Assembly (NCBI GenBank): GCA_907165135.1
Contig: OU015569.1
Span: 744,001-808,000 of the forward strand
DNA length: 64,000 nt
Source of the DNA: Oikopleura dioica
Taxonomy: Eukaryota; Animalia; Chordata
Direction of reading: 5' to 3'
Below, one piece after another: positions 1 through 64,000 of the stretch. The position numbers and the translations under genes are program-made. Position 1 is the stretch's first letter. Every line of letters starts with the position of its first letter. The notes under the pieces were generated by a model, which did no database searches, was not told the DNA's origin, and was given only the letters and a program-made list of their open reading frames with translations.

Positions 1-63
1 AAACCTGTTTCCCAGCCCATTTTTTACCTATTCAGCTCATTTTCATATTTCCAGAAATTCAGA

Positions 64-411
64 ATGAGCGCAAGCCAAGTGCCGTGGCCGCTCATCGGCG
101 GACTGGTGGGCGTCTTCGCCGTGATTCTCCTCATCGGCGCGTTTTACGTCGCGTACGCAGCCTGGAAAAAGAAGCGCGAAGGGCCCGAAGTCAGATACTG
201 CCACAAGACGAATACAAAGATCATCCCTCCTGCGCCGACCAGCGAGCCAAAGATCGTCAAAGGTAAGAATCTTTTTGTAATTTTTCGTCCATTCTAGCGC
301 CCATTTTCAGGAGACATTGAAGATGCAGCCGAAGCGCTGCTGGCTCGTAAGAAAGAACCAGGGCCATCCCAGTGCGACGAGTGTAACTGCTGCGACGAGG
401 GGAAATTGTGA
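64..411 (+). CDS. Small single-pass membrane protein with Cys-containing tail (2 exons; may extend 5' of the window)
   Basis: Hydrophobic stretch WPLIGGLVGVFAVILLIGAFYVAYAAW followed by KKKR. GT-AG intron 263-310 joins in frame to GDIEDAAEALLARKKEPGPSQCDECNCCDEGKL*. Confidence 0.7.
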
Positions 412-645
412 CAAGAAGAATAACCAAGAGACTCTCAGACCTTCAACTAAACTAGTAACTGTACAAAGGACACCTCAAATGCCACCTTTCACTGAAAATA
501 AATAAAAAACTTTTGACTTTTTCTGAAGCGAATCGTATCTAAAAAGACTAGTTCTAGGTTCGAAAACCTGTGTAAAAACCTGAGTCAGGATCAGAATCTC
601 AAAGTTACTATGAAGTGATCAGTTAAGAAATTGGATAAATGCAAG

Positions 646-2496
646 ATGGGAAATCGGCGGATGGAATATGACATCAAGTTTAAAGAAGAAGACAAAGAAT
701 GGATCACTTCGGGGCCGGCGTGGTGCCGTGCTTCGCGAGCATGGGCCGCTCGTCAGACGACAATGAAGAGAGAGGAACGCGGACTCAAGCAAGAAATGCG
801 CGGCCCGGTCAGATCCACCATCACGGAGAAACTCAAAGCATTGGCGGACGGGGAGGATGATCCGACAGAAGACGATGACAACAACGTCTGGGAGCAGAAC
901 ATGAAGCAGTGCGACGTTTGCCACTTGGACTTCAACTGCGACCGCGCAGCCACGAACCACTACATGGGCCAGAGACACAAAGCGATGGTCAAAATGGTGA
1001 AAATGAAACGAACCCGCGACAATATCTTAAAATCACAAGGAGTCGAACCCTCCGAGGACGACGAAAAGGTCAACTATCACGTCGAGTCGGAAACCTCGAG
1101 GCTCAACAAACGAGGAAGATTAGGTAGAAAAAAATGACTGATCTTAATAATTTTACTTCTTATATAATTTCAGCCGAAGATCGAGATGTCTTCCTCGACA
1201 AAATCAAAGATCTTCCCGAAGAAGAGCAAATGCGTCTGAGAGAAGAAAGAGTTCAAAAGATGAGTTACAAGAATGTTCAGCCCTCGTTTTACGCGACGAA
1301 GCAATTCATCAAAGAAGCATCTTTCTTCCGCGACGAGTTCGCGACCAAAGTCAGGTCCAGCTGGCAGCATCATCCGGGCAACCAGTACATTCAAGAGCGA
1401 ATGATGCGGGTGAGCTAGTTTCTTTAATATCGAGTCAAAAAATTCAAACTTGCAGTAGGATAAAGAGCGCCAGATGAAAGGTCTTCCAGTTCCGAAGCCA
1501 GTGCAAGTGGCGGAAGAAAATCGACCGAAGCCCCTCGGCGAGTCCTCAACATCTGCTCCACTAGCGATTGAAGACAACAAGGAGGAGGACGAAGAGCCAC
1601 CAGCGAAAAAGTCCCGAGTGCCACCAGCAATGACAGACAGTCTTTGCAGCGTCTGCAACGTTGAATTCTGCGGTCCGATTCCTGCCAAACAACACTACGA
1701 CGGACAGAAACACAGGAAGAAGATGAAACAATACGAAGACGGGAAAATTGAATCGTCAGTTGTTGTTAAAGCGACGCCAAGGAGGGTTGAGGAAGCAGTC
1801 GTGGCGAAAGTGGGGATGAACTTGGAGTATTGCGAGCTCTGTGAGCTGAAACTTTCCGACAATCCTGTTGCTGCGGCGAGACACTACTCGTCAAAGGAGC
1901 ATTTGAAATTCATGAAAATCGGCGTTGACACTCCAGGAAAGAGCTCTCAGTTTTGCTTCCATTTGAGAATGTACGTTCCATTAAAAAAATATGACTGAAA
2001 TTTGGAGCTCTAAAAAGGCCTGCCTGGAAAAAGCTCATTACAGCGGGGTGAGGAGCCCCGCCAATTCACAGGCACTTGGGCAGACAAAGTCGAGGTATCA
2101 GAAGTACCACAGTGGGGTAGACAGCGATTCAACAGAATGGGCCATCGCATCAAAATGAAGGGTGTTGGAGCGGGTCCCGGAAAACAGCCGATTCCTGGAG
2201 AAGAAGAAAGCGAATGTCGTTTTTGGAACGGATTTTTAAATGCTTTCTTATTTACTTTTTTTCATTTTTAACAGCGTTTCCTTCGTACTACCACAGCAAT
2301 CGATTGATAAAAATCCCTTTCCAGTGATATGAAATTCTGCGAGAAGCCCCAAGCGATAAACCACTACATGGGCAAAAGGCATCAAACACGACTGATTCAA
2401 ACAGCCTGCCAGGCGCCGAGGAAAACATTCGTCGCTCCACCCCGAGTTGGCGCTGGTCAACTGGGCCAATCCATCTGTTTCAACTTTTCATGCTAA
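646..2496 (+). CDS. U1/matrin-type (JAZ/ZNF346/ZNF385-like) zinc-finger protein, probably dsRNA/RNA binding
   Basis: Widely spaced C2H2 fingers: CDVCHLDFNCDRAATNHYMGQRH, CSVCNVEFCGPIPAKQHYDGQKH, CELCELKLSDNPVAAARHYSSKEH and a fourth partial one, DMKFCEKPQAINHYMGKRH. Short GT-AG introns keep the frame (e.g. RGRL|AEDRD). Confidence 0.8.
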
Positions 2497-2630
2497 ATCC
2501 TTGCTCTATTCCTATTCTGTAAATTTTAAACTAGTGATAAAAAAAATTTACATTTTCTAGAATGACTATGAGCATCTATTTTGAAGAGAAAATTTAAGAA
2601 AATGGGCAGATCTTCTTCCTTTTTTGAATA

Positions 2631-4568
2631 ATGAGTGAAGATTACTACTCGATCCTTGGCATTGCCCCTGACTCGTCCACCGATATAATCAAGAAGGCCT
2701 ATCGGGAAAAGGCCAGAAAGTACCATCCCGATAAGAATCCAGGTAAGAAAGAATCATGAAAGAGGGCTTGTTCTCATGTTTTTTTAAGACAACCCCGATG
2801 CGAATAATCTTTTCTTGAACATCAAGAAAGCTTATGACATTCTCTCGAACCCGACAGAACGCAGAAACTATGACGCGACTCGACCTCGCTCTTCATTTCC
2901 CAATCGTGGTCGCCCTCAGCAGAGAGGCGATCGAGTATACACGCACAATCAGCAGCAAGCGAACCGTCAAAATCCGTACACACGGCCGGCGCAAGGCGTC
3001 TTCCGACCGTCAAATCGACAGCGCGAACCGCCTCAGTATCGACGCAACCCGGATGGAACGTATCAGGCGACTTTCAACAGCGAGCAGCATCATAACGAGT
3101 CGCCCATTTATAGAGTAAGATCACTAATATAAAACTCTAGAATCTAGAGTCAAGATTGTTGACAAATGTTTTCATTAAGGAATTTATGGAACGGATGAAG
3201 CGAAATAAAGAAGCTGAAGAACGAATGCGTCATCGAACCTTTTTCGCCGCTTACGACGAGGCAGAGCGCGAAAAAGCAAACGATCTCTTCCGCCGTGGCC
3301 AAGGCATTCGCGCGATTCTAGTGCTCACTTGGGAAACGTACCATCGCGTCAATACTGATAGGTTGAAATACGAACTCAAAGCGGCGAACCTATTCCAGTC
3401 TGGTGGTGGTGGAAAAATTGTCGCCACTGTGGACTTTTTGTAAGTTTATCTTTAGAGCAACAGTTCGATGATTATAATTTATTTCTTTAGAAAAGTGGCT
3501 CAAGCTTTGGATGCCATTCAGACCCTCCAACGCAACTATCCCTCTGTCAGCTTCAGGTGGAAAAGAGGCAAGCCAGAGGTAAGCAAAAATAGTAGTAGAA
3601 GTGCAAATCCTAAAAGACAATTTAAGACTTTGAACATTTCGGACGACGAAGAGAATGATTCAGATGTAATTGAGCTCTCCTCCGACGACGAAGAGATACA
3701 GGAAGTTCCTCTTTCGTCTAATCGCAAACGCCGTCGTCCCGCATCGCCAGTTGAAATTGCATCCAGTGAAATTGAGAGCACAGAGGAGGAGGATGAAGAA
3801 GAGCAAGATGAATGGGACGTCCCACCCCCGCCAGGAGTAAGGCGAGCTTCGCCATACAGAATGGACGATCATCTCTCGGGCGCTGAAATAATCGACTCCA
3901 GCGAGCAAGAGGAGGAAGAAGCGGTAGATGGAGACTCAGACTTCGAGGTCCTCGAGGACTACAACGTCGAGGAAAACGCCGTGCCCAACAATCAGCAGAA
4001 TATGAATCAAAATGGTCAGAGCGCGACATACGTGATTCCCGATACTGACGATGAAAATGCTGAATATAACACTTCCGACGAAGAACGACTAAACTCGCCC
4101 CGGGCAGCATACACACATTTTGACGGTGAGTCCACTTTTCAAAAGCGTCTAATAACTCCCGCGTTTCTGATTCCAGACTGCCATATTTTCGCTTAAATTC
4201 CGATCGTCACTAATTTTTGATAACCGGTAAAAGTCGAGAAGCCGCTTGCGGCTTCGAGCAAAACAAGACAGAAAAGCCGCGCTTCGATTTCTCTTTCTCA
4301 AACCGGCAAGTGCCTCCTGGATTAGAGCGGTTATTAGTTACTATCAAGCGAAAATTGGTCAGTCTTGAATGAGAGTCGCGGTAGTATCTTTAATCAAGGT
4401 GATAGCAAGGAAGATTAATCCTGAAATTAACTTATTCCTTCAGGCGGAGAAAATGATGAAGAGGACGATGCTGACGACGAGGATGATTTCAAACCGATGC
4501 GATTCTTCATTCCACCGCGCCACCAAAAGCCCTGTCCACATGCCGAAATCATCGACCTCGACGACTGA
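2631..4568 (+). CDS. J-domain (DnaJ/Hsp40 class C) protein with long acidic low-complexity C-terminus
   Basis: [37 protein letters not shown]|[29 protein letters not shown] has the HPD motif. Introns 2743-2788 and 4126-4443 are in frame. Ends ...AEIIDLDD*. Confidence 0.9.
4159..4381. mobile_element. Foldback element in DnaJ intron: AAGCCGC core with locus-specific inverted arms
   Basis: Core GAGAAGCCGCTTGCGGCTTCGAG at about 4235. The arm cgcgtttctgattccagactgccatattttcgctt pairs imperfectly with aagcgaaaattggtcagtcttgaatgagagtcgcg. Confidence 0.7.
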
Positions 4569-5061
4569 GCCGTCAACTACAATTTCATTTTTTGTTTTTT
4601 TTTTCTTTTTAAATTTGTAAAAACTCTTTTTATTTTTGTAAATTGAGCTACTCACGAGTCCCAACACTAATTTTCAATCTCACTCTATTTCTAATGCCAT
4701 GGATAATAAACTTATTTATTCTCTTCTTTTCTTCCTTTGCCGTTGTTTCTTATTTTCAAAAGCAATTGAACTGTTTTCTCAAAGTGGTATCAGCCCTTTG
4801 TGTTCAACTTCTGAAGCTGTTAATTATTGACAAGAATTAAAGGACTCTTGAGTAACTTACGAAGCAATTTGAAGTGGATTGATAAAAAATTTAACAGTGG
4901 CTGATATTTTTTGAGCTCTCTGACGAACTGCCAAAGTGTGCCACGCCCGCGCTTTTCCGATAGTATCTACAGTAGCTTATTGTACGCTTGTACTGTTGCT
5001 TTGGGGGGACTGACATCAAGTATCACTAGAATTTTATGCTTTCATTTAAATTAGTTATCAA

Positions 5062-5242
5062 CCTGGCTCGGCAACCTGTGTAGAAAACCTGAGTCAGGGC
5101 CAGGAAAAAATATCCATAAAAGCCGCGTGTCGGCTTTTTAATAAACAAAGCCGCAAAGCGGCTTCGCCAGAATTCAAAGATAAGTGAGAATGGTAATTTT
5201 ACAAACCCTGACTCAGATTTTTACTCAGGTTGCCGAACCCAG
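5062..5242. mobile_element. MITE family A copy (CTGGGCTCGG-type TIR; CCTGAGTCAGG and AAGCCGC hairpin modules)
   Basis: cctggctcggcaacctgtgtagaaaacctgagtcagg ... cctgactcagatttttactcaggttgccgaacccag. Confidence 0.85.
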
Positions 5243-5898
5243 TCTTCAATAGCAAGTTCAAACATTTAACTAAAAAAAAACTTATCAAATAAATTCCATT
5301 TATGTTCGTTGATCATTAATTTCTGCCTGAAAAAGATGTCAAGTCCCTCGAAAATTTTGATGTTCTCTGATGACCGTGTAAAATTCACAAGTTTTGCTTA
5401 GCTTACTCAATTATTTTTTGCTATGCTGAGAATTAACTGACTCGTTTCATCAGATTGCAAGAGCGGCTTTTTTCTGTGCCTATCAATAAAAGGATAATGA
5501 TAATATGCATTTGCGCGTAGGCAGTTGTATATTCAAGAACTTGGATGTACGATGCTTGTATTTCACACTTTATTTGCACTGACACTTGATTACAGATTCT
5601 AGTATTTCACAGCTTTGTAGTCAGTTCCCAGAAAATATCTCATTAGCTTTCGTTGCTCGCGCAGTTCTTTTAGCAGAGGCATTCGGTAGAAAGGGTCTCC
5701 TCTAGGTCCAGGGATGTAAATTTTCTCGACAACGAGGCAATTTTCAAAGAAAAAAAAAAGTGATTTTTCATCCCTGCTCTGGATAAACTTTTGTGGTCTC
5801 GCTGGATATTTAAAATCTTCACCAAAGAGGGAACCCCAACTGCTATAGTCAGGCTAAAACAGGATTCATTTTGTTTATACGGCTTGTTTTCTCAAGAC

Positions 5899-6139
5899 CT
5901 AAGCTCGGCAACCTGTGTAGAAATCCTGAGTCAGGGTCTGAAAGATCTGAATGATCTGCAACTAAAAGCAACGTAGCAGCTTTTATAAAAACTTATTCTA
6001 AGATTCCATTCCTATCTATTTTTATATTCTGGCGAAGTCGCTTTGCGGCTTCGTTTAAAATAAAAAAGCCGCTGCGCGGCTTTTCACTTGAGATCTAACA
6101 GACCCTGACTCAGGTTTTGTAAATATTTTGCCGTCCCAA
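5899..6139. mobile_element. MITE family A copy
   Basis: ctcggcaacctgtgtagaaatcctgagtcagg ... ccctgactcaggttttg, with internal AAGCCGC/GCGGCTT hairpins. Confidence 0.8.
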
Positions 6140-6879
6140 TTAAATACTGTGTATCGTTTTTTAAGCTTCGAGTTTTGAATCCGGTATCTTTTCGGAAGAA
6201 CAGAAAGTATCATCAGCAACAGTAACATAATCTCTTTATCTCTCCCTCTTTTTCTCCGTGTCCACTCTCTTGCCTTCCGATAAGTCTGTTTACTTTCTCT
6301 CTGAACTCAAGGCTAAATGGGTGGCTTCGTTTAAAATTCTGGATCGCGAGCCAAGAACCCGCGACCTGGAGAAATGCAAGAAAACGACACTAGAGTGTGC
6401 TCTTCTTTCTGACTCCAATCGAGCAATTCCAAGTTACTAGTAATTAATTTATTCGCCCTAAATTATAGATACAGCTTTTGGGAGTAACAATCTTCGTTTT
6501 CATCTTTCATCATGTCTTTTTGGTTGTAGTGAAGTCGGGGTCTATTCTGAAGTGTTGATTTTATGATGCGAAGGCTGCTCAAAATTTTATTTCAGTATTT
6601 TGCATTTGAAGGAAAAACTGCTAGTAGTTTCAATAACGAATAAGAATAACAAGGCAAAAGCATCATGATTATACAGTCATCTCAATTCGGTCATTTCATT
6701 CATCACCCTACTAGGTGTAATACAGATAAGTGCACCGGGTGGAGGGCGTCTCCGACTGTATATATTTTGCAGATCTGTGGCCTGCAGCCCGCTATTATCG
6801 CTTGGAATTTTACAGTAAACAGACTGTAAGCATATTTTGCGCCCGTTACTCAAGTCCGACCCAGTCTGCGCTCCAGACT

Positions 6880-7030
6880 CTGGGGTAGGCTCGGCAACCT
6901 GTGTAGAAGACCTGAGTCAGGTTCTGAGGAGGCTAAATGAAAAGCCGCTACGGCGAATACTACGCGCCTTTTCATTTAGTCTCTTCAGAACCTGACTCAG
7001 GTTTTCTACACAAATTGCCGACCCCGGAGT
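6880..7030. mobile_element. MITE family A, short copy
   Basis: ggctcggcaacctgtgtagaagacctgagtcagg ... cctgactcaggttttctacacaaattgccgacc. Confidence 0.85.
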
Positions 7031-7237
7031 CTTGGATCCCCAGGTCCATTCCTCCGAATGTTACCCTGCCAAGAAAAACCATCCTATTTGCAAGTTATCC
7101 AGCAGGAAACATTTATAAATAAATTATCGCTAATGATACACAAATGATCGCTGCCAGTATAACCACTCGCGTGCTTGTCAACACTCTTCTATTGCAATTT
7201 AATTTTGTTGATTGCAACTTGCAAGGAATGCATTAGC

Positions 7238-10100
7238 TCACACTTTTCCTGAAATCTTGCTCTTCAACTTCGCGCGATTTTGTCGCGATCCAGTTCCAGT
7301 GCATCGACCTTCTACGATTTTCGGCATCTTACACGCTCTGAATCAGTAGAACAAATTCTGAGGCTAATATTACCGAAAAGGGGCGAACAAGCTCTTCAGT
7401 TCGCGGCAGAACTCTTCGTTTCGATAGTAGTAGACTCCTATGTTTGCGAATCCGTTCATTTTGCTGACCAAAACGGCGAGGAAGACGAACGAATTGAACA
7501 AATTCGCAGCGTTGGGATCGTAGTGCTCGGGAATATTGATGTAAACTGTGTCCAGCAATATGCCTAGAAACAGTAATTGCATCTGTGTTAGCAAAGGAAG
7601 CTCTTAACAACTAAGCTCCATTCTAAATTTAAAATTCGCCTAAGCCAAACTAAAACATGTTTCCTCAATTTATTTTTAAAAAAAGCATGAACTGACATGC
7701 ACAAGTTCTTTTCAGAACTTAACTTTGTAAGGAGCTTCAACAGTTGTCTTCCACTTATTATAGAGCTGCACTACTAATACTGTAACATTAGAAGACGTGG
7801 ACTTGCAGTCTCTAAAATTCTGGTAGCTTGGGCTCGGCAACCTGTGTAGGAAACCTAAGTCAGGGTCTGAAAGGCCAACATGAAAAGCCGCGTAGCGGCT
7901 TTTTAAAAAACGAAGCCGCAAAGCGGCTTCGCCAGTTTTTAAAAATAGATAAGAGTGATCGAATTGCGAAGCCGCTTTGCGGCTTCGTTCTTTTAAAAAA
8001 GCCGCTACGCGGCTTTTAATTTTGGCCTTTCAGAACCTGACTCAGGTTTCCTAAACAGGTTGCCGAATCCAGAGTTAGTGTAGAGGAAATGAAGATGACT
8101 TTATAAAGCTTGAATTTACCTGTTATCGCGCAGATGATTAGTGGTAGAATAAACAAGGAGAAGGTGAGAGTAAGGACGATCAAAGTTCTAGCGACTTTTG
8201 TCTGATCATCTTTAGCGGCTTGAGCCAGCGGATGAGAAGAAGAAACGCGGATTGATCGGTAAAGCAAGATGTTGACAAACCAAACGATTAAAAGAGGGAG
8301 GGAGTAGATCACGATGAAGATGATAAGCGACTCGTCTTGAACTGAACACTTTCGATAAATACCACAAACAGAAAAGCTCGAAAATAGCTTACTCGAGTAG
8401 AGATTGCATCCGAACAAATTGAAATAATTGCAAGAGTAGGAAATGAGCTCGAGTTTCGTTTTCGCCTTTTGGTTGATTTCGAAATGAGCCAAATAAGAAT
8501 CAAAATTGCTCATTTCAAAAGCCTCCCTCAGACAACTCCATTGGAAAGAAATAAAGAACCACTGCCATTATTATCGAGAAAAGCCAGGTGAAGAGAATCG
8601 TAGCAATTACAGCTCTGTCCATTGTGATGCACATTTTTCTATCTGAAGTTCGAGTTTTCCGAGCGAATTCTAAAGCTGTTTTCATTACCGAGGAGTGGAT
8701 ACCGTATGTTGACACACCGTTCAATTGAATGGAACATCAGCCCATAAATTTCTGATGCGACAGCAATTACCTGTCCAAGGCGTTTTTCTTTCGAAGAATG
8801 TTAGTTTTAATGTTGAATTATAGGGACTAGGCTCAAGTCGGAACGAAAAAAAGCCTTCCCTGCAAAGCGCCGACAACTTCCAAATAGATGCCAATGAAGG
8901 AATGCGTTTCGCCAGTGTCATCGAATCCACCAGGCCCAGCGGGATAGGGATCTCTTTCCTTGTAAAATAAAACTCTTATTTTCCAGTTGAACTCACTTTC
9001 ATGTAGCGCAGGTAGATATTGTACACTGCAGAGGGCAAAACAACCAGGCCAACCAAAAGATCCGAAATGGCGAAAGAAATGCGCCATCGATAACCTGAAT
9101 TTGTGGGAGTTAAAGGTATAGAAGACCTGAGTCAGGGTCTGAAAGATCCTTAATTAAAAGCCGCGCAATGCGGCTTCGCCAGGACTTCATGATAGATTTG
9201 AAAGGCTATTATTCGTAGCCGCTTTGCGGCTTCGTTTTTGAAAAAGCCGCGTCGCGGCTTTTCATTTAATTCCTTTCAGACCCTGAGTCAGGTTTTCTAC
9301 ACAGGTTGCAGAGCCCAGTAAATAGTGAAATCAAGGAAGAATCTTGCTTATCTGGTCTTTTTAATAACTAATCTGACGATTTACCTATTGCCGATCTGAG
9401 CCGTTTACGAGAGCAGTAAATTTTGAGGACAAGAATGTTGGAGACGACAGATGCAAGAGCCATGAGACTGATTATAATGCAGCAAACTGATAATACAAGC
9501 TCAGAAAGTTCTGATTTCATGATTCCCAATTTTCATTTCATTTTCAATTTCATTTTCTCTTTCTGAGCCAACCTATTAGAGAAGCCTTGGCGGAGGAATC
9601 AAGACAAGTCCAAGGAGAGTAGCTGGAATCGCCGTTGATCTGGCAGAATTGCAAGCCGGCGAATGGGACCTGGGATCAAATTTCTGGTTGATCTCTCTTC
9701 AACAAACCTGGTCGTCAAACCAAATGGACGAGTTCCGCGCTTCTTTTTCTATTTCGATCATACTGTCGTAGCACATTCTCGATCTCGTGACCGAGTGTTC
9801 GTCGTTGATCCCTCGCGATGCTAGCAGCTACAGTTACAGACAGAACTACAGTATCGTCAAATACCTGGTTGACATTGACTCTTACAACTTCTATCGTAAA
9901 TATTGTCAAAAAGGCCGGCCATATTGTACATTCGATTTTCGCATTCATTTTCTATTTCAAGAGAATTTCAGCTCAGCGTTTCAGACTTTTCGCACTTACT
10001 GTAAACATCACAGCACTCTTCGTTCCCACAGTCAGTTCCGATCCTTCGCAGCGTGTCTGAATGCTTTGCTTATCTTAAATTCATAAGCTTCCGGATAAGC
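7238..10100 (-). CDS. Class A (rhodopsin-like) GPCR with long Cys-rich N-terminal ectodomain; 5' end not resolved
   Basis: Spliced translation gives TM1 ...LASVVSNILVLKIY, TM2 SFAISDLLVGLVVLP, TM3 ...GLMFHSIERCVNIRYPL (ERC in place of DRY), TM4 ILFTWLFSIIMAVV, TM5/6 LPLLIVWFVNILLY...VARTLIVLTLTFSLFILP and TM7/H8 NIGVYYYRNEEFCRELKSLF. Confidence 0.85.
7828..8072. mobile_element. MITE family A copy in GPCR intron
   Basis: Long inverted arms: ttgggctcggcaacc...aagccgcaaagcggcttcgc / gcgaagccgctttgcggctt...ggttgccgaatccag. Confidence 0.9.
9117..9317. mobile_element. MITE family A copy in GPCR intron
   Basis: cctgagtcagggtctgaaag ... ctttcagaccctgagtcaggttttctacacaggttgcagagcccag. Confidence 0.85.
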
Positions 10101-10910
10101 TTACTCAAATACCATTCCAGCGGTTCCCAAGCGTAAAACTTTCTTCGCTCGGATTTTTAGTGATTGAATTAATTAATGGGTTAATTTTTTTATTATTTGA
10201 AAATTTTGAAAGGAAGAAACCAATTTTCTGAATTCTCGATTAGAATAAGGGTAAGGGTTAAAGTTAGGGTTAAGAGTTTTTCTCCATTAAGGCTACCTAG
10301 GTCGAGATGGCGGAATTTAAGGGTTTATTCCTGGAAAATGACAAACGCTAGAAATACATGCAATAGCTTGTCTCACAGATCAAAGCTAGATCTCACTTTT
10401 GTCAGGAGCTTTTGATGGTTGGTCAAGTTTTTCTAGGAAATCTAGCCTGTCAAAGTTGGCAACTCGCTCAAAATGGGCCAACAAAACGGCGTACCCTTAA
10501 AACAACTCTTACCCTAGCCTTGTAGAATTACTAACATTCTAGCGTCTCGTTTGACTGTAAATATAGAAGCTACTGTAAATACCCCGCCTGAACCAATCGC
10601 TCAACTCCGAACAAGTACAAGTCCAGTCAAACGAAACTAGCGAATTTGCCGTCTCACTAAAGTAAATGCTCATTTTACTGTGTTTTCTCTCGTTCTCCAG
10701 AAAACTTCAAAATTCTGATCCAAAGTTCTGATCATAATTTCTAATTTTCTGATGTTCGATTTTCCGTTTTGGGCAAATGTAAATAAGTTTCCGTTTGTTC
10801 CTTACCAACGGATAACGCTGAATGCTTCCTGAGCGAGGTGTTATTAGACTTATTTGAAAACAGATGCAGTCTTGTACATAAATACAGTATTAGAGATAAT
10901 TGGACTATGA

Positions 10911-11137
10911 CTGTGCTCGGCAACCTGTGTAGAAAACCTGAGTCAGGCTCTGAAAGAGCTTGAATGAAAAGCCGCATAGCGGCTTCAACAGAATTTAAGA
11001 ATAAAATCTGAATGCTATGTTGCGGAGCCGCTTTGCGGCTTCGTTGATAGAAGAGCCGCTATGCGGCTTTTTATTGATGACCTTTTAGAGCCTGTCTCAG
11101 CCTGACTCAGGTTTTTTACACAGGTTGCCGAGCCCAG
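10911..11137. mobile_element. MITE family A copy
   Basis: ctgtgctcggcaacctgtgtagaaaacctgagtcagg ... cctgactcaggtttttacacaggttgccgagcccag. Confidence 0.9.
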
Positions 11138-11811
11138 CACTGGGGTTAGAGTTAGGTTTCTCGGACTAAAATTAAGCTTAGATTTTCAGTGAAATTTTGA
11201 TACTGTATTTATGGACAAGCCTTGACTGTAAATAGCTTGTGATAGAGTTCAGCCGCTGAACTTGAGCGTCGACTTGACTTTTTCTTCCCTTTAAATTTAA
11301 TGTTCATTGAATAGTTTAATCAGTTTCTAACAAAGAGAAACTCGAGCTAAAAGATAGAAGACTTCCAGATAAACATTTGTGGTCTCATTCAAAAGAAAAG
11401 TCTCATTCAAATGTTCCAAAAGCAACACCTCGTTCCTGAGATTCTTGGAGAAAAGCGTGGATGCCGGCAGAGAGTGAGTTTTTGAATTCATTTACTTCAT
11501 CTTAATATTCTAGTGAGAGTACTGTCTTTTTCTTCTAAGTAGTCTTTCAACCCTCTATTCGCGATTTTCACCGCCCGATTTCTACTCTATTTATCTTGAC
11601 TTACAGATATTCATTTGATTCTCTTCCGAGGCATATTTGCCATTCTGAGCAGATCATTTTTTATTTGAAGCTGGAGCATCTGCTCGAAACTCATCGAATA
11701 CAAAGCGAACATCCCGAGTTCACCTGAGTCACATGTAAAATAGAATAACGAAATTAATGTCTCCGAACTCGGTTCAATCTCATTTTTCCCATGAAAAAAT
11801 GACCTTCTTCT

Positions 11812-12535
11812 ACGGGTCGGCAACCTGTGTAGAAACCTGAGTCAGGGTCTGAAAAAGAGCTTTGGTGAAAAGCCGCGCAGCGGCTTTTTGAAAACGAATC
11901 AGTTAACCGGCTTCGCAAAATAACCTTTCAAATCTAGCTATAAATTTTGGCGAAGCAGCGTTTCAAAAGCCGCTACGCGGCTTTTCACCAAAAGTCTTAC
12001 AGACCCTGACTCAGGTATTCGGCTTTTGAAACAAAGCCGCAACGCGGCTTCGCCAAAATTTAAAACTACCGTGGTTTTCCATCTTAAGAGCGCCCAACTT
12101 AAGAGCGTTTTTGCCAATATTTTCCAAATTTTGTTATCTGAAAAAATCCCAACTTTAGAGCGTTTTTAGGAATTTTTAATTAATAATTAGAATAGCGTTT
12201 ATTTCAACCTGAAAAATCATTGAAAAAATTGTTTTCTACGCTTTTTCTCAGGTGAAATCATAGCCTCTGATTCAAAGATCGTAATTTTTTATCATAAATA
12301 GGTAAAAATGACCTCAGATGCATTTTTAGAGTTTTGGAAAAATTCTTTTATGCATTTTCATTCATCATTTTTTCCCACTGTCATCCTAGTTTGATCGTTA
12401 ATTTTCCAACTTAAGAGCGTTTTGGTCTACCCTTGTCATCTGAAAAACGCTCTTAAGATGGAAAACGACGGTAGATTTGAAAGGTAATTTTGCGAAGCCG
12501 CTAAGCGGCTTCGTTCTTTAAAAGCCGCTACGGGG
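11812..12535. mobile_element. Two adjacent family A copies, the second interrupted by a TA-flanked MITE
   Basis: First copy 11812-12018. The second copy's arms lie at 12020-12066 and 12474-12535. The central spacers of the two copies are reverse complements of each other. Confidence 0.8.
12069..12471. mobile_element. Tc1/mariner-superfamily (Tc2/pogo-like CCGT termini) MITE, 403 bp, TA target duplication
   Basis: TA|CCGTGGTTTTCCATCTTAAGAGCG ... CGCTCTTAAGATGGAAAACGACGG|TA, with repeated subterminal motif ccaactt(a/t)agagcgtttt. Confidence 0.85.
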
Positions 12536-12589
12536 CTTCTCGCAGAATCTCTTTCAGACTCAGGTTTTCAGACCGGAGCCAAGACCATC

Positions 12590-13610
12590 CTACAGTTTCC
12601 TCGCTCACTACTAATCCTCTACCAACTACACTCCACGACAAATACCTTACTACTCCTCAACACTGATCCTTCCAAAATGCAAAAGAAATGAAAACAAGAC
12701 TGATTTTTGATTGTCAAAATTGATTTTATTCAGGAAGATTATCAGAAGCATCCACACTTTGTGGTCCAAGTCCAGACTTTTCGCCGATTTCGCGTTCAGT
12801 TTTTCGCTGTTCGTCCTTTTTAGGAGAGCGACGAAAGAGTCACTTCCGCAGTCGAGTTTGTCGACTGCAGGTTGAATGCGACTCTGTTTCCAGATTCAAA
12901 TCAGTCTGGTCCAGCGTCTCATTTATGCCTAAGCTGGACCTTCAGATTTCTGAAGAAATTTTCAATAATCGCTTTTTTTCTCAAGAAATTTACCTTTTTA
13001 CGGGCGGCTTCGGACTGTCGAAGTTCGACGAACTGACTTTTTCAGCGTTTTTAGCCCTGACATCAACAGAAGTTCTAGAGATTCGCGAAACAAGCTCGCT
13101 GCCATGGCTAGGCCTCGGACGTAAAAAAGACGATTTTCACCATCCGGTCATCGTACGGGAACATGAGAGGGCTCATTCGAAAGGTCTTGATAAGGGCTTT
13201 CTATTTGACCGATAAAAACTGGGCCCTCCCTTTCTGTTACGAGTTATTTTGAAAAATATTTTTCGAAGCTTACCTTCAAAGTCAAATATCTCGAAAAAGG
13301 AGGACAGGGCCCAGTTTTTATAAGCCCAACAGAAAGCCCTGTTCAAGAGCTTTCGAATGAGCCTACTCTTGTTACCGTACGACGACCGGCTGGTGGTGAT
13401 GAATTTTTACGTCCGAGGCCTAGCCATGGCAACATGGGATTATCTAGAATTTCGAGCACTTGCAGGAAGAAAGCAAAGGATTGAAATTTCTACCTTGTTT
13501 TCTGTTAATTTAGCTCTAGAAAAGTGAAAAAACTCATCTTCAACAAAATTTTCTTATGAAAAAATATCAGCTTTATTATTTATTTTACACAGAATTTAGA
13601 TAAAAAGTCT
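12590..13610. repeat. Dispersed ~1 kb repeat, inverted copy of about 48100-48790 (this copy carries an extra MITE)
   Basis: Near-identical reverse-complement match, e.g. ccacactttgtggtccaagtccagacttttcgccgatttcgcg here versus cgcgaaatcggcgaaaagtctggacttggaccacaaagtgtgg at about 48600. Confidence 0.9.
13109..13422. mobile_element. hAT-like MITE, 314 bp, 19-bp perfect TIR, 8-bp TSD GCCATGGC
   Basis: GCCATGGC|TAGGCCTCGGACGTAAAAA ... TTTTTACGTCCGAGGCCTA|GCCATGGC. The paralogous empty site is at 48283-48290. Confidence 0.9.
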
Positions 13611-13679
13611 GATTATCCTATCTTCATGAATCTCAAATCCGCAGTGACAAAGGAACTTCTTTTTCTTTGCTGGAAATCT

Positions 13680-13797
13680 CTGAAAAGTCTTCAATGAAAA
13701 ACCGCGACTTCTTATTTTTAAAAAGCCACTACGCGGCTTTTCATTGAAGACTTTCCAGACCCTGACTCAGGTTTTCTTCACAGGTTGCCGAGCCCAG
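13680..13797. mobile_element. MITE family A, partial copy
   Basis: aaaagccactacgcggcttttcattgaagactttccagaccctgactcaggttttcttcacaggttgccgagcccag. Confidence 0.8.
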
Positions 13798-13839
13798 CCT
13801 TCAAGTTTCTCTTTGAGCACGGAAACTTGTTTAGAGTCC

Positions 13840-16730
13840 TCAAAAGGTCGACCTGTTGAAAAAGGATTTGCTTTTAAAAATTTTTCTCCAGAAGATGCTG
13901 CAGTAGAGTTGGTTTTTAACCCAGCTGACCGGAACTTTGCTATCTTTCTCAGATACGATATCGATTTGCTTTTCTTTCGGCACATCGAATTGTTTAGATT
14001 CTTTAGAATCTTCGAATGCTTGACTCGATGAGCAAGGACTTGAAGAGTTCACTTCGTACGGATCAAATTGTTTTCGAGGATTTTCGGTGGTTTTGAAAAA
14101 TTCGTCTTTAGTGGCTGTGTCGTTTTGGAAATATAGTTGTTTGGGTGTTAGAGATTTTGTATTGTTAACTAAATCCTCTGGAAGTCTCTCAGAATTTTTC
14201 TCGGATTCACTGACAGTTGATGAATGGACTTTAGTGAAAGCTCTTTCATGGTCTTGATCTCGTTTCATTGACTGTTGGCTTTTGAATTCTTCGAAGGTAG
14301 CGTCGGAATGGTTCTCGAGGTATTCGAAAGCATCTTGGATGTTCTCGCAGATATTTTCAGCGACGTATAAATTTTCATTCGTTGTCTGTGTCCGAGGATA
14401 CAGGACACAAAGAGATGCTCGTTTACCGATAAATGTAAAGTTGACAATGTACGCAGCTCTCAGGGGTGTATGGTGTCCACCAGCAAAGTAAACGTTTTGA
14501 ACATCGCCTAAATTTGATTGAATAAATTTTATGAATAATAACGACTTACACAAATTATGAGTACGACCGGTTCGCGCTTTGAAATTTGTTTCTTCGAAAA
14601 AATTAAAACTGAATGCAACCGAACGCGTGAAGCCTTGATTATTGGGACGAATAGTTGAACGAGAAGAGTTGCGCTCTTTGCGTGTTTCTCTTTTGCTGGG
14701 TATTCTTCGAAGATTCTTGATTCAAAAGTCATCAAATTAGTTTGTTCGTCTTCAAAGAATTGTTTCCAAATATAATCGTGGATTCCTTTTGCTTCTTGTA
14801 TCTTTTGTTTCTTTGTGATTAAGTAATTAATATCAAAGGAAAAGTTTCCCATCGTATTTTCATAAGATACATTGCCGTCAGAAAAGTTCCCGTGGAGATT
14901 TCGGAAGTCAAAGTCAACTTCGAAGTCGAGAAGAGGGAGTCTCGGACTGATGGAATTCTTATTCACAACTCGCATTTCGCACATCCCGAAAATCGAAGCA
15001 ACCATCGCTTTGCAGATAAATCTTTGTCTTTCTGTTGGATTCTTGTAATCATCGTGTAGCTTGATTGATGCGGTCAAGACTCCACAGGGATCGGTCATTT
15101 TATATACTTCTCCTCGCGAGACTGGAATGTTAAGACCACCATGAAAATGCTTGAGCTGTTGTTTTCTGTTATCGTGAGCTTCAATTTTGATATCTTGGGT
15201 CTCAAAGATTTTGCCTTTGTAAGTACTGCTAATTGTCATCCCCTGATGCCAATAAGCCCCGTCGTAGTGTTGAAGAAGATCTTAAACTGATGAATTTCTG
15301 AAGAGAAAATATACGTGTACCGTTGACAACAATCTGCATGGACTTATTGTCCGCCATCGAGCGTGGCAATTTGAAGCAAATCCATAATTTGTCTTGCTTT
15401 ATATTGGTTGTACGCGGTCACCTGTGCAGACCTGCACAGGAAGTCAAATTCACTTTCCTGTGCAGTTTCTGCACAGGAACTCAAAGCTCAGCTTCCTGGG
15501 CAGAGGTCTGCACAGGAAAGGTGTTTTTGAGTTCCTGGGAAGGGGCTAAATCAAAACGGGCCAAAGGAGCCATAGGGCCTGGGAGAACCCAGAACTGAAT
15601 TTGACTTCCTGTGCAGGTCTGCACAGGTGACCGCATACCACCTTTATATTTCTAAATCCTTCATTGTTGATAATGATCCAAAGACGGAACGGAACCGCCT
15701 TCAATGTAATTTCATCGTCTTGATTTGTGATCTGCTCTAAAAATGCTGGAATGTCGATGTTTTTGAGATATTCGATCTTTTTGTGCGACTCTCCCAAGGG
15801 TTGATTCGCATTCATGAAAACGCTGCTAGTCTTTCTTTCTTCCATACGAATCGTCTTCGATAAGTTCTCATGGTCACGCACAGTATATTCCCAAGCGTCG
15901 TTCATTTTCCCGATGTCCAAGCTCTTCTGTAGTTTACACTTGTATAAAACGATTGAGGTCGTCTTGCTATAAAATTCATAAAGCTGATCCTGAAAAAAGA
16001 AAGAAAACAATGAAAATAAATATTTTACTTTTTGTTGAACTCATGCTCGATCCAGTTGCACTCTTTCTCCCTCCTCCAGGCCATGCTTCTTATGATCTCT
16101 TTTTCTTCATAAAAATGCTTGAAAAAGGATAAATGCGCTTCGTCAGATACTAATATTTGACACTGATTCAATACAAACATTTGATTCCCTGCAGAAAGAC
16201 TTGCAATTTACGACTTTGCACTGACATTTTGAACTGCATTGAATAATGCCAATTTACGTCGCGAGTTTCTTCCTTGATTTCGGTTTCTTGTCCGTAAGAT
16301 GGAAACAAATGAGAGTATGGCAAATGGAGTTTATTCAAAATACGCGTTATACAAAATAAGTTGCTTGTGTAGCAAAATTGTGCCAGGCTGGTGTTCGCCA
16401 TTTTCCGAGTAAATATATGTTGTATGTACAAGTAAGTGAAAAGCAGAAAAAGAAAGTCGAACAGTGGCATTTGAAATGGCTGTATCTTCGCTGAGCTCCC
16501 GCTGTAGATCAGGCGCCCAGCGGCACAGCAAATGCGACCGGTGCGTCTTCTGTTGGTTATTATGGCTGGGGTGATGTCTGCACGCGTGTTCCAACGATCC
16601 GGCTTTTTCCGAAAAGTTGATTCACGGAGCGACTCAGTAGAAAAAAGAAGAAATAAAATAAAATTTAAACTGCACGAAGTAGTCTGTTGGGAATGCGACT
16701 TGATTGCACCATCACGGAAGGATCATCATA
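13840..16730 (-). CDS. Uncharacterised multi-exon protein (several hundred aa); ends approximate; hosts the introner
   Basis: Long open exons 15642-16000, 15321-15396, 14600-15280 and 13840-14550. Splicing gives the continuous frame ...NNEGFRNIK|QDKLWICFKLPRSMADNKSMQIVVN|DLLQHYDGAYWHQGMTISSTYKG. No family recognised. Confidence 0.7.
15406..15642. mobile_element. MITE with 47-bp TIR (GGT termini) and 8-9 bp target duplication forming an intron (introner-like)
   Basis: TIRs ggttgtacgcggtcacctgtgcagacctgcacaggaagtcaaattca / tgaatttgacttcctgtgcaggtctgcacaggtgaccgcataccacc (2 mismatches). Direct repeat (c)tttatatt at 15397-15405 and 15642-15650. Confidence 0.92.
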
Positions 16731-16801
16731 AGTTAGTAGTATTTTTCTGAAGAGAGAAAGTGTTTAGAAGAGTGCTTAAAAGGGTCGGTAGTACCTGTGT
16801 A

Positions 16802-19800
16802 CTAGTGGCAGCCAGTATTTAGCGGCGTTTTAAAAAGTCGCGAAAAAGCAGTTCCGGCGTTCTTGTTCGCCACCGCGGTTTTCGAATCAGCGTTGACTTC
16901 TGCGTCCAGAAGGGAGATCTGAAAAGAAGCATACAGTAAGATACTGGCGTGGGAAGTACGAATGGTAGCCCTTATTTTTGCTTTGGAGCTTTTTCATTTC
17001 ATTCTAAAATTTAGTCCCTAATTGCGAAAAGTGTAAAACATCCATATCATAAATTTCGGAATGAAAGAAAAACTGAGTAGAGCACTTAAAAGTGACCGCA
17101 GGTTGACATTCCTATCTAGCTTGCGGCGCGGAGTACTTGATACTCCCTAATCTGGGAGCTCCCCTGCTTCGCCGAACTCGTTTTTGGGGGATTCCGTTCA
17201 CTTTTCGGAAAGAAGAACAAATTCTTATCGTGATTTTGTTTTGGGCTGAGCTCAATAGCCTGTGTGGAAAACCTGAGTCAGGGTTCTCAAAGATCTTTAA
17301 GAACCCTGACTCAGATTTTTCTATTTTAGACCTATTTGTAGGTCCTTTTTAGACCAATCAAAATGCTCAAAAACGGCGTCGCGCGAATCAAAATGAGGAA
17401 AAATAGGTGATTTAGCTCTTACCCTGCTTTTTTGGTGAATCATAAGAGCGGCGGCAAAGATAGCGAAGACGACCAAGACCAAGATGGCGGAAAGAACGTA
17501 GATGATGGTAGCGTCGAATTTGGCTAGAATTTTTTGAATAAAGAGCGGTGCTAGAATTTTACTTACAGTGAATGAATGGCTCGATTTCAGCGATCTGCTC
17601 GACCTGGACCTCGTCGCGCTCGTCGATGATGATCTTGGCGGAGGAGACGACGGCGATGTCGGAGTACATGCTCTCATCAGCGGCACCTCGTCGGGTTCGG
17701 CCGCATTGCTACAAAAGGCACAATTGAGAATCGCTGGAAAGAAAAAGTGCTACCTTTTCGCAGTTTTCGCCACAGACTCGGACGACGCAGTGAAGGTAAA
17801 CTTCTGGGTTGTTGCCTTTGAAGCCGAACATTTGGACCTTGAACTGGACCTTTTCTTTGTCGCCGTTGTGGGCAATGCCGACGGAGGAGTCGACGGGGCA
17901 GCCAGACTGAAGTTAGCGTTAGCGACTACTGTAGTTGGGTACTGTAAAGAGAAAGAACGTGAGAAGCGGCAGATCTTACCAGGAGAATATTGTGGTATGC
18001 AGATTCAAGGTCTGGAGCGTCCGAGTGTGGTTGCGGCACAGGTGTAGCCCAGCATTGCTCAGCCACGAGGTTCGAGGCGCCTGGTGAGAAAGGTTAGAAA
18101 TGGTATCAATTAGCAGCGCTCCGCGCTCCCGGGCACGTACTATCCCAGCCCCATTCTCAAATTATTCGAAGCGCGGAAATTATAGTTAAATATATTTAGT
18201 CTATTGATGATTATAGGAGAAAAGCCAGTATTGAATAATTAATTGAAGAGTATTGTTGCGAAGCCGCTTCGCGGCTTCGTTTTTAAAAGCCGCTGCGCGG
18301 CTTTTCATTTTAGCTCTTCAGAACCTGACTCAGGTTTTCTAAACAGGTTGCCGAGCCAAAAAATAGTCCATTATCGTTTTTTCTTTCTGGTAAAAACTTA
18401 CTTCCGTCAATTTGGTTCAAAAGAGCCATCTGAAGATAAAGCCATTCTCCCTTGCCAATAACGGCGCCATCAGCACTGAGCGGGTTTCTGTAAGATTCGT
18501 CGGCGAAGAGATCCATGTTGACGACGAATTGACCCCTGAATGAATTTTGCGAGTTTAGAATTTAGAAAGACAAGAGTCTTTTTAGATTCGTAATTCGTAT
18601 TTTATCGCGGCTTGTAGTAAACGCTGTGCGATGAAAGAAAGTCGAGAGTATTTAAGGAAAGTGAAAATATTTGCGAGCAAAACAAGGATAAGTCCTCAAG
18701 GATTGCGCGTGATCTAAAAAGGCGCAAGACCTTCTTTTGGTTTTAATTGCTCCAGAAATAGGCGACTCTTTTTCTGTTGTTTTTAGCAATCAAGGTTTCA
18801 ATAAATGCCCCCTTGAGGCCCTAGTTCAACAAAAACAGGCTCGAAAACCTGTGAAGAAAACCTGAGTCAGGGTTTTAAAGATCATTAATGAAAAGCCGCA
18901 AAGCGGCTTATTTAAAAACGAAGCCGCTTCGCGGCTTTTTTTAAAAAAACAAAGCCGCAGAGCGGCTTTTCATTTAAGATCTTTCAGACCCTGACTCAGG
19001 TTTTTTAAAAAGGTTTTCGAGCCAAAAACGAGAAGAAATGACTTACCGGGCGTTCTGGAAAGAAACAGTAGAGACGGTAGGAGCAATGGCAGGAAGAGCA
19101 ACTCGGTAGTCGACTGGGAAAGCGCAGTGGAAACCGATGTTGACTCTGGATCGGGTGGTCATCGAGGGATCGTTGGTTTGGTCGTTGTCGGAGATGTAGT
19201 TGGAGTAGCGGATGTAGGTGCCGTTGGACTCGACACTGGCGCCGCAGGAGGCGGGCGAACCAGTGATGGAAAAGACGACGATGTCTTCTCCTTCTTCATT
19301 GACGCCAGCAACGCCCTTTCGACTGATTGAATAACTTTGATCTAATCAGGCGGTTTCACGGATTATGCCGAACTACTACCGGAGCCCTGTTGTTTACCCC
19401 TTCCGCGGTGATCGTAGATGCATTTAAGGCTCTCTCGAAGAAAATAATAACTAAGTTCTAGTCTCGGAAATCTGTGTAGAAAGCTTGAGTCAGGATCTGA
19501 AGAGCTTAAATTAAAAGCCGCGTAGCGGCTTTTTTCAAAACGAAGCCGCATAGCGGCTTCGCAAAATTACGATTTTAATCAAGTATTTTTAAAAACTGAC
19601 CAAAACTTTATTTCAAATAAAAATTTTATTATTTTTTTATTAATTTTTTTAAATAAAAGTTATTCAATCGGTTCCTGGCAGGCCATGTCGTTGAGGTGGA
19701 GGTTCTCGGCGCTGTCAATTCCGATGCTCTCGAAGATTGACATTTTCACTTTGACAGAAACGAGCGCCTGATCGCAGACGAGATCGTAGTCGACGCCGTC

Positions 19801-20782
19801 GCATGTGGGCCCGTAGAAGTTGTCCTTGCACTGGCACGAGCCGTCGGGAAGCACTTGCGCCGTGAATTTCTCGTTGCACTCCGCCGCGGCTAAAATTGAG
19901 CCCGTGTTACAATTATTTCGCCTTCCGCTGATTACATCCCCACAAATTAGACCGATTCAAACGCTGACATCAGATAACCAATGTTTTAGAGGACAGGACT
20001 AAATTAACCTCCAACTTATAAATTATAAAACAACTAATCCATATTTTCAAATTAAAAACTGTCTCTTTTATTTGCTCATTTTTTAACAAATAATTTTCTA
20101 AAAAAAATTTCTAAAAAAAATTGATAATTTTAATAATTTATTAAATATTCTATAATTGTCGGTTAGGTTAGGGTTAGGGTTACACTCAGTTGTCATATCT
20201 TTTTCTAGGAAATAAAATATAGAATATTTGATTAATTAATAAATTATCAATTTTTTATTCAATTATTTTTTTGGAAATTATTTCTAAAAAAATGATCAAA
20301 TAAAAGATTTAATTTTCAATTAAAAAAAAGCTATTTAATTTTCTTTAAAAATCAATAAAAAAATTATTAACATTTTCTATCAATATTAAAAATTAGCCAA
20401 TTAAAAAATCCCAATTTATAAATAAATAATGTGAAAATTATTATATTGTATATTATCCTAACAAAGATAATTGCCTAAATATAAATTTGATTGATTTTCT
20501 AAAACGCTCTCTATCCCCTTATTTTCGAAGATAAAGAAAAAAACGTGTTTCGAAATTTATCAATCGCCTTCTTTTTTTCACGTTTCTTTGTCGTTAAAAA
20601 ACGTGTATTGAAAATAACTAGCTGTTTGTAAAATTTGGAATTTGAAATTTTCAAGATTGAAAATTGAAATATTTAATTAATTTGAAAATTAGAAAATCGT
20701 GTTCGAAAAAGCGAATAAGACGGAAAAAATTACCTGCAGAGATAAAGGCACCCCACTGGAGTAATTTCAAGCCCAGCTTCAT
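16802..20782 (-). CDS. Secreted/membrane EGF + zona pellucida (ZP) domain protein (uromodulin/GP2/tectorin-like architecture)
   Basis: Signal MKLGLKLLQWGAFISA; EGF CQCKDNFYGPTC; ZP-N CDQALVSVKV...LHLNDMAC...CGASVESNGTYIRYSN...FHCAFPVDY; ZP-C GQFVVNMDLF, EQCWATP, GCPVD, VYLHCVVRVC; furin site RTRR; TM IIYVLSAILVLVVFAIFAAALMI; short tail. Confidence 0.92.
18255..18357. mobile_element. MITE family A half copy in ZP-gene intron
   Basis: gcgaagccgcttcgcggcttcg...cctgactcaggttttctaaacaggttgccgagcc. Confidence 0.85.
18836..19024. mobile_element. MITE family A copy in ZP-gene intron
   Basis: ggctcgaaaacctgtgaagaaaacctgagtcagg ... cctgactcaggttttttaaaaggttttcgagcc. Confidence 0.88.
19990..20720. repeat. 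Very AT-rich low-complexity intron segment containing a short (TTAGGG)-like tract at 20161-20182
   Basis: Runs of A/T throughout; ggttaggttagggttagggtta. Confidence 0.7.
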
Positions 20783-21575
20783 CTTCTTCTTTGTATTCTC
20801 TTTACTAAAAGCTCTACTTTTTCAAGAAAATCTCTCGCTTGCTAGAGGCCGTATGAAATGCTGAATTACGATTTCAGTGGTGGTGGCGCCAGCACCAGTT
20901 TTACCACCAAGTCAAGAAAGCCCGCCGGCAGCTTCAGCCGCCCTTCTGAGCCACTATACTTAACTCAGAAGCTAACTCGCTTTTCTAGTCATTATTCTTG
21001 AGTGGTTAACACAAACTTTAAAAATATCCATTTTCTTGGAAATCCATCAAGACAAAAAAGAAAGAGCTTTTAATTCTGAGCATTTTTGTTTTTGAACTTT
21101 TTCGGCTCGAAACTCGGATCATCCCTTTTTACCCTCAAAACAAATTAACCTATCCCTGTCTAACTCTAACCCAAATCCGAACCCTAACCAAGATAATTTG
21201 ACTATTTTTTTCGAGTCAAATCAAAAATTTCTTTCTTGAAAATTTCTTCTTCAAGATTTCAGCTTTGAGAAAATGCTGAAAAATCTACCAAATGACGGCT
21301 AAATAGCTCAATAAATACCTTTTTAGCAAATTTTAGCCCAAAAAAGGACGCGCGCGCAGGAGCGGGTTAAAAGACTGGAGAGGGGTTGCCGATGGGCGCG
21401 CCAAGAATCTGACACGGATGGGTCAACAGGTTGCTCTTCCACTGCACCAGCGATACTCCACCACATTTTTTACTACACGAATACTTCACTGTGGCGAGAT
21501 GTTCATTCTTGTCACAACCGTTTGCTGCATCAATAATACTCCTCTAAACATCTCAATCATCTACGTGCGCGGCTC

Positions 21576-21887
21576 CAGACACACGTCCTGTGTAGAAAAC
21601 CTGACTCAGGGTCTTGAAAAAACTTGAATAGAAGAATTGAGCCGTCTTTCTGAACCCTGACTCAGGTTTCTGCACAGGTTGCCGCGCTTAGATCAAATAT
21701 ATTCTGGGCTCGGCAACCTGTGTAGACAACCTGACTCAGGGTTAGCTAGAAAGCCGCAAAGATAGATTAAAACGGTTATATTTGCGAAGCCGCTTTGCGG
21801 CTTCGTTTTTGAAAAAGCCGCTACGCGGCTTTTCTTTTGAGATTTTTCAGGCCCTGACTCAGGTTTTCTACACAGGTTGCCGAGGTA
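21576..21887. mobile_element. Two adjacent MITE family A copies
   Basis: Short copy about 21576-21690. Longer copy 21704-21887, ctgggctcggcaacc...ggttgccgagg. Confidence 0.8.
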
Positions 21888-22545
21888 AGTCTGAATCATC
21901 ATGTGGTTTTTGAAGGTTTTCAAGGCTTTTGAAGTTAGAAGTTTTAAGTCTTGCAAAATTTTAAATTAGTAGAAGGCCTAAGTACTCGAGAGAGGGAGAC
22001 AAGAAGGGGCACTTGGACGCAGCATGGCTCATAATCCGGCACTCAAGCGCGGGCAAGCGCCTCTATCAGTTCTTTATCAGTCCTAAAAATCCGGGATCAA
22101 TTCTAGCACGAAAACACAGACGCCATTCTGAGAAGATCGATAATTCGCCAAAAGCTCCATTTCGCGCGACGATTTCTCAATTTTCCAAAAAGCCAATTTT
22201 GAAAAATTACAGTTAATTACTGCACCTGCCAAAAGATGACGTAGCACCGATTTGAATTGAACAGCGACGATTATTTCTCGCCGGATTTCGCGGTTTTTCG
22301 CGGTGTTTTTTCAAAATTGTGTATTTCGTTTTCATAAAAACGAGTAAACGTTTCTAGTACACGCCAAGGATTAGTTGTTTTTTCCAAAAGACAATTCAGT
22401 TGAAAAAAAGAAGCGGTACCTGCAGCAGAAGTTTTTTTGAGGAAAAAAAACGTGCGCGGTTGGAATGGAATTCTGATATTCACACGAAAAGGAACGAGAT
22501 CCGGTGAGATAGATTTTTTATCTAAAATCCAATTCTACTGATATT

Positions 22546-22748
22546 CTGGGCTCGGCAACCTGTGTATAAAGCCTGAGTCAGGGTCTGAAAGACCTTCAAT
22601 GAAAAGCCGCGTAGCAGCTTTTTTAAAATCTGCCAGTATTTAAAAAATAGATTGAAATAATTACTTTGCGGTTTCTATTCTTGAAAAAAGCCGCTACGCG
22701 GCTTTCATTGAAGCTTTTTCAGAACCCTGACTCAGGTTTTCGAGCTTA
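22546..22748. mobile_element. MITE family A copy
   Basis: ctgggctcggcaacctgtgtataaagcctgagtcagg ... ccctgactcaggttttcgagc. Confidence 0.85.
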
Positions 22749-22789
22749 GGTTACGAGAAAACGACGGTTAAAAATACACTTTTTCAGAG

Positions 22790-23746
22790 CTTTTGAAAAA
22801 GATGCAGCGTCGGAAATCTGGAACAGGAGAGCTCGCGCCCGGCCGAGCTTGGAGCCAAGCACATCGGCAATACCATGAGCATGCATTCAAGCAGCATCAC
22901 AAGGACGGCAAGCTTCTTCAGCGACAGGTTTTAGTTTCTGAAATGTTCGTTTGTTTCTTTATCGCTGATTTTTCAAGTGCGAGAATCCGAATCGCTTTAA
23001 TCGAGGGCGAAGTCAGGCGATTGTCAAGTTTCACAAACAGAGCAGTACTCCCAATCTCAAGTATTTAGTCGCAGGTAATTGTGAGGACATTTTCGGCTTC
23101 AAGCTTTCAAGATGAAAAAGCCGCGCTATACCCCCTTAATCATTTTTTTCTAGGAAAGACGCTGCCGATCAACTCGCGCCCGCACAGCATTCTTGAGCAG
23201 AGCATGGTCGTCAGCACGAAGAGCAAGACTCATTGCTCGCAAGTTCCCATGAAACCAAAGACGAGGCCGAAATCTAGACAATTAGAATCCGTCAAGGACA
23301 AAGTAAAAAGCCACCAAAAGAGTACCAAAGCATCCCAGCAGAAACAGATTAAGGTAGGCCTCGTTTGATTGTTGTTGAGTTTTCTAGCGTGGGTTAAGAA
23401 ACAAATCTCCTTCCCTGGCTTTCCCTGGACGACGCAGAAGGCGGAGGACTGGGCCACGCCGCCGCAAGTGGTGTTTTTGGAAGGGCCGCGAAGAGCCAAA
23501 TCGGAAATGAAGAACCACATTTTCACTCCGCCGACGCGGCGACCCTCTACGACTGTTTACCAGAAACCCATACAGGTACTGACCGCATAGCATGTCACAT
23601 GCCACGCACTCCTGACCTTTTGATAACTAATTCGAATAGCCTAGTAAGTCGAGGGCGGCTAAAGTCGAAGACTGGTTGAATCGGAACACCTTCCAATGCC
23701 GCGAGTCCAAGCTCGACCTTCGTCACGCCTGGTCCGAGAAGATCTA
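22790..23746 (+). CDS. Hypothetical basic/low-complexity multi-exon protein; start and some phases unresolved
   Basis: Open exon-like blocks bounded by AG/GT (about 23153-23352, 23388-23574, 23641-23746) ending PSKSRAAKVEDWLNRNTFQCRESKLDLRHAWSEKI*. Confidence 0.45.
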
Positions 23747-24029
23747 ACCCTCTTTTCTTGCGAGATCCTGCGAAGATCATCATGTATATATTAATATTTA
23801 AGAGCTCCTTTAATTAAACTTTAAAAGTTAAAAGAAACAATACCGGTAATCGGGAGCGGGGATGTCCAAAAAGACACAACTCCGTCTCCTGTAGAGTGAG
23901 TCCTTGTTGATTTCAAATCGTATCTTTGTTTATTTAGGTACAGAAAATAAGAGAGAGGATGACAGAAATTGAAGTTTTTCATTAACAGTAGTCGAGAATT
24001 CACTTTTTTTCACCAAGTTTAGCACCAGC

Positions 24030-24679
24030 TACGAGACAACAGCTACTTTGTCGTAATTTGGATCCTTCAGTATTGATGTAGAGCGGCTTAAATTTTCGGT
24101 TAGTACAGGTTTTTGCAGACTAAACAAGGTATTTACGAGGGAATAGCGGGATTGCGCTGAATGCGAGAGTATCCATCGTCCGCGCTTTTGGCTCTTTTGG
24201 CAGGCTCTTTTTCGTCTGGCGAAGGTTTTGGGAGACGAAAGACGTTGGAGCCGTGCTCGAGGAAAACGTCGTCGTTTTCGTCTTCCGAGTTGTTGTTGTT
24301 TGTTTTGTTGGTTTGGTCGACGAATGTAGATTTAGAGCGGATAGGTGACTTGAGCGGTGTTGATGGGGCAGCCTTGTTAGTGGTGCAAGAGAAGGCGCGA
24401 GTGCGGTGATGATTGGCGCTGTTTTTGCTTGGGTCGGGCAGCGGTTCGCTCAAGATGCGGGAAGAGGAGGCCCGCAGATCGCTTGTCAGCGAAGAGTTTG
24501 TAGAAAGCCGAACGTAGCCTAGAATAAAGTTAAATACAAAGTTGACTGTATGTTGATTACTTACCTTCTTCTGTATCTGTTCGAAAGCGAATCTCCTGCT
24601 CTTCTTCAATCCCGTTCACGCCTGGGTCCGGCTTCCCAACAGTCCCGGGCGGAGAAGATTTTTGACATACAGCTCCCAT
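24030..24679 (-). CDS. Hypothetical Ser/Pro-rich protein with N-terminal MGAVC (possible myristoylation plus palmitoylation); 3' end approximate
   Basis: Exon 1 MGAVCQKSSPPGTVGKPDPG...RTDTEE|G splices in frame to YVRLSTNSSLTSDL... (ORF 24133-24609). Confidence 0.6.
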
Positions 24680-24857
24680 TATAAGTTTTAGTAGCCTGTG
24701 TTTAGGCATTTATCATTGTTTTCTGAAAAAGTACTTTTTAGTAGTTGATAAGTTTACGAATTGTTATTTGAACTGTATGAGCTTGAATAGAGAAATTGCA
24801 CTTAGGTACCATGATATGTAAAAATATACAGTAATAAAGTAAAACGAGAATAGAACT

Positions 24858-26576
24858 TTAGTGGATATTTGGATCTGGAGTGCAGCATTGACTTTTATGA
24901 GGTTTTCTGCATTGAAAAACGATTTTGAATTCATAAAATTTGTCATAAATAAAATTGAAAATCCTTCCTTGGTGGCTTATCCCAATCATAAATGTAGCCC
25001 GCTTTTTTCTGAACTTCCTCTTTGCAAATTTTACCATGCCGCTTGAGCAGGTTCCATTTCTCTGTAATCATTTCTGGCGTCTGTTTATGAGTGACGATGT
25101 AGCTGTTTGAGCAGCCTCTTGAGGTCGCCTCTGTATCAAATTCAACCATGTGGACTCTGTTGAGCGGTAAGGGACCGAGCCAGCCTCCGACACTTACGTC
25201 CTCGTTGTTCCAAATCGAAAGGCTGAATTTCAAAAATGGTCTTTGTTGATTTCAAGAAAGAGAAAAAGTTTATTTTTAGCGAAAAATCTTGAGTGAAAAG
25301 AAATAAAACTCTCTCCCTCTTAATTAATAAGATGCGAGATGCGCAGGATCTCCCTAATTTCGACAAGCGCTCGCCCCGATAACCAGCAGTGATTGCGTGG
25401 GGCCAAACACTCACCTGGGCCTTACATTGTTGAAGAAAAGGGCCAGTTGACGCATCTATCACTATAAACTTCAAAGATAGAAGTAGCTCGAAAATCAAAG
25501 CGGACATTATATTCTAGTAAGTTTTATGCATGTTCCTAGGCTAGACAATTTCGGCACTCTTATAAGATTGAAAATAAATCGCCTATCCGTGGCTACATAC
25601 CTTTCAAAATTTCGACCGATGAAAGTGTAAGCATCCTTCCCTAAAACGTAACCACCGCCTCTGGCATTGGGCAAATAGTAGTCGCAAATTTTCCAGTTGG
25701 GTTCGGCCCATGGTCCACTCTTTTTCACCCTTGCACGACCGGAGAAGTATCCCATGTACAGGTCCGAGCCGTGCTTTTTCAACTCAGGAATCAATCTGGC
25801 TAGATCAACGAAAGTGTCTTCATCCGCTTTTGGCAGGGTTTTTTAAATAGGAGACTCATCAATTCTTTTCCACGAAATAAGCGACTAGTCTTTGAAGAAC
25901 AACTTCCAAAACCCTTGCTTTTAGTACGAATTCGGCATCAACATTTTCATGAATCCAGACCAGCGAGAGACCGACTTTCTGTGTGAGTGCGTGGTACGAG
26001 TCTAATAGCTCCTTATTAGTCGCCCTTTTTAAATTTACTTGTTTTGTTTCACAAAAAAACCTTTGAGCTGAGGCAGCTGTAGCATGTCAGCGCTTGTCAA
26101 ATCTGGAATCACCTTCTCGGAAAGCGCAGCCGTTCCGATAACAAACTTGAAGATGCATTCCGGTGGATCGCAGACTGATAGCTTACATCCAAGTTCGCAA
26201 CTTTATCTGGCGTTTATTAGTCAATTCATAAATTCTATCAGCAATTCAATTAATTGATGGTTTCCGTAGCAAACTGCAGAAATTGTTAACGACGATTAAT
26301 TTAAGAACTTGGCCATGTTTTTCGCAGAACATCCCTTTTCTCTTTGTTATCAGGCGCGGAAACAACAAAAACCGTCAAAAATGCTTTCGATTTTTTTGAT
26401 TTTTCATTATTTTCATCAAGATTGCTTTTCGAACTCCTCGCAATTGAAAAATCTTTGAAAGAACTGACTGCTGCTATTTCATGCGTGGCATAAAGAGCGC
26501 CGAGGTAATAGCCCAACGCAAGAAAAACGACCGCTTTGAATAACTCTATCAAACGATTTCGCAAAAACCGATTCAT
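24858..26576 (-). CDS. B3GALT6: Beta-1,3-galactosyltransferase 6 (GT31; glycosaminoglycan linker synthesis)
   Basis: Type II TM, then FLTVFVVSAP..KRDVLRKTW, VLKADEDTF, LYMGYFSGRARV, WKICDYYLP..GGGYVL, EDVSVGGWL, FDTEATSRGCSNSYIVTHKQ, YIYDWDKPPSQCC. Confidence 0.93.
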
Positions 26577-26729
26577 TAATCATCTAAATCAGTTTTTTTG
26601 AAGAAATATTTCATTTTTTGAATAGAATATATTTTCAAGCAGTGTTTACAGAAGTATTGAAGATTGTAAGGCGTATGATTGAAGAGACGCAGCCTCCAGA
26701 AAAAAAATATCTAGTAACTCACAGAGGCC

Positions 26730-26838
26730 CTGCTGTAGAAACTTGTGTAGAAAGCCTGAGTCAGGGCCTGAAAGATTTCGAATGAAAAAGATCTTTCAGA
26801 CCCTGACTCAGGTTTTCTGCACAAATTGCCGAGCGCAT
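26730..26838. mobile_element. MITE family A, short copy
   Basis: gtgtagaaagcctgagtcagggcctgaaagat...atctttcagaccctgactcaggttttctgcac. Confidence 0.8.
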
Positions 26839-26994
26839 GGTCTGAAAAGTCGAACTTCTGAGAGCTAAGAAGTAACTAGTGCTACCAGGAGGAATTATAA
26901 CAAAGCCAAAATTAATTATTGCGAATAACTGGTCAAGGACCTCTTCTATCGATAAAATAATCGGCTTTGGAAATAAAGTTAAAGATAATATTCG

Positions 26995-29783
26995 CTACAG
27001 GATTTCTTCCGAAAAGCGCGGCTTCTCGAAGAGCGTATCCGAATCGCTCGTCCCTGGAGCACCGTCGGAGTCGATCAGAGCGACGTGATCGCTCTTTATA
27101 GGTTTCGGCGGTCTTGCTCGCAGTGGGCGCTTCTTCCGTGGACGAGAGAATTTCGACGGTGCTTTTTCATCTTCGTCAGTTTCGGAATCCAAGGCATGAA
27201 GAGCGGCATAGTCCGATCGACGCTTCTGATGCTTCTTTGCTCGCCCGCTTTTCTGTTTTCGCTTTCGTGTTAGCATTATTACAGCGGCTAAATTTGACGA
27301 TAGGCTATTGTTGATTGTTTTTTCAATCTTACCGAGGACACTGATGAGAATCAGAAAAATGGACAGGACCAAGTACACAAGGCTCCAGGCGCAATTCTGA
27401 TACGCCAGCATTGGATTGCGAATCCAGAACTTGTCGCATTCGCACTCTTTCGTCGAGTTGGAGCAAATGCCGTGGCCACTGCAGTCGGAGAGGCAAACGA
27501 GAGGCCTGGCAGTGACAGGATGCCCGCGACAAAATGATTTGAAGCCGCCGCTTGAGACGAGCGCTCCGTCGAGAAAGGGGACGACTTGAGATGTTTCCGT
27601 TGCGTTTTCGAAGATGTCGTATGCTTTTGCGAGAAGCACCAAGTCCGGGGAGTGGAAGGGCTGGAAAACGTGGGTAATAGACACTTTTGTCAATTCAGGC
27701 TCGTTATCCTAAAGATGGTAACTAACAAACTACTTTAAATCATCCTTTACCGCTAAATTAAGCAACAGCTCCGTTTCAGCATCTTTTGACTCCTTTTTCG
27801 TAATCATTGGGCAGTCATAAACGGTGATTTCAATGATAGTATCGATTTCTGGATCCTCGACGACGTTGACAGTGGCGATTTGAGAGTTGGTTTGACCGAT
27901 CTTGTCGGTAACAGTGACGGTGAACTTGTAGGTGCCGATGTTGGCGTTTAAGATTTGAAGGATAGGCGAGTTGATGGAGTTGTTGTAGACGGTGAATCCA
28001 GCGAGGACGGATGGATCAGCCGTCCACGAAAACGAAAGTAAAGAATCGTCTAAAAAAACGTCCTTTTTCGTAATGTTGATGAGGAAAAGCATTTACCGAA
28101 AGAATGAGAGCGCGAAGCGTCAATAGCAAAGTTTGCACGAGGGCCAACCTTTGTTTGCTCTTCCTCGACGACGATAGTCGGCTTTGCACCAGTAGTGACG
28201 TTGACAACGATTTCCACCGAATCTGATAGTTGTGGCTCTCCATCATCCGTCACCGTCAGTTGGTACTTGTAGAGGCCGACTGCGGTGATGTTTGAAACCC
28301 TGGCGATTCTTTGATCGAGCGGATCTACGGTAAGGATCTGTTTTGACGGAGCTTTCTTCCCCGTGGAGAAGAAATACGTCAAACTGTCGCCATCTGGATC
28401 AACGCTGGTGGAGGCGTTGAGGACGAGCTCTTTTGTGCTTGGAATGAAGTAGAGTGCGCTGCCTTCCGATGAAAACATGACGTTTCCAATCTTCATTGAT
28501 AAGTTAAAAGATTGGATAGTTGAGATCAAAATTACCTGGAGTTTAGCTACTGGGTTGTTATTCTTCGCCGGGTCAACGATGATCGTAGCGGTAGTCTGAT
28601 CCTTTTGCCCCTTTTTATCTGCCACGGTCAGGGAGAAATGATAAGTTCCCTTAATTGCTTCTTTAGGAAAACGAGAGCATTGATAAGGAGAAGGTTACCG
28701 GTTTGCGGATGCTGTTTATGGAAAGGCAAGGCTCGTGCGAGCCGGACAGATCGACAACTTCGGGATTCTCATCGTTTTCCACTTCCCAGAGATATTCGAC
28801 TACTTCGTGGTCGTCTGTCGACGAGTTTCCGCACAGTTTAGCGGTGGAAGTCGGAAGCGTGATTTTGAACTCTACAATTTTCGCTGAAAAATTTGAAATT
28901 TTTCGAACTAGGCACCTTTTGGGATGATTACAGCGGTAGGAGGCTCGTCTTTTTCTTCGATAATTTGTAATGAGGCGTGTACTTCCACTTTCTGGTCAGA
29001 GTTATTGTCTGATACGGTCAAGAGGAAAGTAATGTTGGCTGCTTCCGGAGCGACGTCGATTTCCAGCGACGCTTCGTTTTTTATCGCGTCGACGATGAGC
29101 TCCGCTGTGTTGAGAGGAACTTCTTGCTCTTCCCACTTGAACGTTAACGATTCCTGCTCAAGGCTCAATTTATCAATCGATGGAGAAAAATGAAAATGTT
29201 TCAATCAATTGATTTTAGTAGCATCTGATAATAATGAGCCGGGCCTCGGGATAATCCTCGAAATTGATTTCTGGCTGGAGGACGAGATGAGTTTGCGGTA
29301 ATTGCACGACTTTGGGCGGTATATTTACAGTAAGAGGCACTTTTGATTGCATATCATGCACCGTCACATCGAAAAAGGCGGTTTGGTCTTGAAAAAAGTA
29401 ATTAAATCAACAAGCATCTAATTGGCAATTACTAATTAGCACTTACTGTAGTTTGAATTGGAGGTAGACGAAACGAAAAGCGAAAATTTGTACAAGCCAC
29501 TGACGGTTAGACCGCCCTTTGGGATTCTGTAGATTAATGGCTCTTTTGGATCCAGTAGCTCACTGGCTTTGGAGTCTTTGGGAAGAGTTACTGGAGTCCA
29601 TTCGACGTCGTATAGTTGCGGATCAAATAGTTCATTTCCAGTGGGTTCAATATTTCCCGTGAGAACGAAATCTTCATCGTAGGGAAGGGTGATTTCATGT
29701 GGCCCATCGATGGAGATAGTAAAGGGTTCCGAATCACTGTAAACACTTTGCGCCAGGAGGAGAAACAACAAATTTAAAAACAT
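26995..29783 (-). CDS. KIAA0319L: KIAA0319/KIAA0319L (AAV receptor)-like PKD-domain membrane protein; 3' end approximate
   Basis: Signal MFLNLLFLLLAQSVYS; tandem PKD/Ig repeats (LVLNASTSVDPDGDSLTY, GLYKYQLTVTDD, GTYKFTVTVTDKIG); CLSDCSGHGICSNSTKECECDKFWIRNP...NCAWSLVYLVLSIFLILI TM; basic cytoplasmic tail with a YAAL motif. Confidence 0.85.
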
Positions 29784-29910
29784 TACGACCTCGTTATCAT
29801 CCTGAAAGAACCGAATGTTTTTAATTATCTTGTTGGAAAGAAAAGCGAGAAAGTTTATTTTTTGATTCTTGAACTCAAGCGAAGTGTAGAAAAGAAAGAA
29901 ACAAAAAGAA

Positions 29911-32319
29911 CTAGTGATGGTATCGTTTTCTTCTGAATCTTCGTCTTCTGAATTTGCGCGGAGCTGGTTTCTTTGATGGAACAACGTCGTTGCTCGTTGG
30001 CTGGCGGTAGACTTTGCGGATCGTTGATGGCGCGACTGTTGGTGGGACTCGCACGGAAGGATTGTCTTGATTTAACAAAGTAAAGAGGGAGGGGCTGTAT
30101 TAAGAGTGTTACCAAAAGCGGTCGATTTCTTAGGAAGGCATATCTTTCTATCCAGTTGTTTGCTCTGCGGATAGCTCGGCTGTGAAGTAGTCCTGTCACA
30201 GCGCCCATTCAAATCGCAACTATTCAAACTCATCAAAAGATTATAGCATTTGCAAACGGTCATACTTGCAAGAACACATCTTGTTCGACTCCTTTTCGGC
30301 GATTTTCTTGAACTTGTTCGCGATTGAAGTCGGAACGTTTCCTTTTCGAAAGCTCTCCAGCAGCGATTTCTTGAGTAAGCTTTTGTAAGTGTCGTAGAAA
30401 CTGGATGAGCCCACTCCGGCGCCCGCTGGACCCATGGGACCGCTTCGGCCGCGTTCGCCTTTTTGCCCTGTCGCTCCTTTAGTTCCTTTGGCTCCAGGAG
30501 GGGCCAAACCGACGTCGCCTTCATCGCCAGGATGGCCCATCGGACCCATTTCGCCAGCGGAACCTAAACAGAGTAAGTCCTTTTTCTCCTATCAAAAAGT
30601 ACCAGGATATCCAGCAGGGCCAGGCTCGCCTCTCTCTCCAGGAGCGCCATCGACTCCATCTTCCCCAACTGGCCCTCGAACGTCATTCGGAGCTCTATAA
30701 TCATTTTATTTGTAGGAGAAATAGCAAATCAAGCCTACCCCTGGGGACCTTGAGGACCTTTTCTTCCAGTTTCTCCGATTTCTCCAACTGCTCCCTTTTG
30801 CCCTTTCTCTCCTTTTATCGAGATAAAATAAAGGAGTTACTTGAACTCTATCAAAGTAGATTATTGTAACAAGTCTAAAAATTATACTGTATAATGATTT
30901 TGATTATCTTTTCCTTTTGGCCCATCTGGTCCGCTAGCTCCTCTTCCACCTTTCTGCCCAGTTGCGCCCTGTTCGCCCCGTTTTCCGCAGCATGGTTTTT
31001 GAGCTTCGTCATCTGCGCAATTCTTGACATCAATTTGACAGTCGCATGTGCAGTGCTCCTCGCACTTTTCTGAAAACAGCAACTTAGGAGTTGTTGTGAA
31101 CTTCGTTAATTCTGTTATTCATATTTCTGCAAATAGCTAACTCAAGTATAACTTATACTGTATAAGGTTAAAGCAAAGAAAAAATGGTAGATTCTTTGAA
31201 GAAAAATTGTCGAACCTTCGCAAGGGTCGACGTACTCGACAATCGCTGTTTTCACATAATCTCGATGGCTATCAACTGGCAAGTTGAGGATCGTAGCTCC
31301 ATTTGCGCGCAGTTTGTCTACCACTTCTGCTCTCCAGCAATCCTCCTTCTGTCCCCGATCGCACGCCCAGTTGTTCAATGTCAGCAAATAGCTCGCATCC
31401 GCCTTGTTCTCAAATCTTTCCATCATAACATGGCCATCGCCGCCGTTGCTGATGATTACGTTGATTTTCGAGCTGCAGTGAGCGCCCAAATCCTCGTTTA
31501 ATTCCGAGGACGCGCGGAGAGCTTGATTGGGATTCCAAAAATTGATTTGTTTATTATGTTAGTGTCCTGCAAGAGTCTCCAAATAAAAAGGCTTTTGTGG
31601 AGTGTCAATTCATAGTTTATTTGTAATAGTGATTCAATGTCAAGGTGAGATCACTTGTGTGGAATGTTGGCTTACGAGCGGCTTATAAGCCAAGGAAGTT
31701 CAAGTCATGCGCAACGAAGCGCATGACCTGGTAAGTATCGGGGGCAATTGATAAGCAATAAATGGAGTGGAGACAGTAGGGGACACTACAATTAAAAAAA
31801 GTTCATTTTTAAAGGAAATATTTTCGAATCCATTCCTTGATCAAGGTTGAAAGATCCAGAAGGTCTAAGCGCGTTAACTGCCACTTTAATCTCGTTGAGG
31901 CGAAGGGAAGCGCTAGTTTGGGAAGGATGAAGGTTGAAGATATCTCGTCCGTTAGAATTGATGATCAGAAACGGGTGGAAGCGATGTCGATCGTCGGAGA
32001 GGATCATCTCGTCCACCAGGTTTCCTATGAAGTCTTTCATCAGCCGCAATTCGGCCATAGAATCGCAGCTTTGAAATATCAGTGAGAAAAGAAAGAACAA
32101 TTGGAATTCTTTACTATCCCTTATCATTATTTTCGAAGCTTACCTCGTATCAAGAATGAAATTGACACAAACACCACAGGAAGAGCATTTCTCCTCGCAG
32201 GTGCATTCGGAGCACGGAATCTCCGTACTGTAGCTCGTTTTCTCGATAAAGTTCTCAGCTGCTACAAGCGCAAGCTGTAAGGCCCCGAAAAACAGGAAGA
32301 GCTTATTCCTTATTCTCAT
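29911..32319 (-). CDS. Secreted VWA-domain + short collagen (Gly-X-Y) protein with polybasic C-terminus
   Basis: Signal MRIRNKLFLFFGALQLALVAA; VWA-like CVNFILDTSCDSM...NVIISNG; Cys-rich linker CEEHCTCDC..CC; four Gly-X-Y exons; tail ...PRKFRRRRFRRKRYHH*. Confidence 0.85.
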
Positions 32320-32763
32320 CTGTCGATTTCCGGGCTCGGGACAGTCTGACCCTCGCCTGTGCCTCAATTGCTGTTTGCTCAAATATTAAATTGGCGATAT
32401 TGAATAAAATTCAAAACGCGCCAGTAACTCTTAAATATTGACCTTTTTGGAGCCACCTGGCATCCATGCTGCACCGCAGACTTCAATTTTTACAAAGAAA
32501 TTTATCATATTATTAAATAGAACGGTGATTTGTTTACTCGACAATCAAATTCGACCAAAAGTGGGCAGAGCTGTATTTTCTTTTTTAACATTTCTAAAAC
32601 GTTTAAAGCATTTCTTCTTAGCAATGAAATATTATTGAAAGAGAATATTAATTATCCCTTTTGGAATGAGACAAGTATCACGCCACAAAATCAATTTTCC
32701 AGGGGCTTTAAAAAGAGCCAGCAAAGATGCATGTGGCAATTTCGCCAGTTTTCACCGCAGAAA

Positions 32764-33100
32764 ATGAAAAAAGCGCCGCGCATTATTTTCCTCTTTTTGG
32801 CCTCTCTCTCGGCCTTATTTACAGACAGCCGAAGAAGAGTGCCTTTGACAACAGGCAAGAGCCCAAACTTTGTCTGGAAATCAACGAAGACTAAACTTCT
32901 TATTCAGTTATTCTGTGAAGAGATTCAATGCGGTAAACTCTTCTCCTTACAGAGAAATGCCAGGAGAAGCAGTCCCGACAGAGGATGAGATTCTGATGGA
33001 CGATCATCCAGATAACTCGGTTTTCAGAAATTTGGAAAACATTTACGAAATGGTGCTAGAAGCGAAAAGTAAAGACGCCCATTTTCTGAGCGTGTTTTGA
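32764..33100 (+). CDS. Small putative secreted protein / peptide precursor
   Basis: ttttcaccgcag acceptor just before MKKAPRIIFLFLASLSALFTDSRRR; downstream open frame YSVKRFNAVNSSPYREMPGE...HFLSVF*. The splice between them is not resolved. Confidence 0.45.
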
Positions 33101-33289
33101 TCTTAAATTAAGACGAGGTGGACGATTTAAAAGACGGCGTGACTCAAGAATACGAAAAGATTCTCCGCCGCTACCAGAAACAAGCAGCTGGCGCACTCGT
33201 TTGACAAAGCAAAAATCGTTTATTGTACGAGTAATAAACACAGAGAGATAATATGTACTAACTATAACTTATAGTCTATAACTGTTTAC

Positions 33290-34460
33290 GTAGAAGCAAG
33301 TTTGAGTCCATGAAGATCGAGCAAAGGCCTGCTATAGTCGACTTTGTCTACCACTGTGACTTTTTAAAAGGCTCAAACGATGAATTCTAACTCGCTTGGC
33401 TCTTCCAAGGAACATCTTCTATTCACTTTCGCCCTTTTCCTAATTTAAATCCAGCTTCTTCCTTTTGCTTTGTTGTGGGTCGATCTCGAGCATCGACAAC
33501 CATCGCGCCTCGGGAGAATTTGCCGGCACATTCGACGGCGACGTGGCAGTCTCGGGAGCTCTTGATTGCTTTTCCTTCGACCAGCACGACCGCAGCGACG
33601 AGATCGCAAATGCAAAAGTCGTCGAATGCTTCTTCGTCTATCGGAACTCCCATTCGTTTGCAGCGCTCCCACAGCCATTCTCCCTGAAATAAGTTCAAAA
33701 ACCATGGAAAAGTGAAGATAGTACTTTGAACGTAGTTTGATAGGGATGAAAATCGATCATTTCTTTTTTAAATGTCCCTTCGCGCGTCGCTTCCCAAGTC
33801 ACAATCTTCGTATCAAGCTCTTCCGGTATCTTTCTCAAAACAGTCGCCGCTGCTTCTGGGTCGTGGAAAAAGTTGAACTCGGCCGCAGCAGTCACATTTC
33901 CTCTTCCCCAACTCGTCCCGCCCATGATCGTCAAGGATCTCCACTTTTTCGCACAATGAGGATCGATTGTCATCGCCAGCGCTAGATTTGTGAGAGGTCC
34001 GATCGCCAGCACTGCCAATTCGTTTGCGTACAGTTGGGAAAGCTGGACAATTGCGTTGGGAGCGGCCTCTGCCGGGGATCTCAAGAAAACGCTCTCGTCA
34101 ATTTCTACATCATTCTCAGTGACGTCGCATAATCCATTCCTTCCGTGGTAAAGATGGTGCTTTTTCCAGTCTTCGTCTTCGGCGACGAGCGTTGTATCGG
34201 AGCCAAAAAGATCGGAATCTTATGCTGAAAAGAATATTGAAATTTTTAATTTGAAAATACGAAAATGAAGAAATTGTCTTCTGTACCTGCAGATTATTCA
34301 ACGTAAGAAGTTTTAAAGCATTCTTAGCTCCAACAGAAGCCGGGCAATTTCCATGAACGATGCTGATTCCGACGATTTCGACGTCGTTGCGATTAATAAG
34401 AAACTGCAATGCGCAAATATCGTCCACGCCCGGATCGCAATCAACGAGGACTTTTAACAT
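33290..34460 (-). CDS. Inosine-uridine-preferring nucleoside hydrolase family protein
   Basis: MLKVLVDCDPGVDD (DxDxGxDD), VHGN, HGRNGL, AIGPLTNLALA, IMGG..GRGNVTAAAEFNFFHDPEAA, CICDLVAA, SRGAMVVD. Confidence 0.95.
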
Positions 34461-35189
34461 CTCTATCTGCTAAACTTTTGCTTCTGCTACTTTTGCTCAA
34501 TAAGTAATAATATAAAAAGAGCTGCCCAAAATGCTCAATTGATGATTCAAAGTTCAGTGATGTCTGAATAAGTTTTCTGAGCGGAAATAAAATAAAAATC
34601 CTCATCCTGCTACTGGGCTTGGGAATATGAGTGGAGAACCTGAGTCAGGATTCTGAGTCAAGGTTTTCAACAGATATTGCCAAACCCAGTTCTGCTGTCT
34701 GAAAGAAACTTGCGGGGTATGAGAATCGACGAATTTGACGAAATTTGTTAGATTTATCTTTCATGAGTTTATTATTGCTTATAACATTTTAGCTTTTTTA
34801 AATCAAGTAATAACATGGATAAAGAAAGAAACAGGGCCGTCTTTGCTCAGCTTATTTTAGTTTTAAATTGGATGAAGCTTGTTTTCTATCATAATAAGTC
34901 ATGTGACTTGAGTTAGTTTCGTAGTTTTTTATATCATTTAAATTGCATATTTTTAGATTTGTAATTGCTGGAAAATCGGAAAGAAATGGGAAATGAAGCG
35001 GGTTGAACTTGAAGCGTGTCCGCAATGTTACAGTATGAAAGGATGAAAGTAATGAAGTACAGTAATTTAATTTCACATATATATAAATATAGATGTAGAT
35101 GTTCGATAGTTGTTTGATAGTTTTTGTGAAGGGACGATGAGTAATTAAATTGACAAGTATTTTTTACAGTAAAATAGCTGTGTAAGTTT

Positions 35190-38100
35190 TCAACAGAGGA
35201 GTCTGGGCTCGCCGAAGATCTTGCGGCAAATGTAGACGCGCTGGTTGGGCGTTTGGTCGTTGGAATTGCGCAGCTCTTTCGCGTGGTCCTGCAGGATCTC
35301 GTGCGCCTTCTGCCAGTAACGGTCGAAGAGGGAGAAGTCGATGTTGCGCTGGCCGACGGCGGCGACGAGCAAGAACTGCGCTTCCCGGTAGCACGAGCGG
35401 CGCGGCACCTTTTCTTTCGAATCCCGAGTCAGGCCTTCGCAGAGATAAAGCAGCTTCATCAGTGGCGTCTGACAGTCGTTCTGAATTCGAGTTCGTTTTT
35501 ATGGGAAAGTGACTCTTGTTTCTTACGTTTTTAATTGACTCGACGATGGTGATAAGGGTATCGCGCTTGATATGACTGTTGGAGACGAGCAGGCGGTTCT
35601 GCTGATCTTCTGGCTTCTGGAATTCCTTGAAAATGCGGTACAGTGGAGGGTAAGGAGTGGACTTGTTCGCCAGCGTCGAGTCCCAGTTCAGATACGTTCC
35701 CACTAAAATTCAAATCAAACAATGAAAAAAGTAAATATGAAATATAAAAGTTCTTCAAATAGCGACTTGACTTACCCACTGGTTTGAGTTCTTTCATGGA
35801 ATGCGATCCTGAGTCGTCGTCTTGCTCTTGTCGATTTAGCAGCGACGAGGCAGCGAGAAGCTGGTCAAGTGAGTGCTTGAGCTTCATCTTTTCGAACGCT
35901 AAATAAGATGATTGTAAATTTGGAGTTTGATAGACAAGGAATTTACCGTAGAAAAGATTCCAGAAGAGGATTTTGTGCGTCTCGATGAAGTCTTGCTCGC
36001 GGAGGATTTTCTCGCCATGGACAACTAGCAGCGTCTCGAGTTCCTTGCGAAGGACGATGGGCGAGAGGAACGTCATCGGCGGAATGCGCTTGTAAGTCAC
36101 TTTGCCGCGGCGATCTTCTATCAGCACTGACAGTTCGGGAACAGTTGTCTGAAAGGAAACATCAATATTTTGTCAGAAATCGGAGCGAGCGGCCAAAGAA
36201 CTCACGAAAAGATCATTGAGCGGAGTCTGAGCGGCCTTTCCGCTCGGTTCTGCTCAAAATTTGAGCGTTGAAGACTAATTTACAAGAAATGTAGACTCAT
36301 CGCTACTCTCATGGGAAACAAAGAGTTCGATATTAGATGATAAGCGAAATTGTCAAAGACGAGCCGTCGAAAATATGGCAATCATGGCAAATTGTTGTTG
36401 AGGAGAAGAGGTCACCTGAAATGGCAAACTACGCAAAATTTCTTTCATTTCAATTGGCTGTCAGAATTTTTTGAGCCGACGTAACTGATACCCACCTCCA
36501 TTTTTTAAAATAAAGTTCATTCACCGAAACTTTTTATTAGAATAAAAAAAACTGATATTTTCTAATTTTACGAAAATGGCGAGATCGGAGAAGAGCAATA
36601 ACATGGCGAAAAAAACATCGCACCGCAAGAAGAAAGTCGCGAAAGCTGCGCGGAACGCTGTGGCACAGAAAAATGACAAGGTCGCGAAGAAGACGAGACG
36701 AACTCCAGCTGTAATTGAGAAAAAACGACGAGGCAGGATCGAAGAATCGGACGAAGAGGAGGTACAGAGGGCGCCCGAGAAATTTGACGAAAACGCCGAG
36801 TGGGAGCTTGAGGTAAAGATCTTTTACTGAGGAAAAGGAATTAATCAATTTTATTTAGGCGCTCGGCGGACTTTCACTCGCTTGGGGAAGACGAAAAGTC
36901 CGACGAGATGATGGCACTATGGCAATTCAACACTACTTAAAGCCAGGTATGGAGACTAAGTATTACTCGAAAACTTAAAGAATTTCTAGAGGAAGAGCAT
37001 CGAATCTGGGTCAAGTGGACCGTCGCCTACAGTGATGGCAAATGCTGGTCGGCGGAGAAACAAGGTAAGATTATCACATGATTTTTTTCTCATTCTTTCT
37101 TTAGAAAACCTGGTGGGAGTCCTGCCGGAGAACAAGCGGAAGGCCCTGGAGGACCGAATGATTTACCCCTATCCATCCCGCCACGATGGTCCCGACTCTG
37201 GCTGGCAAGAACGAAAGGCGATCTGCGAAGTTCTTGGTTACATTCCCTGGCGGCCAAGAAACAGAACAAAAAGTGCCAAGTACAAGTTCTTCCCGGCAAC
37301 AGAGATGCCCGACGCTCAGCCCGAAATCGACGACACCGAAGAAGAAGAGTCGGATGAAGAGACCGACGAAGAATAGACTCTCCTTCCCTTACTGTTAGTT
37401 CACAACACACTTGCCTAATAAAAGCCATTTTTAATCTAACCAAAGTGTATCCTTTTTCTTGCTTCAAAACTTTGATTAGTAATCAATGATTACCTTTGGG
37501 CACCAGGGACAGTAAGTTCGCATGCAATTCGGGTCGCTCGTCCAGCCGGCCATGATTTCTTCTTCATACAGTGGCGTGCCACAGTTCGAGCATGTGCAGG
37601 CAGCTGACATTGTCACGAAAATATCAGGAGTAGAGAGGATCGTTGCTGATTTGACGCTTCCAGTTCCGTCCGATAAGGGCTTTTCCAGAGAGTTTGGTCT
37701 GAAATTAAATTGAACAACTGCGATATTTCAATAATCATTAGCTACTTACCTTACTCTCCTTCTCAGGGAGCTTCTCTTTGCGTCGTCTTCGTTGACACCC
37801 ATCGAGTCTTCGCTAGATCCCTCCTCTTGTTCGACCCCTTTTCCATCCATGTTATCCATCATTGTCTTTGCAGCTGCCGAGAAATTGTCCACGTACTTTT
37901 TCGAAACATCCTTCAAGTTGTTGTAACTTGGCGACGCTTTGACAGATTCGAAAGTGTCAGTAAAGGAGTCGACAGTATCCGTGATGGCCTTGGAAACCTT
38001 TGGCGACTGAAAGTATTTCATTGGCGAGCTGGTTCCAAGTTTTTCTGACATTTTTGAGAGACCAAGGTTGTCGACCGTGAAGGACTTGGAAAATGAACTG

Positions 38101-41100
38101 AGTCCCCAGCTTTTGGAAGCGACGGCTTTTGATTTAGGATGAGCTGCGATCAGGGGTGGAGAAGAAGATTTTGTCGGGGTTGCAGGAAGAGTCTTGGAAA
38201 GATTCGGGTTGGATTGGGAAACGGCAAAGCCCAGGTCCGGCCTGGGCAAACCAGACTCGACTCCTCCCTTGTCTCGATTTGAATCGTTCAAATTTAAAGT
38301 GTCGACGGAAAGTGCACTGGGCGAGTCTGTGCGCGGTTCAAAGACCTTTTCTTTCTCCGCTTCTTCGTTCGTAGTAACATGGAAGGCACCTTCGAGCGAG
38401 CGCGAGCTGCCTGTCTTTGCCGCTTGCATCGATGCGTGATTGAGGCCCATGTTCATGTTAAACTGATTCTCCGGCGCAGGACTTTGGAATCGACGGTAAC
38501 CTTCAACAGGTTCCATGAATGCGATCGTCGCCAAAACCGTGTTTTTCAACAATTTCCAAAGAGTGTATCCATCGCGAGCGTTCTCTGGCCATTTTGCCTC
38601 CAACAACACTTGATTGTAAAGCGCATAAGTGGCCGCGTTGATCTGAAGTCTGAGGACTTTCTTGGCAGCATTTAGGACCCGCACGGCTGTCATCGGTTTG
38701 TGATGGTCGAGACAAGAAGCGAGGATCATTCTCAAAGGCGCTTCGTCCGGAAGAGTGATGCGCTCCTGCCCCATCAGCTCCATCACTTTTAGACCTTCGC
38801 GAAAGGCGGCTGTTGCACTTGGCGCGGTCTTCGTATAAGTTGGAATGTACATGAGACTGAGTGCGTAGTAGTAAGAACGGAGTAACAGAGGCCAGAGGTT
38901 GTCGTCTCTCCAGTAGGTATCGGCAGTACTTCTGGCCATATCCAGCTCTTGGGGCGTTCGTTGACCAGCAGAGCTTTCCATCTTCTCGATTCGCTGCGTC
39001 GTGACTTCGACGACAGACTTTAGCGTAGTGGGAAACTCACTGTAAGCGATTTCGCCGTCGTCTTCAGGAGGAGGGACGATTTTCATTGTGTCTTCTTCGC
39101 TCGGCGTGCCAGCTTTTAATAAATGAATGGTTCCGGCGTTCTGTGGATTCCGTTCGATTAGATCTTGGCACTGGTCGAAGAACTCGTGCTGCTGGATGCC
39201 CACGTGGCCACCAGAGAAGGTTCTCGACTCGATGAATGCGCAAAAAGCCTGCGAGCTCGTCAGAGAGTCGTAGAATGTGCGACTGCTTTTGCTTGACCCA
39301 GCGTTCTTTGAAATAAAACCGGCGACGTCGAAGAGAACTTTTAGATCGGTTGTTTCTGTTGTTGGCTGGTGTCGAATCGGAAGCAAGAATGAACGGTACT
39401 TCCCGAGTAAATGGCACAAACAGCGAAGGAATGCTTGTCGTAGATCCAGTTCTATCTGCGCCCGATCGGACTCCGCTTCAGGATCATCTAATGTGTTGTA
39501 ATCCCCGCCACCACCGTTGAAATCGCTTCCTGCTCGTCCAACAGCTCGCAGTCGCGTTTCGATTTCTTTGACGGTGCTCATTAGGGGCTGGAGGAAACGC
39601 GCAGGAATGAGTTTGAACTTTTTGTCTTGATCAGGAATGGCTCCTCGATCGAGAGAAACCAGGTAGACCGCGGATTCGTCCGGAACATTATCCGGACATT
39701 CGAAATAGGTGCTGGAGACGCCCATAAGTAAGGGAGTAGGGGACTCGATAATGCACGCTAGAAATAAGTTGATTAAGCCCTTGCTTCTTAGTTATTTTGT
39801 TACCTAATTCGATGGGACAAAGAGGTATAAAAGGACATTGCCACTGAAGAGGGAAAATGAGGTTGGCGACAGCTTCTACCGCCGGCGTTAATTCTTGAAG
39901 ATGGAGGGAGTGGACACAAATTCGCTGCTGCGTCAGAACTGCGTGAAAGAGGGAGATCATCCGCTCCGAGCCCAAGTGCCACAACAACGAGCTGTTCAAA
40001 AGTGACCATGGGGAAGTTCAAGTAGAAGTTTTAACTTGAAAATTTAGCAGATTTTGAACGAGATAAGTAAGAAAATGTATCACTGTTTCCTGAAACTAGC
40101 GCCGCTGGGCGGCAAGGGGCGAAATCGAGGAAGCGAGAGGTGAATCTCGTGGTGGATGGAGAGGTGAGCGTGAATACGGGGACATCTGGGCGAGGGAAAG
40201 GGTAGACTCATGAATTGCGAGATATGGCGCTCGAGGGACACTTTCTGCACCGAGTTTGAAATCGTCATTTGATACAGGAACTTGAGGAAGGCCTCGAAGG
40301 CGTTGAAGAAAGGATGCTGCGCGAAGCTCGACAAATTCGAATTCTTGTTGATAAATTTTAAAAGAAAAATGATTTTTTCATATTTTGGCGAGCATTTCCT
40401 TTGATAGAAGACAAATGGCTTTGGACACGAAGATTTCTTTCTCCTCGGCGCCTGGGACGGGCTCGTTGTTGCCCGCGTTGAGGCCGAGGCGGCGGCGTTG
40501 CGATTCTTTCAGCAGCGCCTTGTCGAACTTTTCAAGAAAGACCAGCGATGCGCCGTAAATCTTTTCCGAAGTTTCTGTTGTCAAAACGAACGTACTAAAC
40601 AAGGCTTTTGATACAGAAATTGAAGAAAAACTAACTCGTCTACCATCAATCAGATCTTTCCTTTTTATTCATAATTGAAAGCCCTGTTCCTAAACTGAGG
40701 ATTCGAGTTAATTTCGCCATGTTGATCAGTGTCCCAGCTCTCGAGGCTGGCGCCGGAGGGCAGGGCGAAGATAGGCACAGAGTTGACCCAGGGCGCCATT
40801 GGCACATCTGCATGGTCTTCCTTCGGCAATCGGGCAAGCAAATCGGCCCGATAGCTCGCTCTGTTCACCGACTTCGGCGACAACTTGTAAGTGAGAAAGA
40901 CACCGGAGCCGACCATGCCGAGATTGAGGTTCTGCGGGCAACGGACGAAGCCGAGCGGGTCTTGCTCGCCCTTGGAAGGAATCACTACTGCCAGCTCTGA
41001 CACGACGAAGGGCGAGTAGCTGTCGCGGTGGAGGCGGAGATAGAGTGGCGTCGCATTGAAGGACGTGCTGAATAATTTTTGAATTCTGAAAGAAGGGAAT

Positions 41101-41576
41101 GCTCACGTGTTGTTGATGTTGGCGGAGCGGGAGTGGGGCGTCCGTCTAATCACTTCGCCCTTGGCCTGCTCGCCCTGGACGACGTCGACGCGCACGATTG
41201 GAGGCTTATCTTTCCCGCGCCTGATGCAGATGTACATGCACGGCGCGTTGAAGCTCCCATGGTTGAGATCAGCTGGCAAGCCACCGACTGTCTTGTCGAC
41301 TAGGGTGTACCCGTGTGGCACGGACTCCTGCTCGTTGGCATTTAAAACGACGACGTCGCAGATCGGATCTGGAATTAAATGAAATCAACAACGAGTACGC
41401 TTGATTTTCAGCATTAGAAATACTTTCGTAACAATCAGAATTCCATCAAAATTAGATTGGAATAGAAAAGACTTACCATTTTTGGAGGATTCTCCTGGGA
41501 GTCTCAAGCTCTCTGCATTTTTCGGGTTGAAGCCGGCGACGACGAAGTAATCCGCGACCCGATTCTGTACTGGCAT
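35190..41576 (-). CDS. DENND4: DENN domain protein 4 (Crag-like Rab GEF): MABP-uDENN-DENN-dDENN-PPR and C-terminal region
   Basis: RVADYFVVAG, GYTLVDKTVGGLPADLNHGS..MYICIRRG (MABP), LIFPLQWQCPFIPLCP, QAFLRCLCHLLGKYRSFL, INAATYALYNQVLLEAKWP, EEEIMAGWTSD..CPWC, FLSPIVLRKELETLL..HKILFWNL. Confidence 0.93.
36576..37376 (+). CDS. Nested antisense 4-exon gene encoding a basic N-terminus, divergent chromodomain-like segment and acidic tail
   Basis: Three canonical GT-AG introns keep the frame. EWELEAL...RIWVKWTVAYSDGKCWSAEKQENL resembles the chromo pattern YEVEKI..YLVKWKGY..TWEPEENL. Confidence 0.75.
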
Positions 41577-42914
41577 CGCATCCTAAACGAGACCCAATTT
41601 AGAAAAAAGGAACAAGAAAAACGCCACTTGCGAAGTGAGAATCGAGATAATCGAGAAATGCCCGACAAGTGCTGAATTTCCTGATCTCTCGCGCGACTAT
41701 CAAAACAAGAAAATACTTTCAAATTTTTTCCAATTTGAAATCAGACGGATTTCAATTTGAAGAAAGAGAGAGACTTTTCAATCGCAGCCAGTCATGTGAC
41801 ACTTCTCGTCTATCTCAAGTCTCTTTGAAGCTTTCCAGGCGGAATAGACACCGGGGATGAAAATATGGTAAAAATCAATGTTGATTCTATTTCTAGCAAA
41901 CTTCTATTTCTACGTAATCTATTTGAAGATGGCGAGCTCTCGATAAGACCAACAGAATTCTCATGCTCAAGTCTGAATGTCAACTTTGGTTGCCAATATC
42001 GATGGATTAAGGGTATCCCAATGAAACACGATTTGCACCATGTTTCTTTACAAAGCGAAATGGAAGGGATACCCTTAAATTTCTGGACATCTTTGAATAT
42101 GAAAAGTTTTAAATAAGGGTGTACCCTTAAGTTCTGATGAAAATTGATTGATAAAGAATGATAACGATAAGGAGAATGAGAATAAGAAGAATCACTTGGC
42201 TACTTTCTCGGGAGCTCGTTTCCAATAAAGAAATGTTTAGCTTTGAATGTAGGCTACTGTAAAAAGCGTATTTACCACTAAATGAGAAAATCACCCTAAT
42301 TCACCAAATGAAAATCGAATTTTCAAATTGTGACTTTTTCGTCAAATACTTTTTCAAGAATGGGCGGCCACTCCCAGTACGGCCACTCGCCGCGGAACAT
42401 TGCTCCTCTAGAATTCCTCTAGAATTCACCAGAGTCTTATTTTTGATGAAAACGCGTTTTTCCTATGAAAATTGACAATTTCAATTTTTCGCGCAATATT
42501 TAATTTTCGTCGAATCGTAACTTTTTTTTTCGTCGTAAATTTGGCAGGTTCTTTTGTCTTCTTTTTTGATTTCCCTCTTTACCTTATTCTGGCGACTTTT
42601 GGTGAATTACTTTTCGAACTCTTCAATTCCGAAATTCATTCTCTTCTTTCAAAAAAAGGGTTGGAAATTGAAATTATTCCCGGCCGAAACGCGCGCCCGT
42701 CCGAACTGAGAGGCGCTGACTCATCGCGCCTGATTCATCTCTCCCCGATTACGCACACTTCTCCCATTCAAAAAACTACTACGTCGTGGATTTCAAAGAA
42801 TACTGTACTGAATCAGTACTACTGATACTGTTGCAGTACAGTGCAAAAGTAAATTGACAGTTAAATTTATCGGAAAATTGGTTTGATTCAAGATTATTTA
42901 TTAAATCAAAATGA

Positions 42915-43075
42915 CTTCTGAAAATCGAGAAGCCGCCATTTTTGCGGCTTCGCGTAAGACAAAACCAAAGCCGCACGAAGCGCGGCTTTTCCTTGTTCTG
43001 GGCTCGATATTCTAAGTCAATACGAGAACCTGACACAGGCTTTTTACTCAGGTTGCTGAGCCTGGAACAAGGAAA
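42915..43075. mobile_element. Composite AAGCCGC/CCTGA palindromic element remnant in the divergent DENND4/RRM intergenic region
   Basis: ctgaaaatcgagaagccgcc...gcggcttcg...aaagccgcacgaagcgcggctttt, followed by cctgacacagg..ctcaggttgc. Confidence 0.7.
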
Positions 43076-43379
43076 AGCCGCGCTTTCTGCGGCTAAAATT
43101 TCGCCTTACTCAAAGCCGCAAGCGGCCTTTACCGCGGCCTTTACCGCGAAAAGGCGAAATTTCTGACTGATTTTCTTGTTGTTTTCGAGTTTTCGAAACA
43201 AAAATCGAAAATGTTCTAGATTGCCGCGCTGCAAAAAGTTGTCGCCAGAAAACAACTGCCAGTTGCACTCAACGCGCAGTGAGACTAAGAGGTAAGTTCT
43301 GGTTATTTAAACGCTGTAGATTTCATTTTTGCGAACTTCAATGTTCGAAAACAGTGTTTTTCGTCAATTTTGGTCGGAA

Positions 43380-43460
43380 ATAGAGTATTTCGCGGCAAGA
43401 GCGCCTGGCTAAGTGGCCAATCAGGAGGATTTTTTTTCGACTGGGGCCACGTGCGCCGCA
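43380..43460 (+). promoter_or_regulatory. Possible promoter elements (CCAAT box, E2F-like TTTCGCGG) upstream of the RRM gene
   Basis: tttcgcggc at about 43389 and ggccaatcagg at about 43414. Motif match only. Confidence 0.3.
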
Positions 43461-43567
43461 CAATGGACATTTTTAGCGCTAGAATTGATCAATTAACAAA
43501 TAAATAAGCTTTTGAAGGATTATTTAAGATATCTGTAACGAATTTCGGAGCTACTTTTCGATTGAAA

Positions 43568-45341
43568 ATGAGACCAAAGGGCGAATCTTCTGAAGAAAAC
43601 AACCGAATGCTCTGCCGTCAATTGGTAAGTCCCTGATCTGGAAACCTGTATGGAAAACCTGACTCAGGGTTCTGAAAGAGCTTAATCCTTCGCGGTTTTT
43701 TAAAGATTTTTCAGGACCCTGACTCAGGTTTTCTACACAGGTTGCCAAGGCCAGTCCGTGATTCTGCCAGCTATTTCTTTTGAATCAAAACCGGGCTCGG
43801 CAACTTGAGTAAAAACCTGAGCCAGTGTTCTGAAAGAGCTTCAACAGCCGAGGAAGCTCTTTCAAGAACCTGAGTCAGGATTTCTACACAGGTTGCCGAG
43901 AACCACGATCCGTGATTGTATCAACTATTTCTTTAGTTTGTCGGTCTGATTCCTGGCTCATGGACGCACGAAAACCTCTGCAAGCACATCTGCGAGTACC
44001 TCCACATCCCACTTGACAAAGCCGAACAAGAGATTCACTTCGACAGGAAAATCTCTAACAAAGATTCCGGGACGAAGAAGAGTAAGTGTCTTTTACGAAG
44101 GAAAGGATGTTCTAACTGCATTTTAGAAATCGCGTTTCTCCGATTTGCGAAACCGATGATCCACAAAAAAGCACTTGATAAAGCGACTTTCAAGGGCAGC
44201 CCAGTTGTTCTCAACATCAAGGTCAGTTTTTGAAGCAAATTTCTGGTTCGGTAACCTGTGTAGAAAACCTGAGTCAGGGTCCTAAAAGAGAGCGAAAAGC
44301 CGCGCTGCAATTCAATCTCTTTCAAGACCCTGACTCAGGTTTTCTTGACAGGGTGCCGAACTCAGGAAAATTTTAAAAGGCCACTTTTATAATTCCCGTT
44401 TTTAATCTTTTTTTTAAGGAATCCAATCAAGAGGATTTGAAGCGAAAACTCTTCATCGGCAAGCTGAGCGATCACGTGACAGTAGACGATGTTGAAAAAC
44501 TTATTTCCAAGATCTCTCCCGAGGCGGCAAAGTACATCGAGAATAACTTCCCCCAGGTTCCCGAGAAGAGCGAAGGAAAGCCGAAAATCGCTTTCATCCA
44601 GTTTGAAAACCACCACGCCGCGTACTGCGTCAAAGGTAAAGATCTTCGTTTAAATCAACAAGGACAGCCTCATTTTTTCCTTTTTAGAGGCGCTCAAGCG
44701 AGTGCTCCAGCACCCCCGGCCAGATGTAATCTCCTTGTTGGAGCACATGTGCCGCCCTGGCGCCAAGCTCCGGGATGTAGTTGAATCCGTCAGCTACTAC
44801 AAACGAAGCAAGAACGATACTCTCTTCGGCCCCAACGCTTCCGGCTCTGTTCGATCGCTCAACACGAACAAGAGCAACATGGAGTTTTGGTACCAAGAGA
44901 GCAAAACCAGCGTGACGATTCACATCCGAAAAGATCACGCAATCAGAAGCGTCACCATTCCCGGTAATTCTATAAATCTGATCGAAAAACTAGCCTTTAT
45001 TTAGCCAAGGACATCAAGAAGAAGCCCCACCACTTGATCCCAGCCCGTGGCGCTACTATCGAGTACCGAGAAATGGTCCCTGGCTTCTCCGAGATGAGCC
45101 TCCACTCCAGCAGCTCTTTTGCTCGACATTTCAACACGAGCTCGCTCTACTCAGCCCCTGGACCAGGAACGGTTCATTTTTCGCTTCCTTTCCCCCTTTT
45201 TTCCAAAAAATGAACCTGGAAAAAGCTCGCCAGTCTAACACTGGAGGCTCGCGGCTGCGAAACTCTGTGAGCGCTCAGAATCATCAATCGATGCTCCAGC
45301 AGTCTCACACCTCCTTCCATAGCCTCCACCATCCCTTCTAA
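43568..45341 (+). CDS. RNA-binding protein with two RRMs (loosely hnRNP R/Q / A1CF / DND1-like)
   Basis: FVGLIPGSWT..KIAFLRF (RRM1); RKLFIGKLSDHVTVDDVEKLI..KPKIAFIQFENHHAAYCVK (RRM2). Later exons splice in frame to ...HSLHHPF*. First junction unresolved. Confidence 0.8.
43640..44362. mobile_element. Three short MITE family A copies in RRM-gene introns (43640-43752, 43791-43884, 44244-44362)
   Basis: Each has paired cctgagtcagg/cctgactcagg and ggttgccga ends. Confidence 0.8.
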
Positions 45342-45740
45342 GGCTCAACGTTTTCTTTTATGTATTTTATATCTGCAAAATCGACATTTATTTTTTATAT
45401 CCAAATGAATATATATTTATTGCTACACTATTAGTAAGCAGATCTTTCTCTGTATCTTTCAATACGTAATATGGAAAAATATTTCGGTAACCTCATTTCT
45501 GGCTAGTGTTAGGGGAGTTCCAAGGGGGCGAAGCCCCCTGGGTTAGGTGTTAGGGCTAGGAACTAAGTACTTTTACTTTAGGGGGGTTAGGGTTAGGTTT
45601 TAGGGAAAAACTAAAAGTCTCTTCCAGGAAGAGGCTTCCTACTGTACCGAAATATTTATCCCTACTACCTTTGAATAGGAAGCAGAGAAAGCGTATTCCT
45701 TCTTTTATTTTGTCAATCAAATCATGATCAGAAATTCTAT

Positions 45741-45900
45741 TATTTTGGTTCGATTCAATAACTAAGGAAGGTAAGCTCGACAGGGGATTCCTGCAGCAGA
45801 TATTCTACGCGGGATATGTATCTGCGAGGTACAAGGAGTTCTCTAGCGCCCTCTTTTGGACAAAAATTGGATATAAACAACTCAAAATCAGAAACTACAT
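45741..45900 (+). repeat. Local repeat copy 1 of 3 (others at about 47868-48050 and 49020-49200)
   Basis: Shared ttttggttcgattcaataacta...cagat(g/a)ttct(t/a)cgcgggatat...gccctcttttgg(a/g)caaaaa. Confidence 0.85.
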
Positions 45901-46099
45901 GCCTCTGATTTTAACCTTTTTAAAATGAGTAAGCTCTAGTTTAGGCACAAGTAGTGGCTCTCGGGGCAGGCTACCCCGGGTAGCTTGAATACTGAAAATT
46001 ATCTACCTGTGAGAAAATAAAGAATTAAAACTTATTCTATAAGTAAAGTTTTATTTTATTCAGAAGATGTTATCTAGATGTAGCAGTCAGACAGCAGTG

Positions 46100-47683
46100 A
46101 TAGTAAGCTCGCAAAGAGTCGCAGTCGTATCCCAACGCTTGAGCTTCAGTTTTCCTTCTTCCGATTCCTCCGCATGCAAATTCTAAAACAGTCAATTTAG
46201 CTGACTTTTCTGAAAATAACACTGACCGGCATCGACATTGGAAACTCCGAAACCGGTCCAGATTCCGGCTCGTCCGCAGAGAGTTGATTTAGGTGGTAGG
46301 TGCTCGTACTCTTGCTCATTTTTCGAATCTTGTTGATCTCCTCGCTCAGTTCGGCTGGAATTGTCTTGCTTTGCGGAAACGGCGGAGACGGTGGTTCAGA
46401 TTCCAGCGCCGAGTCTGACTTCACTCGCCACAAATTCGCCGCTGAAAAGAGGAATCAACGAGGAGAATAATAATTTGCGAATTCTTACCAGTGTTTTTTC
46501 GAATTTGCCTGAACCGCCGACTTCCACTTCTCTTCTGAACATATCGTCTTCGCACATCTCGTCGATCGAAGCTCCCGAATCCTTCGTCTTCCTGTTCGTT
46601 TTCTTCATTCTCCTTCTCGTTGCTGTCTCTTTTCTTTTTCACAACCAGTAGTCGCTCTTTCATCTAAAAAACCATTCAAGAAATCCTCCCATTTCTCGGT
46701 CCTTTACCTTTACAAGGCCATTCCAAACTCTTCTTGAAAAAGAATTGCTCTTCAATTTCTTCGGTTGTTTTTCCTTCACTTCAATTTTATCTAAAAAAAC
46801 GTTGAGAACAATTTTTTTCCATCAAAAATACCTGTAACTCGAACTCTCCGTGGCCTCTCTCTGTTGCATCCAAAGTCTGGCGTGTAGCAGCCAGGCCGGA
46901 CGAATGCCTTGACCTTCTCGTTTTCTTCCGCGTAGTACTTCATCTGCTCGACCCACCAGAACGCTTTGAGATACTCTTTTCCTTCAAGTCGCGAGTACTT
47001 TTTTCCAGGTCACGTGATTTGATCAACATTTCAGCTGAGATAGCCATAAATTACACTTGAGAAGCCGCTTGGGGCTTCCAGACAAAATAAACTCTAGACG
47101 CGCTTCGCGCGGCTTTTTTTTATATTTTTGGCTCGAAGCCGCAAGCGGCTTCTCGAGCTTTATTAATGGCTATACTCACCTGATGATCAGGCTTGATCTT
47201 ATGGTGACCCTTTCCTTGAGCCCTTCGTACCATTCCGCATGCGTCTTTGGTTTGCAGAGTCGAAACAACTTCTGGAGTCGCTCATTTACTGCCTCGCCTT
47301 CGAAAGCTGAAAAGATCGGCCATGGATGTTGCTGGTCGAGGGGCGGTTCAAACTCAAGCAGGAATTGGAGATCTTCCTCGTTGGACAGCTCGATCGCAAG
47401 GTGAATGATTCCCTTTCCGGAAGACTCGATGGGGACCGTCAAAAGCTGCCCTGAAATGCGAAATAAATAATCTGCAAGTGATCTATTAAACGAACCTTTT
47501 ATATCTCTCGCTTTTCTCTGCATTTCGCATAATCGCCTGTCCAGAATCAATTCGACGCCTAAACACGATTACTCCTCCCTCAACCCTCTCGACTGCACCT
47601 GAGATCGGCAACGCAATGGAAATTATACCGTGAAGTAGCTGCTTCTCTTGCTCTGAAAAAACTGCCTTTCTCGGGAGTGACAT
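46100..47683 (-). CDS. One or two hypothetical genes; N-terminal part possibly PH-like; junction at 47035 not resolved
   Basis: Open exons 47200-47680, 46830-47000, 46710-46790, 46490-46663 and 46200-46443. The last three splice in frame, but the 47179/47035 junction yields an immediate stop. Confidence 0.5.
47035..47179 (-). mobile_element. Foldback element coinciding with a GT-AG intron-like segment
   Basis: On the minus strand GTGAGTATAGCCATTAAT ... ATTTATGGCTATCTCAG are inverted repeats, with an AAGCCGC core inside. Confidence 0.7.
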
Positions 47684-47867
47684 TTTTAATTTTTCAAAAA
47701 AGTGGAGATTTTAACCTGCTGCGGCTCGTTTTTAAAGGCTCCACGGCCCGAAAAAAATCTCGTCTATGTTTTTAAATGTCGTTCAGACAATTTATTTTTT
47801 GATGAAGTAAATAGGCCATTTTTTGGTTTCGACTCTGATAATGATGAATTAGAGGGCTAGAACTTCT

Positions 47868-48790
47868 TAAATTTTGGTTCGATTCAATAACTACCCCTAC
47901 TAAGATAAGTTCGGCGGGAGATTTTCGGAACAGATGTTCTTCGCGGGATATCTATCCGGAAGCTTGTCTCGCGCCCTCTTTTGGACAAAAATCAGTTATA
48001 AAGAACCATTGGGTTGGCATTAATTATAAAAAAGTAATCATACAATGATCAATTTCAATTTTAAATGAATCTACAAGATTTCTTCCCGAGTAATAAAATA
48101 TTCTGATTTTATATTTAAATTCTGTTTAAAATAAATAATAATGAATCTGATATTTTATTAGAAAATATTGTTGAAGATGAGTTTTTCACTTTTCTAGAGC
48201 TAATTTGTCAGAAAACAAGGTGGTAATTGCAATCCCTTGCTCTCTTCCTGCAAGCGCTCGAAATTCTAGATAATCCCATGTTGCCATGCCAACGAGCCCT
48301 TTTCGCGAATCTCTAGAACTTCTGTTGACCTCAGGGCTAAAAAAACTGAAAAAGTCAGTTCGTCAAACTTCGACAGTCCGAAGCCACCCGTAAAAAGGTA
48401 AATTTCTTCAAAACAAAAAAGCGATTATTGAAAATTTCTTCAGAGATCTGAAGGTCCAGCTTAGGCAGAAATGAGACGCTGGACCAGACTGATTTGAATC
48501 TGGAAACAGAGTCGCATTCAACCTGCAGTCGACAAACTCGACTGCGGAAGTGACTCTTTCGTCGCTCTCCTAAAAAAGGACGAACAGCGAAAAACTGAAC
48601 GCGAAATCGGCGAAAAGTCTGGACTTGGACCACAAAGTGTGGATGCTCCTGATAAAGTTCCTGAATAAAATCAATTTTGACAATCAAAAATCAGTGTTGT
48701 TGTTGTCCTTTCTTTTGCATTTGGGAAAGGTTCAGTGTTGAGGAGTAGTAAGGTACTTGTCGTGGAGTGTAGTTGGTACAGTGACTACAG
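47868..48790. repeat. Local repeat copy 2 joined to the inverted copy of 12590-13610 (MITE-free, empty site at 48283-48290)
   Basis: Direct sequence comparison with 45741, 49020 and 12590-13610. Confidence 0.85.
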
Positions 48791-49786
48791 TGTATAATAA
48801 AATCTTGAATCCGTATCAGCTAAATAAAAAGAAATTTTTGTTGGTCGACTTGTACGACGGACCCTTTTCCGATGGATGTTGAAACTGTAATCAGCAAAAT
48901 GGTTTTAAGCTTTCCTCAATTGGAGACTTACCTCTTTCATTAATTTTCTGGCGCTTAGTCTTCGTTGATTTCATACTTCGTCGTTCTGTGTAGAATAGTT
49001 TTAGTTATAGAACTTCTTGAATTTTGGTTCGATTCAATAACTACCCCAACTTAGATAAGTTCGGCAGGAGATTTTTGGAGCAGATGTTCTTCGCGGGATA
49101 TCTTGTCTTGTGCCCTCTTTTGGGCAAAAAAAACACTTATTAGGAACCACTGGGCTGGCAGAAATTATAAAAAATGAAATGATACGATCAGTCCACAATA
49201 TCTGCAATATCGGCAAAATCTGAAATTTGAAATCAAGTTTGATTTGACTGTTTCTTATAAAATAAATAAAAAATAATTAGAGAGAACATCTGTTGAAGAA
49301 AAATTGTTCAATCGGAAAATATTTATTCAATGACAAAAAGCTCAATGCTCGACTTGGGCTGGGCAGGAGTTGTCATTTTTCTAACACCTCAGCTTTTATG
49401 TGGCGGCGCGAAAATGAATGTTCCGTAACCCTATCGCCATTAATATTTTCATTGCATTAAACTTATATATCTCTCCACCTGTAGCTTCTTCTACAGATAA
49501 AAATCTCGCGAGAAAAACGAACTAATCGAAAAAGAGAGAATCGACTCCAATGCAGTACATGGCGACCAAGGATCATCGGATAAGCATCAGTAATAGAAAT
49601 TGAAATGGGAAGTCTTTCACTCTTTCTTTTTTTGGAAAATTGAGAAAGCCAGTTTTTGGGGAAAAAAATAATGAGCGGCCTAAACAAGAAAGAGCAAAAT
49701 GTCGCGAACGCGATTATGATTTCTTCGGTTTTTCAGACGCCTGGATTTACAGATAGATCGAGTTTGAGAAAGAAGTTGAGTCTTCA

Positions 49787-50092
49787 AAACCTGAGTCAGG
49801 ACCTGAAAGAACTTTATTGTCACATTCAAGCTCTTTCAGGTCCTGACTCAGGTTCTGAACACAGGTTGCCGAGGCAAAACTAGAAAAAGCTTGCTTGGTT
49901 CGACAACCTCAGGTTGCCTGTGTAAAAACCTGACTCAGGATCCTTCAAGAGCTTCAAAATTTTCATCTGAATATTCTTTTCAACTTCTAAGGAAGCCGCT
50001 CCGCGGCTTTGTTTGGAGGAAAGCCGCTTCGCGGCTTTTTATTAGAGCTCTTCTAGGACCCTGAAACTCAGGTTTCTACACAGGTTGCCGAT
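49787..50092. mobile_element. Two MITE family A copies
   Basis: Paired cctgagtcagg/cctgactcagg at 49787-49875 and 49905-50092. Confidence 0.8.
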
Positions 50093-50410
50093 GATTGCCC
50101 AGATCGTTGTCGATAGTGAAAGTGCATGTTTTTTCATGATTTTTTTTGTTAATTCAATGTTGCAATTTTAATACACAGAGCGAGAGAAATTGTCTCGAGC
50201 AGCCAATAAAAAATTGGATAGTTGAATACTATATAAATCCGTGAGCAGGCATATCGGAATTCGCAAACGAAGAAGAGTGAAGAAGTGGCCGGGGAAAATG
50301 AATCCAAAGGAAGGGATCCAAATGACTCTCTTCGTTGATTTTTAGCACAAAATTTGCGATCCCATTTTCAAGAGAAACAACACTTTTACCGCCGAGCAAA
50401 AGGTTTGACC

Positions 50411-50635
50411 CTGGGCTCGGCAACCTGAGTCAGGGTTCTAAAAGAGAGTAAAATGAAAAGCCGCGCAGCGGCTTTTTTTAAAAACGAAGCCGCAAAGCGG
50501 CTTCGCCAAAGTTACCAACTCAATGAATCATTTTAACTAGCGAAGCCGCTTTGCGGCTTCGTTTTGAAAAAAAGCCGCGTAGCGGCTTTTCATTTTACTC
50601 TCTTTTAGAACCCTGACTCAGGTTGCCGAGCCCAG
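50411..50635. mobile_element. MITE family A copy with near-perfect ~95-bp arms and 7/8 TSD (gtttgacc/gtttgatc)
   Basis: ctgggctcggcaacctgagtcagggttctaaaagagagtaaaatg ... cattttactctcttttagaaccctgactcaggttgccgagcccag. Confidence 0.92.
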
Positions 50636-51312
50636 GTTTGATCCGTTTGACCCTTGTTTTAAGTTTCTTTTCAATATTAGAATTGGGTAGAATTGAGTAG
50701 AGAAAATCATGCTTGATTTATGACTGGCCCTGATTCTTTTAGATTAGCTACTTGACTGTAATTTACCATCCACAGATCCGCGGCGGGGATTAGTGCGTCA
50801 GGATGCGCGGCGGTTTCCTTTGCAATAAATACAGTAATTGACTGCCAGGGTAGACAAATCTTTTCAATTGCTGCGTGGCTTGAACTGTCCTTGAACTGTA
50901 TCGCCTATTTACTGTACGTCGCTTTTTTTAGTTGGCGCATTAGTGGAAGGGCAGTCCTCTTGGGAAGGTTGCAACCTTTGCCGTTCTCTCGCTCGACATT
51001 CGATTTTTTGATGTTAACAGTGTTACAAAACTAAATTAGCTGGAACTAAATAAAGCAGCAGCAGCTCGAGCGTTGAGCGCATTGCACAGATATCGGCGCG
51101 ATCCCCCGGGCGGCCCGTGTTTTTGAGAAGAAGTGGGATCGATGGAACTCCTGCGAATAGATAATGATTAATGATGGAGAGCTAATTTAAATTCCACCAA
51201 ATCTGTCACTCACTCGCGACAGAATTAAACACTCGCGACGCGCGACGCAGCAGAGCCATTTACTTCTACTTTAGCAGACTGCCTCAACAAACTAGAGTAT
51301 GTGAGAGAAGAT

Positions 51313-53006
51313 ATGGCCGAGAAGGCGTCCAATAAAGGTAAGGCACTTGGAAGGAAAAAGCTTGTAAAAACACTTTTCTAGCGTTTATAGGAGTAGCCGT
51401 CACTGCACTGATTCTTTGCGTTAGCGCAATTACTTTTCATGTGAGTAGAGAAACAGGAGAATTGAAGAGTTACTGTATTGAAAATTGAAGGAAGTATTAA
51501 ATAGACTAAAATTTGACCGGATTGATCAGTTCGGTCCACGACTAGGCAACCTGTGTAGAAACCTGAGTCAGGGTCCTGAATGAAAAGCTCTTCTAGGACC
51601 CTGACTCAGGTTTTTACGCAGGTTTTTCAATAATTTTCAAGCAATTTTTTATCAAAATTCAGAGAACTCCGATAAGAGAAATATAAATATACAGTTATTT
51701 ATTGAAAGAACTGTATTCAAATGATCAGAATTCCTGAGTCAGGAAACTAATTAAAGAAAAAATTGAAGTAAAAGCGTTTTTTTCGCTGATAAATGAAAAA
51801 TTAGGATATCAAAATTTGAAAGTGCGATTTCAGTGCTTTTACGGACCCCATCCGGTATGCGACACAGTGTTCTACCGCGTTTTGCCCTTGTTCGACTGCG
51901 TTTATATAATGGGAGGTACGAACGTCCGAGTTGATTAAAAATTAATCCCGCGATTTTCAAATAGCTATTATTGGACTTATCGCGGCTAAGCTGAATTATC
52001 CTCTTCTTTATGTATTTTTCATTGTTTCCGCCTGCTGCACCTGTTCATGCTACTCGCTCAATTCTGTAATTGACCTCATGGTCCTCACCAATAGCATAGA
52101 ATCCTTCGGTAAGTCCTTCAAAAGTCAACGAAGATCAAATTTTTTTTCAGGAAAAAATGAGCCGACAACGGATGATATAACTGGAGAGATGGTCGATTGC
52201 TCCGACCCCGATCTCAAATATCATTATCAACGAGTCGACCTGGCGCTAGAAATGTTTGGCATTATTATCCACGTGATGGCAATCATTATAGCACTCAAGT
52301 AAGCCGGGTCTGAGAGACCTGTGTTGAAAATCTGAGTCAGGGTACGCGGCTTTTTACCAAAGCTCTTTCACGACCCTGACTCAGGTTTCGGACTGGGATC
52401 GGCGGCCTGTGTGGAAAGCCTGAGTCAGGGTTCTGAACTTCAGAATCTGAAGAGCTAAAATGAAAAGCCGCGAAGCGGCTTTTGTAAAAACGAAGCCGCA
52501 GAGCGGCTTCGCCAGTGTTTAAAAATAGACTAAAGTGATTGAATTGCGTAGCCGCTTCGCGGCTTCGATTTAAAAAAAGCCGCTACGCGGCTTTTCATTC
52601 TAGCTGTTCAGAACTTGACTCAGGTTTTCTACTCAGGTTGCCGAGCCCAGGTTTCGGAGGTCAGAACTGAGCAAAATTTCTCAAAAAAGATTCAATAAAA
52701 TATTCTAACCTAAATCCCCAAGATCGCGAAAAAGACTTATCCAAGGAGAAATGAGAAAAGCCCGAACAATGACCCAACTGAACAACTGTCGGAAAGTGTA
52801 ATTTTAAAAGGTGGAAACTGCAAACTTCTTCAATACACCTCAAACTAACTGTAACTGCACTGTAAATTTCTGTATAAAAGAAGGGAAAAGAGAGAAAATA
52901 AAAAAAAACACAATTAATCAAATTTCGTTTTTTATCAAAAAAAAAAGGTTGAAAAATTTCAATGCGAGATCTCAGATCTCCCGCGGTGCGAAAATTCAAG
53001 CGGTGA
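51313..53006 (+). CDS. Small four-TM membrane protein (about 160 aa; tetraspan/MS4A-like topology)
   Basis: Six exons splice in frame: MAEKASNKAFIGVAVTALILCVSAITFH|CFYGPHPVCDTVFYRVLPLFDCVYIMG|AIIGLIAAKLNYPLLYVFFIVSACC...SF|GKNEP...LEMFGIIIHVMAIIIALK|SPAVRKFKR*. Confidence 0.75.
52393..52650. mobile_element. MITE family A copy with perfect 8-bp TSD GTTTCGGA, adjoining a shorter copy (52306-52390)
   Basis: GTTTCGGA|ctgggatcgg ... ccgagcccag|GTTTCGGA (52385-52392 and 52651-52658). Confidence 0.93.
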
Positions 53007-53101
53007 AAGGGTTTGAGGGCACGGCAGGTCGGGTCACTTCGTAGGCTATCCAGGCGGCACGGTTAAATTTGTACAACAATAATTTTTCGCATATTCGTAG
53101 T

Positions 53102-54592
53102 ATGAGACTTGGCATCGAGCTACTGTCATTACTGGCAGCTGCCGTAACGGCGAAGGAAGATGTGTTCACAAGAGAACAGGTCTTTGAGTTGATGATGGAT
53201 GCTACTGCTGGCGCGACTCATAAGACCCTCAAGCCGCCGAAGAAAAAGGGTCTTCCAGCAGCTGTTCCAGGTTTTATTCGAATTCCGATTTTTAGTAAAG
53301 TAGAATTACTGCTGAAAATCGAGAAGCCGCTTGCGTCTTCGAGATAATAAGACAGAAAAGCCGCGCTTCGCGCGGCTTATGTTCTTCTTCACTCGAAGCC
53401 GCAAGCGGCTTCTCGATTTTCAGCAGTAATTCTACTTTACTAAAATCTTCTCGATTTTCCTCTAGCAGTTTTCGACTAAAATTGATTTGAACTAAAACTT
53501 GAGCTAGAAATGGACTACGACGAGTGGGTAGAACTCGTCGGAAAGCCGTACAGAAACGCATTGGTGCAGCCTCACAAGATCGTCTTTTTGTACAGTTCGA
53601 TTGGAGCCAGTAAACAGGCGTCATTTTCGTGCTCGGAGTGTCCACAGAATCTGCAGGATTTTGAACTAGTGGCGCAGAATGTGATCCAGGGCGAGGGAGA
53701 GAACAAGGTCTTTTTTGCCTGGATGAACTTGACGCAGTCCAATTTGAATGCATTCAAGTCTGTTGGGGTTCAGCAGATTCCGGCGGTTGTTATTTTCAAC
53801 GTAAGTTTACAGTAACTTTACATGGTCTCGGGAACCTGTGTAGGAAGCCTGAGTCAGGGCCCTGACAAGAATCTATGAAATCTTTCATGAAACCCTTTTC
53901 AGGACCCTGACTCAGGTTCTTAAACAGGTTTTCGAGCCCAGATTTCCACAGAGAAGTTTTTTCACCTGTTAAATATTAGGACGGAAGAATTGAAGATGGC
54001 AAACGGTTGATCAGTCGCCAAGGAATGGATCCAAACCAAGACATGGCCCAGCAGATGGCCGCCTTCCTCCGAAAGAACAAAATCAACATTCCCGAGTTCA
54101 GACGACCCATCAACTTGAAAAAGTTAATTCTAAAAGGAACAGCGGTCTTTTTTGCAATCTGGGTGCTTTGGTCAATTCGAAAGTTGATTTTCTCTCGCAG
54201 CGCCGTGGCTATTTACTGCATTTTGTGCATGACGGCGACTCTAAATGGATCTGCTTTTCTCAAAATTAAAAACGTGAGTTTTCATTGAATGGATTTTTTC
54301 TCCATTTTGGCTTTCTTTTTAGGTGCCTTTTGGAACAATCGAAGATTTATTCAAAATCACGGGTCAATCCATGAGAGGAATTGAAAACGCTCTCGGAGCT
54401 TCTATCCAGCTAACCTGCCTGATTGGCGTTTTGCTCATGAACTCGACGCACAACTACCGATTGTTCACCTCGCTCATTGGCTTCGCACTCGCCTTCCTCT
54501 CCTTCTGGGCGTACTGGCATCTTTACAAGACAAAACGAGCCTTTTACTCTTATGCCCATGACGATATCCTTAGTTATCTTGACGAGATGTAG
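53102..54592 (+). CDS. OST3/OST6-family oligosaccharyltransferase subunit (MAGT1/TUSC3-like)
   Basis: Signal MRLGIELLSLLAAAVTA; thioredoxin-like lumenal domain with CSEC (CxxC) and KVFFAWMNL..IPAVVIF; RRPIN followed by four hydrophobic segments; terminal LYKTKRAFYSY. Confidence 0.85.
53287..53447. mobile_element. Foldback element in OST3/6 intron: AAGCCGC core with ~48-bp near-perfect locus-specific arms
   Basis: gatttttagtaaagtagaattactgctgaaaatcgagaagccgcttgcg / cgcaagcggcttctcgattttcagcagtaattctactttactaaaatc. Confidence 0.9.
53823..53941. mobile_element. MITE family A, short copy in OST3/6 intron
   Basis: ggtctcgggaacctgtgtaggaagcctgagtcagg ... cctgactcaggttcttaaacaggttttcgagcccag. Confidence 0.85.
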
Positions 54593-54629
54593 ACTGTACA
54601 ATGTAGTTCTATTTCCTGGAAAAACTCCG

Positions 54630-54645
54630 ACCATTTTCATTTCAG
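54630..54645 (+). promoter_or_regulatory. Putative trans-splice acceptor in the 63-bp gap between OST3/6 and STT3
   Basis: cattttcatttcag ends 10 nt upstream of the STT3 ATG, with no room for a promoter or donor. Inference from known SL trans-splicing in Oikopleura. Confidence 0.6.
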
Positions 54646-54655
54646 ACAATTCGAG

Positions 54656-57298
54656 ATGGGAGAGAGCAACGCTGTTGGCTCGCTAATTGTCCTCGTTGTT
54701 CTCATCGGCTCCTGTTTGATTGGATTTTTCAGCCGCCTCTTCGCTGTTATCAGGTAAGGACGAAGCTGAAATATGTCTTGTTCACTGTTTGAATGAAGAT
54801 ATGAGTCCATCATTCACGAGATGGATCCCTGGTTCAACTACCGCGCCACAAAGAAGTACGTCGAAATGGGCGCTCAAAACTTCATCAATTGGTTCGACTC
54901 GACCGCTTGGTACCCGCTAGGGCGCGCTGTTGGACCGACTGTTTATCCGGGACTCATGTACACCGCGGGAACTATTCATGCAATTCTCAATGGACTTGGT
55001 TTCACCACGGATATTCAGGTACACCCGGAAGTCAAACATGCCATGCCATGATGATGGTTTAAGGATGTTTGCGTGTTTACCTCGCCGATCTTTTCCATGT
55101 TTTCTTCCACCGCTACGTTTTTGTTGACACAAGAAGTTTGGAACACCAAGGCAGGACTTGTAGCAGCCGTTTTCATGTCTATCATCCCCGGTTACACGCA
55201 GCGCTCCGTCGCCGGCAGTTTCGACAACGAGGGCGTCGCCATTTTCGCCCTGCAAATCTCCTTCTATTGCTGGCTCCGTGCAGTTCGCACTGGCGCTGTC
55301 TTCTGGGGCGTTGCGACGGCCTTTTGCTACTGGTACATGACCTCTGCTTGGGGCGGATATGTCCTCATTATCAATATGATCGCGCTGCACACCTTTGTCA
55401 TTCTGCTGACTGGGCGATACTCGGAGAAAGTTTACTCGGCCTACACGAGCTTTTACTGCATCGGGCAAATGATGGCGATGTGCATTCACTTTGTCAACAC
55501 GCAGCCCGTCACCACGTCGGAGCATATGTCTGCTTTTGGCGTTTTTGGTCTCATACAGGTACCGCAAATGAACCCTTTCTGATACAACGAATTCTCCCCT
55601 TAGCTCTTTGCTTTCCACAGTCGATTGACGAAAACCGTTGGCGCAGAAGGATCCCGAAGGTTCTTTCAATTCGTCGTTGTGGTCATTCTAGCGCTCGGAA
55701 CTGTGGGACTTGTTTTGGCTGTTAGACTTGGATACGTTGCTCCGTTCACTGGGCGATTCTACTCGATGTATGACACTGGCTACGCGAGAAAGCACATTCC
55801 GATCATTTCTTCCGTGTCCGAGCATCAACCGACCGGCTGGGAGCGATATCCGATGGACGTTCATCTCCTGCCAGTTTTTGCCTTTGCCGGAATTTGGTAC
55901 ATTTTCCAGGTGAGATTTTTGCTGAGAATCTTTCTTTCAATTTTTTTAGAATCTCAATGCCCAGAATTTATTCCTCATCGTAAATGGCGTGTGCAGTTGC
56001 TATTTCAGCGGCATTATGACAAGACTGATGTTGACGGTTGCGCCAATTATCAGCGTTCTGGCTGGAATTGGATTCAGTGTTTCAATCGAAAGACTTTTGT
56101 TGAAACTCCCGCCGCCAGAAATTCCGGCTCCAGAACTTACTGAGAAAGAGAAACCGGCAGTCGAGGACGGTGACGAAGAAGATGATGATGAAATCAAGGA
56201 AGAAAAAGTCGAAGAAAAAGAGGAAGAAAAGGCCGCGACAGATCGATTCGGCTTTCTTAGAAATCACCCTCTTCCTTTGAAATTACTGTAAGGGGTTGGT
56301 GGAAAATTGAGGTTGTGCTCAATGAGCTTTTTAGGATTCTAGCGACGTTTGGAGGCTTTGGAAGCCACTACGTTCATCACTCGAGTATGTTCACTTCTCT
56401 TGCGTACTCAAGTCCGTCCATCATGAAGTACGTAAAAGGCCCTCGAGGAAACCAGCTACTGATGGATGACTGGCGGGAAAGCTACTACTGGCTCAGACAG
56501 AATACGAAGGTAATAAATGACAAGGACAAGGACAGAAACGTAACCATTGAAAATCAAGGAAGACGCAGTAATCGCTTCATGGTGGGATTATGGCTATCAA
56601 ATTGCTGGCTTCTCGAACAGAACAACAGTAGTTGACAACAACACATGGAACAACACTCACATCGCCCAGGTGGGAAGAATCCTCGCAAGTCCGGAGGCCA
56701 AAGCTTGGCGACTCGCAAAAGAGCTCGATATCGACTACTTTTTGATCTTCTTCGGCGGCATTAACGGCCACTCTGGCGACGATATCAACAAGGTCAGTCC
56801 CCAAAACTCGATTTTCCTCTCGATTAAACCAATTTTAAGTTCATGTGGATGATTCGAATCGCTCAAGGCGTCTTCCCAGAAGACGTGAAGGAGAAGGACT
56901 TTATCTCGAACCGCGGCCGCTACAGCCCTGGAAAAGACGATCTGACCCCGACTTTCCGCGACTCTCTGATGTACAAGCTGAGTTATCACGAGTTCGGCAC
57001 CAAGCACAAAATCCGCAACCAAAAGGGAGAAGTGTACGGCTACGATCAAGTGCGTCGCGTTGAAATCGGCCACAAAAACTTCAACCTGAAATATTTCGAA
57101 GAAGTTTACACCACATCCAAGGGCCTGGTCAGGCTCTATCGATTGAAGACGAGGGAGGAACTCTTCGGGGGATTTGCAGACACGAAGAAGGCAATCAAAA
57201 CGAGACGTTCCAAAAAGATAAAGAAGATCAAGGCCACAACGCCAGAGAAATTAGTACAAGGCAAAAGAACAAGAGCCAAGGCTCAATTTCAACTGTAG
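54656..57298 (+). CDS. STT3B: Oligosaccharyltransferase catalytic subunit, STT3B-like
   Basis: [77 protein letters not shown], acidic loop before the last TM. These match STT3B better than STT3A. Confidence 0.95.
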
Positions 57299-57439
57299 AT
57301 AGTATTGTAGTAGACTTTGTTCAATAAAAAAACACGCTCAAGGAAACAAAAAATCTCAATTATCATTACTCATTTGCAGGAAAAAAGCGAAATTGTGAGC
57401 TTCATAATTAGGCAGATTATCCAGAAAATCGAGCGCGCT

Positions 57440-57620
57440 GATTGGCTCGCGCGCCAAAATCACTATAATTATAATTAGTACTAATAATCTCCTTCCTAAC
57501 CGTCTGGAATTATCAACAGGGAGCTAAAGAGCCATCAGTCGTCTCTAAAAACCCGTCTGCAGTCAGAAAATCGACTCGAAAAGAGCAGCGTTCGCAAGTC
57601 AAAAAGGCGCGAAATTTTCT
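57440..57620 (+). promoter_or_regulatory. Possible cell-cycle-type promoter (CCAAT plus E2F-like sites)
   Basis: ctgattggctcgcgcgccaaaa at about 57437-57459 and ggcgcgaaa at about 57606. Motif match only. Confidence 0.35.
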
Positions 57621-57693
57621 AGATTATGCATTTTTCCTCTCGCGAATTTCATTCTCGCTCGTCACAACGCACGAGAGAGCTGAAAGTGACGTT

Positions 57694-59818
57694 ATGGAAT
57701 ACGAGCAGGCGACCACTTCGCAGGAGCAGGAAGAACCCGTCTATGCTGAGTTGAAAACCGTGGTGCTTGAAGAAGTTCCTGATGATGCCACCTTGCAGGC
57801 AGGAACTTCTGGCGCGATCGACGGACATTTCGGAATGTTTTAAGCTTCACGCTCTTTTTCAGATTTGAGTAAGATATCATCTGAAAGCTCTTTTTATAAA
57901 TTATTAGCCGGTAAAATTGTCGGTTTTTTTGTAGTGGTGGCGCTTCACTTGTCAGGTGCGCGCCTTGGCCAATCAGCGCGCGCTATTTTTGTAAAGTTTT
58001 AAAACATGAAAAGTCGAGAACGCTGGCTTGGCCCAGGATGTTCAATTTCAAGTGGGTGAGGATATTCCTGGATTTTACGATGGACCGTGGACACCTGGCC
58101 AGGACATGGTCCCTGAGTTTCCAGAGTATCCTGAGCAACCTGAGCAACCTGCTGAGCAGGCCCCCCAGTTTCCTCAGTATCCTGAGCAAGCTCCTCCTGA
58201 GCAGGCCCCTCAGCATCCTCGGTATCCGGTGCAACCTGAGCAACCTGCTGAGCAGGCCCCTCAGTATCCACAGTATCCTGAGCAGCCTCCTCCTCAGCCA
58301 GAAGGCATCAGACCTCAACAGCAGCATCTCAATGTCCCCTCAAGCATCTCAATGGGCCCTCAGTATCCACAGGCCCCTCAGTATCCTCAGTATCCTCAGC
58401 AGCATCCTGAGCAGGTTCTCTCTCCAGAAGAGATCCAACATGAACGGGACCATCTCAACGGCCAGATTCAATACGTCAGGGGTGCAGTTGCCGAGGCAAT
58501 CAAGAAGCAGCCCTCTTTGAGCGGCATGTATCAGCACATCCACTGCCTTGCCATCGCAGAATGTTTCACCAAGGAGTTCGCGGAGATTTATACCAATATC
58601 TACGTGCACTTCATGGTCGAGCACAACCTCTCTCGACAACCAACCGAGGAGCTCAACAAAATGGGCTCTCAGATCGCGTTGAATTACGTGATCAATTACT
58701 CGTGCGTGTTCAGTAAGCCCTATCAAAACTACCCGCCGGTAAGTTCTTCAAAAAAAATATCGTCAATTAAATCAATCGTTAAAGCCCCACCACCATCAAT
58801 TCCACCACCATCTTCAACACCAACAGCATCATCAACAGCTCATTCAAAATACTCCTGGGCCATCAAGAATGATGCATTGGCCTACAAGACAGCCCATTGT
58901 CCAAGACCTGAAGTGGAATCGCCAGCTCCAGCGAATGCAGCCACAGTCACAGCCATCTACTTCGGGCTATTCCAACCAAGGTAAAAGTTTTTTCTTCCTT
59001 GATTTCAAATGTTAAATTCGCTTTTTAGGAAATTACTCAGGACCACCCCGAAAAATCCTCAAAACTGAACAAGTGGCTCAGGTAAAGAAAGCTCTTTTAC
59101 TAATAAACCTGTGTAAAAAACCTGAGTCAGGGTTCAATTAAGATTTTTGAGCACTCGGAGCCAGGTCTTCAATCATTTTTTTAGCAGGAAGATGACGAGG
59201 AGGAAATGGCAATCCTCGAAGAGGTCCCCACTCCTCCAATTCACACTCTTCCCCGTGACGACGCTAAGTTTGGAAAGTGGCCCTTCGAGCAGCCAAACGC
59301 GTACGGCTACATCAACGACCCCAAAAAGCCGCACGATCTCTTCTCGGTTTTCGAGCCGCACTTGATCCACAAGGATTTCCAGCACATGGAAAGAATGAAG
59401 GCGGCTAAAGAAGGTAATAACCTTTTCATTTTCAACGTTCAATTTTTGATTTCTTCTATTAGAGCAAGCAAAATCCGCCCAGGATGATCAACCGGGGCCT
59501 TCGGGACTCCAAAACATCAAGACCGAAAGAGCCGCGGAAGACGCTATCCCCGCCCCAGGCCATGGCTACACTTGCTTGCCCGTCCAGTGCGACGTGATCA
59601 AGCCAAAGTGCATCAAGTTGCTGGACGGCACCACCTACGTCAACGGAGTTGAAGTCGACAAGAACTCCATCGTCCAGAAACAAACTTACAAGAAGCTCCC
59701 CTCCTTCGTGCCCTCTGTCACTCGCTCACAAGTTGCTGCTGGCGAGCAAATGGCTGCGGAAGGAGAAGAATCTCCATTCGACCCCAAGCCCTACTGGAAC
59801 ACGGATGCTGCTTTTTAA
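57694..59818 (+). CDS. Uncharacterised protein with P/Q/E/Y-rich tandem repeats
   Basis: MEYEQATTSQ...; exon with PEYPEQPEQPAEQAPQFPQYPEQ repeated; downstream exons in frame to ...PKPYWNTDAAF*. Confidence 0.75.
58119..58400 (+). repeat. Coding tandem repeat (cctgagcaacctgctgagcaggcccc...cagtatcctgagca units)
   Basis: Two longer near-copies plus shorter cctcagtat units. Confidence 0.85.
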
Positions 59819-59924
59819 ACCTGCATCTATTTTTTATCCGTCTCTTTTCAGAGGTAATTTGTCGTGAATATGGTGGAGTGCTTCATTGGCTGTAACATGT
59901 AGCATATATATATTTATAATCTAA

Positions 59925-60200
59925 CGCACAAAAAATATCATAAAAATGACAAAAAAACGATAAAAATTCTAAAATCATCAAAAAAATTGAAAAATTTTTG
60001 CAAAAAAAAAGTCATAAAAAATATAAAAATTCAAAAATCAACAAAAAAATTCAAAAAATTTTTGAAAAAAATCATAAAAAATAAAAAAATTCAAAAACCA
60101 AAACGAAAAAAAAATCAACTATTGTAATCGTGAAAAAGTAAAAAATCTAAAAAAGCCAAAAAAAATCTCAAAATCCCGAAAAAAGTATTAAAAATAACTA
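59925..60200. repeat. A-rich degenerate tandem repeat
   Basis: Recurring aaaaaat(c)ataaaaaat..aaaaattcaaaaa units. Confidence 0.7.
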
Positions 60201-60730
60201 TAATCTGCACTATAATCTTTCTACAGTTATCTTCCTGTCTATCTAATCTGAATAAATGATAAACCCAGTTAGCAAAAAAACGCTCTCTTGATTTAATTTA
60301 TCGCAGAAACGCGTTGTATTTGAGCAATGTTCGCGCAGTTCTGAAGTGCTGGCACTTTCGAGTGCTCAAATAGAGATCTATGTCAAACGTTGACATTCGA
60401 ATCAATTTGTCAGTAGGAGTTTTTGAAGCAGCGATTGTGTGTTTAGGCGAGCAGATTATCTCCGGTCATGTCTATTATCTCCGCGATAGATGCGCTCGAT
60501 TCCAGCTTGATTTTCGTATAATAGCATGTAATAACAACATATCTCCAAATGGAAAAGGCTTTGTCTTCAAGCTCTTTTGTCACTGACAAGGTAATTTTTA
60601 CCATCAACAATCTTTCTGTCTCAGAAGCTCAAGGTTTCAAGGTCAAAATTTTCCTTTCAGAATTAACAGCCCTTATTATATGATATGCCTTCATCTTTGA
60701 AAATGCCGCTCTCGTTTAAGATCTTTCATG

Positions 60731-60976
60731 CTGAGCTCGGCAACCTGTGTTGAAAACCTGAGTCAGGGTCTGAAAGAACTGAAATGAAAAGCCGCGCAGC
60801 GGCTTTTTCAAAAACGAAGCCGCAAAGCGGCTTCGCTAATATTACCATTTTTAACCTATCAAAAATTCTGGCGAAGCCGCTTTGCGGCTTCGTTTTTAAA
60901 AAAGCCGCAAAGCGGCTTTTAATTTCAGTTCTTTCAGACCCTGACTCAGGTTTTCAACACAGGTCGCCGTGCCCAT
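60731..60976. mobile_element. MITE family A copy with 7/8 TSD (ctttcatg/ctttcagg)
   Basis: ctgagctcggcaacctgtgttgaaaacctgagtcagg ... cctgactcaggttttcaacacaggtcgccgtgcccat. Confidence 0.9.
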
Positions 60977-61602
60977 CTTTCAGGATCCTGACTCTTCCAG
61001 TGTAGGAAAAAAAGTCATCTTCTGATAGACTAGAATCAGTTTTGTCCAACTGGGCTCAGTCTCCATGACAAAATGGCCGTTTACGGCGATTTACGCGTTT
61101 GCTCAGGATTCCTTATCGCTTCGAATACTGGCTTGACAGTATCGCTCCTGTGAAATCGGGACTAGAAGCAGCGTTGAACTTGTAGCTCTGGGCGCGGGGA
61201 GGCCATAAATTATGGCTCGTAATGATACAATTTACAAGTCATTACAAGTCGTCAATAATTAAAGCGGACGATCTTTTCGAGGACGATCTCGTCTGCGTTA
61301 CAATTGGTTTGCGTAGCGCAACCATGGCAGCGTCGCAGTCCGTTCTCAAACAAGAAAAAAATAAAAAAAAAGAAAAAAAAAACGATTCGGTCAGGAGTCA
61401 AGTGAGCCGTCCTGGACCCAACAATACCTCAATTAGATCAACAAGTTCTCCGAACTTCAGAGAAGAAAAAAACACGGCGGCTGGTGGAGTTCTGTTGATT
61501 CTTTTTTCTGGTGTTTGAATTCGAGCAATAAAACGAGATGAGATAAGAGAAGAAGGCAAATGAAAGAGATATTTTGAAGAAGATGCGGAGCTGGCTGAGA
61601 AA

Positions 61603-64000
61603 ATGACAACCGGATCTATGAATAAAAAGGGGCCGAATCCGGCGGGCCGCGTTGCCCATCATCAGGGCAGTAAAGAATTAAGGGACTTGACAGACGACCG
61701 CTACGGGTGAGTTCTGCGCACACACGCGTTCGTGGCACACACAGTAATCCAATAATCCACTTTCGCGTGTTTTTATCTTCATTTTTTCCAAAAAGAGAGA
61801 ACTTTCAAAATTTCAATTCGTAGCCCACTGCGACGGCCGAAGACGATCACCTTTTACAAAAATGGAGACCGCAACTTTCAGGGCAAGACCATCCAGGTAC
61901 CCGAGCATTATAGAAAGTGCTTCTTAGATTCAGATAACGCCCCATCGCTACCTCAACTTCGAGGAATTGATGACCGATCTGTCGAAGAAGCTCAACCTGC
62001 CGTACGGCGTCAGGCCTGGTTGATCAGAGATTTTTTCCATTCTGTTCTCTGGTCATTGAGAAGCCAGAGGCAAGTGCCCTACTTGAGTATTGCTCAAGTA
62101 CGTCGTGACAGGGCCACCAATGCAACCGACCAAACAAAAATTTAAGACCAACAATATTCTTGTCCCACCACTATTCCCACTTCTTCTCAATAATTAACCT
62201 CTTCACTTGATTGAAATCAATTTCTCGATTTCGGAATGCTGATTCGCAATAAACAAAAAAATGCTGAACACAGCGGCTCGGAATTTGAAAAGGGGGTAGA
62301 TTTCTGGGCAACCTGTGTAGGAAACCTGAGTCAGGTTCTGAAAAGCAAAAATGAAAAGCCGCGTAGCGGCTTTATAAAAAACCGAAGCCGCAAAGCGGCT
62401 TCGCAATTCAATCACTATTATCTATTTTTAAACACTGGCGAAGCCGCTCCGCGGCTTCGTTTATTTAAAAAGCCGCTACGCGGCTTTTCATTTTTGATTT
62501 TCAGAACCTAACTCAGGTTTTCTATACACGTTGCCGACCCAGATTAAGAGGCGAAGCCGCTACGCGGCTTTGTTAAAAAAAAGCCGCTGCGCGGCTTTTC
62601 AGTTAAGCTTTTCAGAACCTGAGTCAGGTTTTTACACAGGTTTTTTGTGTACGAAGTAAATCAAGGGCAAGTGATCAACCTTTTGACAAGAAAAATCTAC
62701 TCCTTGGATGGAAAACTCGTGGAAGACATCGAAAAGCTGCAAAATGACCAAGCGTATGTCTGTGCGGGTTTCGAGAAGTGGAAAAAGGTTGAATACGGTC
62801 AGTGGATGCGATCACAGAAAAGGGCACGAATCGTTTTATTGTTATACTTTCAGCTGATTGAGTTTAAAATTGAATTAACCGCATGATTCTTCTTCTTCTT
62901 TTCGAGCTTTTCGTAACTTGAATTTAACAGCACGAGCTTTTACCAAAATGCACAAACACGGATCAAGCATGAAGCGATCCATAGGAAATACGCGAGCTAC
63001 TTCATAAGTTATAAGAGTATTTCTAACCCTCCTTCCAAACAGAAAAACTCGAGCAACGCAGCCGGAACAGAATGCACAAGACCAACCACTCACTGCCCAG
63101 CCACTCGAACACTTCCGGCGGCGTCTCTCCCTACCGCAACTCGAATCCAGGTGAGCCAAGAACAAGTCAATTGAATTTCCCAAAAAAAATGAGAAAGAAA
63201 AAAAGAGAGTTGCTTCCCAAAAAAGTCCACTTCAAAATTTCAGCAATGGTGTTCAACGCTCGCCACGGGCATCCAGACTTTTCCCAGTTCAACAAGAATC
63301 GCAGCCTGCTTTTTATCCTCGCAAATACGACACCGCCCGTCATGGTAAAAAATAGAACACACGGGCGATTTTGATTTATTGCGCTTCAGAAAAACATGAT
63401 CGTTTCCAAACAGCATGTCACGCAACTTGGACCGTTTATTCAAGAAATTTCCAATCATTTAGGAAGACCCAAGGTAAATCCCATTGTACAGTAGTAGGAA
63501 ATCCGCAATTTTATAGTGGAAAAACGATCGAATAAGCCGCATCTTCACGATAAGAGGAGAGCAAGTAAAAGACGTCGATACTTTTTTCTCTGAACAAGAT
63601 GTTTTCATCGCCGTCGGACATGGAGAAATCCTTAGATCTGCTGAAAAACACAGGTATGCCCTTAATTAATTCTTGGTTCTGCAACCTGTGTAGAAACCTG
63701 AGTCAGGTTCCTTCCCTTTACCAAAATGACCATCTCGATCTTATTTTTAAAGCTCTTCCAGGACCCTGACACAGGTTTTTACACAGGTTGTCGAGCCCAT
63801 ATTATTATGAAAAAAAAATACTACCCCGGGAGGGTCCTTGTTGATTTCTTCTTTTTGAATGAATTTGACAATTGAATAATTTGAATTGCTGTCGAACAGG
63901 CGACTAATGCCTCTCCTAATAGAATTATGGAATCTCTGTATCCGGACTCAAAGTACCGCCGCCGAGTGATAAAAGAATACGAAGACGCGCGCGCCTCGCC
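61603..64000 (+). CDS. Tandem doublecortin (DCX)-domain protein (DCX/DCLK/DCDC2-like), truncated at window end
   Basis: DCX1: RPKTITFYKNGDRNFQG..ITPHRYLNFEELMTDLSKKLNLPYGVRKIYSLDG..IEKLQNDQAYVCAG. DCX2: ISRIFTIRGEQVKDVDTFFSEQDVFIAVG. Confidence 0.9.
62305..62645. mobile_element. MITE family A copy plus half copy in DCX-gene intron
   Basis: ctgggcaacctgtgtaggaaacctgagtcagg ... cacgttgccgacccag, then gcgaagccgctacgcggc...cctgagtcagg. Confidence 0.85.
63676..63798. mobile_element. MITE family A, short copy in DCX-gene intron
   Basis: gcaacctgtgtagaaacctgagtcagg ... ccctgacacaggtttttacacaggttgtcgagccc. Confidence 0.8.

What the first reader, a model, noticed from the sequence alone, without database searches (positions are those of the whole stretch)
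15397..15650. Introner: a DNA transposon whose insertion makes a perfectly spliceable intron
Seen: a 237-bp element with 47-bp TIRs sits in a minus-strand coding region flanked by the duplicated target (c)tttatatt. On the coding strand the TIR end supplies the donor (AAT ATA AAG|GTGGTA) and the duplicated target supplies the acceptor (AATATAAAG|CAA GAC). Removing the 245-nt GT-AG intron (15397-15641) restores the pre-insertion sequence exactly, and the frame FRNIK|QDKLWICFKL stays open into the next in-phase exon. Established: non-autonomous DNA transposons can create introns this way (introners). Inference: a recent intron-gain event. GG termini with an 8-bp TSD suggest Merlin, while a 9-bp reading suggests Mutator.
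Basis: partly seen in the sequence, partly recalled or inferred. Interest (0 to 1): 0.85.

Follow-up and report, generated by a model that had tools for sequence, protein, structure and literature searches.

The report
Exonic transposon, candidate new intron
A 237-base jumping-DNA element sits inside a coding exon of one Oikopleura dioica gene copy, placed so that it could be spliced out of the RNA without a scar as a newly born intron, but no RNA data could be brought to the junction, so the splicing is unproven.

Summary
A 237-bp element (15406-15642, minus strand) has 50-bp terminal inverted repeats (47/50 identical), GG..CC termini and a perfect 8/9-bp target duplication. It interrupts exon 2 of Oikopleura dioica (Okinawa) gene OKI2018_I69.XSR.g13456.

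The published gene model removes exactly 15397-15641 as a GT-AG intron (..FRNIK|QDKLW..). The paralogue g13447 (37 kb away), five environmental genomic relatives and two spliced transcript-like contigs are all uninterrupted at this site. The interruption is therefore a gain on the g13456 branch.

It is not very recent. An independent DNA sample, 2-6% diverged, also carries the filled site.

Splicing is not shown. Three bulk RNA runs gave no reads on the gene, and no transcript-derived protein of g13456 exists in the collections.

Two new complications:
- 24 coding bases (NEGFRNIK) directly abutting the element are also unique to this gene, so "exact restoration" restores a derived state, not the ancestral one.
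- The reference haplotype has a 1-nt homopolymer frameshift further downstream.

No second copy of the element was found, so "introner family" is untested. Its structure fits Merlin.

This scan has already noted many similar exonic MITEs elsewhere in this genome, none with RNA proof. Verdict: a plausible new member of a known kind, of moderate interest.

The parts
15406..15642 (-). 237-bp non-autonomous TIR element (8-bp TSD reading), GG..CC termini, with internal CCTGTGCAG/CTGCACAGG palindromic sub-repeats
15593..15642 (-). 5' terminal inverted repeat on the coding strand (GGTGGTATGCGGTCACC...). Its bases 2-3 are the proposed GT donor.
   Evidence: 47/50 identical to the other arm
15406..15455 (-). 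3' terminal inverted repeat on the coding strand
15643..15650 (-). Upstream copy of the target-site duplication AATATAAA (9-bp repeat AATATAAAG = 15642-15650)
   Evidence: family D7
15398..15405 (-). Downstream copy of the target-site duplication. Its last A plus the flanking G at 15397 make the proposed AG acceptor.
15397..15641 (-). Proposed 245-nt GT-AG intron, identical to the intron in the published model g13456
   Evidence: Splicing itself is not shown.
15642..15665 (-). 24 nt (codons NEGFRNIK) directly 5' of the element, absent from the paralogue and all relatives. Together with the intron it forms one contiguous 269-nt lineage-specific block.
16029..16084 (-). Exon 1 of g13456 (ATG at 16084)
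15642..15966 (-). Exon 2 (upstream of the element)
15321..15396 (-). Exon 3 (QDKLWICFKLPRSMADNKSMQIVVN). It is followed by a conserved 40-nt GT-AAG intron at 15281-15320.
14550..15280 (-). Exon 4. The reference has A4 at 14691-14694 where sample X4 has A5. A5 keeps the family's reading frame.
   Evidence: (table 4)
13840..14507 (-). Last exon (after the 42-nt intron 14508-14549), missed by the published model. Collinear with the C-terminus of P0012/P0013.

Best explanation
A non-autonomous cut-and-paste DNA transposon, Merlin-like by structure, inserted into the coding sequence of g13456. This gene is one of two tandem-region paralogues of an Oikopleura-specific gene on the X-specific region of O. 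dioica (Okinawa lineage).

The element begins with G|GT, and the 8-bp target ended in A followed by G. The primary transcript therefore carries a GT donor one base inside the element and an AG acceptor one base past the second target copy. Removing those 245 nt gives back the pre-insertion reading frame.

I infer that the spliceosome does this, and that the element now acts as a lineage-specific intron whose two ends are brought together by a 50-bp RNA stem.

Shown: the transposon anatomy, the derived state, the frame arithmetic, and presence in two diverged haplotypes.

Inferred: that the element is actually spliced, and spliced at these sites.
For: - TIR, TSD and uniqueness against shuffles.
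- The host is a real annotated gene, P0011 = OKI2018_I69.XSR.g13456, and its published model uses exactly this intron. That annotation was AUGUSTUS with RNA-seq intron hints (PMC8008620).
- The site is uninterrupted in paralogue g13447 (L006), in genomic contigs L001-L005, and in the spliced transcript-like contigs P0012 and P0013.
- In the tree, g13456 is sister to (g13447, L002), so the gain lies on the g13456 branch.
- The gene is constrained on both sides of the element. dN/dS against g13447 is 0.11 upstream and 0.20 downstream.
- Independent DNA sample X4 has contigs bridging both element junctions (table 8).
- In X4 the downstream frame is intact, with A5 at 14691-14694 and the only other coding indels summing to -3 (table 4).
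- Of the 25 listed differences between the two element-bearing haplotypes in the last exon, 13 are synonymous. That gives pN/pS about 0.24, binomial P = 5e-4.
- AAG acceptors are used in this gene family. The conserved 40-nt intron ends TTTAAG in both paralogues.
- Precedents exist for MITE-derived introns in tunicates and elsewhere (PMC11282704; PMC12130899).
Against: - No RNA read or transcript-derived protein covers g13456. Three bulk oligo-dT RNA runs gave zero reads on the exons, and 13 runs guessed to be RNA hold none of the query's words.
- Protein searches found no ORF from a spliced or an unspliced transcript of g13456.
- The lineage of the RNA samples is unknown, so the RNA result is no test rather than a negative.
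- The donor AAG|GTGGTA matches the usual GTAAGT poorly. It falls at the 9th percentile of a crude, contaminated PWM built from this window. An in-frame alternative donor, GTG|GTATGC, lies 3 nt downstream.
- Both splice sites lie at the base of a -149 kcal/mol stem.
- The reference haplotype has a 1-nt frameshift in exon 4.
- The higher divergence of the outer exons (5-8%) compared with the element (2%) suggests recombination. The pN/pS signal may therefore predate the insertion.
Confidence: 0.5

Rival explanations
1. The element is simply a disruptive insertion in a redundant, decaying gene copy. It is not spliced, or the gene is not transcribed. Read-through stops 32 codons into the element, and the 'intron' exists only in an ab initio gene model that picked the one frame-preserving GT-AG pair.
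For: - There is no RNA support of any kind.
- The reference has a frameshift at 14691-14694.
- A 79%-identical paralogue lies 37 kb away.
- The donor looks weak and the splice sites sit in a very stable stem.
- The read-through ORF ends at 15546.
Against: - dN/dS is 0.11-0.20 on both sides of the element.
- The g13456 branch is no longer than the g13447 branch.
- The X4 haplotype carries the element yet keeps the whole downstream frame.
- There is an excess of synonymous differences between the two filled haplotypes.
- The frameshift sits in an A-run of a Nanopore-based assembly and may be an assembly error.
- The paralogue has a frameshift of its own, so it is not an obviously better copy.
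Confidence: 0.25
2. The element is removed from the RNA, but not at the proposed sites. One option is the GTATGC donor 3 nt downstream, which adds one Val. Another is an internal ..TTCCTGTGCAG acceptor, which shifts the frame. A third is non-canonical removal of the whole 269-nt lineage-specific block, which would give INKDK or INQDK, collinear with all relatives.
For: - The alternative donor scores higher in the crude PWM.
- The 24 nt adjoining the element are absent from every relative, so removing 24+245 nt reproduces the family's length exactly.
- About 11% of O. dioica introns are non-GT/AG (PMC8008620).
- An earlier scan note (s1-342390) says non-GT introns in this genome are closed by a terminal stem.
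Against: - Whole-block removal needs AA..AG, AT..GC, TG..CA or GA..AA ends. To my knowledge none of these is a common O. dioica class.
- The terminal stem closes at the element ends, not at the block ends.
- Internal acceptors break the frame.
Confidence: 0.15
3. This was not a transposition at this site. The element, its two target copies and about 15+3 nt of foreign flank were copied in one piece from another locus into a double-strand break (templated repair). The 24 nt are then the exonised part of that patch.
For: - The extra DNA is one contiguous 269-nt block.
- The left TSD copy lies inside sequence that no relative has.
- The block is bounded by a 1-2-nt microhomology (A/AA).
Against: - No donor locus is known.
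- A 24-nt in-frame insertion that later supplied an AT-rich target explains the same facts.
- The 22-mer flank occurs only once in the window.
Confidence: 0.1

Closest known systems
Introners of Micromonas / Aureococcus (Huff, Zilberman & Roy 2016; reviewed in PMC11282704)
   Same: A short non-autonomous DNA transposon with TIRs. One splice site is carried by the element and the other is recruited from the duplicated target, so that element plus one TSD copy is removed without a scar.
   Different: Those are families with hundreds to thousands of near-identical intronic copies and RNA proof, and they have 3-bp TSDs. Here there is one copy and no RNA, with an 8/9-bp TSD. The acceptor also needs a chance G after the target.
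MITE-derived non-canonical introns of the larvacean Fritillaria borealis (Henriet et al. 2019, as summarised in PMC11282704 and PMC13326754)
   Same: The host is also an appendicularian tunicate. The introns lie at species-specific positions and carry TIRs and TSDs.
   Different: The Fritillaria introns are mostly AG-AC or AG-AT and are processed by a modified spliceosome. This candidate is canonical GT-AG.
Introners validated in the ascidian Styela clava (PMC12130899)
   Same: A tunicate in which TE insertions were shown to create introns, using RNA-seq and orthologue comparison.
   Different: A different host and a different element. That case was validated with RNA and this one is not.
Merlin superfamily DNA transposons (Feschotte 2004; PMC8101967)
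   Same: Terminal 5'-GG, a TIR length within 24-462 bp, and an 8- or 9-bp TSD.
   Different: No transposase and no autonomous partner with matching TIRs has been linked to this element.
Other exonic MITEs noted by this scan in the same genome (s1-322911, s1-330330 and others)
   Same: Young TIR elements in O. dioica Okinawa coding exons that can be removed in frame. Published models call them introns, and none has RNA proof.
   Different: Those were described as hAT-type families. This element has GG termini and matched nothing in the scan's sequence index.

Membership tests
Introner (intron-generating transposon) | Transposon hallmarks (TIRs and TSD) at the intron boundaries | tested here: met
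   47/50 TIRs and a perfect 8/9-bp TSD
Introner (intron-generating transposon) | The insertion lies in coding sequence at a position that is intron-free in homologues | tested here: met
   The paralogue, five genomic relatives and two transcripts are uninterrupted there
Introner (intron-generating transposon) | Element end plus TSD provide splice sites that allow precise removal | tested here: met
   G|GT at the element start and A|G at the target end. Removing 245 nt keeps the frame and equals the published model.
Introner (intron-generating transposon) | The element is actually spliced out of the mRNA | tested here: inconclusive
   Three RNA runs gave no reads on the gene, and no transcript-derived proteins were found. 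The lineage of the RNA samples is unknown.
Introner (intron-generating transposon) | Many near-identical copies forming introns in unrelated genes | tested here: inconclusive
   No other copy was found in the 64-kb window, in about 28 kb of other O. dioica DNA or in JGI metagenomes. X4 word depth over the element is only about 2-2.5x the flanks. The whole genome could not be searched.
Merlin superfamily (non-autonomous member) | 8- or 9-bp TSD | tested here: met
   AATATAAA(G). The criterion is quoted from PMC8101967.
Merlin superfamily (non-autonomous member) | TIRs of 24-462 bp with a conserved terminal 5'-GG | tested here: met
   50-bp TIRs starting GGTGGTA / GGTTGTA
Merlin superfamily (non-autonomous member) | An autonomous relative with matching TIRs that encodes a DDE_Tnp_IS1595 transposase | not testable with these tools
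   No tool here allows a search of the O. dioica genome
hAT MITE | 8-bp TSD and short TIRs with the terminal motif YARNG (from my own knowledge) | tested here: not met
   The TSD length fits, but the termini are GGTGG / GGTTG and the TIRs are 50 bp
Mutator / MULE MITE | 9-11-bp TSD with long TIRs | tested here: inconclusive
   A 9-bp reading is possible but puts the two TIRs one base out of register

The most novel reading that the evidence does not exclude
This Merlin-like element, whose GGT termini offer a GT donor in either orientation, is one of several transposon families now creating spliceosomal introns in the Okinawa lineage of O. dioica. Here the birth of the intron came together with eight new codons from adjoining foreign DNA. 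If RNA confirms it, this would give a direct, datable mechanism for the unexplained massive intron turnover of this chordate.
Probability: 0.3. Interest if true: 0.7.

Novelty: new member of a known kind. Interest (0 to 1): 0.42.

Why it matters
O. dioica replaced most of its ancestral introns with new ones, and the source of the new introns has never been settled. A datable transposon insertion that is spliced as an intron in an otherwise constrained gene would be a concrete example of that source in a chordate. It would extend what is known from Fritillaria and Styela. On its own, without RNA and without evidence of a family, this single locus is a good candidate and not a demonstration. The same pattern has already been flagged many times in this genome by this scan.

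Tried and rejected
- RNA evidence. The single sequencing-run run (kind any) found five DNA holders and no RNA holder. The single read-laying run (three bulk RNA runs of 2026 plus DNA run X4, likeness at least 90) put no RNA read on any exon. The only RNA hits were partial, at 16226-16427, and they run on into unlike sequence. This is no test, because the lineage of the RNA is unknown.
- Empty allele. None was seen in X4.
- Other copies of the element. A 25-nt TIR pattern found 0 hits in JGI metagenomes. A looser palindrome pattern found 5 hits, all chance matches with no further similarity. The scan's own index had nothing by sequence.
- Orthologue of g13456 in another O. dioica lineage. Three protein searches and one full HMMER search found only g13447 and environmental relatives. 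L002 groups with g13447 and not with g13456.
- Splice-site PWM built de novo from ORF-joining GT..AG pairs in the window. The unseeded run converged on noise. The seeded run is circular and contaminated. I use its scores only as a rough ranking.
- Host protein family. There is no Pfam family. The only hit is a sub-threshold Condensation-domain match for P0012.
- Rfam and tRNA scans of the window found nothing.

Full report
**The sequence**

On the minus strand the coding frame ..GGA TTT AGA AAT ATA AAG runs into GTGGTATGCGGTCACC... It resumes after ...GGTGACCGCGTACAACC AATATAAAG with CAA GAC AAA.

- The repeat finder reports the 9-bp direct repeat at 15397-15405 and 15642-15650, and inverted arms at 15400-15455 and 15593-15648.
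- Trimmed to the element proper, the arms are 50 nt and 47/50 identical.
- The 33-nt TIR core occurs only at these two places in the window, with none expected by chance.
- With an 8-bp duplication (AATATAAA) both ends start GGT in register and the element is 237 bp (15406-15642). The 9-bp reading puts the ends one base out of register.
- The interval 15397-15641 is 245 nt and GT..AG, and its removal keeps the frame.

**The host**

Protein searches identify the gene as Oidioi.mRNA.OKI2018_I69.XSR.g13456 of Oikopleura dioica. The record is OU015569.1, X-specific region, and the protein is P0011. This agrees with the genome identity given in earlier scan notes.

It also removes a 40-nt intron after ..QIVVN. 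That annotation was AUGUSTUS with RNA-seq intron and exon hints (PMC8008620). Whether this particular intron had a hint cannot be known from here.

My reading of the gene is five exons: 16084-16029, 15966-15642, 15396-15321, 15280-14550 and 14507-13840. The published 3' end is wrong, for two reasons:
- The reference has A4 at 14691-14694, where DNA sample X4 has A5.
- A5 gives EYPAKRETRKE..NNQGFTRSVAFSFNF, as in the paralogue and in all relatives (table 4).

**Is the interruption derived?**

Yes. The following are all continuous across the site, reading ..RLWF(V/I)INKD(T/D)LWIC..:
- the paralogue g13447 (P0005, L006), 37 kb away and 81% identical in DNA;
- five environmental genomic contigs (L001-L005, 70-84% identical);
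- two uninterrupted transcript-like contigs (P0012, 467 aa on a 1580-nt contig; P0013).

P0013 is the spliced form of the gene seen unspliced in L004/L005. The family is therefore expressed and its conserved intron is spliced in a relative.

A maximum-likelihood tree places g13456 as sister to (g13447, L002) with 89/89 support. I therefore have no true orthologue of g13456 from another lineage. The gain can only be placed somewhere on the g13456 branch.

**How young is it?**

DNA sample X4 comes from another study and differs by 2-6% over the 3 kb laid. Its contigs bridge both element junctions (15144-15443 and 15605-15998), and no joint skips the element (tables 5 and 8). The element itself differs at 4 of 203 positions.

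The insertion is therefore older than the split of these two haplotypes. No empty allele was seen.

**Is it spliced?**

This is not shown.
- Three bulk oligo-dT RNA runs labelled with the same species put no read on any exon.
- Their only hits, at 16226-16427, are partial and run on into unlike sequence.
- Thirteen further runs guessed to be RNA hold none of the query's sampled words.
- No transcript-derived ORF of g13456, spliced or truncated, exists in the protein collections.

The lineage of the RNA samples is unknown, and O. dioica cryptic lineages are far apart. These are therefore blanks and not negatives.

**Indirect evidence for a working gene**

- dN/dS against g13447 is 0.11 for the exon upstream of the element and 0.20 for the exons downstream.
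- The g13456 branch is not longer than its sister's.
- X4 carries the element yet keeps the full downstream frame.
- Among the differences listed between the two element-bearing haplotypes in the last exon, 13 of 25 are synonymous. That gives pN/pS about 0.24, binomial P = 5e-4.

A caveat applies to the last point. Divergence is 2% at the element but 5-8% in the outer exons, so recombination may have brought in older variation.

**Splice-site quality**

- The donor AAG|GTGGTA is a poor match to GTAAGT.
- A second in-frame donor, GTG|GTATGC, lies 3 nt downstream and would add one Val.
- The AAG acceptor has a precedent in this very gene family, where the conserved 40-nt intron ends TTTAAG in both paralogues.
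- My home-made PWM is contaminated and circular. It supports only the ranking that the proposed acceptor is no worse than the internal ..CTGTGCAG sites.
- The transcript would fold into a -149 kcal/mol hairpin that juxtaposes the two splice sites. This is typical of MITE-derived introns, but it could also hide the donor.

The 24 nt immediately 5' of the element (15642-15665, NEGFRNIK) are absent from the paralogue and from every relative. The lineage-specific DNA is thus one contiguous block of 269 nt.

Taking all of it out, with the cut shifted by one or two bases, gives ATC AAC AAA GAC AAA (INKDK). That is collinear with INKD(T/D) in the whole family. The left target copy lies inside these 24 nt. 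There are two possibilities:
- A 24-nt in-frame insertion came first and offered the AT-rich target.
- The element with its flanks and both target copies arrived in one piece from another locus.

I could not discriminate between them. The 22-nt flank is unique in the window, and the genome cannot be searched with these tools.

**Classification**

GG termini, a 50-bp TIR and an 8/9-bp TSD are the structural hallmarks of Merlin as stated in PMC8101967. The usual hAT terminal motif is not present. No transposase link could be tested.

No other copy was found in the window, in about 28 kb of other O. dioica DNA or in JGI metagenomes. Word depth over the element in X4 is only about twice that of the flanks. 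The element may well be low-copy. "Introner" in the strict sense of a proliferating, intron-making family is untested.

The element supplies GT at either end, but the AG depends on a target ending in A followed by G. That is roughly one random site in sixteen. The fit may reflect survival of a spliceable insertion and not design.

**Context and verdict**

MITE-derived introns are established in the larvacean Fritillaria borealis, and introners have been validated in the ascidian Styela clava. I found no paper reporting them for O. dioica.

This scan has flagged many similar exonic MITEs in the same genome, all without RNA proof.

This locus is a sound, well-dated candidate of a known kind. I put the probability that it is spliced as proposed at about one half.

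Noticed in passing
window 14691-14694: The reference has AAAA (minus strand) where DNA sample X4 has AAAAA. Only A5 keeps the family's reading frame (EYPAKRETRKE..NNQGFTRSVAFSFNF). This is either a Nanopore homopolymer error or a real frameshift. It made the published g13456 model end in an out-of-frame tail and miss the last exon (13840-14507).
   Followed up: partly
L006 about 11130-11140 (OU015569.1, g13447): The paralogue has its own 1-nt frameshift (..GNVSYEKR* instead of ..GNVSYENTMGNFSFDI). This explains why it is annotated as two genes (288 aa and 197 aa).
   Followed up: partly
L013 (JGI Ga0115102_10549752) and L006: A 6.5-kb intron-free environmental contig carries the family gene, a Zn_ribbon_3CxxC gene, a PDZ gene and a fourth ORF on one strand with short gaps. 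The order is the same as around g13447. It looks like a spliced polycistronic (operon) transcript of a related Oikopleura.
   Followed up: no
window 13701-13801: Summed word depth in X4 is about 260,000 against about 65 in the flanks, with many back-joints and loose ends. This is a very high-copy short repeat (an abundant MITE family) just downstream of the gene.
   Followed up: no
window 16318-16408: RNA runs X9 and X10 have poly(A)-tailed reads ending at 16318/16319 (the end of a minus-strand transcript). They match only about 90 nt and then diverge. They probably come from the 3' UTR of the upstream zona-pellucida gene in a diverged lineage, or from a paralogue.
   Followed up: no
P0012 residues 15-182: The full-length relative of the host protein has a sub-threshold Pfam match to the Condensation domain (E = 3e-4, 20 bits against a cut-off of 30.6). 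Otherwise the family has no known domain and seems restricted to Oikopleura-like sequences.
   Followed up: no
window 12461-13108 and 48218-48778; L006 12660-13345: A repeat of about 600 bp, 89-94% identical, is shared between the region downstream of g13456, a second place in the window, and the region downstream of g13447.
   Followed up: no
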